The notes under the pieces were generated by a model. The model saw nothing but the letters and a program-made list of their open reading frames with translations, was not told where the DNA came from and ran no database searches. The position numbers and the translations under genes were made by a program. A stretch of 63,787 nt of DNA, counting the filler, from Collodictyon triciliatum (Eukaryota): the NCBI GenBank assembly GCA_043381765.1. It is 15 parts of 15 records of this genome, joined end to end, with 100 filler letters (N's around TTAATTAATTAA, not from the genome) between each part and the next. Parts side by side here need not be neighbours in the genome. Positions count along the whole stretch, not along the records: positions 7,290 to 11,629 come from JBHJMP010006215.1; 14 more parts are not named here. The stretch is one strand, 5' to 3'. This document shows, piece after piece, positions 1-63,787 of the stretch. Position 1 is the stretch's first letter. Each line of letters begins with the position of its first letter.

Positions 1-1362
1 ATTTTAATTTCCAAAAAGAGATTATGGTAGTTACGGATATTTGACCAATTATGTTCTTTTTTACTGAAGGAACTAATGGAAAGCGAGATTGCCATAATTG
101 TGGTGCATCAAGGTCTCGAGAATTTCTTTTTTTGTCCAACCCAACTGATTTCCGTTTTGGTGGCACATTTCTTGTTGGGTTTGTGTGTGGATTGAAGGCA
201 GATCAGAAAACTGCTTGGGTGAAGTTTTGTTTTTGTTCGGCAGTTTGGACAGATGACTATCCGCAAAAGGCGAGCGTTACCAACGGCATTGCACATCAGA
301 ATAACACAACCAACAGCATCAAAGTGAGATTCTTTTGTTGCAACATCACATCAATAATCAACAGCAAACGCACTCGAATCCTGCGACAATCTGCAATCTT
401 TGAGAGGAGCTGCTGCCTTTGTGTATCTTGTTCATTTGACCATTAAACAACATCGACGAGGCCGCCCGTGAAGCCAGCATTATTAAGAAGGAGAAAAAGA
501 GACTATGCAAATACTAATCCAAAAGAAAATGCAAACATGAAGACAAAATCACTTCCATCCTTTGGACTTGCTTCAATCCTGCTGAGGACTTGGCTGCACT
601 CTTCAGGCGAGCTTTTTCCGACACACTTAACGAAAGACACAGTCGAAGGAGAGCAAAAAACAATAGCATTTGTCCATGGAAAGTATAATGATATGAGTGT
701 GTTTTGCAATCGTATGTAGTCGTAAACTAACTGATGAATTATTAGGCCCGAGTCTGACTAATAGGACACTGAATCCATATCATCATACACAGTCATGCTA
801 TGCTTTTTTGAGGCCATTACGCATGCAACTAACACAATCATCTTTTTGGTCAAATAAATAGGACTGATTTGTCCCCCTTGGCTTGTGTCTTGTGGGGCTT
901 CTCGACCGCACTGCTATCCACGCGGAGCAAGGAAGAAAAGCAGAATCCATTGAAACACAAGGCAATCCTTCCAATCTGCCTAATCCAGACTTATTGCATT
1001 GATCAAGATGAGACTTTTTTTCACTATAAAACCATCATTGATTGATTCTCATTATTTGCCATGCTTTATTATTATTTTTTAAGGGCCTGTCGCATTTCTC
1101 AGACCTTTTTTTTGATAGCCAAGGAATCTAGGAAGGGGAGGATCAAGCAAAACTTTTCATAACGAATACATACTATTTACTTTTCGTGTGCCAACTTGTA
1201 TCATATTCAGCAAACCTCTGTCTTTTGAAGACTTCAGCTTCTTAATGACTCTGTATGTCACATAGGCCCGCCATGCGTTAGTCAGGCTTTTGACATGATG
1301 GAGATCACAAGCCGCGACCCGTCGAAGGCTTTGCAAGTTGCAGCCAGTTCTTCTAGTTCCAA

Positions 1363-2218
1363 CATGGCGCAGGAAACCCCAAGTTTCGCGTAAGTCTTGG
1401 AAGACCCGTGCAAGGAAGCCGCCTGCAAGTCTGTCTGAGCGGACAGTATTTTTGCACGGGGTCGAGCAAGTCGTCTACAATAAGAACAAGGCCCACAGAC
1501 TCACAGATGCGCCTCCTTCTTGGAAGCGAACAAACTTTGAGAAGAGTCCGTCCAATTGCGCTTACTGGACAGCGAAGATCTTTGCCTGATCGCCTTCCGC
1601 ACTGCAGAAAACGCCCGAAAGCTTCTGGAGCTGAAGCAGGTAAGTTTGAGCGATATTATGAGCAGCTTCGGCAGAAGTGATCCAACAGAGACCCCGGTGA
1701 TACTCTACCAACTACCGCTGGACGTGTGGCCGCAACTCCTTCGTGAGGAGCTGAAGCCGTTCAGACCGACCCACGTGGAGATCAAAAAGGACAAAGGCTT
1801 CTTCACAGACACGGCCGTGGTGAAGCTTCTTTGCCATAAGAACCAGCTCCCTGCAAAGTTTACGGTCATGGGAAAAAAGTGTCCAAAGCGCATCCTCAAA
1901 GAGCGTCCGCCAGCCGCGAACAACGAACGACAAGTAAAAGCCCCGCAAAAGGATACACCCGCCAAGCAGACAAGCAGCAACGGGGTCAAGGAAGCCAAGG
2001 CCAGGCAACAACAGAGCCCGCAGGACTCACAGCAGATACGCGCATACAGCGACAGCAACGATGAAATGGAAGGAAATCTCGGTTCCTCTTCAGAATCCTC
2101 GCACTCGAGCCCTCCACCGCCAATACCAGACAAGCCCGCACATCGCAAGACCCAAGGGCAGCGCATCTCCAAACCCCGAAAGAAATCCCCCTTAAACTAC
2201 CCATTCAGACTGACGTGA
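1363..2218 (+). mobile_element. Degenerate non-LTR retrotransposon ORF1-like (RRM-type) remnant
   Basis: Intronless and GC-richer than its flanks. Begins MAQETPSFA*VL with stops and a frameshift, then CLIAFRTAENARKLL...VILYQLPLDV...AVVKL...LPAKFTVMGKKC followed by a low-complexity basic tail. This layout is typical of LINE ORF1 and parallels 46602-47125. Confidence 0.55.
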
Positions 2219-2750
2219 ATATGGTTAAAATAGGAGGCCTCAAGGCAGTCTTCGTTACATATCCGAAAGGATACTCCAAATCGAAGGCAACACAAGAACC
2301 AGCGCCCACCAAAGATAGTCCGTTTCCCCTGTCCTAGCCCGTCGCACCGAGAACCAGGGAGCAAGAACAAGCAGCACAAATCGAATCCAAGCTTGGAACT
2401 CCACACACACCAAAGACAATCCGAGCAAGCAGGAGCGTATGTTTCTAAAACCACAAACGCATAGTCATACTCCGGTTAAGCAAAGTCCACTGCCAGTTAC
2501 GCATGGTCCCGATGCCAGGGGACGGTCAAGCGCCACTTCCGATATTTCCAGACACACAACGATGTATCGCTTTTTGTCTGAGTCGCCCAGCAAGAAACGC
2601 AAGGAAAGTGACCCGTTGTCCCCTCAAAAGACTCATCCTGTGGAATGAAATAGGATGTAAACCTTGTCTGAGATAGACGGTTGAAAGGATTCGTCGAAAT
2701 CGATTTGAGAAGTAACTGCCATGTGCGTACTTTCATCGACCCGACAACTT

Positions 2751-2850
2751 NNNNNNNNNNNNNNNNNNNNNNNNNNNNNNNNNNNNNNNNNNNNTTAATT
2801 AATTAANNNNNNNNNNNNNNNNNNNNNNNNNNNNNNNNNNNNNNNNNNNN
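2751..2850. other. Artificial contig spacer (44 N + TTAATTAATTAA six-frame stop linker + 44 N); first of 14
   Basis: Identical 100-nt spacers at 2751, 7190, 11630, 16070, 20509, 24947, 29384, 33821, 38256, 42691, 47126, 51561, 55995 and 60428. The intervening contigs are all 4333-4340 nt and roughly decrease in length. Confidence 0.98.
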
Positions 2851-5800
2851 TTAACAAAAATCTATACGCGGGTGTCATGGAACCGTCAGAATGTGGAGTA
2901 TTCGACGTCACAAAGCGGCTATTAACTTTTCTGTGCAGGACATCGAAGGCAAAAATAACATACGAAGGTTGCAGCACCCTTTGCATTTCGACAACATACA
3001 CTGTATTTTCAAGTAAATAATATAAGCCTAAGAATACGATAATTCATACGCGTGATTCCTATTTACTTCATATATTTTGTTCTCTATTCAAAAAATTACC
3101 ATATGGATGAAGCAATAACAGAAATGCCGAAAAAGGGACCAGTTTGGGTGCATTCCGGGGTTGTGTCGATGTTTCTATTCTTGCAAGGAAAGGTATGGAC
3201 ATCAAGTAAGAAAGCAGGGCTCTATCAACATGGAAGCTCATGATGAAAGTATGCAAAACATGTCAATACTATAGCCATTCAGTATGGAACTTATGCATTT
3301 GAGTCAAATAAGAGGTTTTTAATACATAAATGAATGCATGCTAAATAGGCTCATGATCTAACGACAAAGACTCAAATTTAACATCATTCACTAAAGGATT
3401 TCAATATGTAAATCTACTTTAAATATTTATTGTTTTATTAATTAAATCTCTTGGTTTTGCGCTTGAATAATACAATATTTTACTTACCCTTATGAACATC
3501 CAAAAATATATGAACAGTCTGATTTTGTAGCCGCGTTATCGATACATAGTTGGAGAGAATCTCTATTCGGATGCCAATATATACATGGCTGACAGGTTGA
3601 GCGTATCTCACACCTTAAAATATTTTAATTCATGTTATTAATTGGAGTTGTTTCACTATTTAAATGAATCCGATTTCTAAGCACCATTTAGATAATCTAA
3701 AATCAAGCATATGTTCCTATTTTAACTCGATAGCTCTTGAGAATATCTGCCCTTCCATTTATGCATCGCGAATCATCATACTGCATATCATATCATATCA
3801 TTTGTATAATCTATGTTCTATTCATGCAGCACGCCTTATTTTTATGAAAAGCTTCGTTCTATCGTTTTGCATTCAATATTTAACCATCTCACAAGCGCTG
3901 AATCAATTATAATATTTAAATGTTTGGCTAATACATCGTTTCCAATATTTATAGACCTTCTCTTCTATATACTGGTTGGATAATCGAAAAGGACGTATGA
4001 TTTTTTCGACTGCGTGTACAATAATCACTGTAGGTTATCATAGTTGAAATTTAAAGCTTAAGACATATTACGTACTTTGTGAACATTTGTGCAGTAAAGA
4101 TGACACGGATATGTAGAGCGTAACCTGAGTAATTTTTTTTTAAAAAAAAAAAGACGATGTTAGAAAACTATTCAATAGATATTCATGTTTCGACTAAATT
4201 TTATCAACTTAGAAAACACAATTTTTTTGATTTATCCAAAAAAATTTTACAGCAAATCATGCATACCTTACATCTACCATCAAACTTGATTTCTATTCGA
4301 TGCCGTATTGCATTCTAAATAATTAAATTACAATTCACTCACAGCTACCCACTACCACCCAAAGCATTGGACGATGGCCAGACGAAACCAAGTTATGAAA
4401 TGGTTTAAAAAATATGAAATTGTTTCATTCTCGTTATTATATTAATAATGTAGTATTTTTGATAGTCTGTCTTTTTCATCGATTAATTATAAATCACTGT
4501 TTTTTTTTTTCAGTGTCAGTTTGCGGTCGTACATTCTTCCCTCTGAATGATAACACAAGGTCTAATGTCCCATCCATAGCAAACCACTAAGGTCTTTTCA
4601 ACAGTTGTGACGTCCTATGCCGAATGGGACACACGAATGGAGCAAAAAGACGCAATTTTCAATTTATAATGTCATGTATGCCTTACATTCGACATAAATG
4701 AGTGATGAAAAATATGATTATTTTTGCAATTTATCGCTTGCTGACTAAGTTATTTATGAGAATATTAGTTGCCTACCGTACGTATTGAGGGATGGGTGTG
4801 TTTCTATATGCGAAGAGTTATCCATTGAATCAAACACATATCGACATGGCCGGTATTATGGATGGAATGTTAATGGAAACTGCGGCCTATATACAGGTTT
4901 TTTTATTTACAATTATATGAGTTCAGTGGGTCATGGGTGCTTCAAGAATTAAAAAAATATGGAATGATGAAGCCAGAAAAATCAGCGATGCCGAATGGAC
5001 ATATAACTATGAAGTTTATTAGATACAAAAATTTCAATTATGATGCAAACGTAATCAAACTATCCTCCTTTTATTCATTTTTACATACTTTTTATTCAAA
5101 GCACATATGTCGATTTATATCACGATTCAGGACTCCGTTTGTAATAAATTTGAAACAAGAGAACCAGACATGATTTGATTAAACACTCTATGCTGATATT
5201 CTTATTATGCGAACTTTTTCTTTTCAATTTAGAGATGATTTCTCAACTTTTTTTTTACATTTCCAATTTGATTTGTGCAAGATTAGGTATGCTGGCTTTG
5301 ATTCGCTAGCTCTCGTTTGCATGGATGCTTCCGTCGGAACCTGAGTGACAGAGAAGAAGTCGGTAATCAGGATTAGCATATCGTGCTTTGGCCTGTAGCC
5401 TAAGTCTTATGATGCATGAGAGGTAAGAAGAGGTTAAATCACTTTCTCGGTTTCTTTTCACAAATCTCTTCCCACAGGGCCCGATTAATGAAGAATGTGA
5501 AGATGGTAAAATAATCAGTTGTGGAGATGGGTAGTCATATCACATTAGTAGCAAAGATTCTACACTTTCATAGTCTCTAACCCTTATAATCATGTACAGA
5601 ACTATTGTATGAAGAGACATCCTGCCGTGTGAGAAAAATAAACTCATCCGATAAATACCAGGTTTATTTCCCCTTATTTTTATGCTGCACACATTTTTTT
5701 GGAGAGGCTACTGAATTCGGTGCCTTGTGTTACCAATCACTTCTTTATCTATAATGATTTTAATAAATTACAGACATTTATCCGATCATAGGCTATGGTT

Positions 5801-6520
5801 TTCTACTCTACGAATTTTTGATGAAAAAAATGACACGATTGAATTGTTTTGGCGAGCCTAGACAGGTTAGTAAATTCAAGTATTTTTAATTACAAAGTGA
5901 TAATTTCAGTCGTGATACATTTTAGAATATCATTTATTCACTTTTTGAGCGTTTGTAATTTTTATATGGAAACGAATAGACACTACGATTATGTCGTCAT
6001 ATGTAATTCGATATTTTCAATATAAGGTCTACTACATACTATTTAGAGGCAGCATCATTCTTCATTTATCATTCCGATGTCTTATTTTTTTGTATTCTTA
6101 TTCATATAGGAATGACTGCATTCATGCCTCTTGATGTGCTGCTAAAGTAAACGAAAGTGAAAGAGGTTTTATAATGAATCTGTATTTTTTGGACTTCACA
6201 CATGGAAATCGATTGATACAGGGACTATATGAATTCTGTCGACTTTGATTGTCCCTTCAGTCTATTCTTATCCAATTCTAATAACCGTTAACACCTGTAG
6301 CCACCGCGCAACTGAATTGCTTTCATTCAGAATAACATAATATTGATGTATAGAATGATTGTATTCATGATGATGCCCACATTGATGAGAAAGATAATCA
6401 TTCATTTATACCATGCAGGAACCAGTTGAAGGCCTTTGAATACTTAATTTGGCCGAAAGAAGACGAAGTTGCTTGCTCATTAAGTTTCGCGGCTCACGGT
6501 TTATTACGTTGCCTGAAATG
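2851..6520 (+). CDS. Multi-exon Cys-rich hypothetical protein (partial, possibly pseudogenised)
   Basis: A series of short AG/GT-bounded segments translate to e.g. ITYEGCSTLCISTTY, GAFRGCVDVS, CLPYVLRDGCVSICEELSIESNTYRHGRYYGWNVNGNCGLYT (~4769-4897) and GPINEECEDGKIISCGDG (~5479-5531). Some segments have stops in the likely frame. No family recognised. Confidence 0.4.
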
Positions 6521-7289
6521 AAATATTATATTAAACAAATGCTATTATTTTACATCATATTCTTTTACGTGATTAAAATAAAAGATTTATAAATTTATGT
6601 CCGTTTCATGCTCCATCGTTAATGTGGCTAATATTAGAATAGCTCAACACATCACATTTTTTAATTGTTTATTTTTTGAATCTGATTCAATCGAAAAATA
6701 TTGAAGCAAAAAGAGGTGTTTATAAATTAGTATCATAATAATCTCGAAATATATGTTTCATTTTATTTTGGTTTCCGATACTTTTGTTAATGATGAATCG
6801 GAAGTAACGTATGAATGAATGATTGTCATACTTGGGTTTATAAGAACAAATCAGCTGATGAGAGAAAAATGACGATTTAATATCAAAATATTAGTTACTA
6901 GCAATGATGATATATGATTGTTTTTTTGAGGAGTTTTGATTCTAATAGCCTTTGTTTAGTCATATTTTGAATCATTTCGTGTTAAACAATAATATAGAAA
7001 TCATCTTTTGTACCTGATTTTCACTAACTTTATCTCACGCTCTGAATCCTGCAAAGGTCATGCTAAAGGGACACGAGACAAAACAACCAAGGGAAAGGGA
7101 ACTGTTCGATCTGCTGCTACTACCGAGGGGGGAGGGGTGGTTGGATGGACGGCTCCTAGTTTTTCCGATGATATGAAGAGATGGTCTAANNNNNNNNNNN
7201 NNNNNNNNNNNNNNNNNNNNNNNNNNNNNNNNNTTAATTAATTAANNNNNNNNNNNNNNNNNNNNNNNNNNNNNNNNNNNNNNNNNNNN

Positions 7290-7392
7290 TCTTCTCTTTT
7301 CTTCTCTTTTCTTCTCTTTTCTTCTCTTTTCTTCTCTTTTCTTCTCTTTTCTTCTCTTTTCTTCTCTTTTCTTCTCTTTTCTTCTCTTTTCT
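7290..7392. repeat. Microsatellite (CTTCTCTTTT)n; representative of simple repeats at most contig ends
   Basis: Others: (TTTTG)n ~11550-11629, (TTGTTTG)n ~11730-11875, (TTA)n ~15975-16069, (TTTTC)/(TTTC)n ~28090-28265, (TAC)n ~29288-29383, (ATTACT)n ~38356-38450, (ATCATCATT)n ~42791-42893, (GAGAGAAGA)n ~51661-51800, (TAA)n ~56095-56175, (T8G2)n ~63700-63787. Confidence 0.95.
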
Positions 7393-7558
7393 TTCCATTC
7401 ATTTGTTCTTCTCAGATTTTCTTTCTGAATCTATGAATCCTTAAGTTTGCCTATTTCCTTGTACGGATTATTCGACAATTCTGATTGATTGGATTTCATT
7501 CGCTCCTGATATTCTTTTCTTTATCTGATTGGTTCAAATATTGGCTCATTATGTACAG

Positions 7559-7948
7559 GTGTCTCTCACGCTCCAACTGCCACAACTTATTTTTCAACCC
7601 AGCGATGTGTATGAGTTCCAACACAGCCTCTCGGAGCCAAACTTTGTGACACAAAAAAGGGTGCACGGTGTGATAGTACACGAATCCCATGACATGAAGA
7701 CCAAGGAGCTTGAACGCACCATTGTATTTGTGCAGAGTGCTGACCCAGGTTGGGACTGGCTCTTTTCTCGAAACATCGCAGCACTTGTCACCATGTACGG
7801 CGGCCTCAACTCTCACATGGCCATCCGCGCGGCCGAACTTGGCCTCCCAGCAATAATCGGCTGCGGCCCAGTCTTGTTCAACACATGGAAAGCGCACAAA
7901 CGCATCGGCATTGACTGCTCCTCGAGAATAGTCACATTTTTGGAATAA
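7559..7948 (+). CDS. Terminal exon of an L-glutamine kinase (Cj1418-family)-like PEP-utilising enzyme; C-terminal phosphohistidine swivel domain
   Basis: Acceptor TACAG|GTG at 7558/7559 and stop TAA at 7946-7948. Translation LPQLIF...PNFVTQK...IVFVQSADPGWDWLFSRNIAALVTMYGGLNSHMAIRAAELGLPAIIGCG. The ADPGxDWLF and GGxNSHMAIR motifs are characteristic of the Cj1418 family rather than PPDK, PEP synthase or EI. Confidence 0.8.
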   Translation: MSLTLQLPQLIFQPSDVYEFQHSLSEPNFVTQKRVHGVIVHESHDMKTKELERTIVFVQSADPGWDWLFSRNIAALVTMYGGLNSHMAIRAAELGLPAIIGCGPVLFNTWKAHKRIGIDCSSRIVTFLE

Positions 7949-8493
7949 CACGTCAAAAGAGACTCCGCCAGAAAGGAAGAAAATAGCATCGCCGGATCGA
8001 TAAACTTGGATTATAGATATGGAAGATATGGGCTGTTGCTGGTGTGATTTGGTGATTGGTTGCGCGCTGTGATTTGTGATGTCCATGGAATTCATAGAAA
8101 TGAGCCTCTTGTGGAATAAAAGTATACGGTTAATTTACTCATATATGGAAAATATAATATATTTAGATGATCTGCCACATTTTAAAATATTTTCTAATTA
8201 ATAGTATAACCTATTGCACAGAACAGATATATTCATATTAATATATGAGAAAGAACACAATAAATTCGTGATAGCGAGGGAATAATAAAACAACCTCATT
8301 GCGACCCGTCTTTGTGGATCAGAAGCCACACTGATTTCAGTGGATCATTCAGCAAGCAATTGATCCACGGCCTCACCCGACAGGAGCAGACAAGAGAAGA
8401 GAAGAAAAGAAAAGGAAAAAAAAAATAAAAAAAAAAAAGGAGAAAAAAGAGAAAAAAAGGAAAAGAAAACAAAAGAAGGGGACTACATCGACC

Positions 8494-11289
8494 ATGGAAC
8501 CAACGCCCACGAATGCAAAAAGCTTTCCAACCCGGCAACTGCGACGCAAACCTGGTCTGTTCGACTCCATCCTCTGCTCTTTTTATTGTTTTTATTTTAT
8601 GTTTTTCACAAAAGTCCTTTTCTTTTCCTCTTTCCCCCTAATGTCGCACAAATCAAACCATTTTCTCCTTCAAACACAATGTTACCTTCGCCCCCACATA
8701 GCTTATTTATACCTCTGTCCCATGTATCATGCAGATCAGCTTCTCATATATGTAAACTATAAATTTATGATGTTGCACACATCCTTTGAATGCGTTTATT
8801 CATTTCCTTTTCGTTCCATTATATATATGCGATTTAGTGGCGGGTTCGTGGAGACCAGATTACCGTGAGGAGCTCGTTCGATGGAAAGCGCAACGCGTGA
8901 AGGAGGAGCAAAAATGGAAGAACGAAGTCTCTAACCTCCTGCGTCTGGAATGTATGTTCTCCACAGCCCGATGCACTATATCACATCTATCTTATCATAC
9001 ATTCGAGCGATTTGCTCTTGCTTACAAGGTTGTACACGATTTTTTTTTTATTGCCTGAAATATTACTGACAGTTTCTTTTTATTATATTATGCGTTCTTT
9101 TTTTTTTCTCATTATTGTAACTTCTGCTCATGTACATCACAAGGTCAAAAAAAATGAAAACAAAATGAAAAGAAAAAGCAGAAACAAAAAAATCAAATAA
9201 CAAATAACACAAAACAAAAAAAATACAAAGATAAAAATGAAAATGGAATTATAACTCCTTGACCAAACAAAAGGTTAGAAAGGGGGATACAGATGACTAC
9301 TAGCTCTTATATAATGAGTACAAAGTATTTAGTGAAATAATCTGTGTACAGGTCGAGCACCAGAAGATATATCCAGAGCCAACACCTCATCAAGCTCGAC
9401 AATTAGTTTACCTAAATCTGCTTCCATGAAAAGAGCAGGGTCTGGGTCGAAGGCCTATGCACATGTCAAAAGCTCAGGTTATTCTAATCAGCCAATATCA
9501 GGTGGAAGATTGAGTTCAAAATCACAACCACAATTACTGGATGGATTTTGTCTGGTAATATCGCATACTGTTTTAAAAAAAATCCCAATCTTAAATTTAT
9601 TTCTACTTCGTCTCCTTTTTAATTGTTTAATTATTTAATATTTCTTTTATTGCATGTTTCACGAAGCACATTGAGGGTGGGAATCGCTTATCCAAGATTG
9701 AACTCAAAGATATTAATATCAGTTATCTGTCTGCAAAGTTGACGACCCTGTTGATGCAGCTTCTTGCATCATCAATGAGAAGGATCTGACTCACGTGGAA
9801 GAGAACGACTTCAAGCTATTTACTTCGTTGGCTTATTTAGATCTGGGGGATAATCGGCTGCAGCTGCACATGCTTGGGGCATTTCCCAGCCTCCAAGAAC
9901 TTCACCTGTACTGTAACATGATTTCTGAGATTCAACCCCTCTCTGGTTTCTCGCAGCTACAGGTGAAAAACACACACAAACTATTTTCTTAACATTTACA
10001 TATAAACTTTAAATTGGGAAATAACTTTTCTTCAATTTTTTTCATTACCTGTCTTGTCTGTTCCAACATATGTGTTAAGTACTCTAATAATTCATATCCT
10101 ATTTTAAATCTGACTTTATATGACACAGTATCTGGACCTTTCATTCAACTTTATAAACCCCGATTATCTGATTCGCCTTGCAGACATCCCCCGACTTAAA
10201 GTGTTGGACCTGACAGGTATCAACAGTTTCATATGGTATCCTCTTTTCGAAGACCATGTCTTTGTATGATAACACACGTGAAGTCTATACACTAACTGAG
10301 ATTTATCGAAGGAAACGCACTGAAGTGGCTTCCTGCTGGAATGGAGGCTCTGGCACGACTGGAAAGACTTGTTCTGGAAGATAATCAAATGAATGATGTT
10401 GGAGTTCTTCTGGCTCTACAGAATATGCCCAGGTTTTGATTGTGGACCATTCTTTCATCTCACTTTCCGTTTTATCTTTTGTATTTTTACTCCACAAGCC
10501 GCAATTCATCAAGTAATGACTTATTTTTATATGACATCATTCGAACAGCTGTTAAGAGGCATCCAAAAATATGCACAAATTAATTTTTGATCTCACAATT
10601 AAGGCTGAAAGAGCTCGACTTGTCTGACAATCAATTCACTGGATTCCCAGCAATAGAGGAAACAGGATTTCCAGCACTTGAATTCATTAATTTATCGACA
10701 AATATGATAAAAGACGAGGTTTTTTTTTCCCCTCAGAGAAATAGCTGTAATTTTTTTGAATCGGTTGTTCTCGATAGTCCATATTCGATTTATATATTTG
10801 AGTAATTATTTATTCCTTTTGTCTCCAAATAAATTGACACTGAATATCAATTGATTATATTGACGGGCTGAAATTTTAAGACTTACATAAATATACTAGG
10901 ACCAGCTTATCACTCTTTCCCAGGTTCCAAATGTCCAGGAAGTTCTGATATGGAATAACCCTCTCGTAAACAAATCCAGAGGAGAAAAACGTAAATGCAA
11001 CTTTGCAAGAATTACGTGTTATATTCCATAGATATTCTGAATTTATTACAGCCTCATGTACAAAAGTTTGACCTATCCTTTTCATCATTACAGTTTCGAT
11101 ATTTATATCATAATCATGTGATCGAGGAATAGTTAGTCATTAATTTAATATCCCCATACCTCCTCCTTAGCATTTCTTAACAAGCTACGACGAACTTTGG
11201 TCGATGAATTGGGCATTTACGTGATGATTGAGCCCCCACCCACTATGAAGTCCGCCCCAATCATTTTTGATCCAAACTCAATGGCTAAG
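8494..11289 (+). CDS. XRRA1: XRRA1-like leucine-rich repeat protein (multi-exon, 3' truncated)
   Basis: N-terminal SFPTRQLRR, then LLDGFCL / VEENDFKLFTSLAYLDLGDNRL...FPSLQELHLYCN / VLDLSFN...IPRLKVLDLT / GNALKWLP / LKELDLSDN...GFPALEFINLSTN / EVLIWNNPL across GT-AG exons. Motif order matches XRRA1 as recalled. Confidence 0.75.
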
Positions 11290-11888
11290 GTATACCACTT
11301 ATATTTATTTAGTGCAAATATTTGTCGCACATATGCTTCTCTTACGAAAATAATCCTTTTTTTTTTTTGCTGATGCTTATATTATGTTCACTATTTTACA
11401 TTTTTATTCTGTCTTTTCGTTTTCGTTTTCGTTTTCTGTTTTCTGTTTTCTGTTTTCTGTTTCTGTTTCTGTTTCTTCTATTTTCTATTGTTTTTTTAAT
11501 TTTTTGTTTTGTTTCTCTTTTTTTATATTTTCTATTGTTTTTTTTTAATTTTTTGTTTTGTTTTGTTTTGTTTTGTTTTGTTTTGTTTTGTTTTGTTTTG
11601 TTTTGTTTTGTTTTGTTTTGTTTTGTTTTNNNNNNNNNNNNNNNNNNNNNNNNNNNNNNNNNNNNNNNNNNNNTTAATTAATTAANNNNNNNNNNNNNNN
11701 NNNNNNNNNNNNNNNNNNNNNNNNNNNNNGTTGTTTGTTGTTTGTTGTTTGTTGTTTGTTGTTTGTTGTTTGTTGTTTGTTGTTTGTTGTTTGTTGTTTG
11801 TTGTTTGTTGTTTGTTGTTTGTTGTTTTTTGTTGTTTGTTGTTGTTGTTGTTGTTTGTTGTTTGTTGTTGTTGTTGGAACAATCACAG

Positions 11889-14250
11889 AGGGGCTTAATC
11901 GCCTCAAAGAACTAGAGTACGTCAACTTGGCCTTAAACAATATTACTACGATCGAAAATCTGGAAGGATGTGAATCATTGAACAAGCTTGACCTTACTGC
12001 AAACTTTATTGTTGATTTGTGTTGCGTGGAGAAGCTTCGTGACAACATTCTCCTTCGAGACCTGTAAGTCCAATTTTCTTCCATAAAATTTTGCCATGAC
12101 ATGATACTTATATATCACCTCTCGGTGTTCTGTTCTATTTGAGGTATATGACTGGAAATCCTTGCACCAAGTTTGAAGGATATCGCAGCTTCGTGATTGC
12201 AGTTCTTCCTCAATTAAAGGTATATAACCATCTTATTGTATGTTTCAAACTCATGTATGTGCGATTCATTTCTTTCCTTAATTTTTTATGAAAAAAAAAT
12301 CCAGAATCTGGACACTGAGGAAATAGAAAAATCAGAACGGCTTGTGGCATTACAAAATCTTCCGTCAATCAGGGCCGAATTTCAAAGATGGCTCCAAGAG
12401 AGAGGACCCGAAGAGAGTAAAATGTTTTAATTGATATCACAATCTTTCAGAAGTCGCATGTAAAATCCAATTGCGTTTTTTTTTTCATATTCAAAAAACA
12501 TTTGTATGGCTAATATTGCCTTATTGATAATGGAAATTGCTTTGATATCCTTCTTTATAGATTCTAACTATACACCTGAGAAGCGAAAAGAACTATACGA
12601 GGACTTGGAATCTAAAAGGAATGAATCGAGTAAACCGTATGCCACCAGATACAAGAGTTTGAATGTTGCCTCATATTAATTGACATCTGATGTTTGATAT
12701 TCCTCAGCATGTTGATTGTTTATGCACCACAAATTGCAATCTTATTTTATCATTTTCAAAAAAAGAAAGCCATCCGTCACTATTGAAGAAGTGGACGCAA
12801 GGTCAAATCAATTTTTCTTTTCCCTATTTTTTTCCCTTTCCTTTTCTTCTCACTCTAATGCATTCTTATGGCCCATCTAATACGGACTTTCATTTATAAA
12901 ATTTAATTTCAAATCAAACTGCAAGAATTCTTATTATGCTATTTCATTTCTCACTTGATTGCTGATAGCCAAGAGCCAGATGAAAAAAAACCATTTCGCC
13001 AGAAAAATGAGGGCAAATGGAAATATCAGTTCGACGAAGATGATGAAAATATATATCTTGACATAGCTATTGGCCGTTTTCTTTCCACATCTTTAATTGA
13101 TGCTGATGTACAACCAACGTATGTGAAAATCACTATCAAGGGTAATTGGTCATTCAATGCCAGAACTTTTTTTTTCCTTTATTCGATTCAAAGTATTCAA
13201 TGCCAGAACTTAATCATTTACCATGTGATGCAAAAATTGTATGTACGGGTAAGAAGTAATAATAATAATAAGAATTTGCTAAATATATCATGAAAGAAAT
13301 TTTTCTTGCAACGAGATGCTAAATCTTTTCTTTCAAAAAATTACGCGATACTAGGAAAAATCTTGCAGCTTTTAACTCCCGAAGAAGTTCGGCCAGATGA
13401 CAGCAGAGCAGAGCGTTCTCAAGTAAATTTTATTGCTCCACACAGACTCACACATATGCACATGTTCACATACACTTCGGTTACTTTTGCTATATTGTAG
13501 ATAATTTGCAATACAGAAAGAGTAAAAGAAAACAATGCAGAATTTATCAACTTTAATAGAATAATGGTTTTGTAAATCGCGGGTATCTGAAATACCATTT
13601 ATAATCAAATGAAACAGACAACCGGGCATCTTCTTCTAACCATGCCTAAATTGAAAGTGGTCACACGAAAAAAGAGTCAAATAGAATCCGCAAAGAAAGT
13701 AGATTTATTTATAACCCCTGACGAATCGATCTTTTCATATTTTTTTTTAATAAACCTATGAATTCACCTCATCTCCAATTTTTTCTTCTTGGATGAATTG
13801 CTACTTTCTTGCTGACAATTTTCCATAAACACTTATGCATCATCAGGCTGAAAATAGCAAAGAAAAAACAACACATAAGCAGGAGTTGTTGGGAGAAGGA
13901 ACCAGTTCTAGCGTCGACTACCGAAACATTGTCAAACATGCAGGAGATACACCAAAAATCATGCCTCTGGTAAGACCGTTCCATATTCACGGATTCTTGG
14001 TTGCGACCATACTATCGAGCGATGTGTGCGCCGTAGTAGACTCACATCAGATCCTAAGATGCATCGACCAGTCGCCATAGCACCATGGCACATGCATTCG
14101 TCTCAACACGGAAGCAATATACGCAGTGGCATACTCACCAGCAGTCGCTTATAGGGTGTGAACGGGGGTGTAATCCGCAGGCAATTACCACCGCAGATGG
14201 AGCCATCGCCCGATTTTGTGGATGACCCAGACGTCCCCCCGCTTGAATAA
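11889..14250 (+). CDS. DNAAF11: Dynein axonemal assembly factor 11 (LRRC6/tilB), multi-exon, 5' truncated
   Basis: [74 protein letters not shown]...[26 protein letters not shown]...[16 protein letters not shown], and C-terminal [12 protein letters not shown]. Confidence 0.92.
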
Positions 14251-14452
14251 AGATGCCCATTGCCCTCACAAATCAGAGACCTCTCACATCACATTCCATT
14301 TCATATCGTCTCATCTGGCAGCCTCTTCCACTTTGATCCAACTTCAAAGAGAAACAGCCCCTCCAAAGCACGTGAACCTCATCTGGGACACAAGAGCACG
14401 CCACGGAGCACCGGACTCTGTATAGATTGCCGCACCAATGGGTTTATTGCGG

Positions 14453-15894
14453 CTACAAATCTGTGGCCTTCGAGCGCGTTGCTCTGCGCTCCACCATCAT
14501 CCTGAGCTTCAAGGTGTTCTCCCAGTCCTTTGGCGTGATTTTCACTGCACCGCGTGTGTGAACGAGAATGCGGGAGCTGCTCCCACCATTCAGCGTCCCG
14601 ACGTGTTCCTTCTCCACAAAGGATTTGCCATCAACATCAACATCAACATCAACATCAAACAGCTCCAAATTCGGGTCCATGACACTGACAGGCTGTGCTG
14701 GGTCCCACTTTCCAGCAGCGTGGAACTCCGGAGCTATCTCGATGTTGGACGCTAATACCAAGAAGTATGTATATATTATACATTTCACACTAGATATGCA
14801 ATTTTTATAGATAAAGAGATATATATACAGATAATGGCTTGCACAAATTGAAAAGTAAGAATAAATAAATATAGTATTTTCATCCATTTCTTTCCTTATT
14901 CATCAACTGCAGCCATATACTAGAGCAAGATAAACGGCAACTCAAATCAAAATTCATGTTGGCGTGTGCATGGCTAGAGACATGCAAGAAAACAAACCCG
15001 TGATGTCAGATGCGCACGCATAGTCTTTCAATAATCCAACACTGACATCCCCCATGCGTGAGTGAAGCGAGAGCTGTGCTCCAGTCGCAGAGTTGTGTGA
15101 GTCCAGTAAGGCCACGCGGATGGGCCCATCCAAAGACCGGAGCCACGCAGATCCGTGCAACGCAGGGCACTCGATGCGCGCAGCCTTACCAGAGACAGAA
15201 CCCTGCAATGCAGCTACATGGGCAAGATTCACGACAAGCGAGTCGCGTGCATCCAGACAGGCGTTGTCTGCATAGAGGCTCTGGATAGCAAGCTGGCCAT
15301 CATCTGCATGGGATACAAATCGACGGGCAAAGACCCGGGCAATCTCGACTCCCTTAGACCCACGGACCTGGATCACCTGCCCTTCCAAGCTGCGAGCCTT
15401 GACCGAGCCTAAAGGTGCATCGAGCCGTGCAGCCTTTCCTTGGACACGGTCCACGTCGATGTCTCCGTTTTGCGCCATGATCCGCAGGCTGCCTTCGACC
15501 TTACCAGTCACCTGGACACTACCGCTTGAGCGAAGGCCAAGCGATGCATTCTGCGGGAGATATACAGTGACCTTCTCTGCTGGTGCCTTGTCCCCAGAGG
15601 CGCAACGGATTCTGGTCCCTTTTTCTTTGTCTGATGTGTCCAGCGGCGATATCGAGATGCGCTCGTGGAAGAGACGCTCGTCGCCGCTGGTTTCTTTCCC
15701 GCCAATGAGATCTGCATCTGCCGTGCCAGAAGCGTGCGCGTTCGCATCCATGCTCACGTGGATGTAAATTGCTTCTTCCCACCATGTTCGCACAGCAACT
15801 TTCTTGCTCTCAATGTCCAGACTGATGGGTCCATCAAAGCGAGTCCAGATGCGTTTTGCACCCCATCGTCCGTTGCTGTGGAGGTCTCGCTTGG
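14453..15894 (-). CDS. FAM185A / DUF4097 beta-strand-repeat-like protein (5' truncated; exons ~14997-15894 and ~14453-14754)
   Basis: VTVYLPQNASLGLRSSGSVQVTGKVEGSLRIMAQNGDIDVDRVQG...LDAPLGSVKARSLEG...IQSLYA...LHSRMGDVSV, a repeated beta-strand GxV/GDI pattern. Last exon ends ILVHTRGAVKI...W. Lies tail-to-tail with DNAAF11. Confidence 0.65.
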
Positions 15895-15973
15895 CTAATG
15901 ATACCGTGCACCAGGAAAGAATTCATGACATATAATAATAATTAATAATGATGCTAGGCGTTGGTCGATTACA

Positions 15974-16069
<96 letters not shown>

Positions 16070-16503
16070 NNNNNNNNNNNNNNNNNNNNNNNNNNNNNNN
16101 NNNNNNNNNNNNNTTAATTAATTAANNNNNNNNNNNNNNNNNNNNNNNNNNNNNNNNNNNNNNNNNNNNAGAAAAGAAAAAAGAAAAGAAAAAAGAAAAG
16201 AAAAAAGAAAAGAAAAAGAAAAGAAAAAAGAAAAGAAAAAAGAAAAGAAAAAAGAAAAGAAAAAAGAAAAGAAAAAAGAAAGAAAAGAAAGAAAAAGAAA
16301 GATGGAAAGAAAAAGAAAAAGAAGGAAAAAAGGAAAGGAAAAAAGGAAAGGAAAAAGAAAGAAAAAGAAAGATGGAAAGAAAAAGAAAAAGAAGGAAAAA
16401 AGGAAAGGAAAAAAGGAAAGGAAAAAAGGAAAGAAAAAAGGAAAAAAAAAGAAAATTATATCTATGTTATATTATCTCATACTCCTCCATGGGAGTCAAG
16501 GAA

Positions 16504-16522
16504 GCTTCCATGGCGCAACCGG

Positions 16523-16559
<37 letters not shown>

Positions 16560-16576
16560 GAGCCCACCTGGGAGCG
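16504..16576 (+). tRNA. trnN-GUU: tRNA-Asn (GTT)
   Basis: 73-nt cloverleaf: acceptor GCTTCCA/TGGGAGC, D stem GCGC/GCGC, anticodon arm TTCGG-CTGTTAA-CCGAA, T arm GGTGG-TTCGAGC-CCACC. A TTTTT Pol III terminator follows a few bases downstream. Confidence 0.97.
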
Positions 16577-16820
16577 GAGTACTTTTTGCCCTAATGCGCC
16601 GGTGCAGTTTATTTGCTTTTTTTGAAGCGAGGCCTCGCGTGAGATTCGTGCGCAGTCCACAATTCTCAGATGCGCACAAAGTCTATCGTGCTGTGGAGTC
16701 TGAATCCGCACCAGGAGATTGTTTCTTTATGGAGCAGGAGGAGGAGGAAAGGGAAGGGGAAGCGCAAGACAGAGAGGGAACACTAGAAACACACCACAGC
16801 TGCGGAGTGGAGGGGGCCGG

Positions 16821-18345
16821 TCAATCGTCATCGTCATCGTCATCGGGCGCGAAGTTCGCGTTGACATCGGAAATGCCAGTGCGCGGCTCGTCATAAAGCG
16901 CAGAGCCTTTCCTCGGTTGGTTCTGTGTTGCGCTGGGTATGGAATTTCGATGCGACAAGGGCGGGTTTGGCTGGGTTCCGTCCTCGGTGCCATCGTCTCC
17001 AGACTGTGGCCTCCGATTCTGCAGCAGGCCTTTCGACCAATTGGAGCCAGATTTGAAGCGCGCGGCTTCTCGTCTTAGCAAATCGGCACGAATGCGATCG
17101 GTCCGGTCCAAGCGTAAGCGCAGTTCTCGTTCTCTGTTTGCCAAAAGTGTCTGCATTTCTTCGACTCGCCGCATTTCAGCCTCTTTTTGTTCCTGCAGCT
17201 CCTCTATGTGCCCTTCAATCTCCTCTATTTTTTGCTTCACGTCGTGTCGGTCGCCTTGCAGTAAATTAAGTTTGCTGTTTTGTCCTTCTATCTTTCCTTT
17301 CAAGACAACGATTTGCTCAGAGAGCTCACGAGCTGATGAGTCCTTTTCATGTAGCAAAGTCATCATTCTTGAGTCTAAATCTTGCAGCATTTTATCCAGT
17401 TTCTTCAATTCCTGCGCCTGGCCCATCGCTTCTGACCAAATCTGCTTCAGTGTAGCCGACAATTCCTTCTTTTCGGTATTGACAAGCTCCAGTTCTTTGG
17501 ACAATCTTTCGAATTCTTGTTCTTTTTCATCCGCTAGCCGGCTTCTCTCCTTAATCCCTTCCTTACAGGTAGCAATATCTCTATAGATCCCCGCAATTTG
17601 GGACTGATTGGTGAGGTCATAAGTTATTCATGGGACAATTTTTTTTTATTTTTGCTGAAACTCATTGTGTATGTTAAGGCATAGTATTGACACTCTTAAA
17701 AACATTTTCTTTCTTGCTTTGCTTCCACGAACCTTGCATGTATCTATTTCCTTAGTCAGCTCGAGAACTATATTACTTGCAGTCCGAGATGACGGCTGGC
17801 TGGGTTTTCTCTACATGTTTGGATTAGCAGGGGGATAGAGAAATCAAAGAAATATGTCAGTGTTATAAAATTTGCCGACAGTTTATTATTCATAAATATG
17901 AACTAGATATGAAACATTTACTGACCCTTTGGAAAAAGAAATATTTAATTACCCGAAAGGTTGCCATGGAATATACTGAGGGTGTGTATCCCCGATTAAT
18001 TGGCGTTTGTGGTGCAGTGCGAGGCCTTTCGCTTAATGTATATTCCATTATTGTGAGAGAAAAAACAATATACCATCTGGCGGAATAAAAGAGCATCCAA
18101 AAAAAAAAAAAGAAAAAAAAGAAAGAGCATTCCGCCTTAAACTGTAATCAAAGTTAATTCGATTGCAACACATGGACAAACAAGTCACCTATCAGACACG
18201 TGGGCAGCGAATCCAAAATCCGGAGTGGATGCAACTCTGGGATCCTTTGTTGGATAGGGTGATTGAGAAGTTACACTGATCGGTCGGGTAAATCCTTCGT
18301 CAACTCCAGAATCAGGCCGGGTCGTATAAACAGAATTCAAACTAG
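16821..18345 (-). CDS. Coiled-coil protein, 3' exons (possibly the same gene as 18463-20313)
   Basis: Long E/K/L/Q heptad-rich exon (~16821-17580) ending PDDDDDDD*. Upstream AG/GT exons at ~17693-17810, ~17953-18050 (RPRTAPQTP) and ~18188-18343 (RPDSGVDEGFTRP). Confidence 0.6.
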
Positions 18346-18462
18346 GGTACTGAAGCCTTCTTTTAAATAATAATAATAATAATAATAAAGATTTTGGGCT
18401 CCATAGTTCTTTGAATATATTCTAATATTATGTTCTACTTTATATAAAAAGTATTCGCACTT

Positions 18463-20313
18463 ACAAACCTTATATATTTCAGGTGTCTTGAGTGAAATAC
18501 CAGTTATGTTTGTGAGGTAAAGCTTTTTTTTTGTCGTTATATATTGTGTTGATTGGGGTTAACTATGAATCTACTAAATTTTTTTTTATTTTTTTGACAT
18601 TTTAATGAGAACGATGTGAATATAGCACGATGGAATAACCACTTTTCCAGCGTTATCTTGGATGAACTCAATCTTCATGTAGGTGGGTATCTATGGACAA
18701 ATTATTTACCATTCAAGATGTAACTTAGATATGGAAGCATACAAAATGAAATTCTGTGAGAAACAAGTGAAATGTAAGCTTAAATGAACTGACCATCCCG
18801 TATACCGTGCGCAAGTACCTAATGGTGTAAAGAGTTCCTTTTCGAACGTCTGATGCTATCATAGCTACAGTAAATATTATTAGTGTCTAAAAAAATAGTC
18901 TAGAAAAAATTATAATTTCTTAAAATATGTTTAAAAATAGATAATATATTGTAAAGAAAATTACGAGATGAAAATACTGTCGAAGGAAGTAAGCTATCCG
19001 GAACCATATGGTCTTTGTGATTCCTTTATGATAATTTTTATGTTACCAAATTTACTTCTCATCAGACAGTTTGCTATGTGATATTAAATAAATACGGATT
19101 TTTTTTTTTTTTTTTACTTTTTAATGTATTTTTGGTGGGTTATCTGACATAATTCTTCACCACTAGGGTTTAGAGTATATTCTGCTACATACCTGATAAT
19201 AAAAATATCAGCATAATTTTTGGATACTTCATGCTCTAGAATGAATGATATATATATGAAATAAATTTCGAAAAGAAAGTTATGTTGTGTATGAAAATGA
19301 GAAAAAGTTTTACTTTATGTTCGAAAGCGGCTGTATGAATGCTTGAATAATATTTGGAGAGTTTGGAGTAAGTGATTCTTGTTGCCCATCTTCAATTTGT
19401 TGAAGTTGGTCGCATAGGGATAGGAAATCGCCCGATTTGATTAATTCATGCTCAATTCCTACATTGAATGCGGATTTTTCAGCATCAAACCAAGCGGAAT
19501 TAAGCAGTTATCATCAAAACTCAAACCATCTGGCTTCCATGAAACGCATATATAGCGTTGGGTATTTGATGTGTCTTTTGTCGCTTCGTCAATTAAAGTT
19601 CGCTTTATCATCGCAATATTGGTTTTTTGTGAGGTTTTTCGAAGGATCTGTCCATCCTAGGATATTTGAATAATCATATGGAGGACTGATATTTAAGAAA
19701 AACATAATAATAAACGGACTGCTCTGTTTTAATTGTTGATCATAATATTTGTATTCACTATTGCTTTAAACTCATGCACCACCTTTCGACTCGTGAAATA
19801 ATTCAAATATATGGAAGCAGTTAGTATACTACTGCGATACAAAGATGTAAACGTACCTTTGAAGTAAACATCCATGCTTGAACAGATCCGTTAGGATATA
19901 ATAAGATGGTATGCGGGATGGGAAAGTAAAATTTTTCTGGAGAGTTCTAAATGGGTCATTTCATATCGTTAAATCAAGAATACACATACAAATCAATGCA
20001 ATGATACCGATAAGATATTAAGGCCAACACAGTGTAACTCACATTCCATAGCAGGCCGATAATAGCTGATATGTCAGGCCCTGTTGCTTCGGCTCTTGGA
20101 GACGATAAAGAGGGACCTGCATGTTTCGAGGGTACGCTAGGAACAGCAGCAGCAGAAGCAGAAGCAGAAGCAGGAGATTCCAGCTTTCTCTCTGTCTTGA
20201 ACCAAACATCGTGACTGCGGAGGTTATTTTCATTCCCAAGGTCGTCAAAGATATCGACCACCCCCCGCATTGGAGGTTGCTTTCGGCAAACGTTTCCATC
20301 GGCGTCCCGCATC
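18463..20313 (-). CDS. Conserved-looking hypothetical protein, multi-exon
   Basis: Consecutive exons read IIGLLWN|NSPEKFYFPIPHTILLYPNGSVQAWMFTSK|DGQILRKTSQK...|...IIQAFIQP...|MKIEFIQDNAGKV with GT-AG boundaries. Function not recognised. Confidence 0.5.
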
Positions 20314-20827
20314 TGTATTGCTACATGAACACATTAAGCTTGTGTCAAAACAATCATAGAGATTATTTCGGTATCTTCGATTGGGATAATTTTTTTGTGA
20401 ACTAATCAATGAAAAGAAAAGAAAAGAAAAAAGAGAAGAAAAAAGAGAAGAAAAAAGAGAAGAAAAAAGAGAAGAAAAAAGAGAAGAAAAAAGAGAAGAA
20501 AAAAGAGANNNNNNNNNNNNNNNNNNNNNNNNNNNNNNNNNNNNNNNNNNNNTTAATTAATTAANNNNNNNNNNNNNNNNNNNNNNNNNNNNNNNNNNNN
20601 NNNNNNNNTCCCACACATCACCACCTACTTTGGAACTACTTGCCTGATGGTTGAATGAAAGATTGTTGAGACGGGCTCAACAGCTAAGACTTTTAGAATA
20701 AAAAAAATCTACTGTTGCACAATTTTTCATGATACGTAAAATTTAGAATTCTGGTTGATAACACTTGTATCCCAACTCGTCTACAAAACCCCCATACTGA
20801 TAGAATGTTCCTTTTAATTTCGTACCA

Positions 20828-22037
20828 TTATTTTGATAAGTCCTTTATTTTATATTGCATAATGAGAGTTTCTTTTCGAACACTCTCAGAGCAAACCTAT
20901 AAACTTCCACATCATACTTGTTAATTTCGTAGAAGCTGGCTAGTTGGAGGTCGCTTATGCTCTCAACAAAGTTAGATGGACCTACGTTTTCCCTATTTCC
21001 GTTGTATTCCTATATTTATGAAGAAATATTCGTTATTACATTCTCTCCGTTTTTATGTTATTCTTGACTATTGTCCACATACTAGAATATCAAACACACT
21101 AAAGAGCGTGTTAAGCCATCTATTTTGTTCTCTTATGGTGCGATTTAGGAGTTACTTTGAGAAAGAACTCTGGAAATAACCTCTGAAGCAGCTGCGTCGT
21201 CTGATTGATTCTCTCAGTAATACCGACTAGGCTGAATGAATGTACTATTCGCACCTTAGCTATATATGCTGATGTTTCATCTCTTGACAAGCAATCCTTC
21301 TGATGTCCACACAAATATGCGAGTTGTAAGTTCTTGAGTCTTGACGAAAAGTTATCAAATGTGAGCTCGCAGTTTTCATTGAGTTTCTTGCAGTCATAAA
21401 CCTTCCATGAAAGAAGTCTAGAAGCAGGTTCTCTTACTACACTAATATATGCCATATCACCAGTTCCATATTTGGATCTTGCCACGTTTGCAGGTAAGTA
21501 GGAAGCAAAGGATGTGTGACTGTCGAAGAATGCAGGCTTTTTCTGCTCCATTTCGTTAACTTGATACGCAATCTCTTTGGGGTTCAAATATTCTCCGGGG
21601 ACATGGTTGAATGGGTTTTTTCTAGAGCTAGCATGGAAATAATAGGAAACATGCCGGAGTTCACGACCAGAATTTTTAGTAGCTTTCACGTTTTCATCAA
21701 TGTATGCCTGTATTGTGGTTGAACCACATTTAGGCACGCGATTGTAATATATGATTGATGGCCTTAACGGTAAACAGGAATCAACTTGGGCTAATAATTC
21801 ATCGTCACTAAGCCTGGGAAAAGATGTGTCCACTTCCTCTGAGCCTTCCTTAAATATCCCAGAATAATTACGTAAATAGTCCGCCTCTGGAGCCCTTGCA
21901 TATAATAAGTCTTTTTCAAGCCGTGGAATACAATTGACGGATATTCTTTCATTCAAGTAGGAAAATGGATTCAATATTATAACCGAGATCAGCGAAAGGT
22001 ATGAAAAAGCTGCGTGGCGAAACATTGACACCTGCAT
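20828..22037 (-). CDS. Type II membrane carbohydrate sulfotransferase (heparan sulfate 2-O / uronyl 2-O-sulfotransferase-like)
   Basis: N-terminal hydrophobic anchor, 5'-PAPS loop IIYYNRVPKCGSTT, 3'-phosphate motif YISVVREPASRLLSW, and FSLVGITE. One intron (~20993-21154) precedes a last exon ...NKYDVEVYRFALRVF...*. Confidence 0.82.
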
Positions 22038-22725
22038 TTCAAAAAGAAAATATTAAGGGAATGTCTTGTGCTTAAAGTCAAGATTACTCTCAAACTCGGC
22101 TATAGTAAAAAGAAAATAACAGAAAAACTTTGTCCTGCTATTCTTGAGGCAAATAGGTCAGTTCATATTCTCCAAATATTAACTTGCCTTTACATTACTT
22201 AGAGTATTGTAATATTTTCAGTATTAAGATCAAGACAAGGCCAGGTTATTTCATTACATTTTAACTCTTTCGAATACCTCTTATCTAAATATCAGGAAAA
22301 AGAAAGTGTTGTGGCAATGCTATGTGATATTATATTTATCTATATAGTTAAATAAATATAATACCCCGGTGTAACTTTCATTTATTTATTTTTGATTTGG
22401 AAATTTTTATTCAGTAAATATTTTACCATTATTTATTCATGAAATATAATATCACATCTAATAATATATGATAATTATTATATTCAGAAACTTTTGATTT
22501 ATTTTTCATTGTCCATAACAATATATTAAAAAATTGTAAAAAAAATACGGTAATTATTTAATTATTGGTGTGTGTAAGGATGAATTGTCTATAAAAAGGT
22601 TCTGAACAGGGTTAAAAGCCAGCAACCACCGGATGCAATCCATGTTTTTATTGCTAGACAATTAATTATTTGCGTATTATGTTGGTTCATATTACGACAA
22701 TTTTATATATTTTTTTATAATATTT

Positions 22726-24946
22726 ATGGAAGAATAAATAAATTTAAGAGATGAAAATTTAGAAAATTTGGGAATAAAAAGCATAAATAACATATACAAG
22801 CTGGACAATGTTATTGGCATTCAAGAAGCGAACCATGTGAAACGAAAAAAAATAGAAACACGTGTTGAAACGGTTCTTTTTGAACTCCACGGAGAGCTGG
22901 ACATATCAACATTTTACAAGGTTTCTCAGAATACGGTAATTGTATTTTTTGAGAATGATGACAGATACGAGTATGGAAAGGTAAATTATGATATAAAAAA
23001 TTTAGGTAAAAGAGAAGATGATGCATTTAAATATTACATGAAATATTTTTACCTTTACTTGTGGGGAAAACTTTTGTTCAAGACGATTGATAAGTTTCAA
23101 AAGACCAAAAATAATAATGATTCGGGGATAGTGCGTCAAAATTTATAAACTATTTAAGAAGAAATATAGGGAGACTTGGCTAAAAATTTAGTGTTATATC
23201 AAACAAAATGAAAAGTATCTGCCCAAAAACAAGGACAGATATGGGATATTCGTCTTACTTTTTGCCAATTTTCAATGTATACTTTCCCGGTGATTTGTGT
23301 CCAATTATTTATTTGAGTAAATCAATGAAAAATGAGAATGATATTTATACATATATTGGGAATATGTATGATTATTATGAAACCCGAAAAAAGTTAAAAT
23401 TCACTAAAGATTGAAAAGTTTGCAAATTTAAAGAGGGTACAAAATTGTACCCATTAAATCAGGATATCGAAAAAATATTTAACGACAATTTAGTATTGCG
23501 GCAAAAAACAAATATTGTAGATATATTTAATAGCGTTGCAAAATATTCGGAACTTAGATTTCCCAAAATTTATTTTGGCATGAATTGTCGAAAAAAAATT
23601 TAATATAAAAACGTATTCAGTACATTTAATGATTCGATCGATATATTTCGTTTGAAGAGAGAAAAAACATTTATATTTCGTGAACTACTACCTAAAATAT
23701 GCAAGATTATAATCAATGAATATAAAGGTGCTATCCCAGAACAATTTTACGATAATCTATGTTATCATATAAGCTTGATGGTAGAATTGTGCCAAAATGT
23801 AATTCCCAAACAGCACGAAAAAAAAAGAAAAAAGAATAAAAAATCTTTTGGCGGATATATTGTATCAAAACTTTTGCTTTGGACCTTACTTTAATTTTAT
23901 CAGAGACAAGAGTATTTATCCCGCATTTCTCTATTATCAAAACTACAAAGATAAAAAAGATATATACATGAACAACTGGTGGATTGGAAGTCATTTGAGT
24001 TTTCATGATGAGTTTGGAAACCGGGTAAATTTTGGAAATAACAGCCACACGGAAAACCCCAATATGCCGCCAATAGTGCAAGATTTCTTTTTGCCTAATA
24101 ATAGTGTGGGTGTTATTTTGATAGACTTTTTCAGTTGCAGATATAGGTTCAAACTATCGGTTTCTGAATATGAAAATAGATTACCAATAGATAGTACCCA
24201 AATGCCCCAACAATCATATGATGCAGAGTTCAATAAAAAATAATTTATATGATTTGTGTAAAAGCCTTTCATCTTTTTTGAAAAGTAATGTAATCGATGC
24301 CATATATCTATATTTTGATACAAAAATGAAAGAATATTATGTTGATCCAGCAACTAGTTCTGTTAAAGGACCCCAACTGTATGAAATAGAGTATAAATTG
24401 TTGAAAATTATACAAATAGGAACAGATAATGATGGTTTAAAGCAAAAAATGATAGAAAAGTTAGAAGACTTTACTGGTACTTTAGGAAACAGTCAACTTT
24501 TGAATAAAGAGAGCTGGTATCCTATAATAAATTTATTAATAAGAAAAGAATATCAGCAACAATTTATAGATACATATAAAAATATCAAATTTGGTAATAT
24601 AACATGTTTCTTTTATAGAATTTCTTGTTATGAATTTCGTTTATTCTGACGACAACGGATATTTTTTGGGTAGGCAAATTCAGCCATTTAATGTACAAGA
24701 ATATTTTGATATGGCAGAAAAGAGCATAAATACAAGAGATTCTCCCAAGCAAAATTTCTATGGAGACTATGTAAAATGTATGAATTATTACAATTTCTGT
24801 CGTATTATCACCTCTATATTATATATAGGTGATAATATGACAGCCAGCCCCCAACCCTGCTATTTTACGCCTTTATATACACATATCCCTATCTATATAT
24901 GGTTAATTCCACATTTGGCAGAGAATGTTTGAGAAGGTTCTGGAAT
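22726..24946 (+). pseudogene. AT-rich, intronless decayed long ORF of unknown (possibly viral or mobile) origin
   Basis: Seven same-strand ORF fragments abut or overlap (22768-24932). One frame runs ~23140-23894 broken only by single TAA/TGA codons, and frameshifts fall at A-runs (~23820, ~24240). N/K/I/Y/F-rich, unlike the host genes. Confidence 0.55.
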
Positions 24947-25103
24947 NNNNNNNNNNNNNNNNNNNNNNNNNNNNNNNNNNNNNNNNNNNNTTAATTAATT
25001 AANNNNNNNNNNNNNNNNNNNNNNNNNNNNNNNNNNNNNNNNNNNNCCCCCCCCCCCCCCCCCCCCCCTTCTTTTACCCAATCTATAATCAACCAACTCT
25101 CAG

Positions 25104-28100
25104 GATGGATTCACTTTCATGGAGCTTCTTGTTGGATGTCGTAAGATCTACCACCGGGACGCTCATTTTGCTGACTGGCCATCCATTTCATGAGGGCACT
25201 CACCCACCAGAATACATCCAACTGTCCTCAAAAGCATCTATAACTACAATCCTTACCCTTTCTCTTCTTAATCGGGAAGCCACTTGTAGTTTGGCCAAAG
25301 ATTGTTTAAATGTTGATGTAATTCCAAAAGAACTCGATTCTTTGATCTATGAAAGGACAAACGGAAATCCACTCTTCGTTCAAGGTCGGTATTTTGAAAA
25401 AGTATCCCATGATTTATCAAAGGACACAGTTGTTCCCTTTTCTGGGCATGGATACACATTTTCTATTATTTTCTTTACGAGTACTAAGCCTTCGGAATGA
25501 CTCTGTCTGTTCACCTGTAGAGCTATGCTACTCTTTGGTTTTCAACAAAACTGTGACCATTGAGAACAGAAAATGTTTCATTCCAGCTCAAGTTAAGATT
25601 GAAGATCTTTCACTCCCAAACAGCATCGAAGGAATGGTTAGTAAAAATATAAGCTTTCTCTCATTGTTTTTGTTTTTATCTTTTTCATCAGTTGTGCCAG
25701 TGAAACAGTCTCACAAACGCTCTAGAAACAAAAATAAGTAAATTTGCCTATGAATCTTATTCCCATTTAAATTAGTTTGCATTTTATGGTGCTCACATTT
25801 ACACGCCCTGATTATTTTATATAGATAATACAACGCATCGATCAACTTCCCGGACCAGCCAGTACAATTCTCAAAGTAGCAAGGTCTGAACATAGAAAAA
25901 GAGGATACAAAGACACTTTTTCTATCACATTCTCTTGAAAATGCTCGATTCATATGACAACCGGATAAATCGATATTTGCGCTTTAACATACCTTTCTTC
26001 GATATGCGAAATATCTAGTGTCCTTGGCAAATCATTTGATATTGATGAGCTCGAGGTTGTCATTCCGGCATCTATAGACAAAGATGGGGTTACACAAAGG
26101 CTGACAGAATGTGTACAACACAAACTGTTGACAACTTCCCTACAAACCCCAAATATCTACACTTTCCGAATGAATGTTATACAAGAAGTTGCCTGTAATA
26201 ATCCTATATCATAACATATCATTTCATTTCATTATGTATTATTATCATACCTATTTCTGTATAATTTAAATCATAAATACAAAATTTTCCCCCATCATTC
26301 GATTCTAATTTTTGGCATAAAAATGTATGCTTTAAATCAGATTTCTGAATTATAATTCCCCCCTATTTGGAGCTAACGAAACCACAATATATCACAATTC
26401 AGATGGTCTACTACTATTTGCTCAAAAAATGATAGTACACAAGAAATATGCTGAATTACTCGAATCCAAACACAAAGACAATCTACCACTTAACGCTTCT
26501 AGACTAGCATATCATTACTCCCGCTCTGAAAACGTAGACAAATCAATAGGTCCTTATTCATTTTAGAGTCAAACCTGTCGAACATAGTATTTAGCTGCTA
26601 CATTCCAATGAGCTCAAACATCTACTTTATTTTATTTTATTTTAAGAAAAAACTTAAAATTAGTAAAGACTATTTTATTTTGAAAAGATTATCAGCTAAT
26701 ATTTTTTGGTAGAATTTTACCATTTGGCTGCCTTTCAAGCCATGAAAACATCAAGTTATAAAGAAGTTATCGATGTAAAGTTGCTATATATTTAAACTAT
26801 ACTATCATACTTTTGCCCATGTGATTTCAGTTGGCATGTTATATATCGTGTTTTTAATATTTTGGCAATCCTGCGTTATCATTCATAAATATTTAATCAA
26901 TTTAAAGAATATTCAAGAATGCATCGACCTTGCGTCACAAAACTCTGTTGCATTACCTCTCCACCTCAAGGTGAAATGGAATTATATGCTGGGCGAGTCT
27001 CTTTTCCTTCTCGGTATGGGATACGATGCAGCTTCGTGAGTTTCCATCATCAAATATATATGATATCATGAATAAATGGCTTTCCCTGTCCAGTCCCTCT
27101 ATAATTTCAATCATTTTCATGTATTTTTTTTCATTCAACTTTCCATTCAACCTATCAATATGTTGCCAATATGTTTCGTATGTTTTTTTTTATTTCTCGT
27201 ATTAAACCCTAGTCGCTTCAATAATGTTGTGGCTGATGCCGATTTTGCTCAGCCTGAGACACGTATTTCTTTTTGGAGAACGATTCTGTATGACATGACA
27301 CATGAGTACTGGAAACACTTCTGTTCATGCACAGCCGAAGATGAGTTTGTCGAATCTCTAGCGGAAGATGGAATCCCAATTATCCCCAGAATTGAAATCG
27401 ACCAAATTGACGGATCAAGCCTTATTATGGACCCAGCCGATGGGAACGAATCTGTTATTTTTCGGATCCTACGCAATCACACAGACAATTTGACCGAGCG
27501 AGACCGAAATTACATCCTTGCAGTCACATTTGAGAGGTTATCCATATATTCTTTGTGGGACGGTGATCGCCGAAAAGTTATCTACTTTAACATTAAGTCT
27601 CTAATGTTTGCTGAAAAATCTGTTGTTGGCCCCATCCTTATCAAAGCATATGGGAATATCGCCCTAATGTCCGCCATCAAGGGAATCGAGCGGAGCACTT
27701 TGTATGTTTCTTTTTTTTTTTCTATCGATTCAAATGAAACGTGTTAATACTATATTGCACATGTTCGTTCTCCCAAAGTTTACTGTGGCATACTAATATA
27801 ATGTGTCTGATGATAAACATGGCTGAAACAAATTAAGAAAAGAATAATATATATATATATAATCATGGTTTTTTTTCAGTATATATGATTATATAATTTA
27901 TTACCAAAGTTGTTTAACCAGAACTTTGGATTTAAATCAAACAAAAACGAAATAAAATAGGAAATTCATCAAATTGATTGATACATTACTTCGCAACCCA
28001 GAGACGAAAAAAAAGTATGCCCTATAGTTTGAATTACAGTGTAGATAATTATTTCTCGATCTTTTTTGTTTTGTTTTGTTTTAATTGTTTTCTTTTCTTT

Positions 28101-28170
28101 TCTTTTCTTTTCTTTTCTTTTCTTTTCTTTTCTTTTCTTTTCTTTTCTTTTCTTTTCTTTTCTTTTCTTT

Positions 28171-28262
<92 letters not shown>

Positions 28263-29258
28263 TTTTATAAGATTGAATATCTTGTAATCGATTAGGTACT
28301 TTGAACATAATAAGGTTACAATCACATCCAAAATAACACAAACCACACTAGCAAATGATTCGATATTGACCAGTTATATGTTTCAAGGGTGTTCGACGGC
28401 ATACCGGCTGCCAGCAGGAGTGTTGCCCTAGCCTTAATCTCCTTGGGTGACTTCAATGGGGCATCTTCTTATCTATTGAATGGTTTGGATGCAGCGGTAT
28501 CGACAAACGATTTCAGAATCCAGGTCGGAATTTAATTTATGGAGTTACTTTATTAACAAATGTTACGTCCTCTCTTTGTCTCAACTTGCTCTATTTTGTC
28601 TTTTCTTGTTTTGTCTTTTTCCTTTTGCGTTTTGTATACGTTGTTGTTCATTAATACCGTTGGCCATAGGGGTCATCATGTTATCTTATTCATATCGTAA
28701 TTTTGCATGTCATAGTTGTATCTTAATCGATGAAAGCGTCATATTTATTACACGCAGCACATGTCAACTCATGACTTTTCTTTGTAGTCTGAAATAGTTT
28801 CAGCGTTGGCATATGTCTGTTTTTTGAAGGGTGGGATTGTACAAGCTGTATCTTATATGAACCGTTTGGCACATATTTCATACATTCGTGGAGACCCGCA
28901 GTCAAAATGCTGGTCCCACACAATCTTGGCAGAGCTTTATCTTCGGTATAATTATGGAAACCGAAAAGCGACAATACGCCGGTAAGTGCGACATACCTTA
29001 ATCTCTTTATTTTCGTGCTCCTGCTTCTGAATCTGATTTTATCAAACAGTATGATTTATATCTCGAATCTGTTAGTTTTGCCGGGATTAGACATTCAGGA
29101 GAAAAATATATAATTTGAATTATACATATAATAATGTTAGGTTACGTGACAATCATGGGTTCCTAAAATCTCTAGATAGTAAAGCGCAAGTTCTTGACCA
29201 ACTAATTACACTATCTATGCTGTCTATCTTTCTGAAAGATATAGAGATGACCAAACAG
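25104..29258 (+). CDS. ADCY10 (soluble adenylyl cyclase)-like protein: STAND NTPase C-terminal part plus TPR-like region (both ends missing)
   Basis: (W)MDSLSWSFL, LIYERTNGNPLFVQ|ELC, LSLPNSIEGM|IITTRIDQL...ILKVA|SVLGKSF, YTFRMNVIQEVA|YGLLLFAQ...HKKYAELLE, RLAYHY. This is the canonical motif series of class III cyclase-AAA-TPR proteins. The cyclase domains are not in this contig. Confidence 0.75.
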
Positions 29259-29287
29259 GTTAAACCAACCCCCTTGATAATAAATGA

Positions 29288-29383
<96 letters not shown>

Positions 29384-29756
29384 NNNNNNNNNNNNNNNNN
29401 NNNNNNNNNNNNNNNNNNNNNNNNNNNTTAATTAATTAANNNNNNNNNNNNNNNNNNNNNNNNNNNNNNNNNNNNNNNNNNNNGTTTTTTTTTGTTTTTG
29501 TTTTTTGTTTTTTATGTTTTTTTCATGTTTTTATGTCTTTTTATGTTTTGTTGTTTTGTTGTTTTGTTGTTTTGTTGTTTTGTTGTTTTGTTGTTTTGTT
29601 GTTTTGTTGTTTTTATGGTTCGACACTGTCACAAATTTCATTTCTAAAGGAGAGTCCATTCCACTTTATCTAATCTTGCAATATTATTTTAAAGAAAAAC
29701 AAACAAACAAAAAAAAGAGCACAAAGCCTATTTTTTTTCTTGACAAAGGTTCTGGG

Positions 29757-32700
29757 ATGAGGGCCTCTGAAAAACGTCGCTCTGTCCGGCCGTCGCTATC
29801 CTTTGCCAACTCCGCCTTTGGAGCCTCTTTCTCTGTTGTTGTTTTCCTCTTGTTATTCACAGTACCAACTTCCGAAGCTGCTTGTCCTGTGGCTGCAAAC
29901 TCATGCTCGCAAAGTAAGTTCACTTGCGCTTTCGCATCCAACTATAAGTATGATTCCCACAAAAGCAATGAAATCGGAATGGGGGAATACTATATGTTTT
30001 ATTATGCTTTTTTCGCGTGTATGCAAACTGAAAAGTGTACTTGTGATATGGGACTGAGCACTTGTTATCACAGAGGACTGCACCTCCGTTGCCAAACAGG
30101 CTTTTGAAGTCGGTGAGAAACTCGCCGCGCAAGGAAGTCTTCAGGATGCCGTAGATTGCTACTCCGTATCACTCGGTTTGGTCTTCACACAATATCATAC
30201 AATCGAAAGAAGCATTTTCCTCGGGTCCACTATATCCGTTTTAATTGCAACATCAGCTTTGAGAAAGGCGTTGTTTACTAAAGACTCCTTTTTTAAAATA
30301 ATAATAATAATATCAGAGCTGAAGTCAGACGATTACATGACCCTCTTCAAAAGATCCGTGACGAGTATGCGCATGAACAGACTCAAGTCAAGCTTGTCTG
30401 ACTTGGACCGGATTATTTCTCTTAAACCTGATTTTACATCTGTATGTGACTGATAATGCCATAATCATCCCAGTTGTATTATTATTATTAGTATTATTAT
30501 TGGTGTTATTATTGGTATTATTATTGGTATTATTATTATTAGTATTATTAGTATTATTAGTATTATTAGTATTATTAGTATTATTAGTATTATTATTAGT
30601 ATTATTAGTATTATTAGTATTATTGAGTTGTTTTATTAATATGTGATATCATTGAAACTCATATATTATCTATCTAATTCGCTCTGTTTATGAGATGACG
30701 CTAAAAAAATTGTGCACAAAACAGGCGTATATTTATCGAGGTCGTCTTTTGCTCCAGTTCGGTCGCTTTGACGATGCTGAACATGATTTTCGAGCTGTTT
30801 TAAAGTCGCAGCCAACCAATGATGAAGCCAAACAGAAAGTGAGACTAATAAATTTCAGTATTTGATAAAATATTACCAGCTTCATCACAATTTTCATTTC
30901 CCTTTTTCTTTTTTTTTTCTTCAGTTTCATTCCAGAATGAAAGAATTAATGATTATGTCTCTTAACTTTTCTGGCGGGGATTCTGGCTAGATCCATGATG
31001 CACACAATTTGAAATTGGGTATGAACCAAGCCCAAAATGCATACAAGCGAGGAGATTGGGGGCATCTCAAAGAACTTGCCACAAACATCATCGACCACGC
31101 TCCATTCTCTGTAGAGGCCAAGCTTTTGCGTATGCGAGCGCACAGCAACATGAACATGCTTAATGAAGTTGCCGGCGATGCTGCGTACATAATTTTATTA
31201 ATTTTCATTCTCTGCATATTTCTTTCATCATTTATCATTCAAATTTGTGTATCATAAATTATCTTCAATACCACTCATCCAGCCCTTTTCTTTTTTTTCT
31301 CTTTTCTCTTTTCTTTTTTCTTTTTTCTTTTTTCTTTTTTCTTTTTTCTTTTTTCTTTTTTCCTTTTTTCTTTTTTCCTTTTTTCCTTTTTTCTTTTTTT
31401 CTTTTTTTCTTTTTTTCTTTTTTTCTTTTTTTCTTTTTTTCTTATTTCTTTTTCCGACTCATTCATCAGTTCGATTGTGAAGCTTGATTCCTCCAATGTC
31501 GAGGCTGTTATCCAGGGCGCAAATGCATTTTACTCTATGAATGACCATGAATCTGCCCTCAAGTATAAATATTTTGTTAAATGTTAATTGATTTTCTCTG
31601 GTATGACATATCCCTTTTGCTAAATTAAAAAAAAAAAAAAACGACGGCTTATAAAGGGTCCTCAAAGATGGACTGCAATCAGACCCGGAACAAAAGGAAA
31701 TCAAAGCCTTCCATAAGGTCTGGTCGCACACGAATACTCACACACCTAATTCGCTGCATATATGAGAGGAGAGATACTGTTCGTGGATTCCTAGATATGT
31801 TAAAAAATTAGATTATCTTACGATTCCACTATGATTCTACAGAAAATCAGGAATATCCAGAAATACACAGAAAAAGGTAATGAAGCTTTGGAGAAGTCCA
31901 AGTGGAAAGATGCAGTTGATTTCTTCAATAAAGTCATTGAGGTGAGATACATATATCCATGTTGCCTTCTCACCCAAATAACCCAATCAACGAGTGGGTA
32001 TTTCAGAGGTGCCTCGAATAACCTCCCTTGTTTATTCAATGCCCCAGATCGACCCCAATCAGCGCCAGTACAACGCGGCCATTTCCGGAAAGAAGTGCCA
32101 GGCATTTATTCAGGTGACCACACTCCCTGATGCATATCTTGAGATCATAAAATATTATTGTTATTTTTCAAAATAATGGATAAATGATAGATAGATGATA
32201 GATAGATGAGAAATTCGCGTCAGGATGAAACTAATTGCAAAACAACTTATTCTATGGGCAAAAATATAATGAAAAATATAGATGAAAAAAGGAAAAGAGG
32301 CTTTGGAGTCATGCAACGCCTGTCTGGACGTTGAAACTGAAAACTACGACTCGATTGTCAACCGCGCAGAGGCACATGTTCTGCTGAAGGACTATGAGTC
32401 TGCCGTTCGAGATTTTGAACGGGCACGACAAAAGAATTCTGGCGACCATCGTGTATTGCAGGTAAGCTTTATCCCGTATGAAGGATTATCAACATTCAAT
32501 TCATTTGTTCAATCGGATGGTCAATTTTTACATGCACATATTTATTGTCGTCATCAGTTGATTTTAGTATACTTTAATTAAGTATAAAGTCACTGAATTC
32601 ACAGCACGCTAACGCAAAGACATATGAATCCGTGTGGAACTTTGCAGGGTTTGCAGAACGCGCAGCGCCAGCTGAAAATCAGTAAACGCAAAGACTGGTA

Positions 32701-33730
32701 CAAGGTAAACATGCCAATATATCATTTGTAAGCATGCATAATATAATCTGTGCAGCCACACAATATCATCTCCGAGGAAATAGTCAATCGAATTCAATCC
32801 AACAATTCGGCTCAGTAATCATTTGTGCACCGCCTTGTTTGTTTCTACCGTCTCATAAATCCATTATTACGCATCTACTATGATGGTTGAAAATAACATA
32901 TACCAGAATAAAAGAGAAAATAAGAAATTTATACTGGCACTATCTACTAATCTACAGTCTCATCATAGTCTTCAAATTCAACTTTGTCTTTTTTCTTCTT
33001 TTTTTTTTTTAACATCACTAGATTCTCGGTGTCTCCAACCAAGCATCAGAAAAGGAAATTAAAAAGGCGTATTATCGCCTGGCAAAAGACCAGCATCCCG
33101 ACAAGCATCCAAACACACCGGAGGAGCCCGACCGCAATGAAAAGGCGCAGGCGAGTTTCAGAGACATCCAAGAGGCCTACGAGACGCTTTCGGACGCTGG
33201 TTTGTTGCTCTTCTTTCTCCTTTTTTTTTCTTCTTTTTTTCTTTTCTTCTTTTTCTTTTCTTTTTTTCTTGTGATGTGCACACAATCGCGGTTGTCTTCA
33301 TTGGGGGCAAATATATGTCCGCCTCATAGAGAACTCTGCATCTGTATCGCGATAATGATGAAACGTTTCATTCATTTACATTCGCGGTGGATGTGATACC
33401 ATTCATCTGAGCATTGTTTATCTTAAATTCCTTGCACCAATCACGCAGAGAAACGAGCGAGTTTTGACCGTGGAGATGATTTGAATGAGACACCCCGCGT
33501 AATGATGAAAAATCTAATTATAATTATTATTTTGTTTTTGTTCGTGTTTGTGTTAGAGTGACAACATAGTTTTCCTATGAATTAAACTGCTGTTGTGTTA
33601 CTGCATCTCATTCATTCACTTTCTCACTTTATCTTTGCAGGGCCAACCTGGATTCCACCAAAACTTTCATCAGGGTTTCCATCAGGGATTCCACGGATTC
33701 CCTGGCAACGTCCGTTTCGAGTTCGGCTGA
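29757..33730 (+). CDS. DNAJC3: DnaJ homolog subfamily C member 3 (P58IPK): signal peptide + TPRs + J domain, multi-exon
   Basis: Hydrophobic signal segment and TPR exons (DYMTLFKRS...[45 protein letters not shown]), then [15 protein letters not shown]...[17 protein letters not shown]...[25 protein letters not shown], and a Gly/Phe-rich end ...VRFEFG*. Confidence 0.93.
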
Positions 33731-34863
33731 TGAGTCAACACAATCACAACAGAGCAGCTTTTTTTTCGTTTTTTTTTTTTTTTTTTGTTTTTGGTTGTTC
33801 GTTTTTTTTTCTTTTTTTTTNNNNNNNNNNNNNNNNNNNNNNNNNNNNNNNNNNNNNNNNNNNNTTAATTAATTAANNNNNNNNNNNNNNNNNNNNNNNN
33901 NNNNNNNNNNNNNNNNNNNNGCTTGAGTGTGTATTTCTGTTTCTTAAATACATATGATCTGAAACTGTTCCTTTCAATGCTTTTCTTATTCGAACATTTG
34001 TTTTGATAGAACTATTCTTTATATTATTCTTGTTTGATACCACCATAAATACTTTGCTTGGCCGGTTTTACTTCTCTTTGTGTTTATGCAAATCCAGTAA
34101 GTTTAAGTCAGTTTGAATTATTCACTTTTTTATTATTATTTATGCATATATAATAATTTTACATATTTTTTTGTTTGTTTTCGCCTAAGTAGCTAACAAG
34201 TATGCGAACAGATGGAAGAGCTGAATGTGGAGTCGCATCACTCACAAATGTGCCAGTGATGTGAATAAATAGAGACCTTACAAACAGAATAAGCACAGCG
34301 TCATGCTAAATTACTTCATATTCTCTGCTGCAACAACAGGTAGAAATATCGCCTATGCTTACACGCTCTGAAGCTTTATGAACACGTTTGCTAAAAATCT
34401 TTAAATACATACATATAAAAACGCAACTTAATATTTTACAAAAAAATATTACATTAATAGTTGAAAAACACTGCCGGTGCCTTACAGGCTCAAAGAAAGT
34501 AGTAAAGTTGAACAGGCCACGCAAAGCCTACATCTTGAAGAAATTACAATAAAATATATTTCATAAAAAAAATATAGATTATCATATTGAGAGCAAGTGA
34601 CACACGCACAAGAGTTGAATACTGTCCACACAGGTTGTGTAAATTATGATTTCTTACATATAATTTAATAATAAAAAATAGCAAAATCTTCCAAGAACAC
34701 AATATATGCAAACAAAATCAACATACCTTACAATATTTTTGCATACGACGGAATGTGTGCCTTTCGCTCATAATACACAGAACAGTGTACTGCAAATAGT
34801 AATACTTTTAATAATTTTATATCCTTCGTTCAATTCAAAGTAAGTTTTTTTTTCATTTTTCTA

Positions 34864-35061
34864 CAGTCCGCCGTTGTTGTATGCATCTTGTTTGAACGCA
34901 TGAACACGTCGAATTCGGGTTTAGGTCAGCTTGGTACGGAAGCTGGATTCTTGCTTAATCACTATGCATCCGAGAGTGTTGAGAAATATTGCAACTCTAA
35001 ACGGCTGCAACTACCAAGACCCTGACCTGGATTCTATCTGAGGCCAAACTTTCCCCCGAAG
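34864..35061 (+). repeat. Copy A of a diverged ~200-nt inverted pair
   Basis: Collinear with the reverse complement of 36985-37183. Exact shared blocks: TTGTATGC, CAACTCTAAA, GGCTGCAACTA, CCCTGACCTGGATTC. Confidence 0.8.
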
Positions 35062-36119
35062 CATCATATTGTCTTATTTATTGATTCAAGATATATCGTA
35101 GCACACTGGAGATAATCTGAAGTGCAGATATTTCAATTATGTCTCATTTTTTTTTGGAGTCAAAGATAAATAGATATTTTTCCTAACCAAGTGAATTACG
35201 TTCCCGTTTGAAACTATGAATGCTATTTTTCAAACTATTTCATGAGCGTGCATAGAGCTTTATCGGTGATGTAAGTTAAGTGCATGTTACAGACTGGCTC
35301 GTCTTTTGGCTTTTCGAGTGGGTCAAAGGCACAGTGCTTCAAGGATTCCAGATGTTGAATTGTATGATTTAATATTAACCAAACATATACATATCAAATC
35401 ATAAAAATATATGACATGCAAATGATAAAATACAATTTTAATGATATTTTTTTATTGAACGTCGGTGACATTTACAAAATAGACGTCTACTTATAGATTT
35501 TTAGCCTTTCATTAAATAATTGTACTTGCATACCTAAACTTTCCTTGAATATTTGGCCCATTTGTTGTTTATTTGTAGTTTGTGTGGATCTAAATGTTTG
35601 TCATTCATGAAATATTTTTCACATGTAAAAAAAAAAAAGAGTCACGCATAAACCTTTTTTAAAAAAAAAAGAATTATGATATACATACCTGATTGATTTT
35701 ACCTCAACAAAATTATGCATCCCGCCAACTGGCGTTATGAACGATAAAGCTCTTGTATTTTTAAGGCAGATTATTAAATTAGCACAATGTAATTGTTGAT
35801 TAGATGATTTGCCTATTTTGTGGCGTATACAATCACTTTCTTCACAATGGGCACTTTTTAATGCAGGTTCAGGGCGAAATGGTCAAAAAACAGTTCAACA
35901 TGAACCCTCATTTGATTGCGTAGTTTTCTCTTCTTTTTTTTTTGTACAACTCCAAATTCGAGTACCAGGAATGGAAAAAACATATAATAAATTTACATAT
36001 AATAACAACATATAATGATAAACAGTCGATAAAATTATAGATTATTAATATATTATTCATTAATTGTGCATTAAATATGCATAAGCTAGTAAAACATAAT
36101 TTGAATAATCAATTCATAT

Positions 36120-36580
36120 AAACTTAGACAGAAGCACGGTTGTCATCATTTAATTCAGTATGCATTTTGCCATGCCCCGTAAAGATATCGCCCTTTCTCA
36201 ACGCAGACGAGACACTTATTTTTGGCATAATTATGAATGCTTCTTTCCTTGCATCGGATAACATATGAACCTTTATGTGACCTTACCATAGGTGTCTTTA
36301 CCTGATTTTATATCCTGTAAACGCGAATCAATCACATTATATAAGATATTCATTGCTTTTTTTTCGTTCATATAAATTACCTCGGTACACACTTTGCATC
36401 CAAACGCCTGACTTTCATTTGAATTGCTGACGGCTGACATGATACAACCAAAGCAAAAATGATTTTTGACCCGGTGGAACTGCAAACTGTTGTATTAAGT
36501 GACACATATGCCGCAAACACTTTTTCTAAAGCATGCGTTGATTTCGACCTCTGTCACCTTTTTTATGTTCTCATCCTATT
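36120..36580 (-). pseudogene. Degenerate RING / B-box-like zinc-finger remnant
   Basis: SVCGICVT*YNSLQFHRVKNHFCFGCI...FGCKVC has RING-like spacing with an in-frame TAA. It is followed by RCKERSIHNYAKNKCLVC. Confidence 0.4.
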
Positions 36581-36984
36581 TATTCAAAAGGCTTAGATTT
36601 GCACAGATATTTACAAGAAATTACGCCAAGTAAAAATAAAAATCAAATAGATGTCATAATCCTTTCTGGGCTTTTCGTCCATCCTTTCTTCGTGCGCAAA
36701 AATCTTATCTTGGTCAGTTGCCTTTTTGTCTGGGATATGAACTATTAATCAAAACAATGCAAAATATGTAATATCTCATAAATGAATGATAAATGATGAT
36801 AATTTTACCCCTCAGCGATGTGTTCTCATGATAACATGGCTTAGAAATCGCGCAGATGCCTTTTCGATATTCAACTCTTACTCTGTACTGCTGACCTCAA
36901 ATGCACGATTCATCATCCAATAAGATGCTAAATCTGCCCTTATATTCACTTTAACACAAAGTAATATAATTTGCGTTCATTCAC

Positions 36985-37183
36985 CTTCAGGGGAAATTGA
37001 CCTTGAGTCGAATCCAGGTCAGGGCCCCTGTTAGTTGCAGCCCTTTAGAGTTGTAACTATCCTCGGCCTTCATACATGCATCTTGATGAGCCACAAATTC
37101 AGTTTCCATACCAGGCCAACCTGCAGCCGAATCCGACTCGCGTCACTGCTTTCAACCAAGGCGCATACAATTGCGTCAGACTG
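36985..37183 (-). repeat. Copy B of a diverged ~200-nt inverted pair
   Basis: See copy A. On the minus strand it is bounded by (T)nCAG and AAG|GTGAAT, resembling splice sites. Confidence 0.8.
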
Positions 37184-38530
37184 AAAAAAAAAAACTTAAC
37201 TCCTTCCTTCCCTTGAATCAAATAAAGGGAAAAATAAGACAATACGAGCGAATGATTGTGTTTGAATTAAATGCCACAGAATTCACTCCAAAACATAACA
37301 CGCAGCTTACGAAAAATTCTCTAGTCTCACATAAATCAAAAAAAAAGCACAGAGGTCACCCAACATCAATATTATCACATATCTGCATTTTCTACGCATA
37401 ACGCAGCAAATCCTAAAGCTATTTATGGTTTTTCAAGACTTAAGCTCAAGTTTAGTGTCCATGAATCGTATTTGCTCATCCACAGAACGAGAACAGTAAT
37501 AGCACACATGAAGAACAGCAGATGGTGTAAAAACAGTTCGCAATAGCCTCAGCTACACATATACCTGTATTAATGTGCAAATAAAATGCCTTTTTTTTTT
37601 TTACACAGACCGGAAGTAGTTGCTGTGTCTGATAAAAGACCTATTGCGTTTGCATGCTATAAAGACCATCAAACGAAGCTTTGCGCTGACTGTTTGAAAC
37701 TTTTCACAATTATCGGACGTAAAAGGATTTCAGAAAAAAATGTATAACCACACGCTCTCGGTTACTTTTGGTAGCCAAGAGTGTTTGGATGTGACAGACT
37801 CTGGTAACCAAATAACGCAAAAGCTTAACAAAACAGGTTCAGTTTATTTGCGCCAAGAAAGGTAAAGGCAAAATCAGCGACTCCATAGACTTGCTTGTTG
37901 ATTTTGTGTGTGTCAAAAAAGAGTAAAGGCTCCTAGTTCGATACGCTGATTACGAGTTTATCGGCATATTCTAAAAGTACGACATTTATGAAGGCGTCAT
38001 CGGACTGGAACATCCAACAAGATTCGAAGCCTGGAGGCATATATTCCGAGCCTCATATGGTATTATGGTGTTTGTGAAAACAAAAGTGAGATAATACTTC
38101 CTTAAGTTTCATAATGCATTTCAACACAAGATTATCCTGGAAGGTTGTCATGGGTGCCTACTTCGGAAATAACAGTATATTATTGTATTATGCATCACAA
38201 ATTCTTGGCACATATATGTTGCTTCTTTCATCTCTTATTTAAAACACTTATTTGTNNNNNNNNNNNNNNNNNNNNNNNNNNNNNNNNNNNNNNNNNNNNT
38301 TAATTAATTAANNNNNNNNNNNNNNNNNNNNNNNNNNNNNNNNNNNNNNNNNNNNATTATTATTACTATTATTATTACTATTACTATTACTATTACTATT
38401 ACTATTACTATTACTATTACTATTACTATTACTATTACTATTACTATTACTTTTACTGTTACTGTTATTATTATCGATTATGGCCAATTGATTAGGTCAT
38501 TTTCCAACTGATATATCTTTTGCGTAATAG

Positions 38531-39667
38531 ATTCAAGAGAGAAAAGCATCTATCCTAAAGCGCATCGACTGCAACTGTCGCCCACTCACGCTCGTTCATA
38601 GCATCCCTTCACACAAAACAACGATTTCGCCCCGTAACATAGCCGTCGCGGCCGCACAACTCAGGTGCATGGCTCTGCTTGCATCCCAGGATTCAGACAG
38701 CATACCAAAACGTGCGATGGAGTGGGCCCAATTAAGCGCAACCCTGCCAGCAAGGCCGGGCGTCTCTTTTCCCCTCACGTTGGGCACAAGTGCAAAAGCA
38801 GACAACCACACACATTTTCTAATCACCTCCCATCGCCCCATCGATTACAATCACCGCCCACACATCCGCCCAAGGGATGTCTTTCAGGTTTCCAAAACCA
38901 CAAAAAACTCTCTGAATCAAGTAACCTGCATCGCCGTTCATCCCCGCACGGGCCATGTCTACATCGGGGATATTGGAAAACATGCTATAGTCGTCCTGGG
39001 CAAATCTTTGTCCTTCATTCGCGAGTTTGGCAAGTACGGGCCAGAACCTGGAGATCTCCACCGACCGATAGCCCTGGACTTTTCTGCCGATGGTTCGTTG
39101 CTTGCGGTGGCGGACTCTGGAAAGAACGCGGTGCAAGTGTATCGCGATGACGGCGTGTTTGCGTGGGCTGTACGGAGCACATGCGACACAGCGTTTGGGA
39201 TGGTGTATCCTCGCTCGGTGGCCTTTGATGCCAGCGGCTCCCTGTATGTCTTGGACTCTCGCAACTCGTGCGTCCGGAAGTTCGACGAGGCTGGCAGAGC
39301 GCTTTGCGTCTTTGGCGATGCACTCTCGCATGTGCAGATTACATCGGCTGTGGATATATGTGTGACGCATTCAGGGAGGATATGCGTTCTGTGCCAAGGC
39401 TCCAACACGATTCGCTGCTTCGATGCCGAAGGCGCTTGGGTGGCTGACTTCGACAATACGCCGCTCGTCACAGACATGAGCCACATCGCCCGTGGGCCGG
39501 ATGACAGGATTCTGGTGCTGCACAATCGCACGCGCCTCTCGCTGGTGGATGCGGCCGGTGATGTAAAGGATTCGGCCCAGAAGGAGCCGTCTTCTGCTGC
39601 AGTCATGGGCCTCGACGGCTTGCTTTATTGCGTTGCCTCGGACGGCCTCGCTGTCTGGAGGGGATAG
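38531..39667 (+). CDS. NHL-repeat beta-propeller protein, terminal exon (TRIM-NHL-like C-terminus)
   Basis: Acceptor TAATAG at 38530, open frame to TAG. Repeats IAVHPRTGHVYIGD, FGKYGPEPGDLHRPIALDF...VADSGKNAVQVY, YPRSVAFDASGSLYVLDSRNSCVRKFD. Confidence 0.85.
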   Translation: MQERKASILKRIDCNCRPLTLVHSIPSHKTTISPRNIAVAAAQLRCMALLASQDSDSIPKRAMEWAQLSATLPARPGVSFPLTLGTSAKADNHTHFLITSHRPIDYNHRPHIRPRDVFQVSKTTKNSLNQVTCIAVHPRTGHVYIGDIGKHAIVVLGKSLSFIREFGKYGPEPGDLHRPIALDFSADGSLLAVADSGKNAVQVYRDDGVFAWAVRSTCDTAFGMVYPRSVAFDASGSLYVLDSRNSCVRKFDEAGRALCVFGDALSHVQITSAVDICVTHSGRICVLCQGSNTIRCFDAEGAWVADFDNTPLVTDMSHIARGPDDRILVLHNRTRLSLVDAAGDVKDSAQKEPSSAAVMGLDGLLYCVASDGLAVWRG

Positions 39668-39917
39668 AACCCTCGTGTTGGTTTCTTCTTATTCTTTTCT
39701 ATTCTCCCTTTCTTCTTCCCTTCTGTTTCGGTTGCTCCACCGTCTCCCTTTATTTCGTTTTTCTTTTTTCTTTTTTCTTTCTATTCTTTTCTTTTTTTTT
39801 AATTATTTTTCTTTTTTGGATTAAAGTCCGTTGCGGATTGACGAAGAAGCCAGCTGGGAAAAAAGTATTCTCATTGTTCAGCTTGTTTCTGAAGCGATGT
39901 TTCAATAAGGTGGAGTG

Positions 39918-42551
39918 ATGTCTGTGTCGTTGTCGATCTTGGACCGTGCTCGGGAAAGGTTTGTGGGCGAAGCGTAGATCTTTTCCTCTTTTTCTTCTTT
40001 TCTTTTTTTCTTTTTTTCTTTTTTCTTTTTTCTTTTTCTTCTTCTTTTTCTTCTTTCCTTCTTTCCTTCTTTCCTTCTTTTCTCGAGCCTTACAAAAACG
40101 AACCAAATAAACCAGAAACAGAGCAGGACTGAGCTTTTTGGAAGGTGGGGAATATGACTCTGCCATCAATGAGTTCACAAAGGCCATCTTCTTGCAACCA
40201 AATCGTGAGTCTTACGAGTCACTAACAACACAAGCATGCGAACAAGCTAACTGCACATATTCCCTTTCTTTTGCATATGATTTTATGAATCAAGATGCTT
40301 TTTGTTTGCTGCTGTTTTGACGCCCATAATATATTGTGCAGTGGCAGAGTTTTACGTAAATAGAGGAGATGCGTATGCTTGCATGTGCGACCTGCACTCT
40401 GCGGAAGTCAACTATAAAAAGGCTATTCAGCTTGATGCCTCCAACCAGTTCTACTTTATTTATTCTTATTGATTCTTATTAGTTTTTTCTTTTGGCTCAG
40501 GTTGGGAACAGACACAGTCGTTTGATTTTAAAGAAGCACGGATTAAATGTAGGGACATTCAGGACCGTCTCTATGACTTGTACAATATCCGAGGACAGCT
40601 TTTTATCATGCAATATGGAAATGTACTGATAATCTTATCGAATATTTTCTCAATATGGCGTTGATATGTACTGTTGCATATATTTAATATTATAGCGATT
40701 TAATTCCAAACATGAATGAAGGCGCCCGATGCATGTCACTATTTTGACCGTGCTTTGGACTTGACTGATAGCACTTTTGATATGGAGAACACAGCGTGTC
40801 TTCATCGAAAGTACTATTATTTGAATCCCAATATTTAAAAGAATAATTACCAAATTGTATGAAAACGCCAGTACCAACTCGTTAATTCCTATTTTGTTGC
40901 TTCGCAAAAGATATAAAAATATTGTTTCCTCACTTTTTTTTTGAACTTTATCGACTCTACCAACACAGAGCAATATCACTATGCATGATGGGTCAAATAC
41001 ACGAAGCTCTTGAATTGTTGAACAGGTTTTTTTAATGTTCCAAAAAAAAAGGAAGATGAAGAGCAGAATTCAGTGTATATTGTAAAGGTCTCTTCACGCA
41101 TCCAACCAAGATCCAGATTTGATTCTCTTCCGCAGTCGTATCTACAGGCACATGGGCAAAGTACGACTCGAAAGAATCGAAGGATACTAATTTGCATTTT
41201 TTTAGGGAAAAAAATACTTGAGCTTGAAGATTCAAAGTCATTAATCCTTGTGTTTATAGTTGAAAGAGGCATATGACGACGCAAGTAAGGCGTCCAGACT
41301 GAGTCCTGAGGACGAAGAAACCGCAGCCGTTTTAGGCGATATCTCAAGGGCGTCGGATGCCTATCGAAAAGAAGCGGACTCTTTGGTTTTTTTTTTCTTC
41401 GTCAAATTCTTTTTGTAAATTTCATTTCAATCATTATGAAGAGTGTCCTTAATGTGCATTATGGTTATCTAGTTGGTTTCTGGGCATGTTGATGAAGCCA
41501 TTAGAAAGATTGACCAAGCGATGGAAGTAGACCCTGGAGACCCCAAACTAAGGCTTAAGAAGTAAGAAGAAGAAGAAAATAGAGTTGTAACGCCAGATGT
41601 ATTCCAAACAATTACACTTTTTTTAAAAAATTATGACTGATGTGATCTTTTCTGACTGTAAACGCAATCCTATTTTCAGGGGAATTCTCCTTCGCCAGCA
41701 AGGAAATTATACAGAGGCACTCAAGGAACTTGCCCAGTCAATTAATGGTTGTTCGTAGCTATATGTTTTTTTCCCAATACAATCAGAGACTTTAGTATGT
41801 ATCCCCTTTTTCTTTTTTAGGTGCATATAGAAGCATCCTACTCATATTTGTATTTAATTAATTTCCCTTTTCTTTTATTTTAAGAGGCCGGAGGAGATTT
41901 TCCCAAAGCAAACATTCAAGTTGCTCTGACATTTAATGATATTGCCATCAAAATATGCGCGTAAGTAAATTCAGTTTTATTAATGCACGCTCTGCTGTTT
42001 CTACAACATAAGAAGGACGTCATGGAGTTAATTAAATGGATTTACCAACATCAATACTTAACACAGCGAGCAGAAATATGACCAAGCCATCACATTTCTT
42101 AACAAAGCCATCAAGATACATGAAAATGTCATGGAGTACCACCTCAACAGAGGAGGTTTTTTTTTTAAAAAAAAAATTATGATTCAAATATATCATTTTT
42201 TTTAAAAAAAAAAAAGCCTTGACTAAAATCAAAAAAAAAATCGTATAGATTGCTATTTACAGACTGGAAATAAATCATTGGCGATGTCGGACTATCACAA
42301 AGCTTTAGGTTTCTTGACGCTTTTTTTTCTTTTCGATTTGCTTCAACCATGCAGCCATCCAATTCGCCAATATAATCCATACAAATGCAACACCAAGCGA
42401 TGGCTGATATCTTTGTTTGCGATATTGCGCTCAAGAATTGCAACCAATGTCTCGCCCGGTTCTTGCTCGACTCTCTGTTATTCACCACGACACGGGTTTG
42501 GAAATCTTCCGTACTGGCAAGTTTACGCAGGCAGAGTATGAGTTTACAAAG
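39918..42551 (+). CDS. TTC16: Tetratricopeptide repeat protein 16-like, multi-exon, 3' truncated
   Basis: AINEFTKAIFLQPN|VAEFYVNRGDAYACMCDLHSAEVNYKKA...QVALTFNDIAI...AITFLNKAI...YHLNRG|DCYLQTGNKSLAMSDYHKAL. The LT(Y/F)ND and NRGDC motifs match TTC16 as recalled. Confidence 0.7.
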
Positions 42552-43028
42552 GTTCACTCTCCATAATCGCATGGTTGATGACTTTTGCCCCTTGAGAGCC
42601 TGATTCAAAGTTGTTTATCTAATCTGCACTAGTATATGCGCCTCTTTTTATTCTAATTTATAAAAAAAAAAAAAAAAAAAAAAATATTTTNNNNNNNNNN
42701 NNNNNNNNNNNNNNNNNNNNNNNNNNNNNNNNNNTTAATTAATTAANNNNNNNNNNNNNNNNNNNNNNNNNNNNNNNNNNNNNNNNNNNNTTATCATCAT
42801 TATCATCATTATCATCATTATCATCATTATCATCATTATCATCATTATCATCATTATCATCATTATCATCATTATCATCATTATCATCATTATTATTAAT
42901 CCTTGTCAGTGGGTCAATTTACACGTGAATAAACATTTGGGGTATGGCTATGTGTAGCAATAAAAAAAAAAAAGTGAAAAATCAGCTATCATTTTTTTTT
43001 AATAAACAAACACACAAATTGACCCCAG

Positions 43029-44534
43029 GCTTTGAGTGGCGGCGTTGGAATCGGACATGTACGCTACCCGACTGCAGGGACATCATCTTCAGCCGAATCC
43101 CAACCCTTCTATGCAAACTCGCCATACGGCATCGTCCTTGGACACAACGGCAATCTTGTCAACACGGAGAAGTTGGCTAAAGAGCTTGAAGAACAGGAGC
43201 TGCGTCATCTCAACACATCCTCCGATTCTGAAGTTCTTCTTAATGTTCTCGCCATGGAGCTCCAGCACCTCAACAAGCGAATTGTCCAAGCTGAAGACGT
43301 CTTTGTAGCCATGAGCCAAGTCAACAAGCGTTGTGTGGGTGGCTATGCATGCGTCGGCATCATCGTTGGCCTGGGCCTCATTGCCTTCCGCGATGTGAAT
43401 GGGATTCGCCCTGTGGTCTTTGGACGACGTCCACGAAGCAAAGCTGCCTTGGCCGAGCCTCGGACAGATGAGTCTGTCAAGTACGAATACTGCGTGGCTT
43501 CTGAGAGCGTGGCACTTGATGTTCTTGGCTTTCAGCTTGTGCGGGATGTTCAGCCGGGTGAGGTGATTGTGATTACTCGCGAAGGTGAGTTGTTTTCTCG
43601 TGTGTGTGCAGAGTCCACCAAACTCCGTCCTTGCATCTTCGAGCACGTCTACTTTTCTCGCCCCGACTCTATCATGGACGGCATCTCTGTTTATAAATCT
43701 CGTCTTCGTATGGGGGAGAAGCTGGCGGAAAAGATACTCCGCACTTGGCCCGATCATGACGTAGATGTCGTCATACCTGTCCCAGACACATCACGCACAG
43801 CTGCTCTCCAGTTAGCCAACTCAATCAAGGTATAGTCTCCAAGACCTATTCCCAACGTTTTTATCTATCTATCTATTAGCTTCCTCTATTTTTTTCTCTT
43901 ATTTTTGAATGTGTTAAATCACAGTTAGTTGTGTCATTCTTAATGACCAACAGGCAAACGTAATCACTTTAAATCGTAGGTCCCCTACCGCGAGGGATTC
44001 ATAAAGAATCGGTACATCGGCCGTACATTCATCATGCCCGGTCAAACTCTGCGCAAAAAGAGCGTGCGTCAAAAGTTGAATGCCATCGACCTTGAGTTCC
44101 GAGGAAAGAATGTCCTCCTTGTGGACGACAGCATCGTGCGAGGAACAACTTCAAAGGAGATTATCACAATGGCCAGAGAAGCTGGAGCGAAGAAGGTTTA
44201 CTTGGCATCGTGCGCTCCTCCTGTCCGATTCCCGAATGTCTATGGAATTGACATGCCCACAGTCAACGAGCTGATTGCTCATGGGCGCGATGAGGATGAA
44301 ATTGGAGTGAGCATCGGAGCAGATCGTGTGCTGTACCAGGACCTTGCCGACCTGATTGAGGCTTCGTATAGAGGGAACACGTCTGTGGATGGCTTTGAAA
44401 CGTCTGTTTTTGACGCTGTTTATATCACGGATGGCGTAACACCTGAGTATCTCAGCAAGATTGCAGGAGCACGCAATGACTCGGCAAGGCAAGCAACGTC
44501 TGGCACCGACGAGCAAGGCCCACGAATCATGTAA
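43029..44534 (+). CDS. purF: Amidophosphoribosyltransferase (5' truncated; exons 43029-43829 and 43980-44534)
   Basis: [74 protein letters not shown]-binding [19 protein letters not shown]. One GT-AG intron. Confidence 0.97.
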
Positions 44535-44949
44535 ATTCGCTTCCGGCGTATAGTGTCGTCTTCTCATTTTTTTCCTACTTGATTTTCGTTTTCCTTGTCT
44601 CCTCTTCTTGCATGAATGGAGGCATTCCTAACTCCTTTCAGTTTACATTCATGACTTTCTTGGGCAGCCGCGTTCTCTCGCTTTCCTCCTTACAATATCA
44701 AGGCCATGAATCATGATAATAAAAATGAAATTTAAAGTTCGAGTGATGCCTATGTGGTTGTGTTCTTTGAGTTATGAATTAAAGCCTTATTTACGCAAGT
44801 TGCGGACTTATCCAGGCTGTACGAAGCGCAAAGTGTGGAGAGCTACCTTTTTTTTCTTCAAGCTTCCTCTACATCCAACATTTTTATTTGGTATATAAGT
44901 CAATAAGCGATTTCAAAACGTTTGATTATGTTACTTTCATTGCTCTACA

Positions 44950-46190
44950 CGAAAAATAATGACATGCAAGCCAACATCCCTGCGCGAAACAGCCAGTGAG
45001 ATTCTTTGATTGACACTCAAGACGGCTGCAGCTGTTGTCCCAAATCCATGCGATATTTGGGCCTCTGCAACAGCTGCGTCCAGATGCAAAAACATTCTGG
45101 GCAGTGACGCGAGGCCATTTGATATAGACTATGTGGATAGCGCGCATATACTCGCGCAAAGCAAGATTCAACAATCAGCCACCCATTCCTGATGACACAT
45201 TGGATGACATCACACAAAACCTCTTTTTCTCTATGGCTTCCTTCGCCACCTCCACGTTCTCTACTACTCAGACCCTGTGAGAAGAGACATGTGGAAATAG
45301 GCCGAGAAAGAGATTCAACTTTGCCTTGTATCTCTCATGCAAGCACAAGACCCAGGCTACAGGCCAAACCGCAGGATGCAATTCCTGATTACCGACTACT
45401 TCTCGCCACTCGGCCACCAAGTAGGGTCATGAAAACGATGACTAGCGAACCAAAGCCAACATCTCCACCATCATTTGCACAAATGGAAAAGAATAAAACC
45501 TTCAAAATAATAATACCTGTCAATCACGATATTTGTGGAAAGCAGCGATGATAACAGATTGCCATGAAGGCCCAAACTTTTCAGACCAGTCAACATGAAA
45601 ACGCCATGAGGAACAGATATTACCTTTTCCCGCCTAAACCTAGACTCTGGGGGCTCTTTGAAGAGGCGATGTCGCGGGTCTCGTTATTCCTCGGAGCTCT
45701 TCTTAAAGCACATTCTGGTCGGCTATTGTGACAGAGGTAGGGTGAAAGCAGTTTGCTCGGGTTCTGGGCGCTATGTGGAGCTGGTGGACTGGCTCGTATT
45801 TTAGTGTGTTGAATAGTTTTATTTGTTTTGCGATTGCACTTGACAAGTCACACAGGATGTGCGTTGCTTGGGTGAGAGCGGTGCGGTCGCGCACACAGAG
45901 AATAGAATGCGCATTGCGAATGAGTGATGTGATAAGGTAGCGAGAAAGAAAGAGCGCAGGGCAGCAGCGATTTCAAATGGATGAAGGTTAAATATCCCAC
46001 AAAGGCCGGCGAATCTTCTGTCCGAATAAATATGCGGCCATCTCAACATATAGTGAACATATTAGGCTTTGTGTCGCTCGTGTGCGATGTGTGGCTCGTG
46101 TGGTGATTGGGAAGGCAGAACATTCTCGAATGCCCCAGGTGCGATATCTCCGAATGATGCACAACGTGTATTCCTGGTGCAAATATTCGG
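44950..46190. mobile_element. Decayed non-LTR retrotransposon ORF2 C-terminal remnants in opposite orientations
   Basis: Plus strand ~44960-45330: GCSCCP...MWIARIYSRKARFNNQPP (W-x-x-R...F-N pattern). Minus strand ~45700-46190: ICSL...HIYSDRRFA...LWDI (degenerate zf-RVT-like). Many stops and frameshifts. Confidence 0.4.
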
Positions 46191-46601
46191 AAAATTTATG
46201 ACACAGTATTAGACATATAATACAAATTGTAAAAGTTTCTAATTTATATGATAACCTTATTGCAAAGATGATATGGAATGCCCAAAACTCAGTTCTTTCC
46301 TTTTCATATTTGCTTTTCTTTCTTACTCTTAAATGATTTTGGTTTTATTCATATTTATTAATGCATCTACAGATTCGATTGAATTCATAATGACATCCAA
46401 TTAGACTAGAACTATAATGCGTCAACCTCATGTGAAGGGTCGAGCTTGCATCGGGAGACCGACTCTCAATCAATAATAAGTGACTGACGTGCCACTGTTA
46501 ATGAGAGCGATAGAGAACGAATTCTTCTAAGACAAAAAGACTGCTTCATTTACCAATATGGCATATAAGTAAAAATCATTTGCTTCACAAACTTCAAGAA
46601 T

Positions 46602-47125
46602 ATGTGCGAGCGACTGCGGGATGTAATGGATATCAGATACAGATATCGCCACGAAAAAGACGTGACTTTTATAATTATGAAAGACTCAGCCATCGGACTC
46701 AGAATCGCCTTCCCAAGAAAAGAAAACGCAGCTGCCTTCATTAAGGAGGAGTCTTTCCAGCTCCTCAACCACCATTACTCCCCCATGCCAGCCAAAACTG
46801 TCACAAAGGTTGCGCACCTGTCTAACATACCGCTGGGGTCAAGTGGACTGACATTTTCGAAGCCTGCAGCGAATACTTCATCATAAATCAGAGCCAGCTG
46901 GACAAAGCCGGGAGGAATATGCATGAGAGATGCACTCGTTACTTTTGACAAAGAACAGGAAAAAATGGGGAAAATACCCCCCTATGTCGTCATTCATGGC
47001 AGACGCTGTCGCGTGGAGATACGCGCACTCAAAGAGTCTGACATCCCATCAACTCTCCCCAACAAAGAAGGGTATGACACAAAAGGTCAAACCACAAACC
47101 ACAAAAAAAAAAACAGCTACTGCCA
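46602..47125 (+). mobile_element. Degenerate LINE ORF1-like (RRM-type) fragment
   Basis: LRIAFPRKENAAAFI...VAHLSNIPLG...DALVTF...KIPPYVVIHGRRCRVEIR with frameshifts. Same motif order as 1556-1900. Confidence 0.5.
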
Positions 47126-47226
47126 NNNNNNNNNNNNNNNNNNNNNNNNNNNNNNNNNNNNNNNNNNNNTTAATTAATTAANNNNNNNNNNNNNNNNNNN
47201 NNNNNNNNNNNNNNNNNNNNNNNNNA

Positions 47227-47838
47227 TACACCCCGACATGCAGCTACTACGACGAAGTCAAGAAGGACTGGAGCGGGGAAGGATGCACGCTAGTGAGCTT
47301 CACAAACACGCAGGTTGTCTGCAAATGCACGCATCTGACGTCCTTTGCAAGTACTCTGCGCCGCACCACCGGAGGCACCCAGTCCCGCTCCCGTTCCCGT
47401 TCCCGTTCCCGTTCTCGCTCTCGTAGCAAAAACAAATCGCGGAGCAAAAACCAATCGCGAAGCAAAAACCGGACACAGAACAGGACCAACACCAGAAAGC
47501 CTGCTGTGAACTCGGCATCGCAGCCAGGCCGCCCGTCGGAAAGCAAGAAGCCCGGAGGCGGCGGAGGCGGAGGAAGCATGATTGGCATCATCGCTGGCGC
47601 AGTGGGCGGCATCGGCGGCATTCTGCTGATTGTCAGCGGCGTTGTGCTCTACCGGCGCCGTCGGCAGATGAGGACGCAGCCCACGTCCGGCGGCCACCAC
47701 GGCGGAGCGGCCACCGGGGTCTCTGTCAGTGCGTCCATTGGCGACGGCTCCATCGGCGTGGCCTCGTCCGGGCAGATTCCTCTCCGTGTCGGGGTTGGCC
47801 CGACTCCCTCTCTGCCCTCGCCCGCCGACGAGTACTGA
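47227..47838 (+). CDS. C-terminus of a GPS/GAIN-domain single-pass membrane protein
   Basis: Frame open from the contig start: CSYYDEVKKDWSGEGCTLVSFTNTQVVCKCTHL|TSFA (complete GPS with H-L-T cleavage triad), then an (SR)n/basic stalk, a TM helix IGIIAGAVGGIGGILLIVSGVVLY, stop-transfer RRRR, and a ~55-aa tail. Confidence 0.85.
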   Translation, partial: YTPTCSYYDEVKKDWSGEGCTLVSFTNTQVVCKCTHLTSFASTLRRTTGGTQSRSRSRSRSRSRSRSKNKSRSKNQSRSKNRTQNRTNTRKPAVNSASQPGRPSESKKPGGGGGGGSMIGIIAGAVGGIGGILLIVSGVVLYRRRRQMRTQPTSGGHHGGAATGVSVSASIGDGSIGVASSGQIPLRVGVGPTPSLPSPADEY

Positions 47839-47998
47839 CCCACTGCACCCTCCAAACGCTGCCTTGGTGCAGCCACCATAAAGGTTCGCCTGCTGACGTG
47901 TCCCCCGCCCTTTGTTTTGTTTGGGTTTGTCCTCTTTATTCAGTCGGCTGTGCTGTGTGCTGTGTATGCATGTGTGCGTGTTTGGAGGGCAGTTCATA

Positions 47999-48612
47999 TT
48001 ACTTGCTCTTTTTAATGCCGCCACCGACCAATGGCTGGTATTGAAGATAATATAAGGGCAAAATGTTAGGTCATTGAGTTCTTTTTTTTTTCTTTTCCTT
48101 TTCCTTTATATATATGTGTGTATCTTTGTGTCTGCGGAAAGACATACAAGGCAGGCATGATATCAAGCGGCTGGATTGGAAGTTGAGGGTTGTCACAAAA
48201 GCTTTGGGCGAAGATACACTTACCCCTCCTTTGGCAGCCTTTGAGGCGAGCTCCTTCCTAAGGCGTTCTTCCTCCTTCATCTTGCGGATGTGCTCCAGGT
48301 CTTGCTGAAAAGTAAATATATGTAAATAAATAGAAATCTTTCTCTGGGTCAGAGCAGATATGACATGGTGTGAAGTTTGCTGCCCAAAAAGATTGATTCA
48401 CCTCGTCGTAGTCCTTATCGGCGGCCTTGGGCTGCTTCAGAGGCTTCTTCTTTCCACCTGCACAACAGTTGATGTAATTTTTGTCATAAAAGTTCAGAAT
48501 ACAAATACCCATCCCCTACTTTTTTTTTTCTTTTTAAAGGTACAAAGGGTGCGATTTAAGTTCTTTGGAGTGTTTGTTTGAGACCAGAAGACAAACCTTG
48601 CTTTCCAGACAT
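47999..48612 (-). CDS. TMA7: Translation machinery-associated protein 7 (4 exons)
   Basis: Spliced product MSGKQG-GKKKPLKQPKAADKDYDE-QDLEHIRKMKEEERLRKELASKAAKGG-PLVGGGIKKSK*, with GT-AG introns. Confidence 0.92.
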
Positions 48613-49174
48613 TCGCTTCTCCTGTGCTTTCTGGGGGTAGGTGTAACCCAAAAAAGTAGAAAAAAAAAAGGGGAAAACAAAATAAGAAAAGAGAATGAAA
48701 AAGAAAAAAAAGGAAAGAGGAAAAAGAAAAAGAAAAAGAAAAAGAAAAAGAAAAAGAAAAAGAAAAAGAAAAAGAAAAAGAAAAGAAATCAAAGAGTGGT
48801 GATATGTGCAAGGAACAATCGGTCGTCGATCCGGGGCCTTCTGCCCAAGTTATCGCTGAAGAAAAGACCAGCCCTCCGCCCTTGCGAGGCAAAAGTACAC
48901 GCACGCTTCGTTGATGGATGCATCCGACACGCTCTGATCGTGATTCATGAGACTGTTGATTACAGCCGACACCCGTACAACTTATTCAATGAAAACAACT
49001 AAATTAGACACATGTCATGTGATGATGGATTCATGGCGATATTAAGAGTAATTTACAATGTAAATATATATTTAAAAATGCAAAGACGGTTGTCATGTTT
49101 ATGTTATCGGGTGTCATATCAATGTATCCGTTTTTCTAGGGAAAGAACGGCAAGTGGCCAGGGGTGGGCTCCAT

Positions 49175-51314
49175 CTAGAGTCGCTTCAGAGCATCCTTCA
49201 GAAAGGCCTTCTTTGCTTCCCACTCCCTGATCTATGCGAAAGATTGCGAAAAACTTCGTTTAGAAGTCCAGCTAATAGTAACACTATTTTTAAAGATATT
49301 ACAAGACACGACACATATTTTCATTTTTTTTCGCTAAAGGTATGCCTTTTTTTTTTTTTTTTTGGCCTATCACCACACACAAACCTCGTTCTTCGATGCA
49401 TTTTTTGACGGGGGATTCATCCGTAGCTGCTCCAAGGAGTCAACCAGTTCTTGTTTCTGAGTCTGGGCTGTGCTTTTGATTATGTATGTTCCTTGGTGTA
49501 AATTCTCTGGATTCAAGACATTTAGGTTTGGTGTGGATATATCATCGGCATTGTTCTTTACATCCCCAACATCGACCATCGACGCGCTTGTCCAATTACC
49601 TAGTTCTTTGGTATTCTCGCTTGCACCATCGCCAATAGATTTGGTTTCAGTGGGAGCAGTTACTCGAGTAATACTTTGGGTAGTTGAATTTTCATCTTCA
49701 TCGCCTTTAGCCTCTTCAGTGGAATTAAATCGGCCTGATGATTCAGTCGACGAGGGCGGGAGGGATACTACAGAGGGGTGTGCAAGGACTTTGCTTTCGG
49801 GTATGACGGTTGCACTAATGAAGCTGTTATCACTTTGTGTAAAGTTTTCCGTGGCAATCTCTGTTGGTGTCGGTGTTTCGTCTAGGCGGGAATTGTAGAC
49901 CCGAGATTCCAGCTTGTTTCCTGAAATGAGAATAGAAAGCGAACCCGAATCTTCTACATCGACCTTAGCGACAAGGGTACTTTCTGGTATGTCAGAAGTC
50001 AAGGATGTAGTTCCTTTCTTGAAGGGTACTCCATATTTTGCTGAAAGTCGCTCGGCAGTGAAGTAAGAGGACAATCTGGTACATTAATCATGTTAGTAAT
50101 ACGTACACGAGAGAGAGGCGCATTGAATGAAACTAATGGATTCAATCGTTTTCTTCTGCCCCTTTCCCCGCCTTTCAAGTGAATTAAGTATCCAAGCAAG
50201 AACCTTTGTCTGGCTTCAGTGTCGATAGTCATTTTTCCGACAAAAAACACTGGGATGAGCAGCGGGGCAACAAAAAGGGCTGATACAAAGCGAAACCCTA
50301 CTCACAGACAAATTACATAGAGATATTTACAACGTGTAATAACTTAGTATAGTTATATCAATAGGGGTCGAAAATCGTTGTTAAATTTTCTTTGCATTTT
50401 ATACGAAATGTTACAACTTTCTATACGAACCCTCTTTTTTCTGGGCTATCACAGTTTCAATCGGCGCAGCTGCAAAGGGATCGGCAGCAACTATGACAAT
50501 ATCTGGGGCCATATGACTCTCAATTCTCGCCTGCTTTGTTTCTGTCAGATTTCGTGTTTCTGCATGGCCGAATGTCTGTTTACATGTATGCAAGGATAAA
50601 AAAAATATAAAAAATTAGACTGACTAGGTCAATACGTTGAGCGACGAAAAACTTATCGCTCAATGATTAGAAAAAAAGAGTCAAGCAGAAAAATAATAAT
50701 TCAAAATGAACATATATCTTATTTGTCAGCAGTAATCGAGAGCATAATCTCATGATTACATATGTATATGGAAATTAAATCAAGGAGACCGGAGGAAAAG
50801 AAATGATTGGAACTATTGATAGGGATACTACTGGCTTTGAAAAGGTAGTTGGATGCTGTATACTAATATGTGAATGGGAATTACAATCAACAAACTTTGC
50901 GCCCCTTGTAGAATCTTGAAAGATTAGCCTCTCGGGTAAGTTTGGTTGGGATTTGACTCTGCAGAAATCGTTCAGCCTCTTGCATAGGATTCTGATTATT
51001 TTATAAAATTATAATTAAAACATAGCATAAAACACTAGCATATATTCCACAGGTATTACTTTCAAATGATAAGCCAAACTTCAGTTTGCATGGGTGATTT
51101 TACACAAGGCTGAAATTTACATAGCAGTCTTGAATAAACAAAAGTGTAAAGATTAATGATAAAAGCAAAAACAGAAAGAGATAGAAGAGATAGAAGAGAA
51201 TAAAAAACTGAGTCATTTACTTACTAGTCCGTCCACACCTTGTATACGGTAAGATCGAACAAAAGAGCTTTGCAGGCGCCGTAGAAGCGCAAAGCCTGCA
51301 GCGACGGAGCTCAT
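49175..51314 (-). CDS. Hypothetical single-pass membrane protein, possibly mitochondrion-targeted, multi-exon
   Basis: Start MSSVAAGFALLRRLQSSFVRSY (Arg/Ser-rich, no acidic residues). Hydrophobic FVSALFVAPLLIPVFFVG segment. Phase-compatible splice ARQR|LSSYF into the S/T/E-rich exon (~49387-50074). Last exon IREWEAKKAFLKDALKRL*. Confidence 0.5.
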
Positions 51315-51817
51315 CGATCCTGCAGAGATTCGAGCTTCATGAAAAGTTGTGCAGGGAGCAATAAAACTGACAAGACACTTTTCGCTTCGATCCTTGGGAC
51401 TGAATCCACTCTATTTTGTTCAACTCTTCATCTCGTCACAAATCTCACGAGCTACTTTGGCTTGAATACTTCATACTCCATTTATATTTAAGTACTTAAT
51501 ATTCTTCAGAACTTGGGCACTTGACGGACTCGGCATATCAAAAAACAAAAAAAAAAAAAANNNNNNNNNNNNNNNNNNNNNNNNNNNNNNNNNNNNNNNN
51601 NNNNTTAATTAATTAANNNNNNNNNNNNNNNNNNNNNNNNNNNNNNNNNNNNNNNNNNNNGAGAGAAGAGAGAGAAGAGAGAGAAGAGAGAGAAGAGAGA
51701 GAAGAGAGAGAAGAGAGAGAAGAGAGAGAAGAGAGAGAAGAGAGAGAAGAGAGAGAAGAAAGAGAAGAGAGAGAAGAGAGAGAAGAGAGAGAAGAGAGAA
51801 GAGCTGTTGCGCGGAAT

Positions 51818-51848
<31 letters not shown>

Positions 51849-52212
51849 GAGAGAGAAAGAAGCTGGGGGTGAATGAGCAAGACAGAATTAGTTGGCGCAT
51901 GGACAGTAGTAAACATTTCACTCAAAGCATACTCGCATGATTAGACAGACTGGAGACTGTCTCAAGTTTCATTTTGAGGAGTAAAATATGTCTCTGCAAC
52001 TATAAACCTCCTAACTTTTGAGTTGAATCCTTCATACCGATTTACCACAAACCTTTTTTTTTTTTAATATCTTCCGTAGATCCTAGATAAGTATAGAGAC
52101 AGATAAAATTCCAATAGTCAAGGAAAGCCTGATCGATAGAGAGATACGTCGCCCACGTCCTCGCCAGACATTTTCACAATTGAAACTTTGTGATAAAAGA
52201 AAGAAGTAACGG

Positions 52213-55200
52213 ATGGCGGACCTGGATAAGTTGGCCAAAGTCCTTCAAATCACCAAGGAAGGCCTTCTTGCCATGGAGGTTCTCGACCTGCGCCAGTTCA
52301 ATATGACAGAGTTCCCTCCTGCTGTTGCTCACTTGGTCAATCTGAAAGAGTTTTACATCGCTTTAAAAGCCAAATCCAAGGTCCCACAGGTCATCCCTCC
52401 ATGGATAAAGAACCTCACAAACCTGAGAATCTTTATTGTCGAGAAAGGAACAATTGCAAGCATCCCCCCTGAAATCGGTGACCTGGTAAATCTTGAAACT
52501 CTTATAATCACTGACAATCACCTGACGAGTGTTCATGAAAATATTGGCAATCTTTCGAGTTTGGAATATCTTGACCTCTCAGGAAATCGACTGGCTTCTA
52601 TCCCATCCACAATCGGCCTTTTGAAACTCAAAACTTTAGACCTTTCAAACAATAGGTTTTCTATCAAAAAGAAAAAGATTTTTGACCCCGAGCAAATCGA
52701 CATTAGCAGTATCATGGACTCTCCCATAGCCGATGCAGCAGGTGACGAAGGATACACTCTGATTGCCCCAGTAGCCACAAATGTTGATGGTAAAAATTAT
52801 ACTGGCTTTTATGTTCTCTACCTTTTTATCGAATAAAGGGAAACATATTCTCTCTTTTTTTTTTTATCCAAGAATGCATATATTAATGGGAAATGAATGT
52901 GAATATCTCCTGAATCATTTCATTGGTAGGTCTCCCACCTGAAATTATGAATCTCCCAAAATGTGAAGTCACTCTGTTTAGAAATGAAGACCTTCCAACT
53001 CGCTTTGTCAATCGATTTCAGGATGTCATGAAAAAGATGGATGACCCGATTATGCGTGGCCTTCATGTTTTTAATATGCTGAATAAGATGTCTATTGTCG
53101 ACCCCAAAATTACGGACGCATATGAATTCTTCACTAGCACCAGCATTTTGGGTGTGAATGAAAAAGACAGGAAGTTCGAAAGACAAATGATTCCTTACAT
53201 CAAAACGGCATCCAAGTTTAACTCTCTTTTGGTTCTGGAGAATCCGCTCGTTACTTCGTTCGTGGAGAATAAGTGGAATAACGGTGTTCGAATTGAAGAA
53301 TATTTCGCATCGCATGAAAAAATGGTTCAGGCAGTTGACAAAGGCGAGCCAGCTATCTTTGCTCATTTCAAAATTTTCCCACTGGCCTTGCGAGAATTAT
53401 CAGGAAGATTTCTTTTGTCGATGAGAGCAAAGTTTATCCTTTCATTCGTCATGTATGTCTTTTTTCTCTTGATGATGATGAAATATGTGGTTTTTAAGAA
53501 CAACACTTATAATCAACAGAAGCATTTTCAGTCAGACTATTTGACTTCCAATATTCGCCCACCCTCAGATGTTACGGTCGATGGTTTGTGGGATTATATT
53601 GAGAAAGATTTGTACAATTCTATTGCATCTGGATTTGATGATTACTCCAGTTTAGTGGCTCCAGGGCAAGAAACATTACCTGGCTCTTTTTACAGAACCA
53701 CTGGTGGGATTCTATTACAACAACAGCGTTCAAAAATCGAAAAATGCAGAGAGATTACACCACCAGAAATTGGGCCTCAAGAATCAAGTTTATGTGTTCG
53801 GCCCATATCTTATTGGGACGATTCACCCTACGGCCCTAACAACACTTTTATTTTCAAACCTCTAAGCTTGAGAGGAAGGTTATACCCAACATACGGTCGC
53901 CTCGGTGTTCCTTACGTTGATGCTGGATTCCCTCAAGTAATACCTTTGGTACCTAATTTAGCCAAGGATAGAATAAGCTACTTACGCAATAATTCATGGA
54001 TTGATGTCAAGACACGCACACTGGTGGTTGGATTTTTTCCAATAAATGATAATTTGGATACCATTTCCTTCTCGTATTGGCTGATAGAGATGCCTGTTTC
54101 TGGGGGTATCAAGTTCTCTGCACATGTAGACATCGTTCCTCGAGGGTGGCTCGATTTCAACGACACAAAGTATCGAACCATACAGTTATGCATCTGGGTT
54201 TATGCAATTGGCCTGCTTTTTCATGAACTTCAAAGAATAATATCCACTCGCCATCTTTATTTTTATGATGGATGGAATATATTCGACCTTATATTTATGT
54301 CCAGCATGTATGCAGTTATTGCAATCGAACTATACATCTACTCCTTGAATTCTTATCCGGATGACGCCACAGTTGAGGAAAAGATGTCTGATTTTTTGTC
54401 ATCAGTTTTTATGCATGAATTCCAAGGAAAATTATTATCTGGTTTCATATTCTTAGCTTGGTTGAGGTTGCTTATGTACCAGCGAATTCACTCATCTCTT
54501 GGGCCATTGCAAATCATAGTATATGCGATGTGCGTGGATGTCATCAGGTTTCTCTTTTTCCTTGCAATATTCTTGATGGGATTCTCTTTTGGCTTTTACG
54601 CAATTTATGCCACTTACTTGAGAAACGATGCGAATATGATCAACACAATCGGAAACTTGATTTTATATCTTTTCGGTACAACTGACTTTGACAACATCAA
54701 CCAATACGACCCTCTCTTCGGTCCGTCATATTATTATATCTATATGGTTGTGTGTGCAATTATGTTGCTCAATTTTCTTATTGCTATTCTATCTGGCACT
54801 TACGAAAAAATACGCGATACATCTGAAAAGCAGTACCGAAAGCTTTTCGCGGATGTTGTTCTTGCCTTGGACATGGCGCCATTTCCACCTCCAATGAATT
54901 TACTCAGGCCTCTGTATCTCTTGATAGAAAGCTGGTGGAAGGCAAGACTGCATTATTATCCGATGTTGTGGACATTTACGAATTTAGATGCAGGCATTTC
55001 CCTCATAGTGCCTATTCCAAATCTTAGGAAATTGTATTCATACCCGAGTAAAATACCTCCTCCGATTTTGTGTACCAAAATTGACGACTTGACATTCTGC
55101 CTGGGCTCGTTTGTCTTTGGCATATTCATCGTGCTGACTTGCCCTCTACATTTTGCATTCAAGAAATCAAATCCTACGATTCTCCAGAATGTGGAAATAT

Positions 55201-55994
55201 TTGTGTCAATTATGTCACTAACAATACTTCATATCATTTGGCTGGCAACTCTCCCGTTGTGGGGCGTTTTATGGAACTCGAAAGCACTTATATTTTACGC
55301 CAGAGACGCGGTTAACTATATGAAATCATGGAAAGAGAAGGTCAGTTTTTTCTTTTTTCTTTAGAATTTTTTTTAGTAGATTCGTTTCTCTTATTTTTAA
55401 ACTGATCACCAGTGTAATTTGTTTTTGTTTTCTTTTTCTTTAATCTTCTATTTATTTTATTATTCCTTTTCATTTTTTTCATTTTCTGGTAAATAAAATA
55501 CATTATCAAAATGCAGAAAAAAGCAGCGCAAGAGGATGAAGCTATATGTATGGATACATTTATTTTTCGTATATTTATCCAGAGTTTCATTCACATTTAT
55601 TTTAAAAACAACTCGCACGATTATCGAAGCAAATCGAATTTAAATCCCACGAATTTTCCTTCATTCATATCATAGATTTGGTGTGTAAAGTTTTGTGATT
55701 GAATGACTCATGATTTAAACCTTTTCTCTAATAAGTTGAGGATGAAGAGGAGGAGGATGAAGTCGAAGAGGAGGACGAAGATATAACGGAAAATGAGCTT
55801 GAAGATGAAGAGGAGCAATTTTATGATGAAAACGAGAATGGCGAGTACGAAGAGGTGCCTATCAACATCAGAGATAAATCAGACTTACCGAATGGTGTGA
55901 TAGACATAACTGTTTCTGCTCAAAAAGAGGGCTATGGTGTGTATCGGCTGTTCCAACCTTTCTCAAGTGATGCAGGTCATCATGATTTTGAAGT
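52213..55994 (+). CDS. LRR-fused polycystin-2 (TRPP/PKD2)-like cation channel, 3' truncated
   Basis: Exon 52213-52789 encodes LRRs (IPPEIGDLVNLETLIITDNHL...LDLSGNRLASIP). A phase-1 intron 52790-52929 joins it to exon 52930-55340: S1, TOP domain (LLQQQRS...C, YLRNNSWIDVKTR), YFYDGWNIFD, WLRLL, pore LFGTTDF, S6 LLNFLIAILSGTYEKI, extra hydrophobic segments. An acidic exon starts at ~55737. Confidence 0.85.
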
Positions 55995-56094
55995 NNNNNN
56001 NNNNNNNNNNNNNNNNNNNNNNNNNNNNNNNNNNNNNNTTAATTAATTAANNNNNNNNNNNNNNNNNNNNNNNNNNNNNNNNNNNNNNNNNNNN

Positions 56095-56175
<81 letters not shown>

Positions 56176-56303
56176 TACACTCAAATATGAAATGACATTT
56201 TTGTACTATTAAAAATGTGCAAAAAGAACATTAATTGTTTAAAAAAGATTATTTTTTTTAAAAACCTCACTCTTTTTTTGACTTTTGCTTAAAATGTTAT
56301 TAG

Positions 56304-59300
56304 CGAATACAAGGGTCTCCGAAACGGTATTTTCATCTAAGAAATTATCCATTTTGACCCAATCTTCAGTAAACAGTGGCTCCCTGATTAAGACAATGAC
56401 ATCGTCTATATGGAAAAAAACAACATCTAACACGAAATTCCGACATTCCAAATCTCTTCACACACGCAGCATTGAATCGACAGAGTCCCTAATAATACCA
56501 AGTTTATCAATATCTAAAACACACCCGAGGTCTTCAACAACAAAAAGACCAGGAGATACGGCACCATCGGATTATTCTACTACAAAGAAGAAATCGTCTC
56601 CAAATTCAGACAAGAAAACAAGGACACATTCTCGAATCAGAAGTGAATCCAAAAACATTACCAATATACTTATATCCAAATCCAAAACTAACCCTATACC
56701 TTCAAGAACAATTATATCAAGCACACAAACAGATAGAAGCGGATACTATATAAGTACTCCACTGCACAAAGCAACAGATATTAAGCAGGGTGACGCCATG
56801 ACACCTACATTTGAAAAAAAGTATACATCATCAAAAACCAAGGAAACAAAAAAAATGTCGGGTAAGATAATTCTTCTACATTAATCATATTTAGAGATTT
56901 TATATATAATTGTCTAGTTATAAAAAAGGTATATGTCTCATTCTCTCTTATCAGAATACACAAAATATCTTAAAATGCGGAAATGATTTGTTATAAAACG
57001 AAAACTTCTTAATATTTTATTACCATATACATCTATCTTTGTATGATAATAACGTCGCTGTCAAACAGTGTTTTATTTTTAGTAAACATAATTAGTTATA
57101 TAAAATTAAATAAATAAATATGTAATTATGAGCCATGCAAACATACCAATGTTTATAAAATACAACGACTCATCATTTCAGATACGAAAACATACAGCCC
57201 TACTTCAACAAAATTAGGAGATCAATTTACAAGTCTAATTACAGGTACAAATATATACAGCCCCACTAATACCAAGTCTGGTATTCCGACTAAACTATTT
57301 CCAGATACAAAAACCTACAATCCTACAGACACAAAGACTGGAGACCAAACAATAGTATACCCGGAATCTATTACATATAGCCCTACACCAACAAATGCAG
57401 GGGACCAAACAAAAAATATCCCAGATGCGGAAACATACAGTCCTACAGACACAAGGGCGGGAGAGCAAACTAGAGCTATTCCATACACAGCCACAAATAT
57501 TCCTACGAACACGTGGTCTGGTGAAATAATACAAGAATCCCCGCAATCAATTACACCAAGTAGACCTTACCCTAAGACAGCAAATCCTACCGAAACGTAT
57601 ACAAGCACAAAGACCTACTCACCAACGGATACAAATATAGAACATCCTACCAAAACGTATACAAACACGAAGACCTACTCACCAACAGATACAAAGACAG
57701 GACATCCTACCGAAATATATACAAACACAAATACGTATTCACCAACAGATACAAAGACAGGAAATCCTACCGAAATATTTACAAACACAAATACGTATTC
57801 ACCAACAGATACAAAGACAGGACATCCTACTGAAACGTATACAAACACAAAGACGTACTCACCAACGGATACAAAGACAGGAAATCCTACCGAAATATTT
57901 ACAAACACAAATACGTATTCACCAACGGATACAAAGACAGAATATCCTACTGAAACGTATACAAACACGAAGACCTACTCACCAACAGATACTAAGACAG
58001 GATATCCTACTGAAACGTATACAAACACAAAGACGTACTCACCAACGGATACAAAGACAGGAAATCCTACCGAAATATATACAAACACAAATACGTATTC
58101 ACCAACAGATACAAAGATAGGACATCCTACTGAAACGTATACAAACACAAAGACCTACTCACCAACAGATACAAAGACAGGATATCCTACTGAAACGTAT
58201 ACAAACACAGAGACGTACTCACCAACGGATACAAAGACAGGAAATCCTACCGAAATATATACAAACACAAATACGTATTCACCAACGGATACAAAGACAA
58301 GACATCCCACGGAGAAGTATACAAACACAAAGACCTACTCACCAACAGATACTAAGACAGGATATCCTACCAAAACGTATACAAACACAAAGACCTACTC
58401 ACCAACACATACAAAGATAGGAAATCCTACCGAAATATTTACAAACACAAAGACCTACTCACCAACAGATACAAGGACAGGACATCCTACCGAAATATTT
58501 ACAAACACAAATACGTATTCACCAACAGATACAAAGATAGGACATCCTACTGAAACGTATACAAACACAAAGACCTACTCACCAACACATACAAAGACAG
58601 AATATCCTACTGAAACGTATACAAACACAAATACCTACTCACCAACAGATACAAGGACAGGATATCCTACTGAAACGTATACAAACACGAATACCTACTC
58701 ACCGACAGATACAAAGATAGGACATCCTACTGAAACGTATACAAACACGAATACCTACTCACCAACAGATACAAAGATAGGACATCCCACTGAAACGTAT
58801 ACAAACACGAATACCTACTCACCGACAGATACAAAGACAGGACATCCTACGGAAACGTATACAAACACGAATACCTACTCACCGACAGATACAAAGATAG
58901 GACATCCTACGAAAACGTATATAAACACGAATACGTACTCACCGACAGATACAAAGATAGGACATCCCACTGAAACGTATACAAACACGAATACCTACTC
59001 ACCAACAGATACAAAGACAGGATATCCTACTGAAACGTATACAAACACGAATACCTACTCACCAACACATACAAAGACAAGACGTCCCACTGAAACGTAT
59101 ACAAACACGAATACCTACTCACCAACACATACAAAGATAGGACATCCTACGAAAACGTATACAAACACGAATACCTACTCACCGACAGATACAAAGACAG
59201 GATATCCTACTGAAACGTATACAAACACGAATACCTACTCACCAACACATACAAAGATAGGACATCCTACTGAAACGTATACAAACACGAATACCTACTC

Positions 59301-60427
59301 ACCAACAGATACAAAGATAGGACATCCTACTGAAACGTATAAAAACACGAATACGTACTCACCAACAGATACTAAGACAGGACATCCTACTGAAACGTAT
59401 ACAAACACGAATACCTACTCACCGACAGATACTAAGACAGGACATCCTACTGAAACGTATACAAACACGAATACGTACTCACCGACAGATACAAAGATAG
59501 GACATCCTACGGAAACGTATACAAACACGAATACCTACTCACCAACACATACTAAGACAGGACATCCTACTGAAACGTATACAAACACAAAGACCTACTC
59601 ACCAACAGATACAAAGATAGGACATCCTACTGAAACGTATACAAACACGAATACCTACTCACCAACAGATACTAAGACAGGACATCCTACTGAAACGTAT
59701 ACAAACACGAATACCTACTCACCGACAGATACAAGGACAGGATATCCTACTGAAACGTATACAAACACGAATACCTACTCACCAACAGATACAAGGACAG
59801 AATATCCTACTGAAACGTATACAAACACGAATACCTACTCACCAACAGATACAAGGACAGAATATCCTACTGAAACGTATACAAACACGAATACGTACTC
59901 ACCAACAGATACAAGGACAGGATATCCTACGGAAACGTATACAAACACGAATACCTACTCACCGACACATACAAAGACAGAATATCCTACTGAAACGTAT
60001 ACAAACACAAAGACCTACTCACCAACACATACAAAGATAGGACATCCTACCGAAACGTATACAAACACGAATACCTACTCACCAACACATACAAAGATAG
60101 GACATCCTACTGAAACGTATACAAACACGAATACCTACTCACCGACAGATACAAAGACAGGACATCCTACCGAAACGTATACAAACACGAATACCTACTC
60201 ACCAACAGATACAAAGATAGGACATCCTACCGAAACGTATACAAACACAAAGACCTACTCACCAACACATACAAAGACAGAATATCCTACTGAAACGTAT
60301 ACAAACACAAAGACCTACTCACCAACAGATACAAAGATAGGACATCCTACCGAAACGTATACAAACACGAATACCTACTCACCAACACATACAAAGATAG
60401 GACATCCTACTGAAACGTATACAAACA
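56304..60427 (+). CDS. Thr/Ser-rich mucin-like repeat protein (internal exons ~56304-56861 and 57182->60427)
   Basis: Phase-1 GT-AG intron 56862-57181 (TCG G|GTAAG ... TTCAG|AT ACG). The second exon is stop-free for >3.2 kb and is missing from the ORF track because it has no start codon. Confidence 0.85.
57181..60427 (+). repeat. 60-bp coding tandem repeat, ~54 units (first ~7 degenerate), consensus peptide TNTNTYSPTDTK(I/T)GHPTETY
   Basis: Units stack exactly in the 60-column layout with no indels. The array runs into the contig end. Confidence 0.97.
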
Positions 60428-60527
60428 NNNNNNNNNNNNNNNNNNNNNNNNNNNNNNNNNNNNNNNNNNNNTTAATTAATTAANNNNNNNNNNNNNNNNN
60501 NNNNNNNNNNNNNNNNNNNNNNNNNNN

Positions 60528-60585
<58 letters not shown>

Positions 60586-60652
60586 CTTTTCTTTTCTTCT
60601 TTTTTTTTTTTTTGTAAATATCGAATTATTTGGCTAAAATGTTTGTTCTTAG

Positions 60653-63600
60653 TAAATGGAGAGCTCGTTGAAAGTGCAATATCTGTACCTGAAAGCAATA
60701 CACCGAATGGAAAAAGTGTTTTATTAAAGCGAATTTCGACGGTTGCAGTGCTGTCCCAAGATATTTATGTTTGGGGCGAAGTACTCCTCTATAGGTCTGC
60801 TCAAATTAATACCCTATATTCCCGTACATTCTTTTCTCATCGATTCGCTCTAGGCTCGTATCATTTATGTTACAATTTTTTCGGTTGATCAAATCATTTT
60901 CATGTCCTTTTTTATTTTCTTTGCAGCATAATTTAAAATTCGCCTTTTTCATCAGCTCAAACTTCGGTGTCACCTTTATCGTTGTTCATTCTCTCGACAA
61001 TTTTGAAGTTAAATCGTTTACCACGAGTGTTCGAGGCCACTTTGCATTTATGACCTCTGAAAATGAAGTTTGATACAGACCAATTAAAAATTTTATCATA
61101 TAAAGGAAAATGTTCTTGTTATATTGATATATTTACTTTTCATGGGCTCGGGCTGGCCTAAAAGAGTAAAATGCTTTACTATGCCATGTAGATTTGGTAC
61201 GGTCAAGTTGGCTCTGTTATCATGCGAGTCATTGAAAAGGCCCTACCCACAACACCAAAGATGCTTTTCTTTGATGGGGCCGGTGATCTGCACCTATACT
61301 TGGTAATAATTATCCCCTCGCCCGTGTATATTAAAATTATGGATTGATATTCGCATTCATTTCGAGTTTTTCGATTTTTAAAATCGAGGCATTATTTTCA
61401 GATTAATAACGAGTCTCAGTCGTATCAATTTCAAGAGGACCTGTTGTTTAAGTCATACATATCAGATCTCATCTCGCAGAGACAATCCATATCAGGAGTA
61501 TGTCGTAGTGTGCTCGACTTGTAACGTTTCTCAGCGCCCCTCTATTTACCACAATTTATTGCAATCATCTCAGTCAGTATTTCTCTTTGTTTTGTAGTTG
61601 GAGTGTCCTTTCTCTAGTATTTTGTTCAATGCCAGTTTTCTGCCTATGTACACCAGAACGTATGTATTGCTTCTTTTATATGATTCTTTAGGGACGAATA
61701 ATTTTAATTATGCCCAACTTCGACTCATTTTTTGGTTTGATTTGATTTATTTCATTTGATTGGTATATTGTCAAACCTTAAACTGTATGTAGCCCGCAAG
61801 TTCCCTTCGGGCTTCGACTCCTCGGTCGGTCGTACATCCCCACCACAATCTTTTTTGACTATGGCTACCAATACGAATTTGACATTCTGATAAAGCCTGC
61901 ACCCGGCTTTCAGCAAAAGGATGTAATCGGCAATCACTTATCATATTCATATCCATAAGAACCATTTTGATAACTTTCCTTTGTATTAAAAAATGATGTA
62001 TTTTGTGAAGGTAGGTATTTCTTTTCGACTCGCTCAGAATGGAGACAATTTATTGTAATTAAAAACATAACCAAGATATTAGTGAAATTGAATAGTAAAG
62101 AATGCAGTTAGTTTGTTTTTTAATAAAATAAAAAAATTACCTGTCTCATAGACTCGAATCCACAAGAGAAGAGCAATCTTCTGGAGATATCCAATATCAC
62201 GTGAGTAATCTGCAAATATTTTTTTCGTTTATTTTCTTTTATGTATATTTTTGCATCTTTTTTTTGGGGGTAAATTGAGATTTATACAAAATGAATCTGC
62301 CAGTAATTTGAATTCGCAAGATTGGTTACAAATAGTGGCACTAATATGATGGAAATCAGGTCATTCTCAAACAAGAGGCGCCTATGAATGAGAAAAACTT
62401 GCCAGGTGAGAATTTGATTCCATCCACTTTGGCATGGAGTGTTGACGGTGGCTCGTACAAATGCGTGAACGAACGTAGCCCGCCTAGAATTAAGGTTCAG
62501 AGGAAATAGAATATACATCGAAAGAGAGAATACTATACACTTCTAGCGAAGTTTGCTAGCCCCCTTTTTTAACATATAAATAAATCGATTTTTAATTTAT
62601 TTCATTCGGCACATCTTTTAGTCTCTGCTCTACTACGAGCTCCGCGTCTTTTCTGGATGTCCTCCGTCGCAGCAACTACGATTCTCTGTGGACGCCAGCA
62701 TTGAAAAGGACCAAGGTGGCTTGCTTTTCAATAATTAGTATCCAATTTATTCATACCATCGGAAAAATAGAAGGCATTTATATACTAAATACTTAACTGG
62801 TCTTCATTTCTCATCACGGCCCAGTATAATATCAGGATGAAATCAAACTCATTAGCTTTCTAATCAATTATTCATAGGCTGCTCAAACAAAAATGGCGTT
62901 ACTTGTTTATTTTTCGACTATGGTAACACTATTATTGAATAGTCTTCCAAACATTAGACAGAAAATGTGATTTGCACAGAGTATTTTGCCACCCGCTTTA
63001 TGCTTTACACTCACCATGCATTTGCATTTCACTGGGAATTCTAATTACCTAGTATTTGCTCCTGTTTTCGAAATATATGACAACATCACTGGGCAGTCAA
63101 CCAGACTCAGAGGTTTTTTTTTTCAAAAGGAAAGCTTTTCCCGACATTCCTGGACATTTTTATAAATGTTAAAATACGGTGTTTTGTTGTAATCTACTTA
63201 AAATATTTCAAACTGTGAAGATGAGTATCATTTCTATATCATCGGAGGAGGAGAGGACTTTGAGAGTATCAAATATTTTTCCGAATCCGAGGTAAGTACC
63301 GAAGCTGCATGTCTTTGCTATTACGCCCTGATATGTGGAAGCACAGATATTTTGGCAAACAGATTCATCATATGACAGTTCAACATTTTCAAACAACAGA
63401 TTCTGAATTACAACAATGGAACTGGGAGGATATGGTCCCCAAATAATCCTCTAAATGATGACCAAACAATATTATCGGGAACTAAAAACTATAACCAAAT
63501 CAAGTAAAATGTTTATTTCTTGTCAATCTTTAAAAAAAAAAAATTAACTATTTTAATTATTTTTACACGCTGACTTTTCGTAGTTGGGTCTGTGGAAAAG

Positions 63601-63677
63601 GAAGTCCCTGCTATACCATCCTTCCTAAATTCCCTGAGACGCCAGAGTATTATCTGCTCATTAAAGTTACTACAAAG
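60653..63677 (+). CDS. CATSPERG: CatSper auxiliary subunit gamma-like protein, multi-exon, both ends missing
   Basis: Short exons in order: IWYGQVG, LECPFSSILF...MYTR (~61598), IPTTIFFDYGYQYEFDILI (~61793), LRVFSGCPPSQQLRFSV (~62622), GCSNKNGVTCLFFDY, FAPVFEIYDNITGQS, YHFYIIGGGEDFESIKYFSESE|ILNYN, WVCGKGSPCYTILP...PEYYLLIKVT. Collinear with CatSper-gamma motifs (CPF..YTR; IFLDKG..Y.F; GCPPG.RL.F; F.P.F.I.D..TG; VVGGG; W.C....PC). Confidence 0.8.
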
Positions 63678-63787
63678 GTCTTTCTTTTTCTTTTTTGTTT
63701 TTTGGTTTTTTTTGGTTTTTTTTTGGTTTTTTTTGGTTTTTTTTGGTTTTTTTTGGTTTTTTTTGGTTTTTTTTTGGTTTTTTTTTG

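Follow-up and report, generated by a model that had tools for sequence, protein, structure and literature searches.

Cj1418, the L-glutamine kinase of Campylobacter jejuni (EC 2.7.3.13), acts through a pyrophosphoryl-enzyme and ends in a phosphohistidine domain with the motif GG-x-NSHMAIR. The PF00391 domain is common to PEP synthase, pyruvate phosphate dikinase, rifamycin phosphotransferase and PTS enzyme I, all of which except enzyme I also contain PPDK_N. Review articles describe L-glutamine kinase as the first known case of an enzyme that directly phosphorylates the nitrogen of an amide, and O-methyl phosphoramidate as known only from Campylobacter. Outside bacteria, a preprint places a Cj1418/1417/1416 module within an MeOPN-like cluster of a Borg, an archaeal extrachromosomal element, and proposes a role for it in surface glycoconjugates (bioRxiv 10.1101/2024.11.05.622173); as described there, that cluster is archaeal, clustered and intronless, unlike the protist gene reported here. 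A full-text literature search whose reach excluded most subscription journals listed no paper on eukaryotic or giant-virus members of the family.

Here, we analyze an exon in the protist Collodictyon triciliatum that encodes the same C-terminal GG-x-NSHMAIR phosphohistidine domain as Cj1418 and belongs to the same family by profile. We favor, with a probability of about 0.75, the reading that positions 7559–7948 are the last exon of a nuclear gene with spliceosomal introns, whose product belongs to the L-glutamine kinase family and which was acquired horizontally from a lineage near the giant-virus fusion genes, gaining at least one intron later. An expressed, intron-bearing eukaryotic member, or the giant-virus fusions described below, would extend amide-phosphorylation chemistry beyond prokaryotes, and both would supply new enzymes to assay. 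As the evidence stands, the case adds another horizontal transfer to those known in protists, the enzyme in question being an unusual one.

The exon lies on an unplaced contig of 4,340 bases (7290–11629) within the window, by which we mean the whole 63,787-nucleotide stretch of DNA that was analyzed. On the plus strand, an open frame of 139 codons runs from 7529 to a TAA at 7946–7948, and its translation is the peptide quoted in the preliminary description. Family homology begins at 7556–7559, and the terminal coding exon itself spans 7559–7948 (+; phase 0, 129 codons plus TAA), encoding a swivelling phosphohistidine (PEP-utiliser mobile) domain as judged by PF00391, NF004508, alignment to a complete protist protein (P0002, below) and a transcript-like contig from public reads (the X10 contig, below). 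Immediately upstream is the 3’ end of the last intron (7394–7558, +), an AT-rich segment that ends in TGTACAG, with the CAG acceptor at 7556–7558 and an in-frame stop upstream of it at 7526–7528. G+C content is 33% in the flank (7400–7558) versus 51% in the exon, and the TGTACAG acceptor context is common to the kinase intron and intron 2 of an adjoining leucine-rich-repeat gene. All 129 codons are open and every invariant family residue is retained. The CAC codon at 7814–7816 (+) specifies the conserved histidine (H809 in P0002) within GG-x-NSHMAIR that is presumed to accept the phosphate; this histidine and its flanks (G-G-x-N-S-H-M-x-I-R) are invariant in both family alignments, and it is presumably the residue that is phosphorylated in Cj1418. 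By homology, the whole enzyme would move phosphate from ATP onto this residue.

At the 5’ edge of the contig, inside the last kinase intron, sits a perfect microsatellite, (TCTTCTCTTT)x10.4 (7290–7393, +; 100% matches, score 208), which is the likely reason that the assembly breaks at this point; no similar repeat was found at the other contig edges of the window. Because the contig edge falls in this microsatellite, the visibility of a single kinase domain is an effect of the assembly, and only the final 269 bases of the last intron are contained in the contig. A tblastn search of the window with seven full-length relatives recovered only 7556–7945 (all else E ≥0.22), and the remaining kinase exons, for the ATP-grasp and central domains, are to be expected beyond the edge, on a different contig. 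The preliminary description had proposed a CAG acceptor after a microsatellite intron, with only the last domain of the enzyme visible. The repeat is real, the X10 contig departs from the genomic DNA exactly at 7558|7559, and only 7559–7948 matches the family, for which the contig end is the cause.

We determined the family of the exon by profile comparison. It matches the mobile phosphohistidine domain of Pfam (PF00391) with an E value of 1.3e-15 and NCBIfam NF004508 (PRK05849) with 7.2e-52, residues 10–138 of the open frame aligning to positions 661–788 of the 789 in the profile. The NF004508 score is 176.4 bits, to be read against a cut-off of 501 bits set for the whole protein, which a fragment of 129 residues out of ~790–850 cannot reach. 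Among the 26 families matched, the runner-up reaches 37.2 bits, with PEP synthase at 34.7, rifamycin phosphotransferase at 30.5, pyruvate phosphate dikinase at 24.0 and PTS enzyme I at 16.3 bits; these generic PEP-utiliser scores of 16–37 bits stand against cut-offs of 342–999 bits, so that the exon falls outside each of those families. In the Protein Data Bank, only chains named as PEP synthase match the exon, at E values of 1.7e-7 or weaker. Several members of the NF004508 family are named ‘glutamine kinase’ by JGI. We connected NF004508 to Cj1418 indirectly, with Campylobacterales genomes standing in for the Cj1418 sequence: eight of 151 such genomes, and none of 14 control genomes, contain a protein above the cut-off, and the highest scores (up to 1,106 bits) occur in Campylobacterales. 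The profile results, together with trees that have PEP-synthase-like outgroups, place the exon inside the Cj1418-type family and support its identification as a member of the L-glutamine kinase family (EC 2.7.3.13), as had been suspected from the motif string of its C-terminal phosphohistidine domain.

The prokaryotic kinase is closely tied to partner genes. In all eight Campylobacterales genomes the genes run kinase, amidotransferase-like, nucleotidyltransferase-like, which is the order of cj1418c–cj1416c. In 62 bacterial loci, each 12 kb or longer, an amidotransferase-like domain is found within 8 kb of the kinase in 58, a nucleotidyltransferase-like one in 60 and an APS-kinase-like one in 55, with all three partner domains near the kinase in 49; all four genes are consecutive in the best metagenome locus (L002). 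Natural fusions also exist, combining the kinase either with a nucleotidyltransferase and a gamma-glutamyl-CDP-amidate-hydrolase-like domain (NF045546, 117.8 bits, below the cut-off of 250) or with an APS-kinase-like domain (NF004041, 132.2 bits; cut-off 127). One of the eight Campylobacterales kinases (L168, from G036:C10) has a frame of 1,017 residues with ~230 extra at its N-terminus and the lowest of the eight scores (841 bits).

The closest relative of the exon is a complete 852-residue protein of another protist, Diphylleia rotans (P0002, EukProt), which is 71% identical to it over 129 residues (723–851) with no gaps. P0002 scores 852 bits against NF004508 (cut-off 501) and contains the ATP-grasp (PPDK_N) and central domains. 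It shares with the Cj1418 type the same layout of ATP-grasp and mobile domains and about the same ends, starting where the bacterial proteins start, and differs by a ~45-residue insertion after the ATP-grasp motif. Unlike Cj1418, the protist gene is nuclear and intron-bearing, and it is without adjacent partner genes on its 4.3-kb contig.

Searches for further relatives set this pair apart. Of 709 longer candidate proteins, 338 match the exon, with P0002 the best and all others at or below 58% identity among the matches listed; of 57 short candidates, 46 match, none above 61% identity and none sourced from a eukaryote. With P0002 as the query, 2,648 of 8,000 scored candidates match, the best other protein reaching 46% identity among the 120 listed, and none of those 120 is a further eukaryote-sourced relative. 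Metagenome contigs yielded 522 relatives, of which 80 were kept; none exceeds 57% identity, and none comes from the window’s organism or a close relative of it. The Protein Atlas clusters for P0002 are bacterial only. A stand-alone, insertion-rich protein of 935 residues from a Logan assembly (P0026) falls in a nine-row clade with the eukaryotic pair and fusion proteins, and its source could be another eukaryote or a virus. The kinase family also occurs in two metagenome-assembled bins (L116 and L130) of the Holosporaceae, which are intracellular bacteria of protists; in the trees L116 lies at some distance from the eukaryotic pair.

To place the exon we built trees of 71, 74, 46, 28 and 36 rows, with PEP-synthase-like proteins of Campylobacterales, which are distant from the kinase family, as the outgroup. 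The family separates from the outgroups with support of 98–100 and stem lengths of 2.35 to 5. In the 71-row tree bacterial sequences surround a clade of the exon and P0002 (SH-aLRT 100), and a careful LG+G4 tree of 28 rows recovers the pair with support of 100/97 and joins it to P0093, L173 and P0114 in a five-row set with support of 100/99. The grouping of the pair with viral and metagenomic fusions has an SH-aLRT of 99 both under LG+G4 (quick) and under a C20 mixture (quick search, 46 rows), and a nine-row set with P0026, P0032 and P0094 added is likewise supported at 99 (LG+G4 quick). A one-residue gap upstream of the DWNPAEIIG motif, found in 15 bacterial rows, is absent from P0002 and from all four fusion rows. 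Many of the tree rows have deviant composition, and a tree in which the pair instead joins five bacterial rows survives the AU test (lnL difference 24.2, p 0.148). The nearest kinase relatives thus appear to be triple fusions in giant-virus bins and metagenome contigs as opposed to ordinary bacterial genes, an indication that is not decisive given the AU result for a bacterial sister. The nesting of the pair among prokaryotic and viral sequences is as expected of transfer, in keeping with the horizontal acquisition put forward in the preliminary description, and the branching order makes a virus-linked origin of the protist kinase likely. Horizontal transfer would have brought the gene into an ancestor shared by this organism and Diphylleia rotans, from a donor lineage near the fused amidotransferase-nucleotidyltransferase-kinase genes of the giant-virus bins, and at least one intron would have been gained after the transfer. 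A tryptophan in the sequence ADPG-W was considered as a clade marker and rejected, since it is present in 22 of 363 motif carriers, bacteria among them, and W was over-represented in the hit lists through bias.

The fusions themselves came from a scan of viral contigs (IMG/VR), in which two giant-virus bins contain full-length kinase relatives. In each, a single open frame encodes an amidotransferase, a nucleotidyltransferase and, as its last third, the kinase: 1,273 residues at L173:6582–10403 and 1,160 residues at L174:6684–10166. These and the related proteins P0093, P0114 and P0280–P0286 form the nearest tree branch to the protist pair, and they differ from it in architecture, being intronless single frames of 1,157–1,301 residues situated in glycan islands, while the protist proteins are stand-alone kinases. 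The genes surrounding L173 and L174 include glycosyltransferases (Glyco_transf_15 among them), TOD1/MUCI70, sugar epimerases, LicD, a sulfotransferase, a PHO4 phosphate transporter and eukaryote-type nucleotide-sugar transporters. Matches to NCLDV capsid and VLTF3 occur in each bin, on contigs other than the kinase contigs, so it is binning and local gene content that assign the kinase genes to viruses. An APS-kinase-like (Cj1415-like) match is found in neither of the two bins. Searching the viral contigs with P0002 alone gave no match, and searching them with the clade alignment gave four loci, none beyond those already recovered. The L173 and L174 fusions may constitute a phosphoramidate module in giant viruses.

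Partner genes are where the pathway proposed in the preliminary description is weakest. No sequence resembling Cj1415, Cj1416 or Cj1417 was found in the window, whose 64 kb of unrelated contigs is too little to show absence. The partner half of P0093, compared with 1.84 billion representatives, gave 11,185 matches, and none of the 20 clusters examined is eukaryote-sourced; these 20 comprise 17 of the 150 partner matches listed and three kinase-clade proteins, too few to show absence. In this eukaryote, glutamine as the substrate, the catalytic mechanism and any phosphoramidate pathway downstream are open inferences, as are the direction and vector of the transfer. As a tentative and rather doubtful extension, a protist lineage including this organism and Diphylleia rotans, together with some giant viruses, might place P-N groups derived from L-glutamine phosphate on surface or virion glycans, the protist gene then being a domesticated piece of a giant-virus triple fusion. 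If true, a chemistry so far described in review only for Campylobacter capsules would also run in eukaryotic cells and viruses.

These same observations bear on the strongest alternative, in which the protein is a true member of the family that acts alone or in another pathway, phosphorylating some other amide or amine acceptor or making phosphoglutamine unrelated to glycan phosphoramidate, with no Cj1415–Cj1417-like partners. We consider this unlikely, if well short of negligible. P0002 stands alone, in contrast to the partner fusions of its nearest relatives, none of the 20 clusters yielded a eukaryote-sourced partner, and the lack of the APS-kinase-like fourth enzyme from both giant-virus bins indicates that the module is variable. 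By contrast, the prokaryotic kinase is nearly always beside its partners (in the 58, 60 and 55 of 62 loci given above), the two eukaryotic proteins show high conservation in their phosphohistidine domain, and the partner search spanned less than a whole eukaryotic genome or transcriptome, which makes its blank weak.

Four public runs were aligned to 7400–11629; eight runs matched (shares 0.05–0.14), none of them listed as RNA, and we took X1 and X10 to be RNA by guess, with which the splice joints in X1 agree. A 915-base contig from X10 aligns over its bases 521–915 to positions 7559–7953 with 98% identity (eight differences), and the 520 bases ahead of these fail to match the genomic DNA upstream of 7559. 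The last ten codons before the exon align ungapped to residues 714–723 of P0002, in the frame of the exon and with five of ten identical, a comparison that judges the upstream register on the last 30 of the 520 bases and that comes from a related organism, X10 not being the best match to the window. The contig thus leaves the genome at 7558|7559 and continues upstream in frame and in register, which supports both the CAG acceptor and a spliced transcript; with coding sequence replacing the AT-rich flank, the gene is eukaryotic and spliced, as first proposed. From this one contig of a related organism, we infer an intact upstream part of the kinase in the window’s organism as well. Of the eight differences between the X10 contig and the exon, five are synonymous and three non-synonymous (L to I, H to Q and K to N), against ~1.8 synonymous changes expected (one-sided binomial p 0.018), and pN/pS is 0.18. 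X1, the best match to the adjoining gene, does not cover the kinase exon. Positions 7400–7540, 7964–8104 and 10784–11629 are uncovered in the four runs, save for a depth of 1.27 in X2 at 10925–11065.

This evidence makes decay improbable, by which the exon would be what is left of an acquisition that was truncated or became a pseudogene and has no functional product. Such a remnant would be consistent with the presence of the last exon alone, on a short unplaced contig ending in a repeat, and with its lack of transcript cover in the best-matching run. However, the open frame and its full set of invariant residues, the in-frame and in-register continuation of the relative’s contig, the bias of its differences to synonymous sites and the existence of a complete 852-residue orthologue all argue against it.

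The gene next to the kinase is itself spliced. A multi-intron leucine-rich-repeat gene (8483–11629, +), identified from X1 transcript contigs and LRR_4 clusters, begins at ~8483–8495, ~535 bases past the kinase stop, and runs to the contig end. X1 contigs confirm exons at 8483–8553, 8837–8951, 9352–9554, 9724–9958, 10125–10214, 10310–10430 and 10602–10716 (+), connected by six joints with 0–2 differences: 8553>8837, 8951>9352, 9554>9724, 9958>10125, 10214>10310 and 10430>10602. Five of the six joints are GT..AG. The third, 9554–9724, was scored as GT..GT with one extra letter between its sides, and it is either a one-base alignment offset or a non-canonical intron; the joined frame is open except here, where the transcript has one additional letter, and the frame shift across 9554/9724 is as expected if one additional base is exonic. 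The preliminary description had placed a multi-intron XRRA1-like gene ~550 bp from the exon. The six spliced introns, the leucine-rich repeats and, at ~535 bases, the spacing stand, with XRRA1 a candidate label; the Protein Atlas clusters for this gene are generic leucine-rich-repeat. No read or contig spanning 7953–8483 was seen in the four runs, so the linkage between the kinase exon and the leucine-rich-repeat gene comes from the assembly alone.

Contamination from a bacterium or giant virus, or a chimeric assembly, could be imagined for a small unplaced contig that carries a member of an otherwise prokaryotic or viral family, has no read across 7953–8483 and sits among contigs ranging from 27% to 58% G+C per kilobase, but it is very improbable, because homology ends at a canonical acceptor after AT-rich non-coding DNA with an in-frame stop (7526–7528), the transcript-like X10 contig has coding sequence in place of the flank, the acceptor context equals that of the adjoining spliced gene, and the best bacterial identity is 58% among the matches listed versus 71% to the protist protein.

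The make-up of the window sets bounds on how its features can be read. It is a chain of unplaced contigs in order of falling length, from 4,340 to 4,333 bases, which 14 identical N44-TTAATTAATTAA-N44 linkers join at intervals of ~4.44 kb. The linker preceding the exon’s contig (7190–7289; N44, TTAATTAATTAA, N44) is one of these 14, a non-biological, artificial joint between two unplaced contigs. Joints run across the window from 2751 to 60527, and any feature that seems to cross one is an artefact. G+C varies per kilobase over the 27–58% range among the contigs, which accordingly may not all derive from one organism.

Two repeats accompany the leucine-rich-repeat gene. An A-rich low-complexity stretch at 9092–9373 lies in intron 2, and the summed depths at 9092–9232 are 1,762, 1,329, 1,012 and 38 in the four runs; this depth behaves as that of a common simple repeat and is not a sign of expression. 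Just 5’ of the point where transcript cover of the gene begins, at 8384–8479, is a purine-rich imperfect repeat (GAGAAGAAAA-like, ~95 bases), which is of the reverse-complement type of the microsatellite at 7290–7393.
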